In this document: positions 1 through 64,000 of the stretch, piece by piece
How the letters are laid out: every line of letters begins with the position of its first letter
Numbering within the stretch: the stretch's first letter is position 1
Assembly: GCA_017462455.1 (NCBI GenBank)
Contig: JAFTRC010000058.1
Span: forward strand, 123-64,122
Length of the DNA stretch: 64,000 nucleotides
From: Bacilli bacterium
GTDB taxonomy: Bacteria; Bacillota_I; Bacilli_A; RF39; UBA660
Direction of reading: 5' to 3'
Notes under the pieces: model-generated
Database searches by the model: none
What the model was told of the DNA's origin: nothing
Seen by the model: the letters and a program-made list of their open reading frames with translations, nothing else
Made by a program: the position numbers and the translations under genes

Positions 1-71
1 GAGCTAATCGCCCGAAAAAACGTTGACGTAATTAACTATACCACGCATAGTTTAATTTGTCAATATATTTT

Positions 72-431
72 TTAATGATTTTTTATTTTTTTTAAATATT
101 CTTCTATCCATATTGGTAATTTATATTCTAATGTTTTAAATCCTAATGAAGTTTCTCTTATTCTTTTTCGCCTAATAGGAATACTTTTTTTATATTCTAT
201 ATTTTTTATACTAAGTTTAAGATGTCCAAGTTCTTCATCAACATCTAATATTTCAACTAAAATTAAATCCCCTATTTTTACAAAATCATTTATATTCTTT
301 ACAAAGCCATGTGATATCTCTGAAATATGAATCAAGCCGCTATAATAATCATCACAGGAGACAAAAACACCGTATGATTCTATTCCAGTAACTGTACCAC
401 GTACAATTCTTCCTTTCTTAAATTTTGACAT
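72..431 (-). CDS. S1 RNA-binding domain protein (YabR / general-stress-protein-13-like)
   Basis: Track ORF 72..512 trimmed to the ATG at 431, which is preceded by GGTGG. The product MSKFKKGRIVRGTVTGIESYGVFV...GLIHISEIS is a typical S1/OB-fold signature. Confidence 0.75.
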   Translation of the reverse strand: MSKFKKGRIVRGTVTGIESYGVFVSCDDYYSGLIHISEISHGFVKNINDFVKIGDLILVEILDVDEELGHLKLSIKNIEYKKSIPIRRKRIRETSLGFKTLEYKLPIWIEEYLKKIKNH

Positions 432-522
432 ACTACCACCTGTTTGAATTATAACACAAAATAAGAAATAAAAAAAGTCTTTACAAAATATACTCATTAT
501 TATATAATACATTTTAGGTGAT

Positions 523-759
523 TTGATGAAAGAACAAATTGAAAAAATTCAAGAAATAATTGACAGATTAAGACCTTTTTTAATAAATGAAGGTGGAAAT
601 ATTGAATTTGTAAAATATGAAGCAAATATTGTTTATATCAAAATGTTAGGCGCATGTGCTAATTGTCAAATGCAAGACTTGACATTAAAAGACGGTATAG
701 AAGCAGCAATAATAAACGAAGTGCCAGAAGTTAAAGAAGTAATTAATATTTCTTCCTAA
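523..759 (+). CDS. NifU-like (Nfu/YutI-type) Fe-S cluster carrier domain protein
   Basis: 78 aa with RPFLxxxGGxIEFV and GACxxCxM motifs. The track start is TTG at 523; the ATG at 526 lies 5 nt after AGGTG and is the likelier start. Confidence 0.8.
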   Translation: MMKEQIEKIQEIIDRLRPFLINEGGNIEFVKYEANIVYIKMLGACANCQMQDLTLKDGIEAAIINEVPEVKEVINISS

Positions 760-1634
760 ATTTCTAACCACTCTATTTCTGGTATATTATATTTTTGCTT
801 TAAATATTTATAAATCATTTTTAAAAATGTTTCATAGTAAGCATTTTTTTTTATGTAATTTTGTATTTTATTTTGACTTACTTTTTCTTGAATTATTTTA
901 TCATATAAATCAAAATAATACGAAGGATATAAAAGACGAGCTATTAATAGCAAGCTCTCATTATAATCCAAATTTACTATATTTAACCATTTAAAAACTT
1001 CTTCAATTTTTATAGTACCATTGATATAACCACTTTTTAAAAATTCTCCAATATCCCTCGTTCTATTATCTATAACAACATTCAAAGGATCAAAAAGGCT
1101 ATCTATGTTGTCACTATAATTTATTCTTCGATGGCATATATACAATTTAATTTCATTTTTATCAATAAAATTAAGTAAATTTATCGCATTTTCACTTAAT
1201 CCGCTATAATAACTAAAACTTTCACTTAAAATTTTATACTTGCATCCTAGTTGGCTTATTTGGTATTCATAATAGTCCATTTTATTTTTCCATAAATTTT
1301 TCCAATCCAGGGCTTTGTTTTCATAAACTACTGTATCATAATCTAAAACATCTTGAAAAGTTATTTTACTATCAATACAAAAATGTTTTTTCAACAAAAT
1401 ATATGGTTTGCTTTCATAAAAAGTAATAACCGAATTTTCTCTATTAACAATCACTTCATGACAATATTTATTATTATTTATCAATATAGCATATATTTTT
1501 TGAAAATCTTTCACATTAGTTTCAAATGGTATAAATTCATATTTAGAATTATTAATTTCAAATAAAAAACGATCCTCAATTCTCTTAAATTCTTTTAATA
1601 TTAAGTTGTAATAATAATTAATTAAATTTTTCAT
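756..1634 (-). CDS. CotS/YutH-like spore-coat kinase-fold protein (tentative)
   Basis: 292-aa ORF with no TM segment. General resemblance to the CotS/YutH phosphotransferase-fold family, and it neighbours a yutI-like gene as in Bacillus. Functional call is weak. Confidence 0.4.
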   Translation of the reverse strand: MKNLINYYYNLILKEFKRIEDRFLFEINNSKYEFIPFETNVKDFQKIYAILINNNKYCHEVIVNRENSVITFYESKPYILLKKHFCIDSKITFQDVLDYDTVVYENKALDWKNLWKNKMDYYEYQISQLGCKYKILSESFSYYSGLSENAINLLNFIDKNEIKLYICHRRINYSDNIDSLFDPLNVVIDNRTRDIGEFLKSGYINGTIKIEEVFKWLNIVNLDYNESLLLIARLLYPSYYFDLYDKIIQEKVSQNKIQNYIKKNAYYETFLKMIYKYLKQKYNIPEIEWLEI

Positions 1635-1726
1635 ATTATTCCTCTATTAATTTTATGAAAAAAAAATACAATTAAAACAAAAATTTAATTGCATTTATAT
1701 TTAAATTGATTCTTTCATTAACTAAA

Positions 1727-2521
1727 TTAACCTATTAATGATTTTATATTTTCTAGTTTTTCAGTTAAAATTTTAATTTGCTCTTCAAGCTGTTTATTTT
1801 TTTCCTGTTCTTCGAAGAAACTAGCTCTATAATCAATTATGACATCATTGTTCTCTATCGTATTTATATTTTCTATATTTTGATCCTGTGTAGCAACATT
1901 TGAAATATTATCTGTACCATCCGCACCATCCAATATTCCATTCGTAATTTCTGAATTTAAATTAATATTATTATCTATACCAGTTGCTTCTAAAGATACA
2001 TCAGGAGCCTTCATATAATTTGAAGATTGATTTTCTTGCTCTGTTGGTAACGGTGATAAAATATTCAAATTAGAATTTACATTTTGAGTTTCATCGACCA
2101 CACCGACCACATTTTCTTCAATTGTTGTATTAAAGACCTGTTCAACAATATTTTTAGCTAATCTAAAGGTTTTTGAACTAATTATTTTAAGAGTGCTTAA
2201 CATGCTTTGTGGAAGATATTGTATTTCTTCACTTTGAGTACCATTTTTTTTGTCTTCTACTATTTTAGTTATAGAGCCTTGAACTTTTTTCCACTCATCA
2301 GAATCAGATATTTCCATACCAACCATATATCCTGTATCAATTGGGCCTGAAGGAGTATTTTTAATTTCTTTACCAACTTGAACTAAATTGAATACAACAT
2401 AACCCTTTTCATCCACTTCTTTTTCTGTATAAGCAAAAAAATACTTTGAATTGTACAAGTAAAAAACTCCATCTACTTCTTTTTCTATATTTTCATTAGT
2501 GATAATTTTAAATTTATCCAT
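1727..2521 (-). CDS. hypothetical protein with Asn/Gln-rich linker and C-terminal coiled coil
   Basis: Long ORF preceded by GGGTGAGAG. No family recognised by eye. Confidence 0.5.
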   Translation of the reverse strand: MDKFKIITNENIEKEVDGVFYLYNSKYFFAYTEKEVDEKGYVVFNLVQVGKEIKNTPSGPIDTGYMVGMEISDSDEWKKVQGSITKIVEDKKNGTQSEEIQYLPQSMLSTLKIISSKTFRLAKNIVEQVFNTTIEENVVGVVDETQNVNSNLNILSPLPTEQENQSSNYMKAPDVSLEATGIDNNINLNSEITNGILDGADGTDNISNVATQDQNIENINTIENNDVIIDYRASFFEEQEKNKQLEEQIKILTEKLENIKSLIG

Positions 2522-2575
2522 ACTCTCACCCTTTTATTCTAAAACAATTATAATCTATTATTGATAAAAAATCAA

Positions 2576-2605
2576 TAGAAAAAGATGTCAATAATAGACA
2601 TCTTT
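2576..2605 (-). terminator. intrinsic terminator of truA
   Basis: aaagatgtc/gacatcttt 9-bp stem overlapping the truA stop, followed by a T-run on the minus strand. Confidence 0.6.
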
Positions 2606-3328
2606 TAAATATAACCCACAGGCAGGCGCGCAAATTCCTGCTTTTGTCCTATCTTTCGCATTCAATATATCGATTATATCTTCACTCTTATGCTTGCCCT
2701 CACCAATTTCTATAAGCATTCCAACAATATTTCTAACCATATATCTCATAAAACCAGTTCCTAAAACAGATATTATTATTTGATTGACATTTTTTGTATC
2801 CCTATTTAAAGAAGTTTGTACTATAGTTCTGACATAATCATCTTTTTCTTCATCTACTTTGACAAAAGATCTAAAATCATGTGTCCCCTCCAAATACTTC
2901 AAAGCTCGCTCCATTTCTGGAATATCTAATTTTTTATTGTATTGAAAAACATAATCTTTTTCTATAGGATTATATGTTCCCATATTTATTTTATATATAT
3001 ATTCTTTAGCTTTTACATTAAATCTAGCATGGAATGAATCATCCACTTCACAAATTCCTCTAACATATATACTATCTGGTATTAAACTATTTAAGGCTTG
3101 CTTAAGCTTCACGCAAGGTATGTTACTTTCCATATCAAAATGAGCTCTTTGATTATAAGCGTGTACTCCTGCATCAGTTCTCCCAGAAGCTGATATTATA
3201 ACAGCTTTTCCACCATTTATTTGTTTCAATGCTTTTTCTATCTCACCCTGAACAGTTTTTACCCTAGGCTGCTTTTGGTATCCATTATATTTGGAACCAT
3301 CATATGAAAAAGCCATAAAATATCTCAT
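2588..3328 (-). CDS. truA: tRNA pseudouridine(38-40) synthase TruA
   Basis: YDGSKYNGYQKQ and GRTDAGVHA catalytic motif. Sits immediately downstream of ecfT, as is usual in Firmicutes. Confidence 0.9.
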   Translation of the reverse strand: MRYFMAFSYDGSKYNGYQKQPRVKTVQGEIEKALKQINGGKAVIISASGRTDAGVHAYNQRAHFDMESNIPCVKLKQALNSLIPDSIYVRGICEVDDSFHARFNVKAKEYIYKINMGTYNPIEKDYVFQYNKKLDIPEMERALKYLEGTHDFRSFVKVDEEKDDYVRTIVQTSLNRDTKNVNQIIISVLGTGFMRYMVRNIVGMLIEIGEGKHKSEDIIDILNAKDRTKAGICAPACGLYLKDVYY

Positions 3329-3999
3329 AAAATCACTTCCTTAAATATTGCAACAATGAATAAAATAGAAAAACATAAAACTAATATTTTATATGCAAAG
3401 CCAACTTTCTCTTTTTTTACTTTATAAAAACATAAATCCAATCCATTTTCTATTTCCTTTATTTGATTGACTGCATAAAAAATTTTAGGCAATAAATAAT
3501 ATTTTATATTTATTTTTCTTTTAGTTCTTACAAATTGTAATTTTTTGATTTTATTGCCACTAGATGTTAATAAAATCAAAAAAGAGATATAATACGCTAT
3601 ATAATATGCTTTCTTATCCACATCTGATACAAATTTATTCAAAGGATACATAATGGTATAAATCCCATCTGACATCATATTTAAACTTACACCTGATGCG
3701 AAATTCAACAATAAAATTATTATTAATATAAGTTTATAAATAAAATATAACGAACCTAACACATCACTAAAAATAATTATATATATAATAATCAAAAATA
3801 ACAACCAAAAAAGAGATTTTTTTAATGCCTCTACATATAATTTTACATTTCTATCACTTAAAACCATAACAATTATAGTAAAAATAGTTACAAACAGAAT
3901 TAAAAATATAGACTTAGCAATCAATAACGTACAAATCAGAAAAAACAATATTAATATTCTAACGGAAACCGGTGAATTATTCATTAATTTTTGAAGCAT
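3325..3999 (-). CDS. ecfT: EcfT-like transmembrane component (short, divergent)
   Basis: Polytopic membrane ORF in the conserved ecfA-ecfA'-ecfT-truA position. 4-nt overlap with truA. The coupling-helix Ala-Arg-Gly motifs are not recognisable. Confidence 0.55.
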   Translation of the reverse strand: MLQKLMNNSPVSVRILILFFLICTLLIAKSIFLILFVTIFTIIVMVLSDRNVKLYVEALKKSLFWLLFLIIIYIIIFSDVLGSLYFIYKLILIIILLLNFASGVSLNMMSDGIYTIMYPLNKFVSDVDKKAYYIAYYISFLILLTSSGNKIKKLQFVRTKRKINIKYYLLPKIFYAVNQIKEIENGLDLCFYKVKKEKVGFAYKILVLCFSILFIVAIFKEVIL

Positions 4000-4789
4000 T
4001 TCTATATATATCCTTTAACAAATCATTCACGTTATCTCGGTTGTTTAATTTTATTTTTTTCTTATTTAATACGCTATTTCTAAACTTTACAACAAATGGC
4101 ATACTCATTTGAAATCTATACATTAAATCTTGGTTACTAAAAAAATTGTATTTATCTTGTTCAAGTTTTATTTCTCTATCAGACATTGTTAGTACTCTAT
4201 CTGATACTTGCAAAATAAAATCTGTATCTTGAGATGTAATAATAAAAAGTTTGTCACTTCTCTTTTCTTTTCTCAAATATTTAACTAGATTGGACTTAGT
4301 TTTTGAATCAAAATAATCACACAAATTACTTAATATAGTAATCTTTGTATCCTTCAATAAAATAGAAATTAAACAAATCTTTTTTTTCTCACTATCACTT
4401 AATTCTGTATAATTTTTAGATAATATTTTCTCTTCTAAATTAAATAATTCCAATAAATCATATAATTTCTTATCATTAACCTTATTCAATCCATATTTTA
4501 TATCTTCTAATACGTTAATGTTAAATAACATACTATTACTATCTGGAATTAAATAAGCAATACATTCTCTTATTTTCGCAAGTTTATTATCATTAACCTT
4601 ATTATTTATCGTTTTTCTATTGACAACTATCTCACCTTCTGTAGGAATTTTAAAACCATATATTAAATCTAAAAAATCATTTACCATTTTCTCATCAGCA
4701 CCTATAACAGATACAACTTCATTTGAATGTAAATCTAAGTTTAATTTATCTATATTTCCATAACATACATTTTTAAATTTTATTCCCAT
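3977..4789 (-). CDS. EcfA2-like ABC ATPase homologue with degenerate nucleotide-binding motifs
   Basis: ABC fold and EcfA-type C-terminal region. The Walker A position reads VIGADEKMV, the signature position reads LSDSEKK and the Walker B position reads ILSNLCDYFD. Confidence 0.6.
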   Translation of the reverse strand: MGIKFKNVCYGNIDKLNLDLHSNEVVSVIGADEKMVNDFLDLIYGFKIPTEGEIVVNRKTINNKVNDNKLAKIRECIAYLIPDSNSMLFNINVLEDIKYGLNKVNDKKLYDLLELFNLEEKILSKNYTELSDSEKKKICLISILLKDTKITILSNLCDYFDSKTKSNLVKYLRKEKRSDKLFIITSQDTDFILQVSDRVLTMSDREIKLEQDKYNFFSNQDLMYRFQMSMPFVVKFRNSVLNKKKIKLNNRDNVNDLLKDIYRNASKINE

Positions 4790-5565
4790 ATTTCATCCAC
4801 CATTTTATCTATTTCTAAAGTTATTTCGTTAATTAGACCATATGCTTTTAATTTGTGAGAAAGGTCTGCAACCATAGGTAATCTAAGACCATTTTTAACA
4901 AGTTTTCTTTCGTCATTTATTACATCGTTTAAAGGTGCTTGTTCTACTATTTTTCCTTTTTTCATAATTATTACGTTATCCGCATATAAAATATTTTTTT
5001 CATTACTTGTCATAAAAATTATAGTTCTATTTTTGAGTTTTTTTAAATATCTAAATATTTTTTCTTTATAAAAGCTATTTACGCTATCAAAAATATCATC
5101 AATAATTATAACCGTTGGTTCATGAATTATTCCTCTTAAAAAGTAGGACAATTTCTTCTCTGAATAATTTAACTCATTTACTTTTTTTACAAGTAAAAAT
5201 CCTAAATCAAGTTTATCACTTATTGAATAGATTTTCTTTTTTGATTCAATTTCATCATAACCAATATTCATTAGTGAATATATTAAGTTGTCCAACACAG
5301 TTCCACCTAATACAAAAGGTATATCAATGACGAATCCTAAATCTGATTTAACAGAAATATCGATTTTTTTATTAGATATTATAAAATTATTTAAAAATAT
5401 ATTACCGTTTCCTTCTAAAATTCCAGACAAACATTTTATCAATGTCGTTTTCCCACAACTATTGGGGCCAACTAAAACATTAAAAGAGTTTTTCTCTACT
5501 TCGAAAGAAACATTATTTAGTATATCCTTGTAACTTAAATTTTCAACTCGTAAAACAGCGCTCAT
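4780..5565 (-). CDS. EcfA1-like ABC ATPase (Walker A intact, other motifs divergent)
   Basis: Walker A is GPNSCGKTT. The signature position reads LNYSEKK and Walker B reads VIIIDDIFD. No H-loop His is recognisable (FMTSNEKN). Confidence 0.7.
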   Translation of the reverse strand: MSAVLRVENLSYKDILNNVSFEVEKNSFNVLVGPNSCGKTTLIKCLSGILEGNGNIFLNNFIISNKKIDISVKSDLGFVIDIPFVLGGTVLDNLIYSLMNIGYDEIESKKKIYSISDKLDLGFLLVKKVNELNYSEKKLSYFLRGIIHEPTVIIIDDIFDSVNSFYKEKIFRYLKKLKNRTIIFMTSNEKNILYADNVIIMKKGKIVEQAPLNDVINDERKLVKNGLRLPMVADLSHKLKAYGLINEITLEIDKMVDEIWE

Positions 5566-5651
5566 GATATCACCTTAGTTAAATATTATAGTATAGTTTT
5601 AATTCAAAGTAAAGAAAAATAATATTTTTTTTATTTTTGTAAATAATAACC

Positions 5652-7133
5652 ATGGGTGAGTTTATGAAACTTGATAATAGTATAGAAAAAATATTTGAAA
5701 AAATTAATGAAATGAATGGTAAAAGCAGTGATATTGTTACCAGAGTTATAGAAAAAAATCATAATAGAATTGGTTATGTTTATCTAGAGAGTGTTAGCAG
5801 TGACGATAAAATAAGTAACTTCCTTAATAAAGCTATTGTTAATATGGATAAAAAGAAGCCTTTTAATTCTTTTTACAACTTATTAAAAAACAATATTTTC
5901 AATAGTAAAGTTAAATCTTGTGAAACTTATGAGGATATTTTTTATCACTTAGCTAGTGGCTTTACTGCTATTTTTATAGACGATTCTGACAAAGCCATAG
6001 TTGTTGAAACTAGAATGATTCTTGATAGAGGTGTTACTGAATCAACCAGCGAGACTATTGTAAGAGGGCCTAAAGATAGTTTTACAGAAAATCATAATAA
6101 AAATATAGGACTTATTAGAAAAAGGATTAAGGATCACAATCTTTGGTTTGAAGAAGTAAAACTAGGTAGAAGGACAAAAACAAAAGTGAGTGTTGCTTAC
6201 TTAAAAGATATTGTACCAAATTATAAAGTTAAAAAAATACTTGATGATTTAAAACAAATCGATATAGATGCAGTAATCGACACCGGATACATTAGAGAAT
6301 TATTAGAGAAAAATCAAAAATCACTATTTCCTAAAGTCATTAGTACAGAAAGACCAGACTTAACTTGTACTTCTCTACTTAATGGTAAAATAGTTATTTT
6401 AGTAGAAAATTCTCCTTTTGTTATCATCCTTCCTGCTGTTTTAACTGATTTTTTCCATTCACCAGAAGATAATTATCAAAAACCATTTAATGTATCTTTT
6501 TCAAGAATTGTAAGAGCAATTTGTTTCTTTTTAGCACTCTTCACACCCGCGCTTTATATCGCACTTATGACGTTTAACCAGGAAATTATTCCGGATCAAC
6601 TTTTAATATCAGTAGCTACCCAAAGAGATGGAGTTCCGTTTCCAACTGCAATTGAAGTCTTAATCTTTGTTTTAACCTTTGAAATTTTAAGAGAAGCAGA
6701 TATACATGCGCCATCTTTTTCTGGAGGTGCGATGAATATTGTAGGCGCACTTATCTTAGGGGATGCGGCAGTTGCTGCTGGTATTGTTTCTCCAATAGTA
6801 GTTATTGTAGTAGCTATAACTTCTATATGCGAACTTGTCTTCTATGATGTGGATGTTATTGATGCAATAAGAGAATGGAGACTTTTATTTATTTTAGCGG
6901 CTACTTTTATGGGGCTAATTGGATTTGTCGCAATGTTCATTATATTTGTCGCAAAACTATCTAGTATGGAATGTTTAGGTACACCTTACCTAACTCCTTT
7001 TAGTCCTTTAAATATTAGAAGCTTAAAAGATAGTTTAATAAGAGTATCAAGAAAAAATTTAAAAGAAAGACCTCAATATTTGACAAAAAACTTAAAAAGA
7101 TTGGATGATAATTATGAAGAAAGTAATTCTTAG
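5652..7133 (+). CDS. spore germination protein, GerA-family A subunit
   Basis: 493 aa with a GerA-family soluble N-domain plus a C-terminal membrane domain (VRGPKDSFTE, PFVIILPAVL). First gene of an A-C-B operon. An alternative start exists at 5664. Confidence 0.85.
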   Translation: MGEFMKLDNSIEKIFEKINEMNGKSSDIVTRVIEKNHNRIGYVYLESVSSDDKISNFLNKAIVNMDKKKPFNSFYNLLKNNIFNSKVKSCETYEDIFYHLASGFTAIFIDDSDKAIVVETRMILDRGVTESTSETIVRGPKDSFTENHNKNIGLIRKRIKDHNLWFEEVKLGRRTKTKVSVAYLKDIVPNYKVKKILDDLKQIDIDAVIDTGYIRELLEKNQKSLFPKVISTERPDLTCTSLLNGKIVILVENSPFVIILPAVLTDFFHSPEDNYQKPFNVSFSRIVRAICFFLALFTPALYIALMTFNQEIIPDQLLISVATQRDGVPFPTAIEVLIFVLTFEILREADIHAPSFSGGAMNIVGALILGDAAVAAGIVSPIVVIVVAITSICELVFYDVDVIDAIREWRLLFILAATFMGLIGFVAMFIIFVAKLSSMECLGTPYLTPFSPLNIRSLKDSLIRVSRKNLKERPQYLTKNLKRLDDNYEESNS

Positions 7134-8292
7134 TTTAATTATATTATTTTGTTTATCTGGGTGTTGGAACTATAAAGAATTAAATGATTATTCTATAGTT
7201 TCTGGTGTTTCTATAGATAAAGTTGGTGATGAATATGAGGCAAGTGTTTTAATTTCTAATTCTCCAAAAAATAGTTCGGATAGTACAAATTCTTCTGAAT
7301 CACAAGTAGTTGTATATAGCGGAAAGGGTGACTCTGTTTTCAGCGCACTTAAACAAATTGGTTTAATATCTCCAAAGGAATTATATTTTGGATCGTTCTC
7401 TGTTCTAGTATTATCAGAAGAAGTTGCCAAGGATGGTGTTAACAATGTTGTTGATTTCTTTGTTAGATATCCGAGTGCTAGAAAAAATTTCTATGTTGTT
7501 TTATCCAAAGATACAAAAGCAAAGGATACTTTAAAAATAATGACTCCCTTATCAGCATTCCCATCGCAAAAAATTACTGATAATGTTAAATCCACTACAG
7601 AACTTCAAGGGATAATATCTAGTATAAATTTCAATGATTTACTTTCTATTGTTTTAAGTGATGGTGTTGAAGCAACTATAAATTGTATAGAAGTTGAAGG
7701 TGATAAAGAGGAAGGCTCAAGCGAAGAAAATACAAAATCAAGTGAGCCAAAAGCTTATACCAAACTAGGCAATCTTGGAATATTTAAAGGTGATAAATTA
7801 GTCGATTGGGCTAATCGTGATGAAAGTCTCGGCATAAATATAATAAATGGTAAAATCAAAGAAATGTTTTTAGACTTAGAATATGAAGATGGATACGTCG
7901 TAATTGACTCTACTAGTTTTTCTTCAGAAGTGAGTGTAGAACTTAAAAATAATAAGCCTATTGTTAATATAAATTTATCAGGAGAAGCAAGAATTATAGA
8001 AGTTAAAGGTGAAGTAGATTTAAATGATTCTGATGTAATTGAAGAATTACAGAAAAAAGCTAATAAAAAGATTAAAAAAAGAGTTAATCAAGCAATAGAT
8101 TTAGCAATAGAAAATGAAACAGATATTTTTGGATTTGGTTTAAAATTTTATCAAGAATATCCTGAATATTTTAAATCTGTAAAAAAAGAATGGAATAGTA
8201 ATTTAGATGAAATTGAAATAAAAATTACAAGTGACTTGATGCTTAAGAATAAAGTGTCTTCAAAAAACAGTTTGGAGGAAATACATGATTAA
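7114..8292 (+). CDS. spore germination lipoprotein, Ger(x)C family
   Basis: Lipobox LSGC at the N-terminus (MKKVILSLIILFCLSGC). Middle gene of the ger operon. Track ORF trimmed to the ATG at 7114. Confidence 0.8.
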   Translation: MKKVILSLIILFCLSGCWNYKELNDYSIVSGVSIDKVGDEYEASVLISNSPKNSSDSTNSSESQVVVYSGKGDSVFSALKQIGLISPKELYFGSFSVLVLSEEVAKDGVNNVVDFFVRYPSARKNFYVVLSKDTKAKDTLKIMTPLSAFPSQKITDNVKSTTELQGIISSINFNDLLSIVLSDGVEATINCIEVEGDKEEGSSEENTKSSEPKAYTKLGNLGIFKGDKLVDWANRDESLGINIINGKIKEMFLDLEYEDGYVVIDSTSFSSEVSVELKNNKPIVNINLSGEARIIEVKGEVDLNDSDVIEELQKKANKKIKKRVNQAIDLAIENETDIFGFGLKFYQEYPEYFKSVKKEWNSNLDEIEIKITSDLMLKNKVSSKNSLEEIHD

Positions 8293-9379
8293 GAGAAAAT
8301 TAACAAATTTTGAGTTTGCTACATTAAATTATTTTGTTACTAGAGCATTCTTAGTAGGAATGACATTCAACGCCCTTATAAACGTAACAAAAAGAGATTC
8401 TTGGATAATTCCTCTTATAAGTATTCCACTTGATATTTTGTTTATATATATAATAAATAAAATAATAGATTACGAACCTGATTTAAATCTTCCTCAAAAG
8501 CTTTTAAAGCTTTTTGGTAAAAAAATTGGGACAATAATTATAGGACTAATTTGTATTTTTATGCTTGCTATGGGTATTTTAAACTATTTGACTTTAAACA
8601 ACTTTATACAAAGTCAATTTTTAACAAGAACACCTTTATTAGCAGTGGCAATTGTCCTAATAATAACAATTTTTTACATATTAAATAAAGGTATAAATGT
8701 AATAGCTAGAACAAGTAATATCTTATTTTTTATAAATGCTTTCTTATTTGTAATCAGCTTCACAGGACTTATATCATCATTTGATATCGCTAATTTAAAG
8801 CCTATATTTATGTCATCTACAAATGACTACTTAGCAGGAATAAATAGTTATTATGCTTTTCATATAGCTCCTATGTTTCTGCTTACAATGATTCCTAAAA
8901 ATAAAGTTAACAATCCAAAAATTAAAAGTACATTAATAATTTCTACAATTATTTCATCAATCACTATGTTCTGTGTCATTTTCGCCACACTTGCTACTTT
9001 TGGATATGAATTAACTGCTCTTTATGAATATCCAGAATTTCACGTTTTAAAGCAAGCAACAATAGTTGGTGCAACTTCTAGAATAGAAAGTATTTTAGTA
9101 ATTCAATTAATTTTTGATATATTTATATACTGTACACTTATACTTTATTTTATTGGAAACAGTATTAAAGAAATAACTAAATTTAAAAAGAAAAATGTAA
9201 TTTATTTTGTACTTTGTATATTATTGCTTGTTGGTACAGTTTATGCTGCTAAATACAATATTTATGTAGATAATCTAACTAAAAAAATCATTCCAATAAT
9301 TTCTACAATATTTACTATTGTTACTACACTCATTATATATTGTAAAGTAAAATTTAATAAACTACTAAAAAAGAAATAG
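8285..9379 (+). CDS. spore germination protein, GerB-type (APC-superfamily permease) subunit
   Basis: Roughly 10-TM ORF. Start preceded by GGAGG and overlaps the gerC stop. Confidence 0.8.
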   Translation: MIKRKLTNFEFATLNYFVTRAFLVGMTFNALINVTKRDSWIIPLISIPLDILFIYIINKIIDYEPDLNLPQKLLKLFGKKIGTIIIGLICIFMLAMGILNYLTLNNFIQSQFLTRTPLLAVAIVLIITIFYILNKGINVIARTSNILFFINAFLFVISFTGLISSFDIANLKPIFMSSTNDYLAGINSYYAFHIAPMFLLTMIPKNKVNNPKIKSTLIISTIISSITMFCVIFATLATFGYELTALYEYPEFHVLKQATIVGATSRIESILVIQLIFDIFIYCTLILYFIGNSIKEITKFKKKNVIYFVLCILLLVGTVYAAKYNIYVDNLTKKIIPIISTIFTIVTTLIIYCKVKFNKLLKKK

Positions 9380-9393
9380 CCAAAACTATTTCT

Positions 9394-10170
9394 TTACTTG
9401 TTTAATAAGAAAAATGCAATTACTCCTACAAATAACACAATAAGTACTACTAATAATACTATTATGAATTTGTTACTTTTCTTTATATTATGATTAATAT
9501 TTTTTAATTCTTCAAAGTCTCTTTGAGTAAATCCTAAACTTGAAGTATAGAAAGATTTATCTAACTCCATAGTATTTTCTTCTACTTTTTTTTGTTTTTC
9601 TTCTTCCATTATTTTCTTTATAGAAGCAGCATCTCCAACCATAGTATCAGACTTTAATTCATCTAATAAGCCTACATCATCGCTTTCTTTAAGTCTATTT
9701 AACTCTTTGTTACTAACAATAGTATTTATTAACTCTTTTAATTCTGCTTCTTCTTTTTCTATATCAAATTTCTTTTCTTTTCTACTTAAGCTTTTTAAAT
9801 CTTTATATTGATCTTCTCTTAAACTACGATGTCTTTCAGACTCATTTGATTCTTTTTTTACTTTTGATAATATGTCATTTATATCATAGTTTCTAACTTC
9901 TTCAGGTTCTTCTTCAATTACTTCTATTTCATGTTTTTCTTCCTCAAGAATACTTCTTAACTGTTTTTGTTTCTTATAATTTTCCCTATTCTTAAGCATT
10001 TCTTTTACTTTAGAAATATCTATTTCGTTAGTCTTTTCTATAGTAGCCACACCTTCAATATTTGTATAATTATCTAAATCTTCTATTTGTTTATACAAAC
10101 TTTTATTTTTTTTACTACGTCCAGATTCTACTAATTCATTTTTATAATAACGATCCATTCTACTAGACAT
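9394..10170 (-). CDS. hypothetical charged coiled-coil protein with C-terminal TM anchor
   Basis: 258-aa ORF rich in Lys/Glu, with a single C-terminal hydrophobic helix (FIIVLLVVLIVLFVGVIAFFLL). Confidence 0.5.
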   Translation of the reverse strand: MSSRMDRYYKNELVESGRSKKNKSLYKQIEDLDNYTNIEGVATIEKTNEIDISKVKEMLKNRENYKKQKQLRSILEEEKHEIEVIEEEPEEVRNYDINDILSKVKKESNESERHRSLREDQYKDLKSLSRKEKKFDIEKEEAELKELINTIVSNKELNRLKESDDVGLLDELKSDTMVGDAASIKKIMEEEKQKKVEENTMELDKSFYTSSLGFTQRDFEELKNINHNIKKSNKFIIVLLVVLIVLFVGVIAFFLLNK

Positions 10171-10272
10171 ATTATCACCCTATCAATAATATACCACACT
10201 TTTGAAAATAATTGAATATTTTCCTTGCTTTTTTAATATAATTTATTTATAATTTAGTTATAGGAGGAAGTT

Positions 10273-10506
10273 ATGAAATTAAAAGTTGATAAAGATTTAT
10301 GTATAGGATGTGGTGCTTGTCAAGCAGTTGCTCCAGAAGTTTTTGAAATTGAAGATGATGGATTAGCAACTACAATAGTTGATGAAGTTCCAAAAGAAAT
10401 AGAAGAAGATGCGATTGATGCAAAAGAAGGATGCCCTACTAGCGCAATTGATGAAGTTACTGAAGAAGATGAAAATACCGAGGAAACTTCTAACAATGAA
10501 GAATAA
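10273..10506 (+). CDS. ferredoxin (single-cluster CxxCxxC...CP type) with acidic tail
   Basis: Contains CIGCGACQAVAPEVF...GCPTSAI. AGGAGG lies upstream. Confidence 0.85.
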   Translation: MKLKVDKDLCIGCGACQAVAPEVFEIEDDGLATTIVDEVPKEIEEDAIDAKEGCPTSAIDEVTEEDENTEETSNNEE

Positions 10507-10525
10507 TTAAAAATAATCAAGAAAT

Positions 10526-11251
10526 TTAATCTTGATTATTTTTTTCTCCATATAATTTTTTTACTTCTTTTATACTAAGTTCTCTATACTCCCCTGATGG
10601 CACTCCATCTAAAGTTAAGAATGCAATACTTTCTCTTTTTAGTTTTAATACATCATATCCTATAGCTTTAAACATATTCTTAACTTGATGATTCTTTCCT
10701 TCATGTATTATTAATTCTACAATACTACTATTTGTTTTTTTATCTATTTTAAGTATTTTTGCTTTAGCTTTACTTGTTTTCTTACCATTTATAAATACCC
10801 CATTACAAAGTTTTCTTACTTCATCTTTAGTAATCAAACCTTTTATTTTAGCTACATATACTTTTTCTATATTGTTTTTTGGATGAGTTAAGTAATTTGT
10901 TAATTCCCCGTCATTAGTAAGTATTATAAGCCCAGTTGTATCATAATCAAGTCTTCCTACAGGATATATTCTTTTATCTGTTTTTATTAAATCTACAACA
11001 GTTTTTCTACCCTTTTCATCACTGGCCGTAGTTACTATTCCTCTTGGTTTATTTAATAAATAATATACTTTATCTTCTACTGTTTCAATAGGATGACCCT
11101 CTACTTCTATATAATCTGAAAAATTAGTTTTATAACCCATCTCTGTTATAATATTTCCATTAACTTTTACTTTACCTTTGCTTATTAATTCTTCTGCTTT
11201 TCTTCTAGAACAATATCCAGATAAAGCTATAATTTTTTGTAAACGCTCCAT
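10526..11251 (-). CDS. rluB: 23S rRNA pseudouridine synthase, RluB/RsuA family with S4 domain
   Basis: S4 domain (MERLQKIIALSGYCSRRKAEELI) plus the GRLDYDTTGLIILTNDG catalytic motif. Track ORF trimmed by 4 codons. Confidence 0.85.
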   Translation of the reverse strand: MERLQKIIALSGYCSRRKAEELISKGKVKVNGNIITEMGYKTNFSDYIEVEGHPIETVEDKVYYLLNKPRGIVTTASDEKGRKTVVDLIKTDKRIYPVGRLDYDTTGLIILTNDGELTNYLTHPKNNIEKVYVAKIKGLITKDEVRKLCNGVFINGKKTSKAKAKILKIDKKTNSSIVELIIHEGKNHQVKNMFKAIGYDVLKLKRESIAFLTLDGVPSGEYRELSIKEVKKLYGEKNNQD

Positions 11252-11305
11252 CAAAATCACCAAAGATATTATACCTTATTTGTTTATTTTAATCAATCTA
11301 AAATT

Positions 11306-11827
11306 TTATCCCCAAAAAAGATTAACAATAACTATACTAGCGACTATTCCAATTAAATCGGCACAAAGTCCTGCAAACAAACTATATCTTATCTTTTTTA
11401 TTCCAATGCATCCAAAATAAAGACTTATTATATAAAAAGTAGTATCAGTACATCCTTGCATAACTGAGCCTAATAATCCTATAAAACTATCTGGACCATG
11501 CACAGTAAATATATTATTTAGATAAGCAAGGGAAGCGTTTGCTGATATAGGTCTAACTAGAGCTAAAGGAAATAATTCTGCAGGAAATTTTATTACATTA
11601 AAAATAGGTTTTAGGAGCGATAATATAAAGTCAAGAAATCCACTATTAACAAAAAGATTGATTGCAAGTATCATAGCTATAAATGTAGGAAATAAATTTT
11701 TAATCATAGAAAAACTTTCTTTAACTCCATCAATAAAAGTATCATAAACATCTACTTTTTTTATAAATCCATATACTACTATAAATATAACTGTTAAAGG
11801 TATTATTAAGTTTGATATAAAGTTAAT
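11306..11827 (-). CDS. spmB: spore maturation protein B (nucleoside-recognition/Gate domain), ATT start inferred
   Basis: The track ORF (ATG at 11707) is only 133 aa. The frame stays open up to 11842 and encodes a further hydrophobic N-terminal segment. AGGAGG-N7-ATT lies at 11840..11825, with the ATT overlapping the spmA TAA by 1 nt. Confidence 0.7.
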   Translation of the reverse strand: MNFISNLIIPLTVIFIVVYGFIKKVDVYDTFIDGVKESFSMIKNLFPTFIAMILAINLFVNSGFLDFILSLLKPIFNVIKFPAELFPLALVRPISANASLAYLNNIFTVHGPDSFIGLLGSVMQGCTDTTFYIISLYFGCIGIKKIRYSLFAGLCADLIGIVASIVIVNLFWG

Positions 11828-12404
11828 TTTTATACCTCCTAGCTAATAGTCTATCTATGATTATACCGCCTAAAGTGGCAAAGAAAGTACTTAATATACA
11901 AGCTAATACTATTTTAGTGGGTTCCAAGCTACCATGCATCATTCTAAGTGAAATGATTGTTGTTGGTATCAATGTAAGACCACTTGTATTTATTACTAAG
12001 AAAGTTATCATAGATCTTGAGGCAGTATCTTTTTTCTTATTTAGTTTTTGTAGTGATGACATAGCTTTAAGTCCAAAAGGAGTAGCTGCACTACCAAGAC
12101 CAAATATATTAGCTATTATATTACTAGCAATTAAACTTAAACTTTCATGACATGCAGGTATCTCTGGAAATATTTTAGTTAACACGGGAGATAATTTATT
12201 AGATAATTTTTGCAATAGTCCTGATACTTCAGCTATCTTAGTTAATCCCATCCAAAGAGCAACTACAGGAAATATTTTAAATAGCATATCCAGACTTACT
12301 TTAGTACTATCTACTATTGTTGTATTTATAACATCTAATTTATTTGTAAGAATGCCAAAAATTATTCCAATTACGATTAAAAATAGCCAAATTAGGTTTA
12401 CCAT
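11823..12404 (-). CDS. spmA: spore maturation protein A
   Basis: Membrane protein starting MVNLIWLFL. Sits in the conserved dacB-spmA-spmB order. Its ATG overlaps the dacB stop (ATGGTAA). Confidence 0.8.
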   Translation of the reverse strand: MVNLIWLFLIVIGIIFGILTNKLDVINTTIVDSTKVSLDMLFKIFPVVALWMGLTKIAEVSGLLQKLSNKLSPVLTKIFPEIPACHESLSLIASNIIANIFGLGSAATPFGLKAMSSLQKLNKKKDTASRSMITFLVINTSGLTLIPTTIISLRMMHGSLEPTKIVLACILSTFFATLGGIIIDRLLARRYKN

Positions 12405-13477
12405 AGGTTTACAAACCACTCCTTGATTTTTTTAAATAATGACTTTTCTTCCTTAGCTACCTTTTCTACAAATATTTCTTCTTCATGTATCTTTTTATCA
12501 CCTAAATAAACATTTATAACACCTATTTTATCTCCATTATTTATCTTTCTTTTCTTCTCTAAGTCATATTTAAATACTAAAGTACCCTGCTCATTATTAC
12601 TTATTAGATAATTAAAATCATTTTTTATATAAAGTTTATAATTGGAATAATACTCTTCTTGATATATATTTATCTCGCCTTTTTCAAGAATTTTTAAGTT
12701 AGTATAATTATTAAACCCATATTCAAACAAAGACCTATGATCGCTCCAGTCATTTCCATCATTAAGAGTTACTACTACTAAATTTATATTATCTTTACTA
12801 GCTGTTGTTACAAGTGTTCTTTTAGCTATTTCAGTGAATCCTGTCTTACCACCTGTTGTATATTTATAAGTAGATAATAATTTATTTTTATTTATCCAAC
12901 TATATACATTTTTATTTGTTGTAAGTGTATATTTTTTAGTACCTGTTATTTCTCTATAATCATCTAATTTCATAGCATAACTCGCAAGTATAGCCATATC
13001 ATAGGCAGTTGAATAATTCCCTTTATCTTCATCAAGTCCACTAGGATTATTAAATGTAGTATTATTCATTCCTATTTCATTAGCTTTCTTATTCATCATT
13101 TCAACAAAATCATCTACACTATCACCCACATATTTAGCAATAGCAAGTGCGGCATCATTACCACTTCTAAGCATTAATCCATAAACTAAATCTCGTAAAG
13201 TTAATTCTTCACCTTCTTTTATATAAATACCAGACCCATAAGCTTGATTGATTTCATCGCCTACTATAACTTTATTATCAAGTTTTCCTGATTCTATAGC
13301 AATTACTGCAGTCATTATTTTAGATATGCTAGCTACGCTTCTCACTTCGTTTATGTTCTTTTCATATAAAATTCTATTAGTATCTATATCCATAAGTATT
13401 GCACTTCTAGCGCTTGTTTCTATAGCTAATACTCCAATAGGAAATAACAAAATTAAAAATAAGAAAATCTTTTTCAT
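12398..13477 (-). CDS. dacB: D-alanyl-D-alanine carboxypeptidase (sporulation-type PBP5*, DacB-like)
   Basis: Signal peptide plus SxxK (SISK), SGN (RSGND) and KTG (GKTGFT) motifs. Lies upstream of spmAB. Confidence 0.85.
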   Translation of the reverse strand: MKKIFLFLILLFPIGVLAIETSARSAILMDIDTNRILYEKNINEVRSVASISKIMTAVIAIESGKLDNKVIVGDEINQAYGSGIYIKEGEELTLRDLVYGLMLRSGNDAALAIAKYVGDSVDDFVEMMNKKANEIGMNNTTFNNPSGLDEDKGNYSTAYDMAILASYAMKLDDYREITGTKKYTLTTNKNVYSWINKNKLLSTYKYTTGGKTGFTEIAKRTLVTTASKDNINLVVVTLNDGNDWSDHRSLFEYGFNNYTNLKILEKGEINIYQEEYYSNYKLYIKNDFNYLISNNEQGTLVFKYDLEKKRKINNGDKIGVINVYLGDKKIHEEEIFVEKVAKEEKSLFKKIKEWFVNLW

Positions 13478-13505
13478 AATTTCACCAATAAATTATATGT
13501 ACAAA

Positions 13506-14165
13506 CTAATCAAAATATTTTATTATTCCTTTTTTTATAGATTCAACTATTTTATATTGATAATCTGCCTTTTGAAGTAAATATCTATCGTTAGGATTAG
13601 ATAAGAATCCCGCTTCTATAAGTATTCCAGGAATAGTTATTTTTCTATTCATAAGCATAGTTGTTATTTCTTTTACTTCTCTAGTAGTTTTTAAATCTGT
13701 TTTTAGTTGCTCCTGCATCAGCATAGCAAAGTCATAATTCTTACTATTTACATCGTCATAAAATACTTGAGCACCACTCCAAGTACTGGAACTTATTGAA
13801 TTTAAATGAATTGAAATATATATATCTGCTCCTGATGCATTTATTATTTTAGCCCTATTATTTAAATCACTTTTCTTTCTAGCTCCTGTATTATTATTAC
13901 TTAAATCATAGTCTCCATATCTAGTCATATAGATAATAGCGCCTTCTTCTTCAAGTACTTTTTGTAATTTCTCACATATTTCTAAATTAATATCTTTTTC
14001 ATATATATTTTTATATACACTTCCGGGGTCAACGCCTCCATGTCCCGCATCAAGATAAATTACTTTACCTAATAATTCTAAATTACTTTTCTTTGTATTA
14101 GCACTTACAAAAGAAAACGAACAAATAAACATTATAAGCAAAAATATAGAATATATTTTTTTCAC
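13506..14165 (-). CDS. cwlD: N-acetylmuramoyl-L-alanine amidase, CwlD-like
   Basis: Signal/anchor sequence plus an Amidase_3 signature (DAGHGGVDPG ... SIHLN). Its size and sporulation neighbourhood fit CwlD. Confidence 0.7.
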   Translation of the reverse strand: MKKIYSIFLLIMFICSFSFVSANTKKSNLELLGKVIYLDAGHGGVDPGSVYKNIYEKDINLEICEKLQKVLEEEGAIIYMTRYGDYDLSNNNTGARKKSDLNNRAKIINASGADIYISIHLNSISSSTWSGAQVFYDDVNSKNYDFAMLMQEQLKTDLKTTREVKEITTMLMNRKITIPGILIEAGFLSNPNDRYLLQKADYQYKIVESIKKGIIKYFD

Positions 14166-14212
14166 ATAATCACCAATAAATTATATGAAAAAATAAGTAT
14201 GTTTAATCATAC

Positions 14213-14878
14213 TTATCTTGTAAAACCGTTTTCTTTTTCTCCTGCTTTTATTTCTTCTAATCTTTGTTGTCCCCATTGATATTGAGTTAATTCATCAATG
14301 GCATCTTGATCCCCTTCTTTAGCTCTCTCGGATAAATCCTTATAATACTCTTTTTGAGCAGTTATTTGTTCTTCAAATGTAATATTATGTGGGAGACTAT
14401 CAAGAAGTTCTTGATGTTGAGAATATGTATAATCATTGTATTCTTCTTCTTTTTGTAATAATTTATTTATTCCCTTAGCTATAGCAGGAGATGCCATAGT
14501 TAATACTGTAACGCCAATTAATATACCTGCAGCTAATCTTGTTCTATTAGTCTTTTTTATTTCAGAATGAGCTGTAGTTAAAGCTTCTATACTTTGAATA
14601 CATTTAATATATTGCTTTTCTTTGTTTAATACTTTAATGGAAAATTTACCTTTATAAAAATCATCCTTAGCTTCGTCATATCCATCAACTTCAAATACAT
14701 ATCTAGTAACTTCGCCATCATCTAATCTCTTACCAAATTTAACTGTTCTATTTTTTATTCCTGCACTTAAAATTTGTACTAATTCATTTGGGTTATAACT
14801 TTTTTCTTTACCATTAACAACATAATAATCTTGACCATCGTTATGTCTTAATCTTATATAATATTTTTCTTTACTCAT
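14213..14878 (-). CDS. hypothetical single-pass membrane protein
   Basis: ORF trimmed to the ATG at 14878 (MSKEKYY). Central TM segment AAGILIGVTVLTMASPAIA. Confidence 0.5.
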   Translation of the reverse strand: MSKEKYYIRLRHNDGQDYYVVNGKEKSYNPNELVQILSAGIKNRTVKFGKRLDDGEVTRYVFEVDGYDEAKDDFYKGKFSIKVLNKEKQYIKCIQSIEALTTAHSEIKKTNRTRLAAGILIGVTVLTMASPAIAKGINKLLQKEEEYNDYTYSQHQELLDSLPHNITFEEQITAQKEYYKDLSERAKEGDQDAIDELTQYQWGQQRLEEIKAGEKENGFTR

Positions 14879-14960
14879 TACTATCACCCATATATAATTT
14901 ACTATTTAGATTTATTAAAGTCAATATGTTTTGTATCAAATAAAAAAAGTGTACATTTTT

Positions 14961-15614
14961 TTACACTTTAAATATATTCCAAGGTTTTCTATTAGGTAAA
15001 TCTATTTCAAATGTTAAAGATTCTTTTGTTATAGGATGATTAAAAGTAATAGAATTAGAAAATAAAGCTATTTGTTCCCCTACTAAAGCATTCTTATTAT
15101 ACTTTTGATCTCCATATAAAGGATGATTTCTTGATGAAAATTGTACTCTTATTTGATGAGACCTTCCTGTTTTTAAATTTATTTTTACTAACGATAAATT
15201 ATCTTTATATTTTACTAATTCATAATCTAATATAGATTCTTTACCTTTATTATCTACTTTAACAATATTATTCTTTGTATCTTTTAAAAGTTTATCTATT
15301 AAAGTACCCTTACTTTCTACTTTACCTTCTACTACTGCATAGTAAGTCTTTTTGAATGTTCTATTTCTTACTTGTTCACTAAGTCTTGATGCACATTTAC
15401 TAGTTTTAGCAAACACCATAATACCACCTACAGGCCTATCTAAACGGTGTATAAGGCCTAAATAGACATTTCCTGGTTTATTATCTCTTTTCTTTATAAA
15501 ATCTTTTAAAAGGGTTAAAAAATCCAAATCTTTACTACTGTCTTCTTGTACAGGTATATTTATTGGTTTTTCTACTACTAACAAATGATTATCTTCATAA
15601 ACTATATTAATCAT
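14961..15614 (-). CDS. RluA-family pseudouridine synthase (no S4 domain)
   Basis: HRLDRPVGGIMVFAKT catalytic motif. 8-nt overlap with the upstream methyltransferase gene. Confidence 0.8.
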   Translation of the reverse strand: MINIVYEDNHLLVVEKPINIPVQEDSSKDLDFLTLLKDFIKKRDNKPGNVYLGLIHRLDRPVGGIMVFAKTSKCASRLSEQVRNRTFKKTYYAVVEGKVESKGTLIDKLLKDTKNNIVKVDNKGKESILDYELVKYKDNLSLVKINLKTGRSHQIRVQFSSRNHPLYGDQKYNKNALVGEQIALFSNSITFNHPITKESLTFEIDLPNRKPWNIFKV

Positions 15615-16482
15615 TGCCTATATACCTTCCATATATTCCACAAGGAAGTACTATATTATCTCTAGTTATTGGAAGGCCTACTTCTCCTGCATCTACTTTA
15701 CCATTAGGGTAAAGAGGAAGTAGAGTCGTTTTAAGTATATTTTCAAGTACTGTAGCACTTATTCCTGTTGTATAAGAATTAATTAAGAAAAATAATGGCT
15801 TATCACTTAATATTTTTATACAAGCATCTATTAAAGCATATATACAATCTTCAAACTTCCATACTTCTTTATTAGGCCCTCTACCATAACTAGGTGGATC
15901 CATAACTATAGCATCGTATTTATTTCCTCTTCTATATTCTCTTTCAACAAATTTTAAACAATCATCTACAATGAATCTTATATAATTATTCTCTAAACCA
16001 CATAGTTTCATATTTTCTTTAGCCCATTCTGTCATCCCTTTTGAAGCATCTACTTGTACAACATCAGCTCCAGCACTAGAACAAGCCATAGTAGCAGCTC
16101 CTGTATATGAGAATAAGTTAAGTACTTTTATTTTTCTTTTACTATTCCTAATCATATCCATCATAAAGTCCCAATTGGTTGCTTGTTCTGGAAAAAGTCC
16201 AGTATGTTTAAAATTAGTTGGACTCACTTTAAAAGTTAAATGTTTATAACTTACAGTCCAAAATTCAGGTAATTTTGAATAGAATTTCCATTCTCCACCG
16301 CCTTTATTACTTCTAAAATAATGACCATCTACATTTTTCCAATTATTATTATATTCTACATTCCATATAGCTTGAGGATCTGGTCTTCTTAAGATAACAT
16401 CTCCCCATCTTTCTAACTTTTCTCCATTACCTGCATCTATACATTCATAATCTTTCCACTCATTACTTATTCTTTGCATCAT
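15607..16482 (-). CDS. class I SAM-dependent (rRNA-type, RlmI/RlmK-like) methyltransferase
   Basis: Contains LNLFSYTGAATMA ... DAIVMDPPSYG, typical of the PF10672-type methyltransferase family. Confidence 0.75.
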   Translation of the reverse strand: MMQRISNEWKDYECIDAGNGEKLERWGDVILRRPDPQAIWNVEYNNNWKNVDGHYFRSNKGGGEWKFYSKLPEFWTVSYKHLTFKVSPTNFKHTGLFPEQATNWDFMMDMIRNSKRKIKVLNLFSYTGAATMACSSAGADVVQVDASKGMTEWAKENMKLCGLENNYIRFIVDDCLKFVEREYRRGNKYDAIVMDPPSYGRGPNKEVWKFEDCIYALIDACIKILSDKPLFFLINSYTTGISATVLENILKTTLLPLYPNGKVDAGEVGLPITRDNIVLPCGIYGRYIGND

Positions 16483-16487
16483 ATCAC

Positions 16488-17162
16488 CTAAATTTCTAAT
16501 TCTTTATTTTCAAATTCTTCATCTATTAATCCTTCATGTATAAATTCTTCTTTTGTATTTAAGTAAATTTCTTCTATTCTATCTACTCTACATTTTTCAG
16601 CTGTGATTATTGATTTTACTTTATCTACTGCTTTTTCTACTCTGTCATTTACTACTACATAGTTATATTTTGTAAATTCATTTATCTCATTATAAGCAGT
16701 TTTAAATCTTTCTAGTATTTTGTCTTTTGTTTCTGTATTTCTTTTAATCAACCTATTTTTTAATTCTTCCATACTTGGAGGCATTATAAAAATAAATAAA
16801 GCTTCTGATACTTTTTCTTTTACCTTTAAGGCTCCTTGAATATCTATTTCAAGTATTACATTTTTACCTTTACTTAAATCTTCATCTATTTTAGCTTTGG
16901 GTGTTCCATAATATTGATTATTATGTACTACTGCATACTCTAAAAATTCGTCATTAGCTATTCTTTCTTCAAATTCTTCTTTACTAACAAAATAATATTC
17001 TACTCCATCTACTTCTTTTCCTCTAGGAGCACGTGAAGTCATAGATATTGATATTTTAGTATCTTTCATATCTTCAACTAATCTATTTACTATTGTTCCC
17101 TTTCCGGCTCCACTTGGTCCAGAAATTACTATAAGTAATCCTTTAGACTTTTCTCTAATCAT
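16488..17162 (-). CDS. gmk: guanylate kinase
   Basis: P-loop ISGPSGAGKGT, plus TSRAPRGKEVDGVEYYFV. Confidence 0.9.
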   Translation of the reverse strand: MIREKSKGLLIVISGPSGAGKGTIVNRLVEDMKDTKISISMTSRAPRGKEVDGVEYYFVSKEEFEERIANDEFLEYAVVHNNQYYGTPKAKIDEDLSKGKNVILEIDIQGALKVKEKVSEALFIFIMPPSMEELKNRLIKRNTETKDKILERFKTAYNEINEFTKYNYVVVNDRVEKAVDKVKSIITAEKCRVDRIEEIYLNTKEEFIHEGLIDEEFENKELEI

Positions 17163-17194
17163 ATAATCACCTTTCTTTTTTGTATTATATCATA

Positions 17195-17875
17195 TTATAG
17201 AATATTTTCACATATCAAATTGTCACATAAATTCTTATATTTTTTATATTCCTTATTGTTTCTTATAGTCCACCCTAATACTAACTTATTTATTTTAAAA
17301 GGTAATTGTTTTTTATACACACTAATAAAGTCTATTTTCTTTGTATATTTTTTAATTATATTATAATTTAATTCATTAAAAATTATTAAACCTATTACAT
17401 AGTTCTTTCTATTTTTATAAAACCAATCAATAACAAAAGGATTCATACTTTGTATAGCAAATTCTCCTTTATAATCATCTAATATTTTTACTAATTCTTC
17501 TTCAAACTTACTATTATTATCCACATCTTTTACTTCTATTAATATAGGAACACTACCATTAACTATGTGCATAACTTGTTTTAAAGTAGGAATTGTATAT
17601 TTTTTATTTATTTTAATTTTAGATAATTGTGGATAACTTAAAGTTTCTATAATTTTATTAACACCCGTTAGCTTTTTTAAGTTGTGGTCGTGATATACAA
17701 TTATAGTATTATCTTTAAGTATGTGGATATCTAACTCGATTATGTAATTTTTATCCACACTTTTTTGAAAAGCATGGAGAGTATTTTCTGAAATTTGTGA
17801 GTTGTGCACCCCTCTATGAGCTATTAAATTTCTTTTTAAAAAATCTATATTTTTCATAGTATATTTTATGTGCAT
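17195..17875 (-). CDS. glycerophosphodiester phosphodiesterase family protein
   Basis: IAHRG ... ENT ... ELDIH ... YHD motifs of the GDPD fold. An alternative start exists at 17857. Confidence 0.75.
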   Translation of the reverse strand: MHIKYTMKNIDFLKRNLIAHRGVHNSQISENTLHAFQKSVDKNYIIELDIHILKDNTIIVYHDHNLKKLTGVNKIIETLSYPQLSKIKINKKYTIPTLKQVMHIVNGSVPILIEVKDVDNNSKFEEELVKILDDYKGEFAIQSMNPFVIDWFYKNRKNYVIGLIIFNELNYNIIKKYTKKIDFISVYKKQLPFKINKLVLGWTIRNNKEYKKYKNLCDNLICENIL

Positions 17876-17911
17876 AAAAAAAGTATAGACTAAGCTATAC
17901 CTTTTAACACA

Positions 17912-18799
17912 TCAATGATGGTGGTGATGTTTTTCTAAGTGTTCCATATCAATAGTACAATCTTTTTCATCACAAACTTCATCAATGTTTTCTAACTCAA
18001 TAGTTGTATGATTTATTCCATGTTCTTTTAATTCTTCTTTTACCAACTCTTTTAATTTCTTATTTTTACCATCACTTACTATATGTATTGTCGCATAGTT
18101 ATTATATCCATCTATACTCCATATATGAATATGATGAACATCTTTAACTCCTTTTATTTTTAATATATGTTTTTTTATTTCATTAATATTAATTCCTTTA
18201 GGAGTTTTTTCTAAAAATAAATCAATAACTAATTTTAAATTTTTTAAAGCAGTTATAAATATGAATAGCGCGACTAATATAGATAACATAGGATCTATTA
18301 TTCTTATATCAGTAAATCTCATTACTATAGCACCTATTAAAACTACTAGCCATCCAAATACATCTTCTAACATATGCAGATTAACAGACTTTTGGTTTAA
18401 AGAATGTCCTCCTTTAGTAAAATAAGCAGCTAAAAAGTTTACGATTACCCCTATAACAGCAAATATAATCATTCCATTATAATTTATTTCTACTGGATTT
18501 ATAATTCTTTTAATAGCACTTAAAACAACTAATATAGAGCCTATTATTAGAATTAGAGTTGTTACTAAACTCCCTATTACTGAATATCTAACATATCCAT
18601 AAGTGTATTTATTATCTGGTTTCTTTTTACTTTTCTTTTCTAAAAAATAAGATACTCCTATACTCATTGCATCACCAATATCATGAATTGAATCAGATAT
18701 TATAGCAACACTATTTGTTATTGTTCCGCCTATAAATTCAAATATAGAAAATCCTAAATTTAAAATAAAAGCTACTAATATATTTTTTTCTGTTTTCAT
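17912..18799 (-). CDS. cation diffusion facilitator (CzcD/ZitB-like) metal efflux transporter
   Basis: 6 TM segments with HDIGD and HMLED motifs and a His-rich C-terminus. Trimmed to the ATG at 18799 (GGTGG upstream) because the track extension would run through the MATE terminator. Confidence 0.85.
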   Translation of the reverse strand: MKTEKNILVAFILNLGFSIFEFIGGTITNSVAIISDSIHDIGDAMSIGVSYFLEKKSKKKPDNKYTYGYVRYSVIGSLVTTLILIIGSILVVLSAIKRIINPVEINYNGMIIFAVIGVIVNFLAAYFTKGGHSLNQKSVNLHMLEDVFGWLVVLIGAIVMRFTDIRIIDPMLSILVALFIFITALKNLKLVIDLFLEKTPKGININEIKKHILKIKGVKDVHHIHIWSIDGYNNYATIHIVSDGKNKKLKELVKEELKEHGINHTTIELENIDEVCDEKDCTIDMEHLEKHHHHH

Positions 18800-18844
18800 T
18801 TTACCACCCATTATAATTATATCACATTTATTTAAGTTTATTTT

Positions 18845-18879
18845 ATTAAAACAAAAACATTGGAATAATTCCAATGTTT
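18845..18879 (-). terminator. intrinsic terminator after the MATE-fusion gene
   Basis: 11-bp stem aaacattggaa/ttccaatgttt, followed by TTGTTTT on the minus strand. Confidence 0.65.
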
Positions 18880-18898
18880 GATTTATTGTAATTTGTAC

Positions 18899-20878
18899 TT
18901 ATTTGTTCAAAGTATTTATATAGTTAAGTATCACTTTTACAGTTTCTTCTGTACCAATGGAAGAATCTATACATAAATCATAGTTTTCAGCTTTGCCCCA
19001 TTCTTTACCAGAAATAGCTTTATAATAACTAGATCTATTTTTATCAGATTTCTTAATATTTTTTATAGCATCAGACTTTTTATCTTTATACATATCCATT
19101 ACATTTTTAATTCTTGTTTCTTCATCAGCAGTAATAAATATTCTAATAACATTTTTTCTATCTCTTAATACATAATCAGCAGCTCTACCAACTATCACGC
19201 ATGAACCTTTATCAGCAATCATATTAATTGCTTTTTCTTGTGCTTCAATAGCATATTTAACTGGTTCTGTAGTTAAGTATAAATCTCTTAAAATGTTATT
19301 AGATGAATTTAACTTATCAATAAATTCTCTATCTAAACCTGCTTCTTGTGCAGCCAATGCAGTCATTTCTTTATAGTAATATGGAATATTTAATTGTTCA
19401 GAAATTAACTTCCCAATATATTTTCCTTGACTACCATGACTTCTTGAAATCGCAATAATAATTCCTTCTTTAGAATTAAGTAATTTTGCTTTTTCAACTT
19501 TAACTTTCTTAGTTGAACTAATTTTCTTAAAGAATACAACTACTAATATAGAAGATACTATTATACCTACAACATCTGCTACAGGGGAAGCATATAGTGC
19601 TCCTTTTACTCCAAAGAATTTAGGTAAAATAATTACCATAGGAACAAAACAAACAATATCTCTTAATAAAGATGTAATTGCAGCTTTAACCGGATCTCCA
19701 ACCGCTTGAAAGAATATTGAAGTCATTTTAATTGTGCAAGTAAATGTGATTAACATTAAGAATATTCTAAATGTTATGACTGCAAATTCCATATATAAAT
19801 CTGATTCAGTACCAAACATTTTAATAACAACTTCTGGACATAATTCAAATACTAATGTTGATAAAATACCAACTATAATAGTAGAAATTAAAACTATCTT
19901 ATAAGTTTGTTTAACTCTATCAATTTTTTTTGCACCAAAGTTATATCCTAAAATTGGTTGTGCTCCTAATATAATACCTACTACTATATTAATAACAATA
20001 GTAAATACTTTCATACAAATACCCATAGTTGCAATAGGAATATCTGCACCATATTTTGACATTGCACCATATTTAGCTAACATAATATTACATACCAATG
20101 AAATAATTACTATAGACATTTGTGTTATAAAAGTACTAACACCTAATTTAATAACATTGCTAAATATACCCATATCTACTTTAAAACTATCTTTTGAAAG
20201 TTTAAAAGTTTTTGTACATTTTACAAAATAAACTATAGAAATAATTAACGATAATACCTGCCCTATAATTGTAGCCCAAGCTGCTCCTTCAATTCCCATA
20301 TCAAATACAAAAATAAAGATTGGGTCTAATATAATATTTGTAATTGCTCCTACTAAAGTTGCAATCATTGAACCCATTGGTGAACCATCAGCTCTAATAA
20401 TTGGATTCATAACATTAGCCATCATATATACAGGAATAAATAATAATATTATTTTAAAATAATCCTTTGATAGTCCTATTGTAACATCTGATGCCCCAAA
20501 CATTCTTAATAGCGGTTCCATAAATATAAAACCTAGTATTACAAATATAATACTAATAATAAAGTTAATTAAGATACTATTTCCAATTCCTTTGTGAACA
20601 TCTTTTGTATCTTTTCTTCCTTGTGCTAATGACAGAAATGCAGCTGAACCATCACCAAAGCACCATGCAAACGCAACTGAAATAATTGTTATTGGAAATA
20701 CTACAGATGTAGCTGCATTTCCTAAATAACCTAATTCACTATGTCCAATGAATATTTGGTCCACTATGTTATATAAAGAACTAATTAATAGTGATAATAT
20801 ACATGGAATAGCAAACTTAAATAAAATTTTTGATATCTTTTCTTCTCCAAGGTATCTATTGTTTTCTTGATTTCCCAT
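18899..20878 (-). CDS. MATE-family efflux transporter fused to a C-terminal cytidylate-kinase-like (Cytidylate_kin2) domain
   Basis: The N-terminal ~450 aa form a 12-TM MATE-like region. The C-terminal ~200 aa begin IIIAISRSHGSQGKYIGKLISEQLNIPYY, typical of the cytidylate-kinase-like family. One uninterrupted ORF. Confidence 0.8.
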   Translation of the reverse strand: MGNQENNRYLGEEKISKILFKFAIPCILSLLISSLYNIVDQIFIGHSELGYLGNAATSVVFPITIISVAFAWCFGDGSAAFLSLAQGRKDTKDVHKGIGNSILINFIISIIFVILGFIFMEPLLRMFGASDVTIGLSKDYFKIILLFIPVYMMANVMNPIIRADGSPMGSMIATLVGAITNIILDPIFIFVFDMGIEGAAWATIIGQVLSLIISIVYFVKCTKTFKLSKDSFKVDMGIFSNVIKLGVSTFITQMSIVIISLVCNIMLAKYGAMSKYGADIPIATMGICMKVFTIVINIVVGIILGAQPILGYNFGAKKIDRVKQTYKIVLISTIIVGILSTLVFELCPEVVIKMFGTESDLYMEFAVITFRIFLMLITFTCTIKMTSIFFQAVGDPVKAAITSLLRDIVCFVPMVIILPKFFGVKGALYASPVADVVGIIVSSILVVVFFKKISSTKKVKVEKAKLLNSKEGIIIAISRSHGSQGKYIGKLISEQLNIPYYYKEMTALAAQEAGLDREFIDKLNSSNNILRDLYLTTEPVKYAIEAQEKAINMIADKGSCVIVGRAADYVLRDRKNVIRIFITADEETRIKNVMDMYKDKKSDAIKNIKKSDKNRSSYYKAISGKEWGKAENYDLCIDSSIGTEETVKVILNYINTLNK

Positions 20879-20924
20879 TTTCTCCTCCTTATTTTACAAT
20901 CAACCCACTAGCTTTATTTAGGGC

Positions 20925-20963
20925 AAAAAAATAATGCGAAAAAGATGTCTCTTTTTACGCATT
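20925..20963 (-). terminator. promoter-proximal intrinsic terminator in the leader of the MATE-fusion gene
   Basis: On the minus strand: aatgcg-t-aaaaaga gaca tcttttt-cgcatt (13 bp), followed by ATTTTTTT. It lies about 45 nt upstream of the start codon. Confidence 0.6.
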
Positions 20964-20985
20964 AAGCTGGGTCTGACAAGATAAA

Positions 20986-20994
20986 ATTATATCA
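20986..20994 (-). promoter_or_regulatory. extended -10 promoter element TGATATAAT (leader of MATE-fusion gene)
   Basis: The minus strand reads aaaatgTGaTATAATttt. A second TGATATAAT lies at 21087..21095. Confidence 0.45.
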
Positions 20995-21162
20995 CATTTT
21001 CTTATTTTTGTGGACACTTTTTTTATAAAATCCTATAAAAAAGATCATTTCCAATAAACATAAACTACTATTTATCTATCAGTTGTATTATATCATGGAT
21101 TTTCAGAAAATTAGAGTACTAGAATGACTAGCTTCTAGGTTTTGTAAGGATTTGCACAATAT

Positions 21163-21425
21163 TGTGTAGCCTACCTGTAGCCATATGTAACCTACGACTA
21201 CAAAATCGTGTAATTTATCTATTTTAGACAAGCTAAAAAGCCCGTAAATAGGGCTTTTGAAACATTGAAATAAGTAATTCTTAACGTTTTGTAAATTAGC
21301 ATTCCTTTATTTATGCGGATTTATGAGGACTTTGTAGCCTACTTGTACTCTACCTAAACTGACTACAACTAACTCTTAGATACCTTAATAATTTACTTAA
21401 ATTTTAGAATTTTACTTCTTACAAA
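21163..21425. repeat. composite att-like repeat unit A (iterons, terminator, pseudo rpsI 3' end, iterons)
   Basis: Aligns by eye over about 240 bp with unit B and over about 150 bp with unit C. Terminator hairpin at 21235..21258, pseudo rpsI end at 21281..21298, and iterons at 21166, 21177, 21187, 21334 and 21345. Confidence 0.8.
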
Positions 21426-21449
21426 AAAATTAATTATTTTTATTTATAA

Positions 21450-22124
21450 TTAAACTTTTTTTCTTAGTGTTAAGACGTGCCAATTTTTTTGTTCCTTACC
21501 ACCTTCATTGTGATATTCTTCTATTTCAAACAAATCTTTTCTTAAATATTCAATATCTTCCTTGCTAAAATAAGCATAGAATCTTTTTTCTTTTGTCGGT
21601 TTATCTTCTAAAACTTTATACTCACATTTCGTTCCATTTGGCAATACACTTGCATTAGGATGAACATCAGCATTCTGAAAATTAATTATTAATAATCCGT
21701 CATCTGTTAATGCGTTATAGGCAACGTCAAATAATTTTTTCATATCATCCATATCTAAATGTGGGTTCCTCCATGATACTATAAGGTCTGCTTTAAAATC
21801 AAAAACATCATTATAGTTATCTAATAAAAAATTATATTTTTTTACTTTATTAATTCCAATTCTATTTTGCTCATTTAGAAAATCATCAACAGTATCAGTT
21901 GCTATAACGTTATATCCTGCAGATTGAAGCATAAAAGCAAGTTGTCCGCATCCACTTCCAAATTCTATAATTTTTTTATTCTTATCCTTACATAAATTAT
22001 TTTCAACATAATCAAATAATTTATCCCACTTTTCTGTTTCTGGATCAATTTCATTACGTTGTATATATTCAAGCGCACCGCCAGAATTATACATATTTAT
22101 AGTTTTTATATTGTGTTCACTCAT
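21450..22124 (-). CDS. class I SAM-dependent methyltransferase
   Basis: Motif I IIEFGSGCGQLAFMLQSAG followed by VIATD. GGAGG lies upstream. Confidence 0.7.
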   Translation of the reverse strand: MSEHNIKTINMYNSGGALEYIQRNEIDPETEKWDKLFDYVENNLCKDKNKKIIEFGSGCGQLAFMLQSAGYNVIATDTVDDFLNEQNRIGINKVKKYNFLLDNYNDVFDFKADLIVSWRNPHLDMDDMKKLFDVAYNALTDDGLLIINFQNADVHPNASVLPNGTKCEYKVLEDKPTKEKRFYAYFSKEDIEYLRKDLFEIEEYHNEGGKEQKNWHVLTLRKKV

Positions 22125-22202
22125 GATTTACCTCCATTAAATATTATATCACATTTTATTGTTTTATCCTATATAAACACACTAACTATCTAAATCCGAT
22201 TT

Positions 22203-22440
22203 TTTGTAATCTACCTGTATACTTCTTGTATGATACGAGCTAAAAAATTGTTTTCTATCAAGCAAAAAAGCCCATATAATCGGGCTTTTGAAATAAACTG
22301 TAAATTAACGTTTACTAAATTAGCTTCCCTTTGTTTATGCGGGTTTACAGCGTTTTTGTATGATACTCGTATGATACCTGCAGTGTCTTCAACTGACTCT
22401 AAGATATCTTAGTAATTTTTTACTTATTTGACTTCTAACT
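22203..22440. repeat. composite att-like repeat unit B
   Basis: Iterons at 22206, 22217 and 22228, terminator hairpin at 22264..22289, pseudo rpsI end at 22305..22322, iterons at 22358 and 22369, and a palindrome at 22399..22412. Confidence 0.8.
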
Positions 22441-22454
22441 AATAAATTGTAATT

Positions 22455-23417
22455 TTATTTTATTGTTAATGTTTTATTTTCATTGTCATTATCAGTTGCT
22501 TTTGATACTGTTAGATAAAATGTTCTAGTATCTTCTTCACCAACATAGAAAACACCATTAGCGACACCTTCTTTTACAGAACTAAATATATATTCTGAAT
22601 CTAAACTTTCAACTTCTACAACATCAATGCCTGCCATTTCATATCCACTTAATTCTTTACCTTTAATTGTTATAACATCACCAACTGAAAGTTCAATGTG
22701 ATAATCTGCACTTTCAGGAGTAATGCTTTCGTCCATATTTTCTTTTGCTAATTCTAAAGAGTATCCTTTAAGCTCACTGAAATTACCTTCTTTATTTACA
22801 GTTAATTTTGATGTCATAGTGCAACTATCTTTTTCACATTCTGCTGATAAATTGTATGAAAATGTATTATTATCTTCATCTTTAAAGCTAGTATCATTTT
22901 TATAGCTACTTTCAACAAATTCTACAACTTTATCTCCAAAGTCTTTAGTTAAAATTACAGTTCCTTCTCCTTCGTAATCTTCTGCGTTATCAACTACAAT
23001 ATAAGTTTCAGCATCTTCTGATATTGAACTAAACATTCCATCTAAATATAAGTTATCAAAATACACACTTGAATCTTCAAAATCTACCCCATAGGTATTA
23101 GCAAGTGCTATATATCCTACCTTTGGTAATGTAAACCCATCTGTTTTTGAAATATATTCTTCGTAATCTATTCCTTTTTTTACTTCTACTTCATAAATGA
23201 ATGTTGGATTATCACTTAAATCATACATAATAGTATAATTTTGTTCATTATGTTTAACTGTCATTGTATTATTTTCTACTTTTACTTCATAACCATATTC
23301 ATTTACTTCTGAATTAGTATACTCATTCAATGCATTTTTAAATTCCTTATTTACTTCTCCACATCCTGTTAATACCAAACCTGATATTAAACCTAATAAT
23401 AATATTTTCTTTTTCAT
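22455..23417 (-). CDS. hypothetical lipoprotein
   Basis: Signal peptide with lipobox (LISGLVLTGC). Acidic extracytoplasmic body. No family recognised. Confidence 0.6.
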   Translation of the reverse strand: MKKKILLLGLISGLVLTGCGEVNKEFKNALNEYTNSEVNEYGYEVKVENNTMTVKHNEQNYTIMYDLSDNPTFIYEVEVKKGIDYEEYISKTDGFTLPKVGYIALANTYGVDFEDSSVYFDNLYLDGMFSSISEDAETYIVVDNAEDYEGEGTVILTKDFGDKVVEFVESSYKNDTSFKDEDNNTFSYNLSAECEKDSCTMTSKLTVNKEGNFSELKGYSLELAKENMDESITPESADYHIELSVGDVITIKGKELSGYEMAGIDVVEVESLDSEYIFSSVKEGVANGVFYVGEEDTRTFYLTVSKATDNDNENKTLTIK

Positions 23418-23438
23418 TTAATTTCCTCCTAATTTATT

Positions 23439-23942
23439 TTATGCTTTTGTACATTCGTATTTTAATTTAATTTTATCACCGTCTGTCATTGTGAAATCAT
23501 CCATAACTGTAGAACAAGTATAATTTTCTGGAATATTTTCAAATGTTATTGTATATTCTCCTGCTTTTACACCTAATTCAGTTATATTTGTTCCTGATGT
23601 TTCATCAAAATCTATTGTAAATAAGTGGTCGTTACTTTCAACTCTTAAACTTAAGCCATTTATTACTTCTCCGTTTTGATCAGATACAATAAAGGTTACT
23701 GAGTTTTTTGGTGCAAACATTATGCCTATATTTTTAAATACTGCTAAAACAACACAAATTAAAACAACAATTACAAGAATAATACCTAATACTTTTTGCC
23801 ATAAAGGTTGTTTAGGAATTCCTTTTCCATTTTCTTTCTTTTTATCATATTCTTTTTTTGATTCTTCATAACCTTTTTTCATTAATTCTTTTAAGTTTTT
23901 AAAGTCTTCAGCATTAAAATTTGATTTATTGTTTTCTGACAT
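23439..23942 (-). CDS. hypothetical type-II membrane-anchored protein with small beta-rich ectodomain
   Basis: Charged N-terminus, one TM segment (VLGIILVIVVLICVVLAVF), then about 95 aa. GGAGGG lies upstream. Confidence 0.55.
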   Translation of the reverse strand: MSENNKSNFNAEDFKNLKELMKKGYEESKKEYDKKKENGKGIPKQPLWQKVLGIILVIVVLICVVLAVFKNIGIMFAPKNSVTFIVSDQNGEVINGLSLRVESNDHLFTIDFDETSGTNITELGVKAGEYTITFENIPENYTCSTVMDDFTMTDGDKIKLKYECTKA

Positions 23943-24132
23943 TTATTTCCCTCCATCCTTAATTCAAAATAATACATTAAAAATAAATTCATCTCAGCAT
24001 ATTATTTGATATTATTAATATTATACCACAAATTCGCCAAAAATCAGAATTACAAAAACCTCCAAAATAACGGCTTTATTTTTATGTATTTTGGCGTATG
24101 AAGACACGCTAATTTTCTAAAGCGCTCCCAAC

Positions 24133-24283
24133 TTTTTGTATGATACTCGTATGATACGTGTATGATACGAGTTAAAAATTCATTTTCAAACAAGCAAAAA
24201 AGCCCGTAAATACGAGCTTTTCGAAACATTGAAATACGTAATTTTGTACCAATATTGGTAATTTTTTAACGTTTTGAGAATTG
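24133..24283. repeat. composite att-like repeat unit C (abuts and includes the live rpsI 3' end)
   Basis: Three perfect GTATGATAC iterons at 24138, 24149 and 24160, a terminator at 24196..24221, a 14-bp palindrome at 24247..24260, and the rpsI stop at 24266. Confidence 0.8.
24196..24221 (-). terminator. intrinsic terminator of rplM-rpsI
   Basis: On the minus strand: aaaagctcg tatttac gggctttttt. Homologous hairpins occur in units A and B. Confidence 0.7.
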
Positions 24284-24685
24284 AGGTGCACGACGTGCTG
24301 CTTTTAATCCTGGTTTCTTTCTTTCTTTAGCTCTTGAATCACGAGTAACGAATCCAACTTTCTTTAAGATTTTTCTATAGCTATCTTCGTTTCCTTCATT
24401 AGCTTCATCATATTGTAATAAAGCTCTTGTAATTCCTAAACGGATTGCTCCAGTTTGTCCAGAAGCTCCTCCACCAGAAACTTTAACTTCGATATCGAAA
24501 GTGTTTTCGTTATTTGTAGCTACTAAAGGTTGTTTTAAATCCATTACATAAGTTGCATATGGCATAAATTCATTAACATCTACACCATTAACAGTTATTT
24601 TTCCTTCACCAGCTTTGCACATAGTCATTTTAACTTGAGCTACTGAAGATTTTCTTCTACCTGTTCCTATAAATACTTTTGCCAT
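24266..24685 (-). CDS. rpsI: 30S ribosomal protein S9
   Basis: Contains [10 protein letters not shown] ... RAPQFSKR. Follows rplM. Confidence 0.95.
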
Positions 24686-24697
24686 TTAAAACCCTCC

Positions 24698-25132
24698 TTA
24701 TTTAACTTTCATTTCTACTGGCTTTTGTGCCATATGTGGGTGTTCTGCACCTTCATAAACGAATAATTTTTTAGCTACTTGACGTCCTAATCTAGTATGA
24801 GGAATCATACCTTTAACAGCTCTCTCAATCATCTCAACTGGATAATTTTCTCTCATTTCTTTTGCAGTTCTTTCTCTTAATCCTCCAGTATAACCTGAAT
24901 GGTTGTAATAAATTTTATCATTTAATTTATTTCCTGTTAGATTAACTTTTGAAGCATTAACAACTATTACGAAATCTCCACAATCAATATGTGGTGTATA
25001 AGTTGGTTTATGCTTACCACGTAAAACATCAGCTACTCTAGTTGCTAAACGACCTAAATTAACTCCTTCAGCATCTATAACGTACCAATTACGTTCTACT
25101 GTTTCTTTTTTTTGCATATATGTATTTTTCAT
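24698..25132 (-). CDS. rplM: 50S ribosomal protein L13
   Basis: Trimmed to the ATG at 25132 (GGAGAAAGG upstream). Contains [16 protein letters not shown]. Confidence 0.95.
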
Positions 25133-25205
25133 ATATCTTTTCCTTTCTCCTTTACAAATAGTAAGTCTTCCCAAAACTCACTAAATGTGGGATATAAAAT
25201 GTACC
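25133..25205 (-). promoter_or_regulatory. candidate L13-type ribosomal-protein leader
   Basis: About 70-nt 5' UTR containing the hairpin cccacatttagtgagttttggg just upstream of the SD. Assigned by position only. Confidence 0.3.
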
Positions 25206-25212
25206 AAATAAA

Positions 25213-25262
25213 ATAATACTAAAAAAAGTAAAAAAAGTCAATAAAAATATATTAATTTGACT
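25213..25262 (-). promoter_or_regulatory. trpS terminator overlapping the rplM promoter (TTGACT-17-TATTAT)
   Basis: Stem agtcaa/ttgact at 25236..25262 with a T-run on the minus strand. The descending arm supplies the -35 TTGACT, and the -10 TATTAT lies at 25213..25218. Confidence 0.5.
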
Positions 25263-25273
25263 CTTTTTTATTA

Positions 25274-26293
25274 CTATTTTTCATTATTTTCTTCAAAATA
25301 ATCTAATTTCATATTTTTACGTACTCTTCTCATTACTTCTTCAGCTTTTCTCTTAGTTGCTTCAGTACCTTCTTTCAAGATTCTTTCTACCTCTTCCGGT
25401 CTTTCTTCGTAATATTTTCTTCTTTCTTGCATTGGTTTCAAGAATTCATTAATTTGTCTAGCAAGTTCTTTTTTACAGAATACGCATCCTCTTTCTCCAT
25501 TTTTACATTCACTACAAACAGCCGCTATATTAGGATTTTTGATAAGTTTGTGATAGTAATAAACCATACATACTTCTGGATCTGCAGGATCATCTTTTCT
25601 AAGTTTATTTGGATCAGTAACTGCACTCATTACTTTCTTAGTAATTGTTTCTTCATCATCAGATAAATATATACAGTTATTAAGTGATTTACTCATCTTC
25701 TCATTACCATCTAATCCTTTTATTCTAGGAGTTGAACTTAATACTGGTTCAGGTACGTTAAATGTCTCTCCATATATATTATTAAATTTTCTAACTATTT
25801 CTCTTGTTTGTTCAATATGAGGTAATTGATCTTCTCCAACAGGAACTAAGTTCCCATTAACACATGCTATATCTGCAGCCTGACTTACTGGATAACCTAA
25901 AAATCCATAAGTAATGCCTTCTCCATTATTTCCAAATAATTCTTGTTTTTGTAATACTTCATGTTTAGTAGTTGGATTTCTATAAAGTCTAGGTACTGAT
26001 ACTAAATTAGAAAAATATACTGTTAGTTCAGCTACTTCAGGTATTAAAGACTGTATATAAATGTGACATTGTTTAGGATCAATTCCTGCAGCTAGGTAAT
26101 CTAAAGCTAGTTCATGTACATTTTCTCTAACTTTTTCTGGATTATTAAAATTATCAGTTAAAGCTTGAACATCTGCAATAAGTATATAAGTGTTATAATC
26201 ATATTGCATCTTTACTCTATTTTCTAGTGAACCAAAATAATGTCCTAGGTGTAACTTACCTGTTGGTCTATCTCCTGTTAATATTGTTTTCAT
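25274..26293 (-). CDS. trpS: tryptophan--tRNA ligase (with C-terminal Cys cluster)
   Basis: HIGH-type motif (GKLHLGH) and KMSKS present. Trimmed to the ATG at 26293 (GGAGG upstream). Confidence 0.9.
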   Translation of the reverse strand: MKTILTGDRPTGKLHLGHYFGSLENRVKMQYDYNTYILIADVQALTDNFNNPEKVRENVHELALDYLAAGIDPKQCHIYIQSLIPEVAELTVYFSNLVSVPRLYRNPTTKHEVLQKQELFGNNGEGITYGFLGYPVSQAADIACVNGNLVPVGEDQLPHIEQTREIVRKFNNIYGETFNVPEPVLSSTPRIKGLDGNEKMSKSLNNCIYLSDDEETITKKVMSAVTDPNKLRKDDPADPEVCMVYYYHKLIKNPNIAAVCSECKNGERGCVFCKKELARQINEFLKPMQERRKYYEERPEEVERILKEGTEATKRKAEEVMRRVRKNMKLDYFEENNEK

Positions 26294-26357
26294 AGGTACC
26301 TCCTTAAAAATACTAACTACATTATACCAAAAAAACATATTATTTTAAATATGTTTT

Positions 26358-27554
26358 TTAATATATATAATATTTTATTGTATTATTAAATTCTAATTCA
26401 TTATATTCTAATAAAGTTATTAGTCCACTATTATCACTATAATAATATAGTTTATTATTATCTACATAATATAAATAATCATCTTTAAAATTAATATTAG
26501 TAGTAGGAACTATGTGTATAAATTTATATACATCTATATTTTCTTTGTCTACTCTATATAATTTATAGCACTCATTTATTTCTTTAAATAAGTAATAATA
26601 ATTATCACTTTCTAATACTTCATCATAATCAGTAAAATTATTATCTAAAGAAGTATAATCAAAATATATTTCTTTATTAGCATTTACCTTATTCATTTTT
26701 TCCCATTTGTTATTCTTGTAATACTTTATATATTTATTACTTGAAATTAATTTAACATTTTTCTTTTCAATATCTATTTCATATTGATTTTCATTATCTA
26801 TATCATATAAATATACTTTATTATCTACTATACCTTGTATGTAAGAATCTAGTGAAATTACTTCTTTTGATTTAATTTTAAACACTTCATTAGTTTCCAT
26901 ATTTATAACATAAAAATATTGAAATTCATAATTATTATCATAATCAGCTATTATATAATATTTATCAATATATGTGCTTATTTTATTGTTATAAACATCA
27001 TTTTTAAATAATTCTATTTCTTTATTATTTACAATTAATCCTTTATAGGTTGTAATAGCTACTATACTTTCTATAGAATTATGTGTATAAAGTTTAATTG
27101 AATTAATAATCTTATTTTTTGATAAGTTATCCACATACTTTTTACTATTGTATATTTTTATACTCTCAACATATTTATCTAAGTCTTCATCTTCTCCTAT
27201 TATTTGACTATAATTATAAACTATATTATCATTGTAACACACCATGTCTATTTTAACTTCATCATTTATTAGTGGAAGAATACATTCATAAGATTTATCT
27301 TTATAATAATAAATATCAGTAACTATTTTTCTTTTTTTATCTGATCTCTCATAAATATAAAACGAATACTTTAAATCATCCTTACTTACTTTAATATAAT
27401 AATTATCTTTGTTATAAATTTCTTCTATAATAAATTTATTATCATCATACTTTAATTTATATTTTAATGTTTTGTTATTAAAAAATAAACTACATATAAC
27501 AATTAAAAATATTAATATTACTATGAATAAAACTAACTTTTTTTTATTTTTCAT
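26358..27554 (-). CDS. hypothetical N-terminally anchored protein, Tyr/Asn/Asp-rich repeats (beta-propeller-like?)
   Basis: Trimmed to MKNKKKLVLFIVILIFLIV. Repetitive YY..D/N segments. No family assigned. Confidence 0.5.
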   Translation of the reverse strand: MKNKKKLVLFIVILIFLIVICSLFFNNKTLKYKLKYDDNKFIIEEIYNKDNYYIKVSKDDLKYSFYIYERSDKKRKIVTDIYYYKDKSYECILPLINDEVKIDMVCYNDNIVYNYSQIIGEDEDLDKYVESIKIYNSKKYVDNLSKNKIINSIKLYTHNSIESIVAITTYKGLIVNNKEIELFKNDVYNNKISTYIDKYYIIADYDNNYEFQYFYVINMETNEVFKIKSKEVISLDSYIQGIVDNKVYLYDIDNENQYEIDIEKKNVKLISSNKYIKYYKNNKWEKMNKVNANKEIYFDYTSLDNNFTDYDEVLESDNYYYLFKEINECYKLYRVDKENIDVYKFIHIVPTTNINFKDDYLYYVDNNKLYYYSDNSGLITLLEYNELEFNNTIKYYIY

Positions 27555-27586
27555 AACTACCTCATACAACAAAAGATAGACTTTAT

Positions 27587-28033
27587 CTATCCTTGTGTCA
27601 ATTTATATTTTTTCTTTTCTTCCATCATATATTCAGTTATTTGTGTTTCTATGTCATCCATAGCAGCCTTAGCAATGTTAGATAAAATTACAGTTTCTTT
27701 TACGGTATCAATGTGTACTTTTCCCCAAATAATTCCAGTACTAACAGTTAAATCATTAAACATATCTGGAGTAATAGCCACATAAGTATACCCAAATAAT
27801 AATCTTTTTTGCGCGATTAAAATTCTTTTATTTGTAAGTGCAACTACAAATGTAGAAAATATATCAAATGAGGAATATCCTTTTTGAGAAGCAAATACAA
27901 AATTTACTTCTTCACCTGGATTTAAATATTTTTCTATTACTTTAGAGTGTGCTTTTAATCTCCATGCTACTGTTGAAGGATATTTTTCTTTAAATTCTTT
28001 TACTTTTTCATAAACTTTTCCCATTTTCTTCAC
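27587..28033 (-). CDS. hypothetical cytoplasmic protein (bacterial PH-like domain suspected)
   Basis: 148-aa ORF tightly packed between neighbours. Functional call is weak. Confidence 0.4.
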   Translation of the reverse strand: MKKMGKVYEKVKEFKEKYPSTVAWRLKAHSKVIEKYLNPGEEVNFVFASQKGYSSFDIFSTFVVALTNKRILIAQKRLLFGYTYVAITPDMFNDLTVSTGIIWGKVHIDTVKETVILSNIAKAAMDDIETQITEYMMEEKKKYKLTQG

Positions 28034-28036
28034 CTC

Positions 28037-29149
28037 TTACTTTATTATACCATTTTCAGTAAATATATCAACAAAATATTTTTCATCTGATGCACCAATT
28101 ATATAATCTATAATTTTATTAGATTGAGTAATAATTGTTAAAGGAGTAGTAAAACCATCATTATAACCTAATTCAATTAGTTTGTTTTCTACACTCTTTG
28201 CAATTTCACTATCAAAATCTAATATATTTATTAAATTTATAGATATATTATAATCAATTATTATTTTATTTAATACAGATAGTGTTGTTTCACAATATTT
28301 ACAATCATCTTTTGTTATCACCGTAACACTAATTTCATTAGAATTCACTAAATTATTTAAAGTATCATAATCAATTTCATTAATATAATTTTCTATTTCA
28401 CTTATATATTTATATTCATATAAAATATTTAGGTATGTGTTTTTAGTGTTAATTCCTCTAATACTTCCAATAATTTTTTTATTTTTAACTAAGATAACTA
28501 TTTGATCATCAACAGAACTTATCTGTAATATATTATTTAATTTTTTTTGTTGATTAGAACTTAATATATAAGCTGGTATCATATTGTAACCTATGTTATA
28601 TTCATTAGTTATTTCTGTTAAAATTTTGTTTTGGTCTAATAATGAATTATTATACTGATAAGGAACATATAACAACATTAAATCTGAATTTATTAGATCT
28701 TTTGTATTTTCTATTATTCCTTGTGGATTACCTATTATACCCGGAATAATATTATGTTTTTGAAAAAATTTAAGTAAATCTTCGTCATTGTTATAACTAA
28801 TTATAGAATCCACTACTTCACCATTTTCAAAAATTACTATAGTATTATAAAATTCATTACTATTAATTATATCTTTTATTTTCTTTTCTTCAAATCTAGA
28901 TAAATCAGTTGTATTAATATATAAATATTCTATATCGTATTTTTCAAATAATTCTACAGGATATTTAGAATAATACTTATCATTAGAAAAATATAATACT
29001 TTCGTATCATTTTTTGTAAACTCTTTTATACTATCTATTAGTTTATTATCAGATGATACAACTAATAACACTATAAAGATAGTAATAAGGAAAGCTACAA
29101 ATACAAACAATAAAAACATTTTTATGATATCGAAAGTACTATTTTTCAT
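28037..29149 (-). CDS. membrane-anchored multi-thioredoxin-fold protein (only the last module keeps CxxC)
   Basis: N-terminal TM segment. The C-terminal module has CKYC and a TTPLTII cis-Pro-like loop. The upstream modules lack Cys. Confidence 0.5.
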   Translation of the reverse strand: MKNSTFDIIKMFLLFVFVAFLITIFIVLLVVSSDNKLIDSIKEFTKNDTKVLYFSNDKYYSKYPVELFEKYDIEYLYINTTDLSRFEEKKIKDIINSNEFYNTIVIFENGEVVDSIISYNNDEDLLKFFQKHNIIPGIIGNPQGIIENTKDLINSDLMLLYVPYQYNNSLLDQNKILTEITNEYNIGYNMIPAYILSSNQQKKLNNILQISSVDDQIVILVKNKKIIGSIRGINTKNTYLNILYEYKYISEIENYINEIDYDTLNNLVNSNEISVTVITKDDCKYCETTLSVLNKIIIDYNISINLINILDFDSEIAKSVENKLIELGYNDGFTTPLTIITQSNKIIDYIIGASDEKYFVDIFTENGIIK

Positions 29150-29158
29150 TTTTTACCC

Positions 29159-30010
29159 CTATTCTGAAATTAAACCTAATTTCTTAAATTCTCTTACTAA
29201 TTGTGAAATTGTTCTTTGTCCAGATATATAATCTACAACTTTCCCATCTTCAACTATTAAAGTTGTTGGAGTTCCAAAAGAACCGTCCTCTAGGAAATCT
29301 GGATCATTATATCCAATTGTTTTTAAACCGGCAAAGAAATCATTTGATTCATCTTCACTCATCTCTGTTAAGTCTAAATAATTTATTGTAACATCATAAT
29401 CTTTAGCTACAGTATTCATTGTCGGTTTAAAAGCTATACAGTGACTACAAGTAGTTTGTCCAATAACAATCGCATGTATTCCACTATCATCTATTAAATC
29501 TTCATATTTATCATAATCAATAAAAGTTATATATTTTTCTGCAGAATATTCTGCATCTTCTGGTAAAACTTCTGTATCGATTAAGAACTCAACATAATCT
29601 TTACCTTGAGTATAACCTCTAGCTACATCTATAACTTCACCATTTTCTACAACTACTGTTGTTGGAGTTGCATGCTCAATGCCTAATTTATCTAATACTT
29701 CAGTTCTTTGTTTTAAAGCTAGTGTAGAAGCATCTAAATAGTAATAATCTAAATCATAATCTTCTGCAATTGTTTCCAATATTGGAGTTTGTAAAGTACA
29801 ATAACTACAACTTGGACTTGCATAATAAATTATTGTTCTTTCTTTAGAATTAAAGGCCTCATAAAATTCTTTTAATTCTTCTTTAGCTTCACTAGAAGCG
29901 ATAACCCCATTTTCTTTTAATGTTATTACAGTAAACACAGCTATTAAAGCTAAAGCTACTACAGCAAGTATAACCGTAATAATAATTGTTTTTTTCTTTT
30001 CTTTTGCCAT
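29159..30010 (-). CDS. membrane-anchored tandem thioredoxin-like protein (two CxxC modules)
   Basis: TM anchor followed by two modules: SPSCSYC...ATPTTVVVENGEVID and QTTCSHC...GTPTTLIVEDGKVVD. Confidence 0.65.
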   Translation of the reverse strand: MAKEKKKTIIITVILAVVALALIAVFTVITLKENGVIASSEAKEELKEFYEAFNSKERTIIYYASPSCSYCTLQTPILETIAEDYDLDYYYLDASTLALKQRTEVLDKLGIEHATPTTVVVENGEVIDVARGYTQGKDYVEFLIDTEVLPEDAEYSAEKYITFIDYDKYEDLIDDSGIHAIVIGQTTCSHCIAFKPTMNTVAKDYDVTINYLDLTEMSEDESNDFFAGLKTIGYNDPDFLEDGSFGTPTTLIVEDGKVVDYISGQRTISQLVREFKKLGLISE

Positions 30011-30151
30011 AAAATTACCTACTTTCTATTTATTTTCGTATTACAAAAACTAAAATGTCATACAAATTAATTATATCACGTATAACGATAAACTTAAAGA
30101 TTTTGAAAATTAAAAAATTAAATTTTTTTAATTTTCATACATTTTAAATAT

Positions 30152-30174
30152 AAAAGTCCTAAAATCGGACTTTT
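30152..30174 (-). terminator. intrinsic terminator of secA
   Basis: aaaagtcc/ggactttt hairpin 4 nt after the secA stop. Confidence 0.6.
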
Positions 30175-30177
30175 ATA

Positions 30178-32670
30178 TTATTTACCACAACATTGTTTGT
30201 ATTTCTTGCCTGAGCCACATGGACAAGGTTCGTTTCTACCTATTTTTGATACTCTCTTAGGAGCTGCTTTTTTAGTTTTCATTTTATCTTCATTTGTAGT
30301 TACTTTTTCAGAAACTTGTTTTCTTTCACTATTTTGTCTCACTTCAGCTTTTAAAAGATAAGTTGTAGCTTGAGCATCTATTCTTGATAATAATTCATCA
30401 AATAAAGCATAACCTTCACTCTTATATTCTCTTAATGGATTATTTTGTGCATAACTTCTTAAATGAATACCTTCTCTTAAATGAGACATTGTATTGATGT
30501 GTTCCATCCAATAAGTATCAATTACTCTTAGTGTTATTGCTTTTTCAAATTCACTTGTAATCTCTTTTGGTACTTTTTTTACTTTATCTTGATATTCTTT
30601 TAATAATTTATCATATAGTTCATCAATGATTTCATCTGTAGTTTTAAATTCTACTTCTTCAAATAAAACTTTATTTTTTAATAATTCGTTTACTTTTTCT
30701 AGTACTTCAGATTTATCATTTCTACTTAGATTATTATTATCATCTAAATGTGAATAAACAACATCTTCAACAAAATTTTTAAACATTTCTTTTGTTAATT
30801 CTTCAATAGATTCTGAATCTAATATTTGATTTCTCTTATCATAGATGATACCTCTTTGTTCATTAATAACATCATCGTATTCTAGTAATGTTTTTCTTAA
30901 ATCAAAGTTGTTTCCTTCTACTCTTTTTTGAGCAGTCTCTATTGAATTAGATAACATTTTATTTCTTATTGAAACATCATCGTCAAATCCGACTCTTTGA
31001 AGCATTAACTTAGCCCTATCAGTACCAAATCTTACCATCAAGTCATCTTCAAATGATACACAGAATTGACTTTCTCCTGGATCTCCTTGACGTCCTGAAC
31101 GCCCTCTCAATTGGTTATCTATACGTCTTGATTCATGTCTTTCAGTACCTATTACAAACAATCCACCTAAAGCTTTAACTTCATCTGTTAATTTAATATC
31201 GGTTCCACGTCCTGCCATATTTGTAGCAATAGTAACAGCACCTTTATCACCTGCATGAGCAATTATTTCAGCTTCTCTAGCATGGTTTTTAGCATTTAAT
31301 ACTTCATGTGGTACTTTCATTTTCTTTAATTTTTGACTTATTAATTCACTTGTTTCAACCGCTACTGTACCAACTAATACTGGTTGTCCTGTTTTATGTC
31401 TTTCTTTTATTTCATTAACTATAGCCTTATATTTACCTTCTTTAGTAGCAAATAACAAATCCCCATAGTCTTTACGAGCTACTGGTCTATTTGTAGGTAT
31501 TTGAATAACATACATATTATAGATATCTCTAAATTCTTCTTCTTCTGTTTTAGCAGTACCTGTCATACCAGATAATTTTTTATACATTCTAAATAAATTT
31601 TGAAATGTTATTGTAGCAAGTGTTTTAGTTTCTTCATTGATTTGTACACCTTCTTTAGCTTCTATAGCTTGGTGTAATCCATCTGAATAATTACGACCTT
31701 GCATTAAACGTCCTGTAAATGGATCTACGATAACAATCTTTCCATCATTTACTACATAATCAACATCTATTTTCATAGCATAATTAGCTTTTAATGCTTG
31801 ATTTATGAAATGTACTAAAGTAGTATGATTAATGTCATATAAGTTATCTACAGCAAATGCTTTCTCTGCTTTAGCTATACCTATTTGATCTAGTGATACT
31901 GCCTTAGTTTTTTCATCATATATGTATCCATCATTTTCTTTTAAACTTTTAACAAATTTATCTGTTTGCATATAAAGGTTAGCTGATTTCATAAATCCCC
32001 CAGATATAATAAGAGGTGTTCTAGCTTCATCTATTAATACTGAGTCAACTTCGTCTATAATAGCAAAGTTATAAGGTCTTGCTACTCTATCAGTTGCTTT
32101 AACTACCATGTTATCTCTTAAGTAGTCAAATCCTATTTCGTTATTTGTAGAATATAAGATATCACAGTTATAAGCATCTCTTTTTTCACTTGGGGTTAAT
32201 TCTCTATAGTTAGTTCCAACTGTAAGTCCTAGGAATCTATAGATTTCTCCCATCCACTCTGCATCACGTCCAGCTAGATATTCATTAACTGTAATTATAT
32301 GAACTCCTTCTCCTGTAAGTGCGTTTAAATAAGCAGGAAGTGTTGAAGTTAATGTTTTACCTTCACCAGTTCTCATTTCAGCTATATTACCATAATGAAT
32401 AGCTAAACCACCTATAATTTGTACATAGTAAGGTTTTTCTCCAATTACACGATATGCAGCTTCTCTCGCAGTAGCAAATGCTTCTACCTTTATATCTTCT
32501 AAAGTTTCTCCATTAGCTAGTCTATCTTGAAACTCTTTAGTTTTTGCTTTTAACTTCTTATCGCTTAATTTTGAATATTCCTCATCGAGTGCTATTACTT
32601 CATCAGCAATCTTTTTAAATTTTTCTAACTCTTTATATTCATGATTAAAAATTTTCTTAAATAATTTCAT
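30178..32670 (-). CDS. secA: preprotein translocase ATPase SecA
   Basis: 830 aa with MRTGEGKT and DEVDSVLIDEARTPLIISG motifs and the C-terminal zinc motif CPCGSGKKYKQCCG. Confidence 0.95.
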   Translation of the reverse strand: MKLFKKIFNHEYKELEKFKKIADEVIALDEEYSKLSDKKLKAKTKEFQDRLANGETLEDIKVEAFATAREAAYRVIGEKPYYVQIIGGLAIHYGNIAEMRTGEGKTLTSTLPAYLNALTGEGVHIITVNEYLAGRDAEWMGEIYRFLGLTVGTNYRELTPSEKRDAYNCDILYSTNNEIGFDYLRDNMVVKATDRVARPYNFAIIDEVDSVLIDEARTPLIISGGFMKSANLYMQTDKFVKSLKENDGYIYDEKTKAVSLDQIGIAKAEKAFAVDNLYDINHTTLVHFINQALKANYAMKIDVDYVVNDGKIVIVDPFTGRLMQGRNYSDGLHQAIEAKEGVQINEETKTLATITFQNLFRMYKKLSGMTGTAKTEEEEFRDIYNMYVIQIPTNRPVARKDYGDLLFATKEGKYKAIVNEIKERHKTGQPVLVGTVAVETSELISQKLKKMKVPHEVLNAKNHAREAEIIAHAGDKGAVTIATNMAGRGTDIKLTDEVKALGGLFVIGTERHESRRIDNQLRGRSGRQGDPGESQFCVSFEDDLMVRFGTDRAKLMLQRVGFDDDVSIRNKMLSNSIETAQKRVEGNNFDLRKTLLEYDDVINEQRGIIYDKRNQILDSESIEELTKEMFKNFVEDVVYSHLDDNNNLSRNDKSEVLEKVNELLKNKVLFEEVEFKTTDEIIDELYDKLLKEYQDKVKKVPKEITSEFEKAITLRVIDTYWMEHINTMSHLREGIHLRSYAQNNPLREYKSEGYALFDELLSRIDAQATTYLLKAEVRQNSERKQVSEKVTTNEDKMKTKKAAPKRVSKIGRNEPCPCGSGKKYKQCCGK

Positions 32671-32734
32671 GTCCTATTCTCCTTTATGTCTATATATATA
32701 TTTTATCAAAAATCTAAGCAAAATAATAGTAAAA

Positions 32735-32764
32735 TTGAAAAAAATAGGCATATTTGCCTATTTT
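32735..32764 (-). terminator. intrinsic terminator of hpf
   Basis: aaaataggca/tgcctatttt stem overlapping the stop codon, with a T-run on the minus strand. Confidence 0.55.
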
Positions 32765-33285
32765 ATTTCTAAGATTCCATAATCTCCGTCTTTTCTCTTA
32801 TATAAAATATTTACTTCATTAGTTTCCATATTTCTAAAAGCAAAGAATTCGTGTCCTAAAAGTTCCATTTGAAGTATAGCTTCTTCTTCATCCATTGGCT
32901 TATCTTCAATAACTTTTCTTTTAACAACAATATTGTTATTTTCTTCTTTTTCTTCAAAATCTAGAACAAAATTATTAAAACTTTCTTTAGTAGTCTTTCT
33001 ATTCATTCTAGTTTTATTTTTTCTGATTTGTCTTTCTATTTTATCAGAAACTCTATCTATAGATGCATATAGATCTTTATGAGATTCTTCACCTCTTAAT
33101 ATATATCTATTAGCATTTATTGTAACTTCTACAACTTGATCATTACCTCTTAATTTAATAAGAACAGTAGCGGTAATATCGTCAGGATTTTCAAAGTACT
33201 TATCTAGCCTCCCAATTTTTTCTTCGATATAATTCTTTATTGAGTCTGTAACATCGAGTTTTTTTCCATGAATATTAAATTTCAT
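32758..33285 (-). CDS. hpf: ribosome hibernation promoting factor (long HPF)
   Basis: Trimmed to MKFNIHGKKLDVTDSIKNYIEEK. Long-form C-terminal dimerisation domain. Lies upstream of secA, as in Bacillus. Confidence 0.9.
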   Translation of the reverse strand: MKFNIHGKKLDVTDSIKNYIEEKIGRLDKYFENPDDITATVLIKLRGNDQVVEVTINANRYILRGEESHKDLYASIDRVSDKIERQIRKNKTRMNRKTTKESFNNFVLDFEEKEENNNIVVKRKVIEDKPMDEEEAILQMELLGHEFFAFRNMETNEVNILYKRKDGDYGILEIK

Positions 33286-33361
33286 AGCATCAATCCTTTC
33301 CAATTTCATTATATCATACTTTTTAACATTGTCAAATGAAATTTTTGTGAAAAAAAAACTA

Positions 33362-33577
33362 CTATACTAGAGCAGCTTTTATTTCTACAACATTCTTCGC
33401 TTGTAAACCTTTATCAGTTCTTACTAAATCAAATTTTACATATTGGCCTTCTACTAAAGTTTTATAACCTTCAGAAAGAATAGCTGAATAATGAACAAAG
33501 ATATCTTCTTTATCATTGTATTCGATAAATCCGAAGCCTTTTTCATTATTAAACCACTTCACTTTGCTTGTAATCAC
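33362..33577 (-). CDS. cold-shock protein (CspA family)
   Basis: [12 protein letters not shown] (RNP1) and DIFVHYS (RNP2) motifs. Confidence 0.9.
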
Positions 33578-33876
33578 TCTAACATCTCCCTTCTAGTTTC
33601 GTTTACAACTTAAGTATATCATAAAGCACACTACATAAACTGTTTTTTCGTTCGTCAAAGTTCGACATTTATCGATGATGATTATACGAAGCGCGCTTTT
33701 CATATTTTCAATTTCATCATTTTATTATCGTTTACTTTTTCTACGGAAAAACATATTAATTCTACCATAACGAAAGAACTTGTTAAAGAATATTTGCTTA
33801 AAGTATCGGATTTTTTGCACGAAATTATTTTATTAGCAAAATCAAATAACACATTTTTTATTATTGAGATAAAATT

Positions 33877-33905
33877 TTGACAACTCAAACTTTTATCATT
33901 TTAAT
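33877..33905 (+). promoter_or_regulatory. candidate agrBD promoter TTGACA-17-TTTAAT
   Basis: Perfect -35 at 33877..33882, a 17-nt spacer, and the -10 TTTAAT at 33900..33905, about 50 nt upstream of the agrB ATG. Confidence 0.4.
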
Positions 33906-33955
33906 ATTAGAAATTAACTATTATAATTAATTCAGATAGTAAAGGCAGTAGATAT

Positions 33956-34573
33956 ATGAAAAAATTTATTATTAATGGATGTATGAAATATATAAAAAAT
34001 AATACTAAATATGATAGTATAAAACTTGCTGAAATAAGATATGGTCTAGAAGGAATGTATTTAACTATTTCAAAGCTAATAATTATTTCAATTTTATGTG
34101 TTATTTTAGGTGTCTTTAAAGAAATGATTACATTTTTATTATTTTTTAATATTATAAGGATGCCTGCTTTTGGATTACACGCAACAAAAAGTTGGATATG
34201 TCTTTTAACTTCTACTATATTTTTTATAGGATTTCCAATTTTGAGTATTTATTTGAATATTAGTTTAATTATTAAAATTATTATTTGTTCTGTATGTGTT
34301 ATTTTAATTTACAAAAATGCACCAGCAGATACTAAAAAGAAACCTATAGTTAATAAAAAAAGACGATTAGTATACAAAGTGTTATCTACAGTAATATCAA
34401 TTATATTTTCAATTATTGCAATATTAATAAAAGAACAATTTATTTCTAATTGCTTAATTTTCTCATTGGTATTAGAAAATTTATTAATATCTCCACTTGT
34501 CTATAAGTTATTTAAGCTACCTTATAACAATTATATAACTTATTTAAAAGAACACCCTGATTTTGCACAATAA
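33956..34573 (+). CDS. agrB: AgrB-family autoinducing-peptide processing membrane protease
   Basis: Polytopic protein. In RMPAFGLHATKSWIC the His and Cys are 7 residues apart, as in the AgrB catalytic pair. Followed by an agrD-like ORF. Confidence 0.85.
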   Translation: MKKFIINGCMKYIKNNTKYDSIKLAEIRYGLEGMYLTISKLIIISILCVILGVFKEMITFLLFFNIIRMPAFGLHATKSWICLLTSTIFFIGFPILSIYLNISLIIKIIICSVCVILIYKNAPADTKKKPIVNKKRRLVYKVLSTVISIIFSIIAILIKEQFISNCLIFSLVLENLLISPLVYKLFKLPYNNYITYLKEHPDFAQ

Positions 34574-34629
34574 CTATGGTTTAAACATTTATGTTTAAAT
34601 AAAAGAATAAAACGGGAAGGAGGCTGTGT

Positions 34630-34743
34630 ATGTTAGCTAATTTACTTGCTATGCTTGGATTAGGAGCAGCTAATGCTGGAAGTCAAGCTTGTTGGTTTTT
34701 AATGGTTGATGAAGCTGAATGTCCAGAAAGCCTAATAAAATAA
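34630..34743 (+). CDS. agrD: AgrD-like autoinducing peptide precursor (37 aa, not in ORF track)
   Basis: GGAAGGAGG lies 8 nt upstream. Product MLANLLAMLGLGAANAGSQACWFLMVDEAECPESLIK has an amphipathic leader, a Cys+4 ring candidate (CWFLM) and an acidic recognition tail with conserved Pro. Confidence 0.7.
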   Translation: MLANLLAMLGLGAANAGSQACWFLMVDEAECPESLIK

Positions 34744-34749
34744 AAACAA

Positions 34750-34780
34750 AAAAATAATCATTCTTGTAATGATTATTTTT
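34750..34780. terminator. bidirectional terminator between convergent agrD and agrC-like genes
   Basis: aaaaataatcatt cttgt aatgattattttt, a 13-bp stem flanked by A- and T-runs. Confidence 0.6.
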
Positions 34781-36092
34781 ATATGGTTATTCTTAATGTT
34801 TGTGTGAATATATTCTTGCTTATACTTGTTTCATTTTTCAATTTCTTATTGTTATCTATTATTTGTTTAGCTAATGATAATCCATATCCATGGTCTTTAC
34901 CTTTAGAACTATATCCCTTTTCATTTATTTTTGATATATCAATATAACCTTCATAATTATTTGAAATTGAAATAATTAAATTATCATCATCAATATACAT
35001 TTGGATATTAATATATTTATTTTTCAAATCGTTTATAGCTTGAATTGAATTATCTAAATATACACCTATAACTTTACAAATATCCAGCATTAAAAAATCA
35101 TCTATATCTATAAGCGTCGCGGTTTTAATTTCTTTTGATATTTCTAATATATAATCTATATTCAATTCTTTCATGTATAAAATTTTTGAATAAACTAAAC
35201 CTCTTAAACCACCAGCAGGAATAATTGATACTTCATGCATTATCTTTTCATCATCTTTTAATTTATTATTAACTACCTCATCAATATATGTTATTATTTT
35301 TTTATTTGTTTTTGGAAGCATATTTCTAATTGTTAATAACTGATTTTTATTTTCATGATTTGACATTCGATATTTATCTAAAATTTCTTCGTATTCTTTT
35401 AAACTATTTAGAGTGGTATTGTATTTATCATATACTTTATTATATTTATTCTTTGTATTAAATGAATATAAAACAATACCAAAACACAATAATATTAATA
35501 AGATGTTAATTATTAATAAATATCTAAAATCAATATGATAGTACAAAGTAGCTTCTAAAATATTTATTACTATCGTTGTAATTAAGCACATAATTATCAA
35601 ATGTTTATCTCTTATTTTATCTATCATAGCATTTACTAAATTATAAAATTCTTTTATAAATTTAATATTTATTACCACAATCGATATAATAGCTATAGAA
35701 ATATTAGCAAAAAAGCTTGCAAATTGAGTTTCAACTATATCAAATGAGTCCATATTAAACAACAAACTCATAAGTAGCACAAACAGACCTTCTGATAACA
35801 CAATTATTAATTCATAGTATATTGCTGTTGTTATTGCTTTTTTTATTGATTGTTTAAATAATATTTTTATAAGAAAACTAAAAATTAACATTACCAAAAT
35901 TACTCTTATATAACCATTTGTTAAATAATAATTGAAAATTGAAAAACAAACGGTAAAAAAATATAGCAAATATGTTTTCATATTTTTAAAATTTAGTTTT
36001 TTATTCAGTAAAACTGACCATATATAAAAAGCAACAAAAGTTAAAACAAAACATGAAAGAAATTTTTCCAGTATACTAAGCAAAAAATTCAT
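34779..36092 (-). CDS. agrC: AgrC-like (HPK10, GHKL) sensor histidine kinase
   Basis: Trimmed to MNFLLSILEKF. Six or seven N-terminal TM segments, then SNHENKNQL (H-box), ISNNYEG (N-box) and DHGYGLSL (G-box). Confidence 0.8.
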   Translation of the reverse strand: MNFLLSILEKFLSCFVLTFVAFYIWSVLLNKKLNFKNMKTYLLYFFTVCFSIFNYYLTNGYIRVILVMLIFSFLIKILFKQSIKKAITTAIYYELIIVLSEGLFVLLMSLLFNMDSFDIVETQFASFFANISIAIISIVVINIKFIKEFYNLVNAMIDKIRDKHLIIMCLITTIVINILEATLYYHIDFRYLLIINILLILLCFGIVLYSFNTKNKYNKVYDKYNTTLNSLKEYEEILDKYRMSNHENKNQLLTIRNMLPKTNKKIITYIDEVVNNKLKDDEKIMHEVSIIPAGGLRGLVYSKILYMKELNIDYILEISKEIKTATLIDIDDFLMLDICKVIGVYLDNSIQAINDLKNKYINIQMYIDDDNLIISISNNYEGYIDISKINEKGYSSKGKDHGYGLSLAKQIIDNNKKLKNETSISKNIFTQTLRITI

Positions 36093-36093
36093 T

Positions 36094-36795
36094 TCAACAC
36101 ACTTCCTTTCTATATTTCTCTGAAAGTAAATCAATTGTTTCACCATTATCAAATGTTATTATTCTTTTTATTTTATCTATTTTTACTTTTCTATCAGAGT
36201 TTATATAACAAGCTCTATGTGTTTGGATAAATCGGTCATCTAACATAGAAATAATTTCAGTTAAAGTATTATTAACCTTAAATTCTGTATAATCTGTTTT
36301 TATTATAGTTTTTCTTTCAAAACTTTCTTTAGTTATATATAAAATATCATTTGTATTTATAGTATAAAGTGTACTCCTATCTAAAAATCTTATTACATTC
36401 TTATGTTTTAATATTTCTAAACCTTTCTTAAGTGAATTATTTAATCTATTTTCGAAATCATCAAATTTATTTATAAATGATAGAAACATTAATTCATTCT
36501 TTAAAACTATATTTCCTAATTCTTCGTGAGCTGTTAGAAATATTATTACACTATCAACATCCTTTTTCCTAATATCTCTAGCTACATCGATACCAGATCT
36601 AGATGGAGTTTCAATATCTAACAGATAAATTTTAAATGGCATTTTGGATTCGACTACTTTGTAAAAACTCTTATTATAATCATCAAACAAATGAATTTCA
36701 TATTCCTTTTTATTTTTGGACATAAAATCCTTTACAACTTTTATAACATTCTTTCTATCCTTTTCGTTATCATCACAAATTATTACATTAATCAT
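36094..36795 (-). CDS. agrA: LytTR-family response regulator (AgrA-like)
   Basis: Receiver domain (IICDD ... LLDIETP) plus a C-terminal LytTR domain. Its TGA stop lies 1 nt before the kinase ATG. Confidence 0.85.
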   Translation of the reverse strand: MINVIICDDNEKDRKNVIKVVKDFMSKNKKEYEIHLFDDYNKSFYKVVESKMPFKIYLLDIETPSRSGIDVARDIRKKDVDSVIIFLTAHEELGNIVLKNELMFLSFINKFDDFENRLNNSLKKGLEILKHKNVIRFLDRSTLYTINTNDILYITKESFERKTIIKTDYTEFKVNNTLTEIISMLDDRFIQTHRACYINSDRKVKIDKIKRIITFDNGETIDLLSEKYRKEVC

Positions 36796-36907
36796 ACATC
36801 ATCCTCCTAACTGAACTTTGTGATTATCTTATACTACTCTAATCTAATAATACCACATTTATCCTTTATTTACAATATTTTCCAGTTTTGTTAGATTATT
36901 AGACTAT

Positions 36908-36936
36908 AAAAAAAGAAGATACTATTTAGCATCTTC
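36908..36936 (-). terminator. intrinsic terminator of the alpha operon (after rplQ)
   Basis: gaagat/atcttc stem spanning the rplQ stop, followed by a T7 run on the minus strand. Confidence 0.6.
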
Positions 36937-37278
36937 CTCAACTAATTCTAAAATAACCATTAAAGCATCATCACCACGACGTTCAGTTAATTTTAAGATT
37001 CTTGTATAACCACCATTACGATTAGCGTAACGAGGAGCTAATACATCAAATACTTTTTTAACTGCTACTGTATCGTTGTGTAGGAAAGCTAAAGCTTTTC
37101 TTCTTGATACTAAAGATCCATTTTTACCATAAGTAATCATTTTATCAACGAATTTACGAACTTCTTTAGCTCTTGTTTCTGTTGTTTCTATTCTTTCTTT
37201 CATGATTACATCTCTAGTTAAATTAGCAAGCATACTTCTTCTATGCTTATTAGTTACTCCTAATTTTCTATAAGCCAT
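36922..37278 (-). CDS. rplQ: 50S ribosomal protein L17
   Basis: Starts [20 protein letters not shown]. Last gene of the alpha operon. Confidence 0.95.
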
Positions 37279-37295
37279 AATATTCCTCCTAACTA

Positions 37296-38246
37296 TTAGT
37301 CGTCTTCGCGGAATCTAAGTCCCATATCTTTAATCTTGTCGATTACTTCTTTTAAAGACTTTTTACCTAAGTTACGTATTTTCATCATTTCAACTTCAGA
37401 TTTAGCAGTTAAATCACCTAGAGTATTAACACCAGCTCTCTTTAAGCAGTTGTAAGCTCTAACTGAGAAATCTAAATCATCAATTGATGTTTCTAATTTT
37501 TTAAGTTTGCTATCTTCTTGTTTTGCATTCATTATTCCTGTAACATCAGCTATTTCACTTAAGTTAGTAACAATATTTAAATGTTCAATCATAATTTTAG
37601 CTGCAAGAGCCATAGCTTCTTCTGGTCTCATTGATCCATTTGTAAATACTTCCATGATTAATTTATCATAACTTGCATCTTGACCAACACGAGCATTATC
37701 TACTTCATAACTGATTCTATCAATTGGTGAATATAATGCATCAATTGGAATGAATCCGATTTTTTGATTTTCAATATATTTTTTGTTTTCTTGAGATGGT
37801 ACATAACCACGTCCGTTAGCAACTATTAATTCCATATCAAGTTTTCCACCTTTAGCAATTGTAGCTATTACTTGATCTTTATTAATAACTTCAACATCTG
37901 GATTTTCTTCGATATCAGCTGCAGTTACAATACCTTCTTTATCAGAATATAATTTTAAAATTACTTCTTCTTCAGTATTGTTTTTAACAACGATATTTTT
38001 AAGATTTAAAACTATTGTTGTAACGTCTTCAACAATTCCTTCCATAGTTTGGAATTCATGCATAACACCATCAATTTTAACTGCTACTATAGCACTTCCT
38101 GGCATACTAGATAACATAATTCTTCTAAGAGCATTACCAAGAGTAGTACCAAAACCTCTTTCAAGTGGTTCTAGTTCGAATTTACCATAATTTTTATCTT
38201 CTACATATTCAGTTATTTTATATATTGGTTTTTCAAAATTTAACAT
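37296..38246 (-). CDS. rpoA: DNA-directed RNA polymerase subunit alpha
   Basis: Trimmed to the ATG at 38246 (GGAGGAATGG upstream). Contains [20 protein letters not shown] and a C-terminal domain. Confidence 0.95.
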
Positions 38247-38262
38247 TTTCCATTCCTCCTTC

Positions 38263-38646
38263 TTATCCACGTGGACGTTTTGGTGGACGACATCCATTGT
38301 GTGGTATAGGTGTAACATCAGATATAGATGTAATTTCTAAACCTGCTGTTTGTAATGAACGGATTGCTGTTTCTTTACCTGATCCTAAACCTTTTACAAA
38401 AACTTCAACTTTTCTCATTCCCATATCGTAAGCTGCTTTACCTGCTGCTTCAGCACTCATTCCAGCTGCGAATGGAGTTGATTTTTTACTTCCTTTGAAA
38501 CCTAAAGTTCCAGCAGAAGCCCAACTTATTGCATTACCGTCGTTATCACAAAGTGTTACGATAGTATTATTAAATGTTGAATGTATATAAGCTTTACCTT
38601 CTGGTACATTTTTCTTAACTTTTCTTTTTCTTGATTTATAAGCCAT
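38263..38646 (-). CDS. rpsK: 30S ribosomal protein S11
   Basis: Sequence recognised ([10 protein letters not shown] ... [12 protein letters not shown]) and operon position fits. Confidence 0.95.
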
Positions 38647-38669
38647 AATCTATCCTCCTTTAATCACAA

Positions 38670-39035
38670 CTATTTTTTCTTATTAGCAACTACTTTACCT
38701 TTACCTTTACGAGTACGAGCATTTCTATTTGTTCTTTGTCCTCTTACAGGTAATCCTTTTTTATGACGAGTTCCTTGATATGAATTTATTTCCATTTTAG
38801 TTTTAATATTCATATTTACTTCACGACGAAGATCTCCTTCAGTCATATATTTGTTAACTTCATCACGAATTGCATTTAATTCTTCATTAGTTAATTCTCC
38901 AGCTTTTGTGTTTGGATTAACTTTTGCGTCTTCTAATATTTTTTGTGAAAGACTTCTTCCAATTCCATATACATAAGTTAATGAAATTTCGATTCTTTTA
39001 TTGTTTGGTATATCTACACCTTTAATACGTGCCAT
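38670..39035 (-). CDS. rpsM: 30S ribosomal protein S13
   Basis: Starts [14 protein letters not shown]. Operon position fits. Confidence 0.95.
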
Positions 39036-39049
39036 TAAAACACCTCCTA

Positions 39050-39163
39050 TTAACCTTGTCTTTGTTTATGTTTAGGGTTTTCACAAATTACCATTACTTT
39101 CCCCTTACGCTTAATAACTTTACATTTTTCACACATTGGTTTTACTGATGGTTTAACTTTCAT
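39050..39163 (-). CDS. rpmJ: 50S ribosomal protein L36 (37 aa, not in ORF track)
   Basis: Manual translation gives [37 protein letters not shown]. Lies between infA and rpsM. Confidence 0.9.
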
Positions 39164-39175
39164 CTTTTTTACCTC

Positions 39176-39391
39176 CTATTTTCTGTAGGTTATACGACCA
39201 CGTGTTAAATCATAAGTTGATAATTCAACCATTACCGTATCACCAGCTAAAATTCGAATCATGTTCATTCGCATTTTACCCGAAACGTGAGCCGTAATTA
39301 CATGTTTGTTTGCTAGTTCTACTTTAAATACGTAGCCTGGCAATACTTCTAATACTTTACCTTCCATTTCGATAACATCATCTTTAGCCAT
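39176..39391 (-). CDS. infA: translation initiation factor IF-1
   Basis: Starts [18 protein letters not shown] and ends with the TYRK tail. Confidence 0.95.
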
Positions 39392-39395
39392 TATT

Positions 39396-40142
39396 TCACC
39401 TCTTCGTTAATATTTCATACCCATCTTTGGTAATTAACACTGTATGTTCAAAGTGAGCTGAAGGCTCTTGGTCAGCAGTAACTACTGTCCAATCATCATC
39501 TAATAAATAAACATCTGCAGTACCTAAGTTTATCATAGGTTCAACAGCGATAACCATTCCTTCTTTTAAGATAGGTCCAGTATTCTTTTTACCGTAGTTA
39601 GGAACGTCTGGAGCTTCGTGTAGGTTATTTCCTATACCATGTCCAACTAATTCTTTTACTACTCCTAAATTATGAGATTCAGCATAAGTTTGTACTGCCT
39701 CTCCTATATCACCAATCCTGGCACCAGCTTTAACTTGTTTTAATCCTTCATATAATGATTGTTCTGTATGTTCTAGTAAATATTTTTTTTCTTCGGAGAT
39801 ATTTCCAATTGGATATGTCCAAGCACTATCGCCGTGATATCCTTTATAGCAAGCACATATATCCAAAGTAACTATATCACCATCACATAACTTTCTTTTC
39901 CCTGCAATACCGTGTACAACTTCTTCATTTATAGAAATGCAGATATTTCCAGGATAACCATCATAATTATAACAAGATGGAGTTGCTCCTCTTTTGATGA
40001 TATAATCGCGAGCTAGTGAATCAATTTCTTTAGTTGTAATTCCAGGCTTTAAAAATGGAATTAAATATTTATGTGTATCTCCAACTATTTCACCAGCTAC
40101 ACGCATTAATTCAATCTCTCTTGGAGTTTTAATGTTAATCAT
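39396..40142 (-). CDS. map: type I methionine aminopeptidase
   Basis: Metal-ligand pattern (D..D..H..E..E) in a 248-aa protein. Lies between adk and infA. Confidence 0.9.
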
Positions 40143-40143
40143 T

Positions 40144-40797
40144 TTATTCTCCTAAGATTTTTACAACTTGTTCGTGAGTTTTTTCTCTACCATGATTGCT
40201 ATCTACGTGATAAACAACTCCTTGTTTTTCATAGAAATCAATTAATGGTGCAGTTTTTTCTATATAAGTATTATATCTACCCATATAAGTTTCTTCATTA
40301 TCATCTACTCTTTTTACAAGTTGTGCTCCACATTTATCACAAATGCCTTCAGTTTTAGGTTTCATATCATCATTACTTGTATTATAAACTTCTTTGCATT
40401 CTGGGCAAGAAATTCTACCAGCTATTCTTGATGCAGCTAATTTTTTATCTATATCTAAAACAATTACTACACCTAAATCTTTACCTAATTCATTAAGCAT
40501 TTCTTGATACGCTTCTGCTTGAGCTACATTTCTTGGGAATCCATCTAAAATGTAACCGTTATTGCAATCTTCTTGCATAATTCTTTCTTTTAAGATTTCA
40601 ATAATTAATTCATCACTAACAAATATTCCATTATTAATTTTATAATCAATATCTCTTCCTAATTCAGAATCTTCTTGTGCTTTTTCTCTCAATATATCAC
40701 CAGTTGATATATGAGGCATATTATATTGTTCTTTTAAGTATGCAGCTTCAGTACCTTTTCCAGCAGCTGGAGCAGCTATTAATATAACACTTTTCAT
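40144..40797 (-). CDS. adk: adenylate kinase (zinc-lid type)
   Basis: P-loop APAAGKGT and a LID domain with CPECKEVY...CDKCG. Confidence 0.95.
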   Translation of the reverse strand: MKSVILIAAPAAGKGTEAAYLKEQYNMPHISTGDILREKAQEDSELGRDIDYKINNGIFVSDELIIEILKERIMQEDCNNGYILDGFPRNVAQAEAYQEMLNELGKDLGVVIVLDIDKKLAASRIAGRISCPECKEVYNTSNDDMKPKTEGICDKCGAQLVKRVDDNEETYMGRYNTYIEKTAPLIDFYEKQGVVYHVDSNHGREKTHEQVVKILGE

Positions 40798-42050
40798 TAT
40801 CTTCTTCTTCCCTTTCTACCTTTTACATAAGTTCTACTTACTAATTGGCTTTCAATTTGTTTATAAGTATCAAGTGCAACTCCTACAACGATTAGTAGTC
40901 CTGTACCACTAATTGATATAGATGTTGTTAAGTTTGAAAACTTATCAAATACTATTGGAAGAATTGCAAGTACTGTTAAGAATGTAGCACCTACAATTGT
41001 AATTCTTTTTAACACTGTTTTTACATATTCAGTTGTTTCTTTACCAGGTCTAATTCCCGGAATATATCCACCATTCTTATTTAAATTTTCAGACATTTCA
41101 CTTGGTTTAAGTTGCATAAATGTATAGAAGTAAGCAAATGCTAAAATCATTACTATATATATCACTAAACCAGTTCCATTTGTATAATTTAAATATTTTT
41201 GTACAAATAATGTAAACCCTTCATTTTTTATTACTGATGCAAGGATTTGTGGAATTGAAAGTAATGCACTCGCAAAAATTACTGGCATAACTCCTGAACT
41301 ATTTAATTTAAATGGAATATAATTTTGTTTACCAAGCATACTTGTTGATTTATTAGCATATTGAATAGGTAATCTTCTTTCTGCAGATTCAACATAGATA
41401 ACACCTACGATGATTCCCACAAAAACTAGAATGAATGCTATAAAGATCATTATTCCTAAGAAACCTTTTGCAAATAATTCTAACCATAAATCTTTAAACA
41501 TACCAGGAAGTACACTAATTATACCTGCCATTATTATTAAAGACATTCCATTTCCAATTCCTTTTGCAGTAATTTGATCTCCGATCCACATAACTAATGC
41601 CGTACCTGCAGTAAGAATTAATGAATATAATATGTAATCCATTGGACTACCATTTCCGATATATGCAAATGAATACATATATCCTTGTAAGAATGCTAAA
41701 GCAATTCCTACAATTCTTGTTATTTGATTTAATTTTCTTCTACCAACGCCACCTTGTTTTGATAATTCAGAAAGATATGGAACTATATCCGCACTTAATA
41801 ATTGAATTACAATTTGCGCTGTTATATATGGTGATACACCTAATGCAAATATTGATGCATTAGCAAATGCCCCACCACTCATTGCATTTAATATTTCAAG
41901 GAATCCCATTCCTTCAGTATTAGCAGCAACGCCAGGAACAATTATTGATGTTCCTATTTTGAAAACGAATAAGGCAGCTAAGGTAAATAAAATCCTTTTT
42001 AATAAATCACGATTTTTAGGATTAAATATTTGCTTTACTCCTGCAAACAT
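40797..42050 (-). CDS. secY: preprotein translocase subunit SecY
   Basis: 10-TM, 417-aa protein between rplO and adk. Confidence 0.95.
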   Translation of the reverse strand: MFAGVKQIFNPKNRDLLKRILFTLAALFVFKIGTSIIVPGVAANTEGMGFLEILNAMSGGAFANASIFALGVSPYITAQIVIQLLSADIVPYLSELSKQGGVGRRKLNQITRIVGIALAFLQGYMYSFAYIGNGSPMDYILYSLILTAGTALVMWIGDQITAKGIGNGMSLIIMAGIISVLPGMFKDLWLELFAKGFLGIMIFIAFILVFVGIIVGVIYVESAERRLPIQYANKSTSMLGKQNYIPFKLNSSGVMPVIFASALLSIPQILASVIKNEGFTLFVQKYLNYTNGTGLVIYIVMILAFAYFYTFMQLKPSEMSENLNKNGGYIPGIRPGKETTEYVKTVLKRITIVGATFLTVLAILPIVFDKFSNLTTSISISGTGLLIVVGVALDTYKQIESQLVSRTYVKGRKGRRR

Positions 42051-42051
42051 A

Positions 42052-42495
42052 TTAAATCACCTCAGCTTTTCCACCTATCGCTTCTATTTTTTCAATTGCT
42101 GAACTTGAGAATTTGTTAGCTTTAACAGTTAATTTCTTAGTTAAGTTTCCATTACCTAATACTTTAACACCGTCTAATTGTTTCTTTAAAATTCCCATTT
42201 CTTTTAATAATTCTGGAGTTACAACTGCTCCATTATCAAATTTTTCTAAATCACTTACGTTAATTGTAGCATATTCTGTTTTAAACATAGCATTAGAGAA
42301 ACCTCTTTTTGGTAAACGTCTGAATAATGGTAATTGTCCACCTTCAAATCCAGGTCTTACTCCTCCACCACTTCTAGCATTTTGTCCTTTGTGTCCTTTT
42401 CCACTTGTTTTACCAAGTCCAGAACCAACACCACGTCCAACTCTTTTTTTAGTTTGGAATGCACCTTCATTTGGTCTTAATTCATGTAGTTTCAT
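42052..42495 (-). CDS. rplO: 50S ribosomal protein L15
   Basis: Starts [12 protein letters not shown] and contains [19 protein letters not shown]. Confidence 0.95.
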
Positions 42496-42496
42496 A

Positions 42497-43090
42497 TTAT
42501 CTAATCTCCTCTACTTTTTTACCACGTAAACGTGCTACTTCTTCTATTGTTCTTTGTGATTTTAATGCTTCAAGTGTTGCATATGCCATATTAACTTTTG
42601 TACTTGATCCTAATGATTTAGATAAAATATCTTTTACACCAGCCATTTCAAGTACTGATCTTATTGGACCACCAGCTTTAACTCCAGTACCTTTAGCGGC
42701 AGGTTTTAACATAACTTTACTAGCTCCACATACACCAGTTGCTTCATGTGGTATAGTACGGTCTTCAACTATAGAAACTTTAACTACGTTCTTAGCTGCA
42801 GCTTGACTTGCTTTTTTAATTGCATCTGGAACTTCGTTAGATTTTCCAGTACCAAGTCCAACTTTACCTTTTCTATCTCCAACAACTACAACTGCTGAGA
42901 AGCGGAAATGACGTCCACCTTTTGTTACTTTTGTAACACGTCCGATAGAAATTACTTCTTCTTCATAAAGTTTTTGTTGTCTTTGTCTAGGTTGTCTTTT
43001 ATCATTTGATTTACGAGGTTTTCTTTCAGTTTTTTCTACTTTTTCAGTAGATTTAACTTCTTCTACTTTTTCGATTTCTTTTTCCATCAT
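42497..43090 (-). CDS. rpsE: 30S ribosomal protein S5 (with ~31-aa charged N-terminal extension)
   Basis: Core sequence [22 protein letters not shown]. Its stop lies 1 nt before the rplO ATG. Confidence 0.95.
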
Positions 43091-43100
43091 TACCCTCCTA

Positions 43101-43463
43101 TTAGAATTCTAGTCCGTTTTCACGTGCTGATTCAGCTAATACTTTAACACGTCCATGATAAAGGTATCCACCTCTATCGAAAACTACTTTTGATATTTTT
43201 GCTTTTTTAGCTCTTTTAGCAAGTAATTCTCCTACTTTTTCTGCAGCTTCAGTGTTTCCACCATTTTCAAGTTTTAATTCTTTATCTATAGAAGATGCAC
43301 TTACTAAAGTTTTAGAAGCTTCATCATCAATGATTTGAGCAAAAATATTATTGTTTGATCTAAATACATTTAATCTAGGAACGTTTGATGTACCTGTTAC
43401 TTTATTTCTTACACGTGTATGTCTAGCAACACGTGATTTATTACGGTCTATTTTTTTGATCAT
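43101..43463 (-). CDS. rplR: 50S ribosomal protein L18
   Basis: Sequence recognised and spc-operon order fits. Confidence 0.95.
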
Positions 43464-43484
43464 AACTTCTCTCCTTTACTCTAA

Positions 43485-44018
43485 TTATTTAGAAGCTTTC
43501 TTTCCTTCTTTACGACGAATATGTTCGTCAGCATAACGAATACCTTTTCCTTTGTATGGTTCAGGTTTTCTAATTTTTCTTACGTTAGCTGCAAATTCAC
43601 CTACTAATTGTTTATCAATTCCTCTTACAAATAATTCTGTATTACTTGGAACTTCTAATTTAATTCCTTCTGGAATTGCAACATTAACAGGATGAGAATA
43701 TCCAGCTGTTACAACTAATTCTGCACCTTTTAATTGAAAACGATAACCAACACCTACAGATTCTAATTTTTTTTCGAATCCTTCTGTAACACCAACAATC
43801 ATATTTCTGATGTTAGCATTAGCTGTACCATGAAAATTCTTATAATTATCATTTTTTCTAGTTAAAGTTATTTCATTTTCATTAATATTAACAGTAATAT
43901 TTTCGTTTATTTCAGTAGAAAGTTCACCTTTAGGTCCTTTTACTGAAACAATATTTCCTTCAACTGTTACAGTTACTCCAGTTGGTATTTCTAATTTTCT
44001 ATTTCCAACACGACTCAT
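43485..44018 (-). CDS. rplF: 50S ribosomal protein L6
   Basis: Starts MSRVGNRKLEIPTGV. Operon order fits. Confidence 0.95.
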   Translation of the reverse strand: MSRVGNRKLEIPTGVTVTVEGNIVSVKGPKGELSTEINENITVNINENEITLTRKNDNYKNFHGTANANIRNMIVGVTEGFEKKLESVGVGYRFQLKGAELVVTAGYSHPVNVAIPEGIKLEVPSNTELFVRGIDKQLVGEFAANVRKIRKPEPYKGKGIRYADEHIRRKEGKKASK

Positions 44019-44033
44019 TAAGATTCTTCCTTT

Positions 44034-44426
44034 CTACCAAATATAAGCAAGAACTTCTCCACCTAATGAATTAGCTCTAGCTTCTTTATCTGTCATAACA
44101 CCCTTAGATGTTGATATAATAGCTATACCTAATCCACTTAATACAGTAGGAACTTCTTCTGCTTTTACATATACACGTAATCCTGGTTTAGAAATTCTCT
44201 TAAGTCCAGTGATTACACGTTCCTTGTCTACATATTTTAATGATAAAACAAGGATATCTTGAATATTATTTTTCTTAACTTTATAATCAACTATAAATCC
44301 TTCAGATTTTAATATTCTAGCGATTTCATTTTTCATTTTTGAAGCTGGGACTTCAACTTCTTTATAACGCATTTGATTTGCATTACGAATTCTCGTAAGC
44401 ATATCTGCTATTGGATCTGTTACCAT
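44034..44426 (-). CDS. rpsH: 30S ribosomal protein S8
   Basis: Contains [13 protein letters not shown]. Operon order fits. Confidence 0.95.
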
Positions 44427-44455
44427 AATATCCTCCTTCTTTTACCGACACCAGC

Positions 44456-44641
44456 TTACCAACTTGATTTTTTCATTCCTGGTATTTGTCCCTTATAAGC
44501 TAACTCACGGAAACAAATTCTACAAATTCCGTATTTTTTAAGTACAGCATGTGGACGTCCACAACGACTGCAACGAGTATATCTACGTACTTCGAATTTA
44601 GGTTCGCGACTAGCTTTTACTTTCATACTTTTTTTAGCCAT
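44456..44641 (-). CDS. rpsZ: 30S ribosomal protein S14 type Z (zinc-binding)
   Basis: 61 aa with CSRCGRP...CRIC. Confidence 0.95.
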
Positions 44642-44658
44642 AATTTGCCTCCTATAGT

Positions 44659-45198
44659 TTATTTCTTAAATGGCATTCCGAAACCTTTTAATAGATCTAA
44701 CGCTTCAGCATCAGTTTTTGCAGTTGTTACAAAAACTATGTCCATACCACGTACTTTAACTACTTCATCATATTCGATTTCTGGGAAGATTAATTGTTCA
44801 GTTAATCCTAATGTATAATTTCCTCTTCCATCAAATGCCTTATTAGATATACCTCTAAAGTCTCTTACACGAGGTAATGTAATACTAATTAATTTATCTA
44901 AGAAGTTATACATATTCTCCCCACGTAAAGTTACCTTACATCCGATAGCTTGACCTTCTCTTAATTTAAATCCAGCTATAGATTTTTTTGCTTTTGTAGC
45001 GATTGGTTTTTGTCCTGTTATAATTTCAAGATCTTTCATAGCTCCTTCTAATAATTTAGAATTAGTAGTAGCATCTCCACAACCAATGTTAACTACAATT
45101 TTATCTAATTTTGGTACTTCCATAACATTTTTATAATTATGTTTACTCATTAAATCGGATACGATTGTTTTTTCATACTTTTCTTTTAGGCGGTTCAT
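44659..45198 (-). CDS. rplE: 50S ribosomal protein L5
   Basis: Sequence recognised and operon order fits. Confidence 0.95.
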
Positions 45199-45215
45199 AT
45201 ATACCCTCCTTCCAA

Positions 45216-45530
45216 TTAATCAAGACTAGAATTAGATTTTTTTGCAATTCTAATTTTCTTACCGTCTTTATTTACACTGTGTCCTATTCTAGTAGGTTTT
45301 TTAGTTTTTGGATCAATAATCATTACATTTGAAGCATGAATAGGTGCTTCTACTTCGTTAATACTTCCAGCTTGTTGTCCGTTTCCTTTAACATGTTTTT
45401 TAACAATGTTAACTCCTTCAACAACAACTCTGTTTTCTTTACGTAGTACGTGAGTTATTTTTCCTTCTTTTCCTTTATCCTTACCAGAAATGACAACTAC
45501 TTTATCTCCAGTTTTAAAGTTCATTTTCAT
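45216..45530 (-). CDS. rplX: 50S ribosomal protein L24
   Basis: KOW motif [16 protein letters not shown]. Confidence 0.95.
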
Positions 45531-45541
45531 TCCTCCAAACT

Positions 45542-45910
45542 CTATAACACTTCTTTAGCAAGTGAAATAATTTTATTAAATCCTAAATCACGTAATTCAC
45601 GTGCTACTGGCCCAAATACACGAGTTCCTACTGGACTCTTATCATCTTTGATTATGCAAGCTGCATTATCGTCAAATTTGATGTATGATCCATCTTCTCT
45701 TCTTAGACCAAATTTACTTCTAACTACAACTGCTTTAACAACTTTTCCTTTGCCAACAGTTCCGTTAGGTGTTGCTTTTTTTACTGAAGCAACTACTATA
45801 TCACCGATATTTCCAGTTTTAACTTTTGACCCTCCTAGAACACGAATTACAGATAATTCTTTTGCTCCAGAGTTGTCAGCTACTTTTAAACGGCTTTCTT
45901 GTTGAATCAT
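45542..45910 (-). CDS. rplN: 50S ribosomal protein L14
   Basis: Starts [17 protein letters not shown]. Confidence 0.95.
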
Positions 45911-45934
45911 ATTTATCCTCCTTCACTCGTTCAA

Positions 45935-46195
45935 TTATAAAATAATTGCTTTTTCTATAACTTTTACTAAACGGAAATGTTTAGTTTTTGATAATGGTCT
46001 TGTTTCAGCTATAAGAACTTTATCTCCTTTTTTAGCTTCATTTTTTTCATCATGTGCAGTATATTTTTTTGAATATTTAACTCTCTTATGATATAATTTA
46101 TCATTTTTGTAAGTTTCAACTAAAACTGTAATAGTTTTGTCGTTTACATCACTTACAACAGTTCCAACTAATTCGTGAGTTCTTTTTTCTTCCAT
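45935..46195 (-). CDS. rpsQ: 30S ribosomal protein S17
   Basis: Sequence recognised and operon order fits. Confidence 0.95.
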
Positions 46196-46207
46196 AATTT
46201 CCTCCTA

Positions 46208-46402
46208 TTATTTAGTTAATTCTCTTTCACGTAAGATTGTTTTCATACGTGCAACTAATTTTCTTAATTCGTTAATTCTTGAAGGTTTTTCTAAAGATCC
46301 TGTTGCTTGTTGGAAACGTAAGTTAAATAATTCTTCTTTTGATTCTTCTATTTTTGAAAGTATTTCCTCATTAGATAATTCTCTTATTTCTTTATTAGTC
46401 AT
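46208..46402 (-). CDS. rpmC: 50S ribosomal protein L29
   Basis: Trimmed to [10 protein letters not shown]. Overlaps the rplP stop by 8 nt. Confidence 0.9.
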
Positions 46403-46826
46403 TACTTTCACCACTTTCTTCTTTCTTTACAAATTTACATTTGATTGGAAGTTTATGCATAGCAAGTCTTAAAGCTTCACGAGCGATTTCTTCACTAACT
46501 CCTCCAATTTCAAACATAACTTTACCTTGTTTAACTACTGCAACCCATGCATCATGAGAACCTTTACCTTTACCTTGACGAGTTTCAAGTGGTTTTTTAG
46601 TTAATGATAAGTGTGGGAAAATATTTATCCATACTTTTCCTCCACGTTTCATATAACGAGTCATAGCAACTCTGGCTGCTTCGATTTGTCTATCAGTTAT
46701 CCAAGCACCTTCCATTGCCATTAAACCATATTCACCAAAGTTAACTTTAGTATTTCCTTTTGCTTTTCCATCATAAGGAAGACGATGTACATTACGATAT
46801 TTAGTTCTTTTTGGAATTACTGCCAT
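46395..46826 (-). CDS. rplP: 50S ribosomal protein L16
   Basis: Trimmed to [11 protein letters not shown], with GGGAGG upstream. Confidence 0.95.
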
Positions 46827-47478
46827 CTTTATTACCTCCCTTATTTCTAGCAGGAAGTATTTCACCTTTACAAATCCATACTTTTACACCGATTTTACCA
46901 TAAGTAGTATCTGCTTCTTTGTGAGCATAATCGATATCTGATCTTAAAGTATGACGAGGAACGCTACCTTCTGTATAACCTTCAGTACGAGCCATATCAG
47001 CTCCTCCTAAACGTCCAGATACAGCAGTTGTTATTCCTTTAGCTCCTGCTTTCATAGTATTTCTAATAGCTCTTTTTTGAGCAATTCTGAATGATACACG
47101 TCCTTCGATTTGACGTGCGATATTTTCTGCAACAAGTGCAGCATCTAAATCTGGGTTTTTAACTTCTTTGATTGAGATTTGAATATTTTCATCAACTAAT
47201 TTAGTTAACTCTTTCTTTAATTTTTCTATTTCATCTCCACCATGTCCGATAACTACTCCAGGTTTAGCTGTATTTATAACAACATTAGTCTTCTTAGTGT
47301 CTCTTTCAATAAGAATACTTGAAACTGATGCGTCTTTTAGTTTCTTTTCTAGCATTTTTCTAATCTTATCATCATTTTTGATATACTTAGCATTATCTTT
47401 TCCTTTAGCATACCAAGTTGATTGCCAAGATTTGTTAACGCCTATTCTAAGTCCGACTGGACTAACTTTTTGACCCAC
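46801..47478 (-). CDS. rpsC: 30S ribosomal protein S3
   Basis: Starts [13 protein letters not shown] and has a KH domain. Confidence 0.95.
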
Positions 47479-47496
47479 AAGTTTTCCTCCTTTACC

Positions 47497-47832
47497 TTAG
47501 TTTCTTTCACTTACAACAATTGTAATATGACTTGTTCTTTTTTTAATTGGATCTACGTGACCACGAGAACCAAATTTCATTCTTTTTAATGTTTGTCCTT
47601 CATCAACATATGCTTTACTAACATATAATTTAGTTTTATCTAAACCTAAGTTGTTTTCAGCATTTGCTACTGCAGAAGTTAACACTTTTAAAGTTAATCT
47701 AGCAGCTGAACTATTGTAGTTTCTACAAATTCTATCAGCTTCTGCCACGTCTTTACCACGAACTAGATCAATTACTAGACGAGCTTTACGTGGTGGGATT
47801 CTAAGTCCCTTTGCGATTGCTCTTGCTTCCAT
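47497..47832 (-). CDS. rplV: 50S ribosomal protein L22
   Basis: Sequence recognised and operon order fits. Confidence 0.95.
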   Translation of the reverse strand: MEARAIAKGLRIPPRKARLVIDLVRGKDVAEADRICRNYNSSAARLTLKVLTSAVANAENNLGLDKTKLYVSKAYVDEGQTLKRMKFGSRGHVDPIKKRTSHITIVVSERN

Positions 47833-47855
47833 TTTATTTCATCCTTCCTAGGTTT

Positions 47856-48128
47856 TTATTTTTTACCTTTTTGATCACCGTGACCACCAAATTTACGAGT
47901 AGCAACGAATTCTCCTAATTTATGTCCTACCATATCTTCAGTAACATAAACAGGAACGAATTCTTTACCGTTATGAACAGCAAATGTGTTACCTATAAAT
48001 TCAGGAAATATTGTTGAACGGCGTGACCAAGTTTTTATAACTTCTTTTTTCTCAGATTCATTTACTTTTTTGACCTTTTTCATAAGACTTTCATCTACAA
48101 AAGGTCCTTTTTTTAAACTTCTAGCCAT
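47856..48128 (-). CDS. rpsS: 30S ribosomal protein S19
   Basis: Starts [12 protein letters not shown]. Confidence 0.95.
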
Positions 48129-48144
48129 TATTTACCATCCTTTC

Positions 48145-48975
48145 CTATTTTTTACGGCGATGAACTATTAAGTTATCTGATTGTTTTTTACCTTTACGAG
48201 TTTTATAACCAAGCGCAGGTTTTCCCCAAGGTGTAAGAGGTCCTTTATGTCCAATTGGAGCTCTACCTTCTCCACCACCATGAGGGTGATCATTAGGGTT
48301 CATAACTGATCCACGAACTGTTGGTCTAATACCCATATGTCTTTTACGACCAGCTTTACCTAAATTTACTAATTCATGATCTTCATTTCCTACTTCACCA
48401 ATAACAGCGCGGCAAACACTTAATACTTTACGAACTTCACCACTTGTTAAACGAAGTAATGCATATTTTCCTTCAAAACCAAGTATTTGAACACTTGATC
48501 CTGCAGAACGAGCAAGTTGTGCTCCTTTTCCAGGTTTTAATTCAACATTGTGAACTAATGTACCTTCTGGAATATTTGCTAGTGGTAAACAGTTACCAAC
48601 TTTGATATCTGCTTTTTCTCCACTTTCAACTTTATCCCCAACTTTTAATCCTTTTGGAGCAATGATGTATGATTTTTCTCCATCAGCGTATTTAATCAAA
48701 GCTATGTTTGATGTTCTATTTGGATCATATTCTATTGAAGCTACTGTTCCAACAACACCATCTTTAATTCTTTTAAAATCGATTAAACGATATTTTCTTT
48801 TAGCTCCTCCGCCTTGATGACGAACAGTTATTTTACCTTGATTATTACGTCCACCATTTTTCTTTAATGTAACTAATAAAGATTTCTCTGGTGCTACTTT
48901 AGTTAATCCACTATTATCTAAAGTAGTCATACCACGTCTACCATTAGTTGTTGATTTATAACTTTTGATTGCCAT
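48145..48975 (-). CDS. rplB: 50S ribosomal protein L2
   Basis: Contains [14 protein letters not shown]. Confidence 0.95.
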
Positions 48976-48993
48976 TGTATTTCCTCCCTTAGA

Positions 48994-49275
48994 CTAGTTT
49001 AGTTCTATTGAACTTCCTTCTTTTAATGTAACTATAGCTTTTTTCTTTCTATTAGTTAATCCAGTATAACGTCCAACTCTTTTCTTTCTTGGTCTAACGT
49101 TTATTGTATTAACTTTTTCAACCTTAACGTCGAAGATTTTTTCTACAGCTTGTTTAATTTGTGTTTTATTAGCTTTTGGATCTACACTAAAAGTAATAAC
49201 GTTTCCGTTTTGACTTAAAGTTGCAGTCTTTTCAGTAATAATCGGAGCTTTTATAACGTCTCTATAATTATTCAT
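48994..49275 (-). CDS. rplW: 50S ribosomal protein L23
   Basis: Sequence recognised and operon order fits. Confidence 0.95.
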
Positions 49276-49898
49276 TATACTAAAGCCTCCTCTATTTCTT
49301 TAATAGCAGATTCTTCTACTATTACTAAGTTTGCAGAAACTAAATCTAATACATTTACTTCGCTAGCTTCAAGTAATAAAACATTGTTTAAGTTACGAGT
49401 AGCTAAGATTAAATTGTCATTTAATTCTGAAACAATTATTAATGCATTTCTTTCAACTTTGAAATTACCTAAGATATTTTTCATATCTTTTGTTTTGTTT
49501 GTTTCAACATTTAATGAATCAACAATAACTAATTCTTTGTTGATAACTTTATAAGCTAAAGCAGATTTTAAAGCTAAAGCTCTTTCTTTTCTATTTTGTT
49601 TTACTTCGTAGTTTCTTGTTTGGTTACCAAACGCCCAACCACCATGATACCAATGTGGTGCTCTTGTAGAACCTTGACGAGCACGTCCAGTTCCTTTTTG
49701 TCTCCATGGTTTTCTTCCACCACCAGATACATCAGAACGTCCTTTAACACCTCTTGTTCCTTGACGAGCATTGTTTTGAGCTAATTTAATAGCATCATAT
49801 AATACTGCATCGTTTGGAACTATTCCGAAAACTTCTTTATTTAATGTAATATCTTTTACTTTTTCACCATTTGTGTTTAATACATTTATTTTTGCCAT
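49275..49898 (-). CDS. rplD: 50S ribosomal protein L4
   Basis: Contains [19 protein letters not shown]. Confidence 0.95.
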
Positions 49899-49915
49899 AT
49901 TATGTATCCTCCCTA

Positions 49916-50671
49916 CTAATTTTCTTCCTTAGTAGCTTCAGTTGTTTCTAGAGCAACTTCTTCAACCACTGGTGTTTCTTCTACTGTTTCAGCTACAGGT
50001 TCTTCAACTTCATAAGAAACTAAGTTTTCCATTTCATTGATTTTTCCATTAGCTTTAACAGCACTCTTTATAATTACTAAACCTTTTTTAGGTCCTGGTA
50101 TATTACCACTTATTAATATTACATTATTTTCAGTGTCTACAGCAACAATTTCAAGATTTTGAATAGTTACTGTAAGTGTTCCCATATGTCCGGCAAGTTT
50201 TTTACCTTTGAAAACACGCATTGGTCTCATTGTACCCATTGAACCTGGTCTTCTATGATAATGTGAACCATGTCCCATAGGTCCTCTACTTTGTCCGTGT
50301 CTTTTAATAACACCTTGGAACCCTTTACCTTTAGTAGTTCCAGTTACATCAACCACTTCTCCTGGAGTGAATATATCAGCTGATATTTCTTGTCCTAGAG
50401 TATATGAATTGATATCTACACCTTTTATTTCTCTAAAGAAGCGCTTAGGTGTAGTTTGTGCTTTTGCTGTGTGTCCAGCAGAAGCTTTAGTCGCTAACTT
50501 TTCTCTTGTATTTCCAAACCCTAATTGAATTGCTTCATAACCATCGTTTTCTTTAGTTTTGATTTGAGTAACTACATTTTTCTCAACTTCAACAACAGTT
50601 ACAGGAATTAATTTACCAGATTCAGTAAATACTTGAGTCATTCCTATTTTACGACCTAAGATTCCTTTCAT
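49916..50671 (-). CDS. rplC: 50S ribosomal protein L3 (with ~40-aa acidic C-terminal extension)
   Basis: Starts [15 protein letters not shown]. The tail is [31 protein letters not shown]. Confidence 0.95.
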
Positions 50672-50685
50672 ATTTTCTCCTCCTA

Positions 50686-50994
50686 TTATTTAGTTATTTT
50701 GATATCTACACCACTTGGAATATCTAAATGAGCTAATGCTTCAATAGTTTCTTTAGTAGGTTCAACGATATCTACTAGTCTTTTGTGTGTTCTTCTTTCA
50801 AATTGCTCACGTGAATCTTTATATTTGTGAACAGCTCTTAAGATAGTGATTTTTTCAATTTCAGTTGGTAGTGGAACTGGTCCAACAACTGTACCACCAT
50901 TTCTTTTAACTGTTTCAACGATTTTAGCGCAAGCTTTGTCCAAACTTTTGTGTTCGAACGCTTTTAATTTGATACGAATTTTTGTTTTTGACAT
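50686..50994 (-). CDS. rpsJ: 30S ribosomal protein S10
   Basis: Trimmed to [15 protein letters not shown], with GGGAGG upstream. Confidence 0.95.
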
Positions 50995-51132
50995 ATTTGT
51001 ATCCTCCCTTCGCCTATATCGAGTATAGACTCGCTCCGTGTAAAAACCTAATAACCAGTTTATTTTGTATAACAACTTAACCTGGTGTATCAGCAACCTT
51101 ACACATCAATGCACGCTATTAAACGCCACACA
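50995..51132 (-). promoter_or_regulatory. structured ~135-nt leader of the S10 operon
   Basis: Locally GC-richer stretch with hairpins gtgta..tacac, accag..ctggt and cgagt..actcg, lying between the promoter and the SD. Confidence 0.35.
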
Positions 51133-51138
51133 TACAAG

Positions 51139-51167
51139 ATTATACGTGATTTTTTCAAAAAAATCAA
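51139..51167 (-). promoter_or_regulatory. S10-operon promoter TTGATT-17-TATAAT
   Basis: The minus strand reads ttgatttttttgaaaaaatcacgtataat, with consensus spacing. Confidence 0.55.
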
Positions 51168-51224
51168 CACTTTTTTCAACTTTTTTTTAATTTTGTTTAC
51201 ACAATAAAAAAGATAGCTTTTTAA

Positions 51225-52283
51225 CTATCTTATAAAAGGAATATCATCATTTGTGTAATTTTTTAATTTGCTTCTTAATTTTCTAATAGCTTTAATTTCT
51301 ATTTGTCTAACTCTTTCTCTAGTTACTTTAAAAATATCTCCCACTTCTTCAAGGGTTCTTTCTCTTCCATCTAACATTCCATATCTTAAAATTAAGACAG
51401 TATACTCTCTATACGTCAAAGCGTCTCTCATAATTTGTTTAATATTTTTCATAACAAGTTTATTTGTTATTTTTTCTTCAATATTTTCATTTGAAGGAAT
51501 AAAACTCATTAATTCACTATCATCTTCTTCACCTATAGAAACATTTAAGCTTACTATAGGTTCCTTTATCATCAACAATTCTTCCAATAACTTAACATCC
51601 ATATGTAATGCATTTGCACACTCTTCATTTGTAGGTTCAATCCCAAATTCTTTTATATGAGTTTCTATATATTTTTTAACTTTTTTTATTTCTTCATGTC
51701 TATGAATCGGTATTCTTATTGCTCTTTGCTTTTCTGACATTTCTCTTTCTATAGATTGCCTAATCCACCATGTGGCATATGTTGAAAATTTATATCCTTT
51801 TGTTTCATCAAACTTTTCAACTGCCTTAACCAACCCCAAATTACCTTCCTGCACTACATCTAAATAAGAAAATATTGTATTAAATGCATTTATTCTATTA
51901 TTATACCTTTTTGCATAGCTGGCTACAAGTTTTAAATTACATTTGATAATCCAGTCTCTAGCTTCTAAATCACCTATTTTGTATTTTTTAAACAAATTAA
52001 ACTCTTCTTCTTTAGATAGTACCGGATATTTTCCAATTTCATTTAAATATTGTTTTACTTCATCTTGTATATATTTTTTATCAAAGTCAGTCAATTTAAT
52101 TATTTCATCTACTTCTTTATCTGTCAATGTTTCTCTGAATTCTATTATTACACCCTTATCAGACAAAGTTTTCAAAAGTTCATCATATTCTTTTTCTTGT
52201 ATTTTAATTTTTTCTATATCCTCTATACTCAATCTATTATTATTTGATTCTGCTTTCTTCAATAACATATCTAAATAATACAT
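51225..52283 (-). CDS. RNA polymerase sigma factor, RpoD/SigA family
   Basis: Regions 1.2 to 4.2 recognisable: YLNEIGKYPVLSKEEE, FSTYATWWIRQSI and TLEEVGDIFKVTRERVRQIEIKAIRKLR. Trimmed to the ATG at 52283 (GGTGAT upstream). Confidence 0.85.
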   Translation of the reverse strand: MYYLDMLLKKAESNNNRLSIEDIEKIKIQEKEYDELLKTLSDKGVIIEFRETLTDKEVDEIIKLTDFDKKYIQDEVKQYLNEIGKYPVLSKEEEFNLFKKYKIGDLEARDWIIKCNLKLVASYAKRYNNRINAFNTIFSYLDVVQEGNLGLVKAVEKFDETKGYKFSTYATWWIRQSIEREMSEKQRAIRIPIHRHEEIKKVKKYIETHIKEFGIEPTNEECANALHMDVKLLEELLMIKEPIVSLNVSIGEEDDSELMSFIPSNENIEEKITNKLVMKNIKQIMRDALTYREYTVLILRYGMLDGRERTLEEVGDIFKVTRERVRQIEIKAIRKLRSKLKNYTNDDIPFIR

Positions 52284-52354
52284 ACAAATCACCAAACTTC
52301 CGTCAAAAAATCATTTGTTCGAATATGATACCATTACTATTAGAATTTGTCAAA

Positions 52355-52380
52355 CAAAAAAAGATAGAAATATCTATCTT
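52355..52380 (-). terminator. intrinsic terminator of rpsF-ssb-rpsR
   Basis: aagataga/tctatctt stem followed by a T-run on the minus strand. Confidence 0.55.
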
Positions 52381-52597
52381 ATTTAACGAATGGTATTAAA
52401 GCCATATGTCTAGCATATTTAACTTGTGTAGCTATATGTCTTTGATGTTTAGCACAAGCTCCTGTAATTCTTCTTGGTAAAATTTTACCTTTATCTTGGC
52501 TAACACATTTTTTAATTACATCTACATTTTTGTAATCAACATCTTTACCAGCACACATTTGACATATTTTTTTCTTTTTTCTATAAAATTCTGCCAT
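52379..52597 (-). CDS. rpsR: 30S ribosomal protein S18
   Basis: Sequence recognised. Sits in the rpsF-ssb-rpsR order. Confidence 0.95.
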
Positions 52598-52611
52598 TAT
52601 TATTCCTCCTA

Positions 52612-53079
52612 TTATTCTAGGAAGTTATCATCTATTGAAACACTATCTCCAAATTCAGCAAACGGATCATTTTCAACATTTACTTCTGGAGCTTTATTAC
52701 TGTCTTGGTAATCATAAGGTGTTGGCTCATAGTTGTTTGAACTACTTGATTGTTCTCTAGCAGCTTTGCTTTCAACAAATTCAAAATTGTCTAAAGCAAC
52801 ATCAACAGTATATCTCTTGTTTCCATCTTTATCATCGTAACTTCCAGTTTGTAATCTACCCTCTAGGGCAATTAAATTTCCTTTATCAAAATATCTTGAT
52901 ATTGTTTCTGCTTGTTTACGCCATGCAACTACATTTATAAAATCAGCATCTCTTTTTCCATCAGCATTTGTAAAATTTCTATTTACCGCAACACTAAATC
53001 TTGTATATGCTGTATTTTGTGGTGTATAACGTAATTCTGGTTTAGCAGTTAATCTTCCTACTAATACTACCTTATTCAT
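52612..53079 (-). CDS. ssb: single-stranded DNA-binding protein
   Basis: Starts [21 protein letters not shown] fold plus an acidic tail. Confidence 0.95.
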
Positions 53080-53090
53080 AGATTCACCTC

Positions 53091-53393
53091 TTAGTCTTCC
53101 TTATTAATTATTATATGTCTAATAATATCGTTACTAATTAAAGCTAAACGATCAAATTCTTTAACAGCTTTGTCGTCACCAGCTTCAATGTTAACTACGA
53201 AGTAATATCCACTTTTGTAAGTATTATTTCCTACTTTGATTTCATAAGCTAATGTTTTTTGTCCCCAAGCGTCAACACTTGTAACCTTAGCTCCATTAGT
53301 TTCTAATGTTTTTTGGAAGTTAGATGCAACTTTTTTTATTTCATCTTCTCCTAATGTAGGTCTTACAACGAACATAATTTCATAATTTCTCAT
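53091..53393 (-). CDS. rpsF: 30S ribosomal protein S6
   Basis: Starts MRNYEIMFVVRP. Confidence 0.95.
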   Translation of the reverse strand: MRNYEIMFVVRPTLGEDEIKKVASNFQKTLETNGAKVTSVDAWGQKTLAYEIKVGNNTYKSGYYFVVNIEAGDDKAVKEFDRLALISNDIIRHIIINKED

Positions 53394-53486
53394 TCTTACA
53401 CCTCCTTATGGTCTTTGGCTCTTTCGAGCAAGGAGTAAATTTCTTCACTCGACATAGATTATAACAAACTTTTTTTAGTTTGTAAA
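53394..53486 (-). promoter_or_regulatory. rpsF promoter (TTTACA-17-TATAAT) and hairpin-containing leader (candidate S6:S18-binding leader)
   Basis: -35 at 53481..53486 and -10 at 53458..53463. The leader hairpin tcgagtgaag..actccttgctcga precedes the SD AAGGAGGTG. Confidence 0.45.
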
Positions 53487-53567
53487 CCTTATTTTAATTA
53501 TATTTTTTAAATTTATTTTTCATACATAATATTGATTTTTCTATTCATATTAATATTGGTGAATATT

Positions 53568-54056
53568 ATGTATTATTTAAATTATTTTTTTTTAATGTCT
53601 ATATTTGGGCATTTTATAGAATCTTTTTTTTATAGCAGCGGTGATAGTGGCATTCTTTTAGGATATTGGACTCCTATATATGGAATTGGTACTGTCATTA
53701 TTTTATTAATAAACAAATGGGTTAGTAAATTTAAAACTAATAAATGGATAAAAATTTTATTATTATTTGTTCTTAGTGCGATTATTTTAGCTCTTATAGA
53801 GTCATTAGGTGGATATTTAATTAAATGGATATTTGATAAAGAACTTTGGGATTATTCTAACCATAAATTTAATATAGGAAATTATACATCTTTAGAAATG
53901 TCTCTTATATGGGGATTAAGTAGTCTATTGCTTATTTATTTTATTAAAACTCTAATAGATAAATTTATAAATAAAATTCCTAAATTTCTGACTTATATAT
54001 TATCATTTTTGTTCATTATTGACTGCATAGCAACTATATTTATTAAAGTGTTATAA
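53568..54056 (+). CDS. polytopic membrane protein (PF06541/DUF1113-like, tentative)
   Basis: The track ORF starts at TTG 53532. The ATG at 53568 follows GGTGA. Four or five TM segments. Confidence 0.5.
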   Translation: MYYLNYFFLMSIFGHFIESFFYSSGDSGILLGYWTPIYGIGTVIILLINKWVSKFKTNKWIKILLLFVLSAIILALIESLGGYLIKWIFDKELWDYSNHKFNIGNYTSLEMSLIWGLSSLLLIYFIKTLIDKFINKIPKFLTYILSFLFIIDCIATIFIKVL

Positions 54057-54129
54057 GCGTGTTGGTGGCTGTTTAGCCAATAGTTAACAGACCTTTATAA
54101 AAGATAAAATAATATTATGGAGGAGTACT

Positions 54130-54381
54130 ATGGAGAAGGTTTCAAAGATAAAGATAGAAAAAGGGTTTTATTTATTTAAACTAAGAAACATCTTAAATGA
54201 AAGAAACATAAGTATTAATAAAATTATGAAGGATACTAACACCGATTTTAAAGTTTTAAAAAGAATTATGTCTGGAGATTTAGTTAAAATAGATATATTT
54301 GTTTTAGCTAGAATATGCGATTATCTAAACTGCTCTATTGAAGATATTGTTGAATATAGGCATAATCCTAACAAAAAATAA
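54130..54381 (+). CDS. small XRE/Cro-type HTH transcriptional regulator
   Basis: 83 aa with an HTH around ISINKIMKDTNTDFKVLKRIMSG. GGAGG lies upstream. Confidence 0.7.
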   Translation: MEKVSKIKIEKGFYLFKLRNILNERNISINKIMKDTNTDFKVLKRIMSGDLVKIDIFVLARICDYLNCSIEDIVEYRHNPNKK

Positions 54382-54399
54382 AAGCACGAAAGTGCTTTT
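54380..54399. terminator. bidirectional terminator between the HTH gene and ychF
   Basis: aaaagcac gaaa gtgctttt. Confidence 0.6.
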
Positions 54400-54400
54400 A

Positions 54401-55501
54401 TTATACATTAAATCTAAAGTAACAGATGTCTCCATCTTGCATTATATATTCTTTACCTTCAAGTCTCATACGCCCTGCTTCTTTTACTGCTTTTTCACTA
54501 CCTTGAGCTTTTAAATCTTCATAACTCATTATTTCTGCTTTTATGAAACCTCTTTCAAAATCTGTATGTATAATTCCTGCACACTGAGGTGCTTTCATAC
54601 CATTTTTAAATGTCCAAGCTCTACATTCATCCTCTCCTGCAGTAAAGAATGTTTTAAGACCAAGTAATGTATATGATGCTTTAATAAGAGTATCTATACC
54701 GCTTTCACTAACACCTAATTCACTTAAGAATGTATTTTTTTCTTCTTTACTCATATCACAAAGATCAGATTCTACTTTAGCACATATAGTAACTACTTCA
54801 GCATTATCTTTTTTAGCATATTCTTTTACTACTTCTATATATTTGTTATCTCCCATAAGTAAATCATCTTCTGACACATTAGTAACATATATAATAGGTT
54901 TACTAGTAAGTAAATTAAACGGTTTTATATATAATTTTTCTTCATCAGTAAGTTCTATTCTTCTTATTGGAATATTTTGTTCTAAAGTTTCTTTTAACTT
55001 AGTAAGTATAGCTGCTTCTTTTTGTACTTCTTTATCTTTAGATAGACTTGCCTTCTTACCTATTTTATTAAATCTATTTTCTACTACTTCAAGATCTGCA
55101 AGTATTAATTCTACTTCTATTATTTCTATATCTCTTATTGGATCGACATCATTCTCTACATGAATTATATCTCCATTTTCGAAACATCTAACTACTTCAC
55201 ATATAGCATCCACTTCTCTTATATGAGATAAAAATTTATTACCTAAGCCTTCTCCATTTGATGCACCTTTAACAAGGCCAGCTATATCTGTAAACTCAAA
55301 TGTAGTTGGAACTAAACTTTTCGGTTTATATAAATCATTCAAATAATCCAATCTTTCATCGGGTACAACTACTACTCCTACATTTGGATCTATTGTAGCA
55401 AATGGATAATTAGCAGCTAATATATTCTTTTTTGTTATTGCATTAAATAATGTACTCTTACCTACATTAGGTAATCCTACTATTCCCGCTGTCAAACTCA
55501 T
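54401..55501 (-). CDS. ychF: ribosome-binding ATPase YchF
   Basis: Contains GIVGLPNVGKSTLFNA and a C-terminal TGS-like domain. Confidence 0.95.
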   Translation of the reverse strand: MSLTAGIVGLPNVGKSTLFNAITKKNILAANYPFATIDPNVGVVVVPDERLDYLNDLYKPKSLVPTTFEFTDIAGLVKGASNGEGLGNKFLSHIREVDAICEVVRCFENGDIIHVENDVDPIRDIEIIEVELILADLEVVENRFNKIGKKASLSKDKEVQKEAAILTKLKETLEQNIPIRRIELTDEEKLYIKPFNLLTSKPIIYVTNVSEDDLLMGDNKYIEVVKEYAKKDNAEVVTICAKVESDLCDMSKEEKNTFLSELGVSESGIDTLIKASYTLLGLKTFFTAGEDECRAWTFKNGMKAPQCAGIIHTDFERGFIKAEIMSYEDLKAQGSEKAVKEAGRMRLEGKEYIMQDGDICYFRFNV

Positions 55502-55775
55502 ACTATCGCCTCTTTCTTTATTAGTTTACTATAATTTAACTTAAAATACAAGAACTAATGCCTATATAGTAGAGTAATATTTTTAAAAAATCGTTATATA
55601 AATAAAAAGCAGTGCTACTTTACACTGTTTTTTATTTCCCTTTTATTCTAATAATAGAACTACTCAATAATATCCTCTACGATATTACATTTTAATTATA
55701 AATGAGTATTTTTATGAGGTCAATTAGTTATATAAAGTTTCCGAGAAAAAATTATTTTAGAGTGTAAAGAAATGT

Positions 55776-55806
55776 AAAAAGCAAGTCATTTTGATATGAA
55801 CTTGCC
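55776..55806 (-). terminator. intrinsic terminator of the AbgT-family gene
   Basis: gcaagt/acttgc stem followed by a T5 run on the minus strand, directly after the stop. Confidence 0.55.
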
Positions 55807-55813
55807 TTTCTTT

Positions 55814-57301
55814 TTATAAAGTTATACTTGTATTTATTCCCATAGGTAATCCTATTAAATACCACCCAAATATTATAACTATCCATACAAGTGACAATAT
55901 AAGCACTACCGGCATTATCTTTTTCATTGTACTTATTATACTTGTATTTGAATCTTTATCATATTTATACATAAATCCTATTGTTATTATTAAATATATA
56001 TATATTGGTGAAAATAATTTACCTATAGAATCAGCAGCTAAGAAAATCATTTGTGTGAACGAAGGAGATATATTAGCTCTCATAAGTAATGGTACATATA
56101 TAGGAGCTATTATATTCCACTTAGCTATCGAACTTGGAATAAATATTGATATTAATACTATTGATAAGAAAGCTACTACAATAAGTATTAATCCTGTTAA
56201 ATTACTTGTTCCTATAAAGTCTACTATATTAGTAGCAATCACTGTAGTTATATTTGTCCAATCTATTATTTCATATAATATTGAAGAAAAAAATATCAAT
56301 ACTAATACATAGCCTGTTCCTTCAAATGATTTAGTTAATGCATTACTGTAATCCCCACTATTTTTTATATTTCTAGATACAGTACCATATATAAATCCAC
56401 ACACCATTAATATTCCTATTATTAAGAACATCAATCCTTGACTAAGTGGTGAAGATGCCCCAAATAATTTTCCTATATATGTTGGTTCAGTCATATCAAG
56501 CAATAAGCCTGACTTTGGTAAACCTGGAATTAAGCAATATACAAATAGTATCATCATTAATATAAAAGCTATTAAAGTGATTCTACTTGCTTTTTTAGAT
56601 ATATTTAAATTATCTGTTTGTTCATTCCTAGGATATTTTTTAGCAAACATTTCTAATACTATTGTTCCTACCATTGTTAGAGCTACTGTTGAAACAAGCA
56701 TTATAAATATGTTTGATAATAATTCATAATTATAATTTTCTGTTATACTTTGAGCCGCTAATTCAGTTATATCACCTAACTGATATGCTTCATAATTATA
56801 AATTACTCCAGTTCCATAACCTATTGTTATAGCTATAAACATAGTGAGTACACCTAAACTAGAACTTCTTCCTATATATTTATATAATATTCCAGCAAGG
56901 GGTAATAAAAGTGCATAACTATAATCACCTATTATTGTAGATATTATTCCAACAAACATAACAAGCATTGTTACGTATTTTGGTTTGATTTTTTTTAATG
57001 GAATAAATATTTGTTTTAATAGTCCACTAGCTTCTAAAATCGATACAGCTATTAGTGATAATATTACTAATACCAACGGTTCAAGTGTTTGAAAATTTAC
57101 TAGAGAATTATCTAACATGTGACTAATACCTGCACTACTAAATATGTTTTTTACAACTACTAAAGTTGTTTCAAATGTTCCTGCTTCAGTTATATATCCA
57201 CTAGCTCCTAACAGTTTTAGGACAAAACTCAATACCACAACTATCGAAGCTAAAAGAAGTATCTCTACAACAGGGCCAATATTTCTTTTTTTTCTTTTCA
57301 C
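55814..57301 (-). CDS. AbgT-family (aminobenzoyl-glutamate-type) transporter
   Basis: 495-aa polytopic protein. The N-terminal region (GYITEAG...VVKNIFSSAGISHMLDNSLVNF...LEASGL) matches the AbgT/MtrF pattern. Confidence 0.65.
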   Translation of the reverse strand: MKRKKRNIGPVVEILLLASIVVVLSFVLKLLGASGYITEAGTFETTLVVVKNIFSSAGISHMLDNSLVNFQTLEPLVLVILSLIAVSILEASGLLKQIFIPLKKIKPKYVTMLVMFVGIISTIIGDYSYALLLPLAGILYKYIGRSSSLGVLTMFIAITIGYGTGVIYNYEAYQLGDITELAAQSITENYNYELLSNIFIMLVSTVALTMVGTIVLEMFAKKYPRNEQTDNLNISKKASRITLIAFILMMILFVYCLIPGLPKSGLLLDMTEPTYIGKLFGASSPLSQGLMFLIIGILMVCGFIYGTVSRNIKNSGDYSNALTKSFEGTGYVLVLIFFSSILYEIIDWTNITTVIATNIVDFIGTSNLTGLILIVVAFLSIVLISIFIPSSIAKWNIIAPIYVPLLMRANISPSFTQMIFLAADSIGKLFSPIYIYLIITIGFMYKYDKDSNTSIISTMKKIMPVVLILSLVWIVIIFGWYLIGLPMGINTSITL

Positions 57302-57312
57302 AAAAAATCCTC

Positions 57313-57501
57313 CTAATACTTTATGATTTTCTTTAATTTCTTATTAAAATCTATTCTAGGTATCATTATGGATCTTCCACATTTTATACATTTTATTTTT
57401 ATATCTGCTCCTAAACGAGTTATTTCCCACTCGTTAGATCCACAAGGATGATCTTTTTTCATTGTAACAATGCTGCCAATTTTATATTCTTTATCCATCA
57501 T
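57313..57501 (-). CDS. DUF951-family small protein (YyzM-like)
   Basis: 62 aa with the HPCGSNEWEI...CIKCGR motif. Conserved position between ychF and parB in Firmicutes. Confidence 0.75.
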   Translation of the reverse strand: MMDKEYKIGSIVTMKKDHPCGSNEWEITRLGADIKIKCIKCGRSIMIPRIDFNKKLKKIIKY

Positions 57502-57512
57502 GTACCACCACC

Positions 57513-58265
57513 TTAAGGCATTTTTATATCGTTTTTATTTAATGTTAGAACTATTTCTCTTTTTAATTCATTTTCTAATTTAAATTGATCTGAGAAATTT
57601 GATAAAGCAACTATTCTAAATTTTATACTGCCTTTTAATATTTCATTTATTCCTGAACAAAATATTTTTTTTAATTTATATTCTTCTTTTAGTCTTAAAC
57701 ATAACTCATCTAGAATTTTTTTTACTTCATCGACATTACAAGTATTTACTACTTCGACATCTACTACTAAATTAACATTCTCTAAACTATAATTTATTAT
57801 CTCAGTAATATTTCTGTTATATATTATTTTTACTTCTCCTGTATATGATTTCAACCTAGTTGTTCTCAAACTTGAAGGCATAACTTGTCCTTTGAAATTA
57901 TTAATACTTACCCAATCACCTATAGAAAATTGTCTTTCAAATATAATCGTCATACCTACAATAAAATCCTTCAGCATATCTTGTAAGGCAAGTCCTGTTA
58001 TAAGTCCAACTATACCAAACGAAGCTATTAATGATTTTGTATCTACTCCATATATTTCTAAAATTACAAGAGTACCTAATATTACAATTACAACTATAGC
58101 TATGTTGTTAATTAAATTTAATAATGTTTTTTGTCTACGTTCATTATTTTTATTTAGTTTTTTCTCAATCTTATTTAAAATAGTTTTAACTAACAAATAT
58201 ATTAATATGCATACTAAAACCACTATAATAGGACCTATTGTCTCTTTTTTTAGTAATTCATTCAT
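57513..58265 (-). CDS. small mechanosensitive ion channel (MscS family)
   Basis: Three TM segments plus a beta domain (GDWVSINNFKGQV). Confidence 0.75.
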   Translation of the reverse strand: MNELLKKETIGPIIVVLVCILIYLLVKTILNKIEKKLNKNNERRQKTLLNLINNIAIVVIVILGTLVILEIYGVDTKSLIASFGIVGLITGLALQDMLKDFIVGMTIIFERQFSIGDWVSINNFKGQVMPSSLRTTRLKSYTGEVKIIYNRNITEIINYSLENVNLVVDVEVVNTCNVDEVKKILDELCLRLKEEYKLKKIFCSGINEILKGSIKFRIVALSNFSDQFKLENELKREIVLTLNKNDIKMP

Positions 58266-58266
58266 A

Positions 58267-59151
58267 CTATTCTCTTACATTTAAAACTTCTAATATTCTG
58301 TTTAAATCAGCAACATTAGTAAATGTTATCTCTATTTTTTTATCTTTAATTTTTACTTTTGTATCTAATTTTTCTATTAATAATTCTTCAACATATTTAT
58401 AGTCATTATTTACTGGTTTAGTATGTCTTTCTATTTTTATCTTTTTATTTTGAGTTTCTGCTTCTTGTTCTAATTCTCTTACAGGAATTTTTCTATTTAC
58501 TATTTCATGTGCCATTTCAATAATCTTTTGATTATCTTCTAATTTACTCAAAACACGCGCATGTCCCATACTGATTTTGTTGTTAGCAACCATTTCTTGA
58601 ACTTCTTTTGGAAGTCTCAAAAGCCCTAATATATTTGTAATATGGCTTCTGCTTTTACCAACTTTTTTAGAAAGTTCTTCTTGTGTTAAAGAAAGTTTTT
58701 CTATCATTGATTTATAAGCAATTGCTTCTTCTATGGCACTTAAATTTTCTCTTTGTAAGTTTTCAAGTAATGCTATCTCCATCATTTGTTCATCATTTAA
58801 GTTACGGATTATTGCAGGTATCTTTTCTAAACCTGCCATACGAGAAGCTCTAACTCTTCTTTCTCCTGCGATTATTTCATAACCTTTTATACTTTTCTTA
58901 ACTATAATTGGTTGAAAAACTCCGTGTTCTTTTATTGATTCTGCTAAATCACTCAAAGCTTCATCATTAAAAACTTTTCTTGGTTGGTATGGATTAGCTC
59001 TTAATTCATTTAAATTTATATCTATAATTTCCTCATTTGTTGCAGTTTCATAAACTGTTTTTTCAAAACTATTTAAATCTAAATTTTCATTATTGAATAA
59101 TTGTTCTAAACCTTTACCAAGTGCTCTTTTCTTAGTTTCCATTTCTTTCAA
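58267..59151 (-). CDS. parB: chromosome partitioning protein ParB/Spo0J
   Basis: Contains NPYQPRK and EIIAGERRVRAS, plus an HTH. Confidence 0.9.
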   Translation of the reverse strand: MKEMETKKRALGKGLEQLFNNENLDLNSFEKTVYETATNEEIIDINLNELRANPYQPRKVFNDEALSDLAESIKEHGVFQPIIVKKSIKGYEIIAGERRVRASRMAGLEKIPAIIRNLNDEQMMEIALLENLQRENLSAIEEAIAYKSMIEKLSLTQEELSKKVGKSRSHITNILGLLRLPKEVQEMVANNKISMGHARVLSKLEDNQKIIEMAHEIVNRKIPVRELEQEAETQNKKIKIERHTKPVNNDYKYVEELLIEKLDTKVKIKDKKIEITFTNVADLNRILEVLNVRE

Positions 59152-59917
59152 TCACCTCTTTGGCTAAATTTATATAAGCTTCAGTCCCTCTACTTCTAGG
59201 ATCATATGCATGTATTGGTTTTCCATGACTTGGAGCTTCTGAAAGTCTTACAAGTCTTGGAATTATAGTATCATACACTTTTTCTTTAAAGTAACTTTTA
59301 ATTTCTTCTACTACTTCAAGACCTAGATTAGTACGATTATCTAACATTGTTAGTAATACTCCTTCTATATCTAAACTAGGATTTAATTTCTTTTGAGCTA
59401 TCATAATAGAATTTAATAACTGCATAATTCCTTCAAGTGCGAAAAATTCACATTGTACTGGAATTATTACAGAATTTGAAGCAGCAAGTGCATTAGTAGT
59501 AATAAGTCCAAGTGAAGGCGGACAATCTAGTATTATGTAATCAAATACTTCTTTAATCTCACCTAAATATTTTTTTAATTGTAATTGTGGAACAAATTCT
59601 GGATTATTTCTTGCCATATCCATAAGTTCCATATCTACACCAGCTAGATTTATTGATGCAGGAATTACATATAAATTTTTAAATCTTGTTTTAGCTACTA
59701 CTCTTTTTACATCTGCTCTATCTACTAAAAGTTCATAAATACTACTTTCCAAATCACCTTTATTTACTCCAACTCCTGTAGTACTATTTCCTTGAGGATC
59801 TAAGTCTACAAGTAAAGTTTTTTTACCTAAAAGTCCTAGGGAAGCCGCTAAATTTATACTAGAGGTAGTTTTACCTACTCCACCTTTTTGATTAACGAAT
59901 GCTATTATCTTTCCCAT
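59132..59917 (-). CDS. parA: chromosome partitioning ATPase ParA/Soj
   Basis: Trimmed to MGKIIAFVNQKGGVGKTT (deviant Walker A). Confidence 0.9.
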   Translation of the reverse strand: MGKIIAFVNQKGGVGKTTSSINLAASLGLLGKKTLLVDLDPQGNSTTGVGVNKGDLESSIYELLVDRADVKRVVAKTRFKNLYVIPASINLAGVDMELMDMARNNPEFVPQLQLKKYLGEIKEVFDYIILDCPPSLGLITTNALAASNSVIIPVQCEFFALEGIMQLLNSIMIAQKKLNPSLDIEGVLLTMLDNRTNLGLEVVEEIKSYFKEKVYDTIIPRLVRLSEAPSHGKPIHAYDPRSRGTEAYINLAKEVIERNGN

Positions 59918-60040
59918 TTTTTCACCTTTTCTCATTTTTCTTTTATATTTATATATAAATAGTTTAACACATTTTCTTAAATAAATCTATCTTTTGATAT
60001 AATTAAAAATTATTTTTCATAGTATTAATTAGGTGATTAT

Positions 60041-61000
60041 TTGAAAAAGGTTTTAATTTTATTTGGCGGAAACTCTTATGAACACGAAGTTTCTTGTAAA
60101 TCAGTTAATTTTGTTATTGATAATATAGATGAAAATATTTTTGATTATAAATTGGTTGGAATTGATTTTGATAATACCTGGTACGAAATAAAAGAAAAAT
60201 GTATTATTGACAATAATTGGAAAAATAACTCAACAAAAAAAGTACATAATATTATTGAATATATTAAAAGTTTTGATATTGTATTCCCCTTAATACATGG
60301 TAATACAGGAGAAGATGGCAAACTTCAAAGTTTATTTGAATTATGTGAAGTTAAGTATGTAGGATGTGATTCCTATAGTAGTTTAGTGTGTTATGACAAA
60401 TTATTAACTAAATTAATATTAGAAAAATATTCAATTCCTCAAGTTCCTTATACCATTTATAATAATGATATTAATTTTAATGATTTAGAGTATCCAGTGA
60501 TTATTAAACCCTGTAAATGTGGTTCTTCCATTGGTATAAGTGTAGCTAATAATAAAAATGAAATGAAAAAAGCTATTAAATTAGCTTTAAAATATGATAA
60601 AAATATCATCATCGAAAAATTTATAAAGAACAACAGAGAGTTAGAATGTGCGATATTAGATACCAAAAAATTAATTATTTCTGATATTGGTGAAATTAGT
60701 AATGACGGAACTTGGTATGATTATGATTCTAAATATACTTTAAAAAAAGATACTTTTATTTCTGACATAGATGATAAATTAAAATTAGAAATACAAACAT
60801 ATTGTAAAAAAATTTTTAAAATTTTAGGATGCAAGGATTTGAGTAGAATTGACTTTTTATATGATACAGATAACAAAAGGTTATATTTTAATGAAATCAA
60901 CACAATGCCTGGGTTTACAGAAATAAGTATGTATCCAAAACTTATTAAAAATTCAGGCATAGATTTTAAAAAATTAATATTATGGTTACTCGACCAATAG
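60041..61000 (+). CDS. ddl: D-alanine--D-alanine ligase
   Basis: TTG start 6 nt after AGGTGA. Contains LFGGNSYEHEVS and an ATP-grasp C-terminal half. Confidence 0.85.
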   Translation: MKKVLILFGGNSYEHEVSCKSVNFVIDNIDENIFDYKLVGIDFDNTWYEIKEKCIIDNNWKNNSTKKVHNIIEYIKSFDIVFPLIHGNTGEDGKLQSLFELCEVKYVGCDSYSSLVCYDKLLTKLILEKYSIPQVPYTIYNNDINFNDLEYPVIIKPCKCGSSIGISVANNKNEMKKAIKLALKYDKNIIIEKFIKNNRELECAILDTKKLIISDIGEISNDGTWYDYDSKYTLKKDTFISDIDDKLKLEIQTYCKKIFKILGCKDLSRIDFLYDTDNKRLYFNEINTMPGFTEISMYPKLIKNSGIDFKKLILWLLDQ

Positions 61001-61057
61001 ACTATATGTCTATAAAATAAAACGTAAAACTATGAGAAAATTAGGTTGGTGATATAT

Positions 61058-61309
61058 ATGGCAGTAAAAAAGCAATCTGATATTTATAACATTATTGGAA
61101 AGAATATCAAAAAGTATAGAAAGAAAAAAGGTCTTAAACAAAGAGAACTAGCTGAAGCACTATATTTAAGTGACAGTTTTATAGCAAAACTAGAGTCAAT
61201 TACTCACCAAACAATTTCAATAGATACTCTAGAAGATATTGCTAATGTACTTGATTGTGATATTAGAGATTTCTTTGATAGAGATGTTATGGAAGATAGC
61301 AAGAAATAA
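61058..61309 (+). CDS. XRE-family HTH transcriptional regulator
   Basis: Trimmed to MAVKKQSD. HTH around LKQRELAEALYLSDSFIAKLE. Confidence 0.7.
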   Translation: MAVKKQSDIYNIIGKNIKKYRKKKGLKQRELAEALYLSDSFIAKLESITHQTISIDTLEDIANVLDCDIRDFFDRDVMEDSKK

Positions 61310-61329
61310 TTCTTGTTATTTTTTTATAG

Positions 61330-61366
61330 AAAAAGATATAGTGTAAAACATCACTATATCTTTTTT
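61330..61366. terminator. bidirectional terminator between the XRE gene and typA
   Basis: aaaaagatatagtg / cactatatcttttt. Confidence 0.6.
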
Positions 61367-63168
61367 GCATCTTGTTTTTTTCTCATTTCAGTATTTAATA
61401 TTTTCTTTCTCATTCTGTAACTTACCGGAGTTACTTCTACAAGTTCATCATCATTTATATAATCTAAACAAATCTCTAAACTCATAGTTCTTGGTCTTTT
61501 TAATACTACTGTATGATCTTTACTAGATGAACGAGTATTTGTTAAGTTTTTACCTTTAACTACATTTACTGCAAGGTCGTTATCATGGTTATTTTCACCA
61601 ACTATCATACCTTCATAAACGTCTGTTCCAGGTTCAATAAACATAATTCCTCTATCTTCAAGATTTCCTAATGAATAAGCGGTTGCTTTTCCATTTTCCA
61701 TAGAAACTAAAACACCATTTTTACGAGAACCTACTGTAGAGCCAGCTTCTTTTCTATACTCTTTATAAGTATGATTTAAGATACCATATCCTTTAGTCAT
61801 TGTCATAAATTCAGTTGAAAAACCAATTAATCCTCTAGTCGGAACTGTGTAATGAAGTTTAACTTGATTTTCTGAGCTTGTCATATTTTCCATTACACCT
61901 TCACGGTTACCAAGTGCTTCTATAACTGAACCTACAAATTCTTCTGGAACATCTATTTGAACATCTTCAAATGGTTCACATATTTCTCCATCTATCTCTT
62001 TTTTTATTATTGCTGGTTTAGATACTTGAAGTTCAAATCCTTCTCTTCTCATATTTTCTATTAATATTGAAAGGTGTAACTCACCACGTCCTGATACTAT
62101 AAATGATTCCCCATCATTTGGAACAGGTGCAACTTTTAAAGATACGTCTCTTTCAGTTTCTTTAAGTAATCTTTCTTCTATTTTTCTAGCAGTTACTATT
62201 TTACCTTCTCTACCACAGAATGGTGAAGTATTAACTCCAAATGTCATTTGAAGTGTTGGCTCATCTATTCTTAGGAGTGGTAGTGGATCTTCTAACCCTA
62301 TTTCACATACTGTTTCACCTACTGAAATATCAGGAAGTCCTGCTATAGCTATAATATCGCCTGCATGAGCTTCTTCTATTTCAACTCTTTTAAGTCCTAA
62401 GAAACCATACATTTTGGCTATTCTAAATTGTTTAATACTTCCATCTACTCTACAGCACGATACCATTTGATTTACTTTGATGCTGCCTCTTTTTACAAGT
62501 CCTATACCAATTCTTCCTACGAAATCATTATAGTCCAGTAAAGCTGGTTGGAATTGTAATGAACCTTCTTCATTTTTTGGAGCTGGAATATTTTCTATAA
62601 TCATATCAAGTACTTTAGTCATATCTGGCTCTTGTGTACTTAAATCATCAGAAAAGCTTGATGTACCATTAATAGCTGAAACATAAACTATTGGGAAATC
62701 TAAATCATCAATATCCGCACCTAATTCAATAAATAAATCCATTACTTCATCTATTACTTCTTTAGGTCTAGCTGATTCTTTATCTATTTTGTTTACTACT
62801 ACTATTGGTTTAACTCCTGCATCTAGCGCTTTTTTAAGAACAAATCTAGTTTGTGGCATTGTTCCTTCATAAGCATCTACAACAAGTAATACACCATCAA
62901 CCATATTAACTATTCTTTCTACTTCTCCACCAAAATCAGCATGACCTGGAGTATCTAGAATATTAATTCTATAGTCTTTATAGTTAATAGCAGTTGTTTT
63001 AGCAAGTATTGTAATTCCTCTTTCTTTTTCTATATCATTAGAATCCATTACTCTTTCTTGAACTTCTTCATTATCTCTAAATGTACCACTTGCTTGTAAT
63101 AATTTATCTACAAGTGTTGTTTTACCATGGTCTACGTGAGCTATGATTGCTATATTTCTTTTTTTCAT
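61354..63168 (-). CDS. typA: translational GTPase TypA/BipA
   Basis: Trimmed to MKKRNIAIIAHVDHGKTTLVD. EF-G-like domain order. Confidence 0.95.
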   Translation of the reverse strand: MKKRNIAIIAHVDHGKTTLVDKLLQASGTFRDNEEVQERVMDSNDIEKERGITILAKTTAINYKDYRINILDTPGHADFGGEVERIVNMVDGVLLVVDAYEGTMPQTRFVLKKALDAGVKPIVVVNKIDKESARPKEVIDEVMDLFIELGADIDDLDFPIVYVSAINGTSSFSDDLSTQEPDMTKVLDMIIENIPAPKNEEGSLQFQPALLDYNDFVGRIGIGLVKRGSIKVNQMVSCCRVDGSIKQFRIAKMYGFLGLKRVEIEEAHAGDIIAIAGLPDISVGETVCEIGLEDPLPLLRIDEPTLQMTFGVNTSPFCGREGKIVTARKIEERLLKETERDVSLKVAPVPNDGESFIVSGRGELHLSILIENMRREGFELQVSKPAIIKKEIDGEICEPFEDVQIDVPEEFVGSVIEALGNREGVMENMTSSENQVKLHYTVPTRGLIGFSTEFMTMTKGYGILNHTYKEYRKEAGSTVGSRKNGVLVSMENGKATAYSLGNLEDRGIMFIEPGTDVYEGMIVGENNHDNDLAVNVVKGKNLTNTRSSSKDHTVVLKRPRTMSLEICLDYINDDELVEVTPVSYRMRKKILNTEMRKKQDAKKI

Positions 63169-63479
63169 TTTATACACTTCCTTCGAAACACGTTTACCAT
63201 TATAGCACATTCTCATAAAAAATCAAATTCTTTATATAAAAAAACTAAATTAATCAACAATTTAGTTTATGAATTATTATCTTACTTTTATATTTTGATC
63301 TTCTACAAAACGATAAGTATCTTAAAAATCTCTTTTTGAAATTCCATACATATCATCTACATTAGTAATAATTATATTTGTAAATACAGTTTAAGATCAA
63401 AAATATTTTTTTCTTAAAAATTTACAAAAAACTGTATATAGTTTTTTTATTTCATTGTATAATTATATTAGGTGATTAT

Positions 63480-64000
63480 GTGAAAAAAATATTTTTAACT
63501 TTATTTTTATTTTTTATTGGAATAATTGGGGTAAGTGCAAAAACTATAGAAGTTGAATTTAGTGAATGCGTTGATGGGGATACAGCTAAATTTATTTATA
63601 AAGATGAAGAAATAACTGCTAGATTTTTAGCCATTGATACTCCTGAAACAGTACATCCAACTAAAGATGTAGAAGAATTTGGTAAAGAAGCAAGTGATTA
63701 TACTTGTAATAAAATTAAAAATGCAGAGGAAATTAAGCTAGAATATGACGAAGATTCTGATGAAACTGATAAATATGATAGACATTTAGTTTGGGTATTT
63801 GTTGATGGGCAGTTACTTCAAAAGAAGTTAATTAGTAAAGGGTATGCGAGTGTCGCTTATCTTTATGGAGATTATAAATATACAGAAGAATTAGAAATTA
63901 CTGAACAAGAAGCTGAGGATAATAAGCTAGGTATTTGGTCTTTAGAAGATACAACAGAAGAAACTGAAGAAAAAGATGCTGAAGAAGAAACTCAGACAGA
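63480..64000 (+). CDS. secreted thermonuclease (SNase-like) family protein, 3'-truncated by the window edge
   Basis: Not in the ORF track. GTG start at 63480 follows AGGTGA. Manual translation gives MKKIFLTLFLFFIGIIGVSAKTIEVEFSECVDGDTAKF...ARFLAIDTPE...YDRHLVWVF, carrying the SNase catalytic motifs. Confidence 0.7.
   Translation, partial: MKKIFLTLFLFFIGIIGVSAKTIEVEFSECVDGDTAKFIYKDEEITARFLAIDTPETVHPTKDVEEFGKEASDYTCNKIKNAEEIKLEYDEDSDETDKYDRHLVWVFVDGQLLQKKLISKGYASVAYLYGDYKYTEELEITEQEAEDNKLGIWSLEDTTEETEEKDAEEETQT

Follow-up and report, generated by a model that had tools for sequence, protein, structure and literature searches.

Within the 64-kb stretch of DNA analysed here (the window), the gene for ribosomal protein S9, rpsI (139 residues, 24266..24685; Pfam Ribosomal_S9, E = 5e-42), is followed by three intergenic units, A (21163..21425), B (22203..22440) and C (24133..24283); all features of the locus lie on the minus strand. 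The first-pass annotation had described these units as aligning with one another downstream of rpsI, and every part it listed is found where it was placed. The string CAAGCWAAAAAGCCC occurs three times in the 64-kb window, each time within a unit, against 0.17 copies expected, and no further copies of units A, B or C are found in the 64 kb outside the rpsI-adjacent locus. Exact GTATGATAC occurs seven times in the window, six of them in units B and C at a spacing of 11 bp. The core, TTAACGTTT...AATT, lies at 24266-24282, which is the true end of rpsI, and again at 22305-22321 and 21281-21297, and units A and B have in common a spacer of ∼45 nt, two more repeats and a tail of ∼60-80 nt reaching the stop codon of the preceding gene. 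The 11-bp-phased iterons proposed earlier are present as 9-bp near-palindromes at strict 11-bp spacing, but their sequence differs between units: GTATCATAC is found in C and on the right of B, the left of B is mixed, and GTAGGCTAC-like repeats occupy A. A minus-strand terminator had likewise been proposed for every unit; that of unit C passes a terminator scan, as does only the native rpsI terminator besides, whereas the hairpins of A and B are recognised by eye and in folding only.

Judged on sequence, unit C is a predicted attL and units A and B are predicted attR/attL junctions, with cassettes 1 and 2 bounded by attL and attR (units C/B and B/A, respectively) and cassette 3 retaining a left site only. 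The attL core of unit C is formed by the last codons and stop of rpsI (CAATTCTCAAAACGTTAA, 24266..24283), and the same 18-nt core type is found in phage attP sites. The P′ arm of cassette 1 contributes the terminator hairpin that now ends rpsI (24197..24222, terminator scan) and three perfect GTATCATAC repeats at 11-bp spacing (24138..24168, repeat search), followed by an extended -10-like box, TGTGGTATAAT (24020..24030, a consensus match only), and a two-gene cargo (22455..23942) encoding a 167-residue membrane protein (23439-23942) and a 320-residue lipoprotein (22455-23417). Its P arm, the right part of unit B (22358..22455), consists of a tail that begins AAATTACAATTTA at the lipoprotein stop codon and two perfect GTATCATAC repeats (22358-22377). 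Beyond the unit B core copy (TAATTTAGTAAACGTTAA, 22305..22322), a mimic of the rpsI 3′ end, the left part of unit B (22206..22289) forms the P′ arm of cassette 2, with a hairpin (22266-22289) and the repeats GTATCATAC, GAAGTATAC and GTAGATTAC (22206-22236). A -10-like box (22143-22153) and a class I SAM-methyltransferase gene (21450-22124) then make up the body of this cassette (21450..22153), and its P arm, the right part of unit A (21334..21449), holds the tail and the repeats GTAGAGTAC and GTAGGCTAC. The unit A core copy (TAATTTACAAAACGTTAA, 21281..21298) adjoins the P′ arm of cassette 3 (left part of unit A, 21166..21258), in which a hairpin (21236-21258) accompanies three repeats (21166-21195), one with a 1-nt deletion. 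Cassette 3 continues with a -10-like box (20986-20996), a leader and a MatE plus cytidylate-kinase-like fusion gene (18899-20878), a segment (18899..20996) with no right arm left. The native rpsI terminator (18855..18879, terminator scan), the B′ side of attB, is displaced 5.4 kb from rpsI, and the first conserved chromosomal gene past the array encodes a cation-efflux (CDF) protein (17912..18799). The membrane protein, lipoprotein, methyltransferase and MatE fusion are the sole cargo in the window. Arm decay rises with distance from rpsI, from five of five perfect repeats in cassette 1, through mixed repeats in cassette 2, whose two arms match each other poorly, to the loss of the right arm in cassette 3, a gradient that fits successive insertion beside rpsI.

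The array is longer than was originally described. The inserted region had been taken to end at unit A, with the MATE-fusion gene as chromosomal flank; it in fact extends to the native terminator at 18855-18879 and so includes this gene, which is a third, older cassette. The fusion gene is absent from the sister species L002, L007 and L083, and in L007 and L083 the native-terminator hairpin lies directly 3′ of rpsI. These two species also lack the methyltransferase gene and have the CDF gene directly after rpsI, which refutes the earlier caveat that the methyltransferase might be ancestral. A 78% identical homologue of the methyltransferase is found downstream of rpsI in L028, in an insertion whose only flanking feature is a duplicated terminator and which has no arm repeats. 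The gene pair of cassette 1 recurs between decayed units in L134, and its cargo is present at 97% identity, without recognisable arms, in contig L136, indicating that cargo can also move or persist independently of att sites.

In sister species the site is either empty, with rpsI, the native terminator and the CDF gene in succession, or occupied by different cassettes, and in a set of 80 related species the next conserved gene lies anywhere from about 100 bp to >7 kb away from rpsI. Among contigs with an identical RplM protein the site is empty in L083 and filled by other cassettes in L084 and L085. We considered these contigs as strains of the window's species, an assignment that was dropped given only 84-91% nucleotide identity in trpS and the CDF gene; they are sister species. 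No polymorphism was seen within the species, five assemblies with an identical RpsI protein having the same gene neighbours. In relatives with empty or differing sites the breakpoints fall at the core, in keeping with the repeated site-specific insertion at the rpsI 3′ end that had been proposed. L010 provides a clean single insertion, in which the rpsI core, a P′ arm, one gene, a P arm, a second core and a native-type terminator follow in order, and its arms closely resemble the attP of phage L103. Core copies match the rpsI codons of each host, AAACGTTAA in some and AAGAGATAG in others (L020, L023, L033), which argues that these are real site-specific insertions, and repeat types agree on both sides of the cassette in cassette 1 of the window and in L002, L006, L010, L020, L023, L033 and L123. 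Such arrays are present in many species of this uncultured low-GC gut lineage, in arrangements that differ between relatives, and carry transporters, toxin-antitoxin pairs and defence genes as well as riboswitch-type cargo (a T-box with tyrS, a SAM riboswitch with metK).

Aligned with the attP of phage contigs L102, L103 and L107, units A and B correspond column by column; unit C aligns with attL sites of prophages at rpsI. Common to these sites is the order two repeats, ∼40 nt, the core CAATTyNNNAAnnGnTAr, a terminator, a spacer and three repeats, with the core copying the last ∼18 nt of rpsI and, in the phages only, a tyrosine integrase gene following. Two plus three repeats at 11-bp spacing are common to the window and the phage attP of L102, L103, L107, L106 and L131. 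The sites had been proposed as arm-core-arm structures of attP size, a description now substantiated by their collinearity with phage attP beside tyrosine integrase genes. The phages compared are temperate and come from the window's low-GC lineage; their three-repeat arrays lie immediately next to a Phage_integrase gene (PF00589, E = 2.5e-25) at its 3′ end, int adjoins the P′ repeats in L095-L101, L105, L106 and L132 (PF00589 and PF14657 matches), and the L098 integrase matches an N-terminal arm-binding domain (Pfam Arm-DNA-bind_4). Neighbours of the integrase gene include an S24 CI-type repressor and an amidase lysin, and L101 and L096 are prophages sited at rplM-rpsI. The rpsI phages found carry GTAGGCAAC, GTAGCCAAC or GTAGCATAC repeats, and in the viral contigs scanned we found neither a phage or integrase with the window's own variants GTATCATAC and GTAGGCTAC at rpsI, nor a match to the window-type P′ arm, P-arm tail or P-arm-plus-core string. 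Pairs of GTATCATAC in viral contigs were rejected as marking cognate phages, the matches being to unrelated phages of higher GC only. The repeat variants may represent separate specificities.

An integrase HMM found no match in the 64-kb window or in any cassette array examined, and Pfam lists covering the whole 64-kb window contain no recombinase, bearing out the first-pass annotation on this point. Its suggestion of a recombinase acting in trans is likewise supported, with none in the window and cognate-type tyrosine integrases in phages. An integrase ∼9 kb upstream of rpsI in L005 and L006 was discounted as the cognate enzyme, as it belongs to a different island and has no adjoining arm repeats. 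A scan of a single metagenome yielded four loci, all integrase-less cassettes.

We put at roughly 80% the probability that three integrase-less elements arrayed in tandem make up 18880-24265, each inserted site-specifically at a phage attachment site consisting of the last ∼18 nt of rpsI. Each element would bring an attP comprising a P arm that holds two arm-type repeats in 11-bp phase, a core mimicking the rpsI end, and a P′ arm with a terminator and three repeats, and integration would yield the order rpsI-core-P′ ... P-core. A second insertion beside rpsI would convert the old attL to a P-core-P′ junction, which would account for unit C as attL and units B and A as junctions, and the original rpsI terminator would be pushed to the far end of the array. 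As new insertions would enter next to rpsI, the oldest cassette, that of the MATE fusion, should be the furthest away and the most decayed. The enzymes responsible would be lambda-like tyrosine integrases with an arm-binding N-terminal domain, supplied in trans by temperate phages of the lineage, and the cassettes would have either lost their integrase or never had one. We infer that the array arose by CIME-like tandem accretion, with phages as the integrase donors.

It is conceivable, though we hold it doubtful, that the integrase-less cassettes are actively mobile minimal elements, each one regulated gene with a full attP, which would use the integrases of rpsI-targeting temperate phages to move into and out of phage genomes or the chromosome through recombination between att sites, and would be carried along by the phage. 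They could instead be inert fossils, each cassette once a full prophage at rpsI and since whittled down by deletion within an immobile array, an explanation we consider a real possibility while rating it below even odds. In L012 a 13-codon stub of the integrase C-terminus is kept directly after the P′ repeats, as expected of such decay; tblastx of arrays against phage loci gives mostly AT-rich noise, with only the att arms and this stub real. The drop in arm quality away from rpsI, the identical gene order in five assemblies of the species, and the extra genes that phages carry beside attP, such as the DUF7685 ORF between repeats and int in L101 and L102, point the same way. The P′ repeats of the phages, however, lie no more than about 30 nt from the stop codon of int, and deletions occurring at random would be expected in many cases to leave stubs behind or take the arms. 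Yet apart from the L012 stub we detected no integrase fragment or phage gene in the integrase-less arrays examined, many of which have both arms intact, nor any phage remnant in the window's cassettes. The cargo is also hard to reconcile with whittled prophages, being made up of non-phage genes that come with promoters or riboswitches of their own (T-box and tyrS, SAM riboswitch and metK); the window's lipoprotein and methyltransferase have no match among 50,697 phage records (GenBank phages).

One- or two-gene cassettes, mostly in one orientation, with a repeated recombination site between them and a cargo rich in toxin-antitoxin, defence and transport genes could also suggest an integron-like system, in which a resident integrase specialised for the task would take up promoterless cassettes by way of folded attC-type sites. 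We regard this as very improbable: there is no integrase beside the array or within the 64 kb, the genes upstream being rplM and rpsI, every cassette has its own -10-like box, and the sites are double-stranded, attP-like arm-core-arm structures common to phages. Folded as single-stranded DNA, units A and B form no unit-wide hairpin, the terminator stem alone being stable (z-scores -1.9 and -2.4). An equally remote reading takes the units for a generic intergenic repeat, or a locally duplicated terminator or regulatory module, unrelated to site-specific recombination. While the most conserved block does hold the terminator hairpin, and the L028 methyltransferase insertion does have a duplicated terminator and no arm repeats, the units and their phased repeats were found only downstream of rpsI, both in the window and in ∼1.3 Mb of loci from relatives, rather than scattered at unrelated loci. 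That core copies track each host's rpsI codons and that the architecture equals phage attP beside int further argue against a generic repeat, and no Rfam match was found in the region.

The locus illustrates how one fixed position in the chromosome serves an uncultured gut lineage with small genomes for the acquisition and storage of accessory genes, among them transporters, toxin-antitoxin pairs, defence genes and riboswitch-controlled copies of tyrS and metK. It also offers a fully dissected attP, as predicted from sequence, for a phage integrase family, with core, arm repeats and spacing defined, and this attP and its repeat variants might serve as a recombination tool set. Should phages still be able to mobilise the cassettes, these would form a bridge between prophage remnants and true gene-cassette systems, and small-genome gut Bacilli would possess a phage-driven, integron-like form of cassette exchange.

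A lambda-type attP consists of P1, P2, core and P′1-P′3 and is recognised by an arm-binding tyrosine integrase. The sites described here appear analogous, the core being flanked by two putative arm-type sites on one side and by three in tandem on the opposite side, and the L098 integrase shares the N-terminal arm-binding domain. They differ in the near-palindromic 9-bp form and strict 11-bp spacing of the arm sites, at which binding is predicted, and in a P′ arm that bears a terminator replacing the host gene's own. Integron cassette arrays are similar in their single-gene cassettes, accessory cargo and intervening recombination sites; here, by contrast, an adjacent integrase and a folded attC-type site are both lacking, and each cassette has a putative promoter of its own. 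CIMEs and the tandem accretion of ICE/IME-type elements have been defined and modelled in streptococci (ICESt1/ICESt3 family; reviewed in PMC5704250). Like the streptococcal CIMEs, the window cassettes have no integration genes, keep attL and attR and stand one behind another at the 3′ end of a conserved gene (PMC5704250), but the donors would be temperate phages instead of ICEs or IMEs, the cassettes, with one or two genes in about 0.8-2.3 kb, are much smaller, and decay of a larger element is seen for L012 only. Insertion at the rpsI 3′ end by a tyrosine integrase is known in Streptococcus for IMESag-rpsI and other ICEs/IMEs (PMC5704250, PMC5357655); target and enzyme class are the same, whereas those elements are ∼9 kb or larger with their own integrase and relaxase, neither of which the window cassettes encode. 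Similar growth is described for the Tycheposon islands of Prochlorococcus (bioRxiv 10.1101/2020.12.28.424599), where elements integrating time and again at a single site displace older ones inwards, and where degenerate remnants persist together with repeated partial copies of the target. The targets of Tycheposons are tRNA genes, however, and these elements bring an integrase and a replication module of their own, whereas those at rpsI carry cargo only. Array building at rpsI would follow a known genomic-island route, which takes an unusually minimal and phage-linked form in these uncultured gut bacteria.

The window corresponds to the reverse strand of a metagenome scaffold of 65 kb (ENA ERZ28654584, scaffold_990), from a host with 27.5% GC and spore-germination genes whose closest relatives are uncultured gut 'Bacilli/Tenericutes' MAGs. 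Its minus strand reads trpS, rplM, rpsI (24266–24685), a 167-residue membrane protein and a 320-residue lipoprotein (cassette 1), a methyltransferase (cassette 2), a fusion of MatE and cytidylate-kinase-like domains (the MATE fusion, cassette 3), a cation-efflux (CDF) gene, GDPD, gmk and rlmI. RpsI itself (minus strand) has 139 residues compared with 136 in nearly all close relatives, the difference being a three-residue insertion near the N-terminus of the window protein (relatives: MTAGKGK). A second small variable spot, at about 52600–53400 between ychF and rpsF, holds an HTH_26 gene and a CmpB-like gene on the opposite strand, and in the related contig L128 (10373–11086) an unrelated 237-residue gene.

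The three repeat units proposed downstream of rpsI in the first-pass annotation, A (21163–21425), B (22203–22440) and C (24133–24283), are all real and can be aligned to each other. All three copies of the terminator-flank string CAAGCWAAAAAGCCC in the window fall inside the units (0.17 copies expected), and of seven exact GTATGATAC sites units B and C contain six, spaced 11 bp apart. The core, TTAACGTTT...AATT, is present at the true end of rpsI and once each in units A and B. In the direction of rpsI a full unit comprises a tail, two repeats (the P arm), ∼45 nt, the core, and then a terminator hairpin, ∼35 nt and three repeats (the P' arm). Repeat type varies among units: unit C has three GTATCATAC, unit B two GTATCATAC upstream of the core and a mixed trio downstream, and unit A GTAGAGTAC and GTAGGCTAC upstream with GTAGGTTAC-type repeats downstream. 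The repeats on either side of cassette 1, five in all, are therefore perfect and of one type. None of the units matched an Rfam family. Between the rpsI stop and the conserved P' sequence, unit C has ∼20 extra nucleotides with a small palindrome (CCAATATTGG; 24245–24265, minus strand), an insert common to L043 and L126, and a different small palindrome occupies the same spot in L084 and L085 (L-numbers denote loci and contigs of relatives, phages and metagenomes compared with the window). The exact 13-mer AAATTACAATTTA at 22443–22455 (minus strand) lies directly 3' of the cassette cargo stop codon and delimits the P arm on its outer side; it is also found at L002:9944, L005:11603, L006:13316, L084:2408 and L136:374 and 2258, with about nine exact copies in 1.7 Mb of loci, mostly within rpsI arrays.

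Across the 80 loci of an RpsI scan, one per species, the first conserved gene past rpsI (CDF, GDPD, gmk or rlmI) lies anywhere between about 100 bp and more than 7 kb away. In L007, L009, L014, L019, L021, L024, L034, L051 and L063 a simple native terminator separates rpsI from the conserved gene; L007 and L083 show precisely the series rpsI, terminator AAACATTGGAAT..CCAATGTTT, CDF gene. This terminator is found in the window at 18855–18879, past the stop codon of the MATE fusion, so the inserted DNA spans about 18880–24265 and includes that gene. The earlier views that the methyltransferase might be ancestral after rpsI, and that unit A bounds the array with the MATE gene outside it, must therefore be abandoned, as L007 and L083 pass straight from the rpsI terminator to the CDF gene and the native terminator follows the MATE fusion. 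Contigs encoding an identical RplM have either an empty site (L083) or other cassettes (L084, L085, L088) and represent sister species (84–91% identity in trpS and the CDF gene), while five assemblies with an identical RpsI protein share the same gene neighbours. Presence or absence of modules among relatives, which the first pass suggested looking for, is thus seen between close species but not within the window's species.

The same site recurs in at least ten species representatives (L002, L005, L006, L008, L010, L012, L020, L023, L032 and L033) as a terminator with two or three GTAGnnnAC-type repeats in 11-bp phase behind it, ∼95 nt past the rpsI stop, and in decayed form in L011, L015, L036 and L042; within the relatives' 20-kb loci, phased arrays are confined to the region downstream of rpsI. 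L010 gives a textbook example of one insertion: the rpsI core, a P' arm bearing three GTAGGCAAC-type repeats, a single gene of 199 residues, one repeat, ∼45 nt, then the second core (CCCAATTCTCTAAACGTTAA) and a native-type terminator. L023 holds an 'empty' element of core, terminator, two repeats, 45 nt and second core. Hosts whose rpsI ends in AAGAGATAG rather than AAACGTTAA have that ending in the downstream core copies too (L020, L023, L033), the outcome expected of target duplication through site-specific recombination. The two flanks of a cassette carry matching repeat types in L002, L006, L010, L020, L023, L033 and L123.

Viral contigs scanned for the repeat triplet yielded 16 loci. L101 and L096 are prophages at rplM-rpsI, where the rpsI core is followed by a terminator, the spacer TTAAGRTAT, three copies of the GTAGGCAAC repeat and a convergent 347-residue gene. 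This gene matches Phage_integrase (E = 2.5e-25), and beyond it lie an S24 CI-type repressor and a Cro-like gene. Free attP sites, located between lysin (Amidase_2 + CW_7) and int in L102, L103, L107 and L095, consist of two repeats, ∼40 nt, core, terminator, spacer and three repeats. The L098 int also matches an Arm DNA-binding domain, an rpsI-type core and three GTAGCATAC repeats adjoin int in L132, and L106 and L131 have the same 2 + 3 layout around a tRNA 3' end. A joint alignment shows units A and B to be collinear with the phage attP sites, and unit C to be collinear with attL. No GenBank phage integrase exceeds 41% identity to these integrases, and the best named matches belong to Butyrivibrio phages. 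Recombinases of the cognate type, next to the same kind of iterons, exist in phages such as L101 and L096; no phage with the window's own repeat variants at rpsI was found.

An HMM built from seven phage integrases, run against all stop-to-stop frames of at least 40 residues in the window and loci L001–L091, gave zero matches in the window and zero in any region downstream of rpsI. The Pfam lists of the whole scaffold likewise contain housekeeping genes only and no recombinase, confirming the initial claim that the 64 kb lacks an integrase. There is no recombinase among 30 cargo ORFs from other arrays, and four metagenome matches are all integrase-less cassettes again. About 9 kb upstream of rpsI, two sister species carry a different island, absent from the window (L005:249–1498; L006:256–894), comprising a tyrosine integrase, whose gene is split in L005, and then AAA-ATPase and RloB-like genes; arm repeats were not seen next to this integrase.

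Repeated site-specific insertion at the rpsI 3' end, as first proposed, is supported and extended by the collinear phage attP sites and by core copies that track the host rpsI, and growth by accretion is the best reading of the array sequence. A P-core-P' element would recombine with the rpsI core to give rpsI-core-P' ... P-core-B', the next insertion beside rpsI would create a P-core-P' junction, and the P' arm would bring a replacement terminator for rpsI. Arm quality drops with distance from rpsI, which fits the newest cassette being nearest the gene, as in other islands. Prophage decay does happen, as L012 retains a 13-codon integrase stub directly after its repeats. The arrays examined contain no other stub or phage gene, many have both arms intact and the cargo is non-phage, so some cassettes may move as minimal elements with phage help.

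The 30 cargo ORFs include a second TyrRS behind a T-box, MetK behind a SAM riboswitch, TetR, VanZ, GntR with an ABC transporter, RelB/YafQ, a TOTE primase-helicase, AAA_21 with RloB, a HipA-like protein, DUF3800, Tag and others. Some cassettes hold complete regulated housekeeping-type genes (L002:6289–7840; L011:8336–9509), one pairing a T-box leader (100.7 bits) with tyrosyl-tRNA synthetase and another a SAM riboswitch (67.5 bits) with MetK. Downstream of rpsI in L008 (1065–11065) is a 10-kb run of conflict-type genes with a P' arm at its start (RelB, TOTE AEP-primase/helicase, AAA_21 + RloB, HipA-like kinase and PRiA4_ORF3). The membrane protein and lipoprotein pair of cassette 1 reappears between decayed units in L134 (lipoprotein 56% identical) and, at 97% nucleotide identity and without clear arms, in L136, so cargo is not strictly bound to att sites; homology to the cassette 1 cargo in L136 stops exactly at AAATTACAATTTA. 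In the distant species L028 (9824–11200; RpsI 78% identical), a 78% identical methyltransferase copy lies downstream of rpsI, with a further ORF upstream of it and a duplicated terminator, without arm repeats, as flank. Cassette 3 (18899–20878, minus strand) encodes an unusual 659-residue fusion of a MatE efflux domain and a C-terminal cytidylate-kinase-like domain, and its leader (20879–20985) has a hairpin and then a T-run (about 20930–20965) that match no Rfam family. In several cassettes with different downstream cargo (L002:10298–10453; L005:10651–10806; L006:11730–11885; L084:1296–1436), the P' arm is followed by a nearly identical gene, preceded by a conserved leader, for a ∼51-residue two-helix membrane peptide (MKK..LYAILCALGGGIIGFFAN..LNK); this gene might serve the cassette 'vehicle' in a toxin-like or stabilising role. 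Leader-like sequence of this gene follows unit A in the window, the ORF being absent.

The units are not integron attC sites, because there is no adjacent integrase, a unit does not fold over its whole length and each cassette has its own promoter-like box (TGTGRTATAAT, extended −10-like by consensus match only; 24020–24030, 22143–22153 and 20986–20996). For streptococcal ICEs and IMEs, both tyrosine-integrase elements at the rpsI 3' end and integrase-less att-flanked CIMEs growing by accretion are already established (PMC5704250, PMC5357655), and tycheposons exemplify island growth by repeated integration (bioRxiv 10.1101/2020.12.28.424599). The novelty lies in the combination of phage integrases as the evident partners with cassettes that are very small, single-gene and bounded by complete attP-like junctions, with several repeat variants inside one array, and with recurrence in many species of an uncultured lineage.

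What the first reader, a model, noticed from the sequence alone, without database searches (positions are those of the whole stretch)
22305..22322. Units A and B carry displaced pseudo-3' ends of rpsI that still encode F-S/T-K-R-stop
Seen directly, reading the minus strand:
- Live rpsI ends cct caa ttc tca aaa cgt taa (P Q F S K R stop, at 24266).
- Unit B (22305..22322) reads taa ttt agt aaa cgt taa (stop F S K R stop).
- Unit A (21281..21298) reads taa ttt aca aaa cgt taa (stop F T K R stop).

The Ser codon differs at all three positions between the live gene (tca) and unit B (agt), yet it still encodes Ser.

In all three copies this segment has the same orientation relative to the homologous terminator hairpin. 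The spacing matches in A and B; C carries a 22-nt insertion there.

Inference: A and B were at some time functional ends of rpsI, or they are element-borne mimics that rebuild the S9 C-terminus on integration. Elements that target the 3' end of an essential gene do exactly this. Only 4 codons are involved, so the argument is suggestive and not conclusive.
Basis: inference. Interest (0 to 1): 0.7.

Follow-up and report, generated by a model that had tools for sequence, protein, structure and literature searches.

The report
Integration-site scars behind ribosomal gene rpsI
The two "pseudo-ends" of the ribosomal protein S9 gene are attachment sites left by small mobile elements that inserted one after another at the end of that gene using a phage-type integrase, a known kind of event seen here in an uncultured gut bacterium.

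Summary
The strings and coordinates are correct, but the 4-codon mimic is only the core of a much larger repeat of about 250 nt.

- **Unit layout.** Units A and B each hold two 9-mers (GTAnnnTAC) starting 72 and 61 nt upstream of the end of the pseudo-stop. Then come a 38-nt spacer, the pseudo rpsI end, a terminator hairpin, and three more 9-mers at 11-nt phasing.
- **Match to phage sites.** Temperate-phage attP sites in IMG/VR contigs have the same layout, with nucleotide-identical P-arm spacing. They sit between a lysin gene and a 347-aa tyrosine integrase and carry pseudo rpsI ends such as caatttacaaaacgatag.
- **What A, B and C are.** They are attR, a hybrid attR/attL junction, and attL of a tandem array at the rpsI 3' end. 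They bound two integrase-less cassettes: one with 167-aa and 320-aa ORFs, one with a SAM methyltransferase.
- **Strand exchange.** An attL/attP/attR triple in a relative bounds exchange to the K-R codons plus the first two stop bases. The F-S/T codons therefore come from element arms and were probably never translated. Terminators B and A probably did once serve rpsI.
- **Verdict.** The Ser-to-Ser "preservation" is incidental: element-borne copies mostly read Thr, once Cys. This is a new member of a known kind, of moderate-to-low interest.

The parts
24266..24685 (-). Live rpsI (ribosomal protein S9, 139 aa). Its last 9 nt AAACGTTAA (24266-24274) are the identity block shared with units A and B, and the inferred strand-exchange region.
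   Evidence: ORF list. PF00380 on the identical gene in L001. Core comparison.
24138..24265 (-). Unit C, the P' side of attL. It holds a 44-nt spacer with an internal 22-nt insertion and the palindrome TACCAATATTGGTA, a terminator hairpin at 24197-24222, and three perfect arm sites GTATCATAC (24160-24168, 24149-24157, 24138-24146).
   Evidence: About 93% identical to the 3' flank of rpsI in the distant genome L043, against 73-75% in the coding sequence.
22443..24034 (-). Cassette 1 cargo module. It has its own extended -10 promoter (tgtggtataat), ORF 167 aa (23439-23942, one TM segment) and ORF 320 aa (22455-23417, lipoprotein-like signal peptide). There is no Pfam or PHROG hit and no integrase.
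   Evidence: The module is 97.4% identical over exactly 24034-22443 to contig L251, where it is not flanked by att units. Homologous pair (53-56% aa identity to the 320-aa ORF) sits in another rpsI array, L249.
22323..22418 (-). Unit B P arm (right end of cassette 1). It holds a TAAGATATC box, two perfect arm sites GTATCATAC (22369-22377, 22358-22366) and a 38-nt spacer ...CCGCATAAACAAAGGGAAGC.
   Evidence: Arm starts at -72/-61 from the end of the pseudo-stop, identical to four phage attP sites. Ungapped alignment with phage P arms.
22305..22322 (-). Unit B pseudo rpsI end, taatttagtaaacgttaa. It consists of a core-type site (AATTTAGT, element-derived) plus the exchange region (AAACGTTAA).
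22206..22304 (-). Unit B P' side (left end of cassette 2). It holds a 15-nt spacer, a terminator hairpin at 22266-22289, and three arm sites, partly degenerate: GTATCATAC 22228-22236, GAAGTATAC 22217-22225, GTAGATTAC 22206-22214.
   Evidence: This stretch and the promoter that follows it are 87% identical to the first unit of relative L006, which carries a different cargo gene.
21450..22165 (-). Cassette 2, with promoter aaaatgtgatataat (about 22140-22165) and a 224-aa SAM-dependent methyltransferase (21450-22124).
   Evidence: (D5/D6). A 78% identical homologue lies downstream of rpsI in L028 without arm sites.
21299..21394 (-). Unit A P arm (right end of cassette 2). It holds a TAAGGTATC box, arm sites GTAGAGTAC (21345-21353) and GTAGGCTAC (21334-21342), and a 38-nt spacer ...CCGCATAAATAAAGGAATGC.
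21281..21298 (-). Unit A pseudo rpsI end, taatttacaaaacgttaa.
21166..21280 (-). Unit A distal side. It holds a 22-nt spacer, a terminator hairpin at 21236-21258, and degenerate arm sites (GTAGGTTAC 21187-21195, ...GGCTAC, GTAGGCTAC 21166-21174). The same spacer, terminator and degenerate arms follow live rpsI directly in L005 and L249.
21050..21165 (-). Cargo-less remnant of a third cassette left end. It holds the conserved block ...ATATTGTGCAAATCCTTACAAAACCTAGAAGCTAGTC..., a -10 box gatataat and the leader CTGATAGATAAATAGTAGTTT, with no ORF behind it.
   Evidence: Homologous blocks precede real genes in L005, L006 and L249.

Best explanation
**What the units are.** Units C, B and A are the attachment sites of a tandem array made by successive site-specific integrations at the 3' end of rpsI.
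- C is attL.
- B is a hybrid junction: the P arm of cassette 1, the core, then the P' arm of cassette 2.
- A is attR of cassette 2, joined to an older element remnant.

**The recombinase.** It is a heterobivalent, lambda-Int-like phage tyrosine integrase.
- Its N-terminal domain is inferred to bind the 9-mers GTAnnnnAC, phased at 11 bp, two on the P arm and three on the P' arm.
- Its catalytic part exchanges strands within the last 8-9 nt of rpsI (AAACGTTA, the K-R codons plus the start of the stop).

**Consequences of integration.**
- Each incoming circle (P-core-terminator-P') gives rpsI a new final stop base, 3' spacer and Rho-independent terminator.
- It pushes the previous terminator, now prefixed by the newcomer's P arm, downstream. 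That P arm ends in an rpsI-like core-type site AATTT-ACA/AGT.
- The 'F-S/T-K-R-stop' reading is therefore a by-product of the element's core site resembling the target, not a displaced coding end.

**The cassettes.** The two cassettes in the window (1.7 and 0.8 kb, each with its own promoter) encode no integrase. They are CIME-like elements that could move only with an integrase supplied in trans. The freshest one, with five perfect arm sites, lies next to rpsI and the most decayed lies farthest away.

**Shown versus inferred.**
- Shown: the architecture, the homology to phage attP, the adjacency of the integrase to attP in phages, the absence of an integrase here, and the crossover bounds in a relative.
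- Inferred: arm-site binding, the order of insertions, and trans-mobilisation.
For: 1. **Geometry.** The P-arm 9-mers start at -72 and -61 from the end of the (pseudo)stop in window units A and B and in four independent phage attP sites (L230, L215, L216, L232). The P' sites lie at +91/+102/+113 in phages and at +69 to +120 in the window. The 125-nt P-arm alignment is essentially ungapped across 10 units.
2. **Phage contigs.** They show lysin, then two arm sites, 38 nt, a pseudo rpsI end, a terminator, three arm sites, then integrase on the reverse strand and a cI-like repressor. The integrase hits PF00589 at 2.8e-26 and phrog_1 'integrase' at 2.1e-50.
3. **Arm signature.** The triple-arm pattern found 71 IMG/VR loci. 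At least 45 of them have a homologue of this integrase (33-100% identity) beside the arms. Targets include rpsI and tRNA 3' ends.
4. **Integrated prophages.** L180, L203 and L212 show live rpsI, then terminator, arms and integrase, i.e. attL.
5. **Crossover.** L033 attL is ...tttagtaagagatag|gaaacat. L232 attP is ...tttacaaagagatag|gaaacat. L033 attR is ...tttacaaagagataa|aatgc. Exchange therefore lies within AAGAGATA.
6. **Site states in relatives.** L003 and L007 are virgin sites without arms. L005 and L249 have the A-type terminator directly after rpsI. Arrays with other cargo occur in L002, L006, L020, L023, L033 and L249.
7. **No integrase nearby.** None was found in the window or in any of the rpsI loci L001-L161. 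Pfam scans of selected window ORFs, including all larger ORFs between 5652 and 26338, show none.
8. **Horizontal spread.** The unit C flank is about 93% identical in L043, against 73-75% for the adjacent coding sequence.
9. **Literature.** The rpsI 3' end is a documented hotspot for tyrosine-integrase ICEs, IMEs and prophages. Integrase-less CIMEs accrete in tandem at such sites (PMC7487436, PMC5704250).
Against: - No cognate integrase or phage with GTATCATAC or GTAGGCTAC arms at an rpsI-type attP was found.
- At nucleotide level the window units are too diverged from the phage attP sites for blastn. Homology rests on motif, order and spacing.
- Arm-site variants match better within a junction unit (A: P and P' both GTAGGCTAC-like) than across cassette 2 (left GTATCATAC/GTAGATTAC, right GTAGAGTAC/GTAGGCTAC). 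The simple model does not predict this, so it needs later conversion or recombination between units.
- The crossover position was determined in a relative (L033/L232), not in this genome.
- All 8 contigs that carry these cassette proteins show the same array, so there is no sign of ongoing mobility.
- Integrase binding to the 9-mers is inferred, not tested.
Confidence: 0.85

Rival explanations
1. The cassettes are not fossils. They form an active, integron-like cassette system: promoter-bearing 1-2 kb modules with complete attP-like sites that are excised and re-inserted at rpsI by a phage or ICE integrase supplied in trans. The rpsI 3' end would then act as a cassette platform in this clade of uncultured Bacilli.
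For: - Cassette 1 has five perfect arm sites and an intact core.
- Integrase-less arrays with different cargo occur in at least seven species-level genomes: the window, L002, L006, L020, L023, L033 and L249.
- Cassette left ends share a conserved promoter and leader across species although the cargo differs.
- No phage gene remnants lie inside the cassettes.
- The L033 cassette has att sites nearly identical to those of an extant phage, L232.
Against: - No excision product, empty-site polymorphism or cognate integrase was observed.
- The array is identical in all 8 contigs of this species.
- The arms of cassette 2 and of the third remnant are decayed.
- MAG contigs often break at prophages, so the absence of an integrase is weak evidence.
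- The cargo module of cassette 1 also occurs without att flanks at 97% identity (L251). Cargo may therefore enter by other routes.
Confidence: 0.2
2. A and B are true former 3' ends of rpsI, coding sequence included. They would have been displaced by duplication of the gene end or by insertions inside the gene, and they still encode F-S/T-K-R because of past or residual selection.
For: - The in-frame reading FSKR*/FTKR* is present.
- The B-type 15-mer is used as a live end in 6 relatives.
- FTKR is a legitimate S9 C-terminus in distant taxa.
Against: - Similarity to rpsI ends at AATT. A stop codon, TAA, replaces the Gln codon, and upstream sequence matches phage P arms, not rpsI.
- Free phage genomes carry the same pseudo-ends.
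- The crossover is bounded 3' of the S/T codon.
- Element-borne copies read T in 7 cases, C in 1 and S in 1.
Confidence: 0.04
3. The repeats are a dispersed intergenic element, either a terminator-containing REP/MITE-like repeat or a regulatory RNA or protein-binding module. Their resemblance to the rpsI end would then be chance.
For: - Each unit contains a terminator and short phased repeats.
- The 17-mer with 2 mismatches is not above chance.
Against: - The units occur nowhere else in 64 kb.
- There is no Rfam match.
- The pseudo-end co-varies with the local rpsI end: CGTTAA here, AGATAG or AGATAA in L020, L023 and L033.
- The same module sits next to integrases in phages.
Confidence: 0.02

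Closest known systems
Lambda-type (heterobivalent) tyrosine integrase attP sites with arm-type sites P1, P2 / P'1-P'3 (textbook knowledge)
   Same: - A core flanked by a P arm with two direct-repeat arm sites and a P' arm with three, all in the same orientation.
- The integrase gene lies next to P'.
- Integration gives attL and attR that each duplicate the core.
   Different: - The arm sites are 9-mers, GTAnnnnAC, in strict 11-bp tandem.
- A Rho-independent terminator is built into attP between the core and P'.
- The target is the last codons of rpsI.
- The integrase N-terminal domain (MKLPNGYGS..KLSGKRRKPY) has no Pfam match, and its binding was not tested.
Streptococcal elements that integrate in the 3' end of rpsI: Tn5252-family ICEs, IMESag-rpsI, the GBSInt5 prophage and PICI-like elements (PMC7487436, PMC5704250, PMC4701971)
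   Same: - Same target gene and same end of the gene.
- Tyrosine integrases.
- The site is a hotspot shared by phages, ICEs, IMEs and decayed elements, often in tandem.
   Different: - A different host clade (uncultured gut Bacilli MAGs).
- No relationship between the integrases or att sequences was tested.
- The elements here are much smaller (0.8-1.7 kb) and carry no integrase, relaxase or replication genes.
CIMEs (cis-mobilizable elements) and tandem accretion, as in ICESt1/ICESt3 of Streptococcus thermophilus (reviewed in PMC5704250)
   Same: - Elements that keep attL and attR but lack integration and transfer genes.
- They accumulate in tandem at the 3' end of a housekeeping gene.
- Newer arrivals integrate into an att site of the resident element.
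   Different: - Here the likely helpers are temperate phages rather than ICEs.
- No decayed mobility genes are visible inside the cassettes.
- The cassettes have a conserved promoter and leader at their left end.
SCC / pseudo-SCC arrays at the 3' end of rlmH (orfX) in staphylococci (own knowledge)
   Same: - Tandem cassettes at the end of a housekeeping gene.
- Each is bounded by a direct repeat that reproduces the gene's last codons.
- Recombinase-less members depend on a recombinase encoded elsewhere.
   Different: - SCC uses large serine recombinases (CcrAB/CcrC) and short att repeats without arm sites.
- SCC elements are tens of kb long.
Integron gene cassettes (own knowledge)
   Same: Arrays of small, recombinase-less cassettes of one or two genes, inserted one after another at a fixed site by a tyrosine recombinase.
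   Different: - There is no intI or attI platform.
- The sites are double-stranded attP-like sites with arm repeats, not folded attC hairpins.
- The cassettes carry their own promoters and terminators.

Membership tests
att sites of a heterobivalent phage-type tyrosine integrase | A core that shares a short identity block with the target, here the rpsI 3' end | tested here: met
   AAACGTTAA is identical in C, B and A. The pseudo-end co-varies with the local rpsI end in relatives.
att sites of a heterobivalent phage-type tyrosine integrase | Arm-type direct repeats on both sides of the core at fixed distances, as in bona fide attP sites of the family | tested here: met
   P arm sites at -72/-61 in window A and B and in 4 phage attP sites. 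Three P' sites follow the terminator.
att sites of a heterobivalent phage-type tyrosine integrase | A cognate integrase encoded next to the site | tested here: not met
   - There is no integrase homologue in the window or in rpsI loci L001-L161.
- Pfam scans of selected window ORFs found none.
- The feature is met only in viral contigs.
att sites of a heterobivalent phage-type tyrosine integrase | Recombination (integration or excision) demonstrated at the site | not testable with these tools
   The only support is comparative: an attL/attP/attR triple in L033/L232, and empty and occupied sites in relatives.
CIME (cis-mobilizable element) | Flanked by attL and attR but lacking integrase and transfer genes | tested here: met
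   Cassettes 1 and 2 are bounded by units C/B and B/A. Their ORFs have no integrase, relaxase or phage hits.
CIME (cis-mobilizable element) | Derived by decay of an autonomous element and mobilisable after accretion with one | tested here: inconclusive
   - No remnants of phage genes were found.
- L023 shows attL and attR fused through shared arm sites, as expected after an internal deletion.
- No mobilisation data exist.
Integron cassette array | An intI gene with adjacent attI and Pc, attC recombination sites, and mostly promoterless cassettes | tested here: not met
   There is no integrase nearby. The sites are attP-like, with terminators and arm repeats. Each cassette has its own extended -10 promoter.
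Displaced former coding 3' end of rpsI (gene-end duplication) | Homology to rpsI continuing upstream of the last codons | tested here: not met
   Upstream of AATT, 6 of 19 positions match rpsI (by eye), and TAA replaces the CAA codon. The upstream sequence aligns with phage P arms instead.

The most novel reading that the evidence does not exclude
In a clade of uncultured gut Bacilli, the rpsI 3' end serves as an integron-like platform. Promoter-bearing cassettes of one or two genes carry a complete five-arm attP-like site but no recombinase. They are captured, stacked and exchanged by hijacking the integrases of temperate phages that target the same site. Cargo modules are swapped in and out of a conserved att 'shell'.
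Probability: 0.2. Interest if true: 0.6.

Novelty: new member of a known kind. Interest (0 to 1): 0.35.

Why it matters
- **Explanation of the oddity.** An apparent repeated 'ghost' gene end is explained by ordinary site-specific recombination.
- **Annotation.** The result marks about 3.1 kb downstream of rpsI (21166-24265), plus an adjacent 116-nt remnant (21050-21165), as horizontally acquired. It also shows that all three terminators there, including the one now serving the rplM-rpsI operon, are element-derived.
- **A reusable signature.** The pattern is gene 3' end, terminator, about 40 nt, then three copies of GTAGnnnAC at 11-bp phasing. In IMG/VR it finds attP/attL sites and the adjacent integrase of a widespread family of Firmicute prophage integrases. 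This could help delimit prophages and small integrase-less hitchhikers in MAGs.
- **If trans-mobilisation is real.** If the small cassettes are mobilised in trans, this would be a phage-integrase-dependent analogue of cassette arrays.

Tried and rejected
- **Rfam.** A scan of 20500-25400 at E<=1 gave only a chance miRNA hit, so no known RNA family explains the units.
- **Integrase search.** Pfam scans of selected ORFs, covering 5652-26338 and several elsewhere, found only housekeeping genes.
- **Metagenome scan with S9.** The best match was 86% identical, so it gave no strain-level variants of this species. It added only a few more loci with arm repeats: L083, L091, L094 and L110.
- **Viral scan for the window's own arm variant, GTATCATACNNGTATCATAC.** It gave 15 loci, none with an rpsI-type core. 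A scan for GTAGnnTAC-type P arms returned only a tRNA-targeting attP (L228) and one other locus (L248), neither with an rpsI-type core.
- **tblastx and blastn of the cassettes against all fetched viral loci.** There were no phage gene remnants.
- **Exact-protein look-ups of S9, the methyltransferase and the 167-aa ORF.** All contigs show the same array.
- **Inverted core-type sites.** I tried by eye to define such sites around the overlap, but the spacing was inconsistent, so I make no claim.
- **Rejected idea.** I considered that L043's identical last 24 nt of rpsI shows the element importing the gene end. Its relatives differ there by only one base, so this is uninformative.

Full report
**1. 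The observation**

- On the minus strand, live rpsI (24266-24685) ends ...cct caa ttc tca aaa cgt taa.
- 22305-22322 reads taatttagtaaacgttaa (unit B). 21281-21298 reads taatttacaaaacgttaa (unit A), exactly as reported.
- The exact pattern shared by A and B occurs only there in 64 kb, with 0.00 expected. If two mismatches are allowed, so that the live end is included, the count is 3 against 2.26 expected. The four codons alone carry no statistical weight.
- Each copy is followed by a hairpin plus U-run, with minimum free energies of -17.6, -10.9 and -12.3 kcal/mol for the stretches tested.
- One detail is wrong. The distance from stop to hairpin is 22 nt in A, 15 nt in B and 44 nt in C. A and B therefore do not match, and the 22-nt insertion in C is relative to A.

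**2. The units are much larger than the finding**

- A and B share 114 nt at 75% identity, extending upstream of the pseudo-end. B and C share 94 nt at 77%, extending downstream of the terminator.
- Both flanks contain direct 9-mers GTAnnnTAC at 11-nt phasing.
  - Three lie after terminator C and two before pseudo-end B, all perfect GTATCATAC.
  - Related, partly degenerate copies lie after B and around A.
- The double 9-mer pattern has 4 matches against 0.00 expected, all in these units.
- Similarity to rpsI stops at AATT. Upstream of it, A and B carry TAA instead of the Gln codon and then sequence unrelated to rpsI.
- Cargo between the units:
  - Between C and B lie a 167-aa and a 320-aa ORF with no family hits.
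  - Between B and A lies a 224-aa SAM methyltransferase.
  - Each set has its own extended -10 promoter.
- Downstream of A come housekeeping-type genes: a MATE-cytidylate-kinase fusion, a CDF transporter, GDPD, gmk and others. None of the selected window ORFs scanned with Pfam is a recombinase.

**3. Relatives**

A scan of species-representative genomes with S9 returned 80 rpsI loci, mostly MAGs labelled uncultured Bacilli, Erysipelotrichaceae or Tenericutes.

- **Sites without arm repeats.** Many have a plain site of rpsI, its own terminator and then the next core gene. Examples are L003 and L007, where the cassette region is simply absent.
- **Sites with arm repeats.** Others have tandem 11-nt repeats of the same type starting 88-102 nt after the rpsI stop. 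The variants are GTAGGCAAC, GTAGCACAC, GTAGCCCAC, GTAGCATAC and GTAGGCTAC.
- **A-type terminator in live use.** L005 and L249 have live rpsI followed directly by the A-type spacer, terminator and degenerate repeats.
- **Other arrays.** L002, L006, L020, L023, L033 and L249 carry one to three small cassettes with other cargo. Each is closed by a second unit with two 9-mers, about 38 nt and a pseudo rpsI end.
- **Co-variation.** The K-R-stop part of the pseudo-end co-varies with the local gene...agataa or ...agatag where the live gene ends that way.
- **No integrase.** None of these loci contains an integrase homologue.

**4. The key result: phage attP**

- Scanning IMG/VR for three phased repeats (GTAGNNNAC NN, three times) gave 71 loci, many at contig ends.
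- At least 45 of them have, directly beside the repeats and convergent with them, a homologue of one 347-aa protein at 33-100% identity. That protein is a tyrosine recombinase: PF00589 at 2.8e-26 and phrog_1 'integrase' at 2.1e-50.
- Contigs L230/L178, L215, L216 and L232 show the order lysin, attP, integrase, cI-like repressor.
- Their attP consists of two arm sites, 38 nt, a pseudo rpsI end, a terminator hairpin, a TTAAGATAC box and three arm sites. The pseudo-ends are caatttacaaaacgatag, caatttactaagagatag, caattctgtaaacgatag and caatttacaaagagatag.
- L180, L203 and L212 are the integrated form: live rpsI (...PQFSKR*), terminator, arms, integrase.
- The P-arm sites start at -72 and -61 from the end of the (pseudo)stop in all four phage attP sites and in window units A and B. 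The 125-nt P arms of ten units align almost without gaps.
- The same architecture serves other targets (tRNA 3' ends; a gene ending ...KAGKF*), so it is a signature of the family.
- Within each phage all five arm sites share one variant, and phages with 80-91% identical integrases use different variants. This fits specific recognition by the conserved N-terminal domain. That recognition is inferred, not tested.

**5. Where strands are exchanged**

- L033 carries a 1.1-kb cassette flanked by sites nearly identical to those of phage L232:
  - attL: ...caatttagtaagagatag|gaaacatacc
  - attP: ...caatttacaaagagatag|gaaacatacc
  - attR...caatttacaaagagataa|aatgcttttt
- The host keeps its agt codon in attL, and the phage's aca ends up in attR. 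The phage's tag stop is now on the live gene, and the host's taa stop is in attR.
- Exchange therefore lies within AAGAGATA. L203 against L215 gives the same left bound.
- By homology, exchange in the window lies within AAACGTTA(A), the only block identical in C, B and A.

Consequences:
- (a) The F and S/T codons of A and B come from element P arms and were not part of a translated rpsI.
- (b) The element contributes the last stop base, the 3' spacer and the terminator.
- (c) Terminator B served rpsI before cassette 1 arrived. The A-type terminator served it before cassette 2, as it still does in L005 and L249.

**6. The 'synonymous Ser' argument**

- Among distinct element-borne pseudo-ends, the S position reads Thr in seven cases: window A, L020, L023, L033, L178/L230, L215 and L232. 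It reads Cys in L216 and Ser only in window B.
- Live genes of the close relatives all read FSKR. F/Y-TKR occurs only in distant taxa.
- Exactly the B-type 15-mer tttagtaaacgttaa is the live end in six loci: L017, L059 and L103-L106.
- The B core thus looks like a core site matched to a common rpsI allele, rather than a codon preserved by selection.

**7. Nature of the cassettes**

- They contain no integrase and no detectable phage gene remnants.
- Cassette 1 has five perfect arm sites, cassette 2 has decayed ones, and beyond A only a cargo-less left end remains at 21050-21165. This gradient is what repeated insertion at the live gene end predicts.
- The unit C flank is about 93% identical in L043, whose rpsI and rplM are only 73-75% identical. 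This indicates horizontal spread.
- The left end of cassette 2 (arms plus promoter) is 87% identical to that of an L006 cassette with different cargo.
- The cargo module of cassette 1 (24034-22443) recurs at 97.4% identity in contig L251 without att flanks. A diverged copy (53-56% aa identity to the 320-aa ORF) sits in another rpsI array, L249.
- L023 shows attL and attR fused through shared arm sites. That is the product expected if everything between the directly repeated P' and P arms is deleted.
- All 8 contigs of this species show the same array, so there is no evidence of current movement.
- I therefore treat the cassettes as CIME-like elements. Whether they are inert or trans-mobilisable stays open.

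**8. Comparison with what is known**

- The rpsI 3' end is a documented hotspot for tyrosine-integrase ICEs, IMEs, prophages and PICI-like elements in streptococci. CIMEs and tandem accretion at such sites are described (PMC7487436, PMC5704250).
- The two-plus-three arm-site layout is that of lambda-type attP (textbook knowledge).
- The nearest integrases in the phage-genome collection searched are only about 40% identical. The nearest from named, cultured phages are those of Butyrivibrio phages Idris and Arawn.
- The integron and gene-end-duplication readings fail their defining tests (see the membership table).

**9. Verdict**

The coding interpretation is not supported.
- This is a new member of a known kind.
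- The main residual interest is the recurring arrays of integrase-less micro-cassettes with complete attP-like sites in this uncultured clade.

Noticed in passing
IMG/VR loci L162-L232 (for example L222, L228, L166, L172, L214): The layout of gene 3' end, terminator, about 40 nt and three phased GTAGnnnAC repeats marks attP/attL of one widespread integrase family. Other targets include tRNA 3' ends and a gene ending ...KAGKF*. The five arm sites are homogenised within each phage and differ between close relatives.
   Followed up: partly
L023:4812-5060: Here attL and attR are fused. The same two GTAGGCTAC repeats serve as the P' arm of the live site (+89) and as the P arm (-74) of a pseudo-end taatttactacgagatag, with no cargo between them. 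This looks like the product of a deletion between the directly repeated arms.
   Followed up: partly
window 22443-24034 versus L251:679-2270: The cassette 1 cargo module (promoter, 167-aa ORF, 320-aa lipoprotein-like ORF) is 97.4% identical to a metagenome contig. There it lies between an unrelated gene and a response-regulator gene, with no att units. The cargo is therefore separable from the att 'shell'.
   Followed up: partly
window 20880-21020: The MATE-cytidylate-kinase-like fusion gene (18899-20878) has its own promoter (aaaatgtgatataat) and a leader with a terminator-like hairpin (gcgtaaaaagagacatctttttcgcattattttttt). This could be an attenuator or riboswitch, but there is no Rfam hit. 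The whole gene is absent in relative L007, where rpsI is followed directly by the CDF transporter gene.
   Followed up: partly
window 24223-24265: The spacer of unit C contains the perfect palindrome TACCAATATTGGTA inside a 22-nt insertion flanked by the duplicated AAAATTAC. L043 has the same palindrome without the duplication. Its function is unknown.
   Followed up: no
window 24610-24640 (rpsI codons about 20-28): S9 of this genome is 139 aa and reads ...[13 protein letters not shown]... where close relatives (136 aa) read ...VKMTAGKGKI.... This is a 3-residue insertion with substitutions in an otherwise highly conserved protein.
   Followed up: no
L008:1068-9065 and L033:7589-8311: In relatives, the cargo behind rpsI includes defence-like genes. 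L008 has a RelB/DinJ-like 95-aa ORF, a 777-aa protein with a primase/helicase-like N-terminus, and a 453-aa AAA ATPase-like protein. L033 has a DUF3800-like 240-aa ORF. These annotations are by eye only and were not run through PADLOC.
   Followed up: no
L203:2125-2565, L215, L232, L212, L181 (between the P' arms and the integrase gene): The rpsI-targeting phages carry a conserved 122-146-aa ORF with a Cys-rich C-terminus between attP and the integrase gene. It has a weak DUF7685 hit and a weak phrog 'transcriptional repressor' hit. It could be a moron, or a directionality or regulatory factor.
   Followed up: partly
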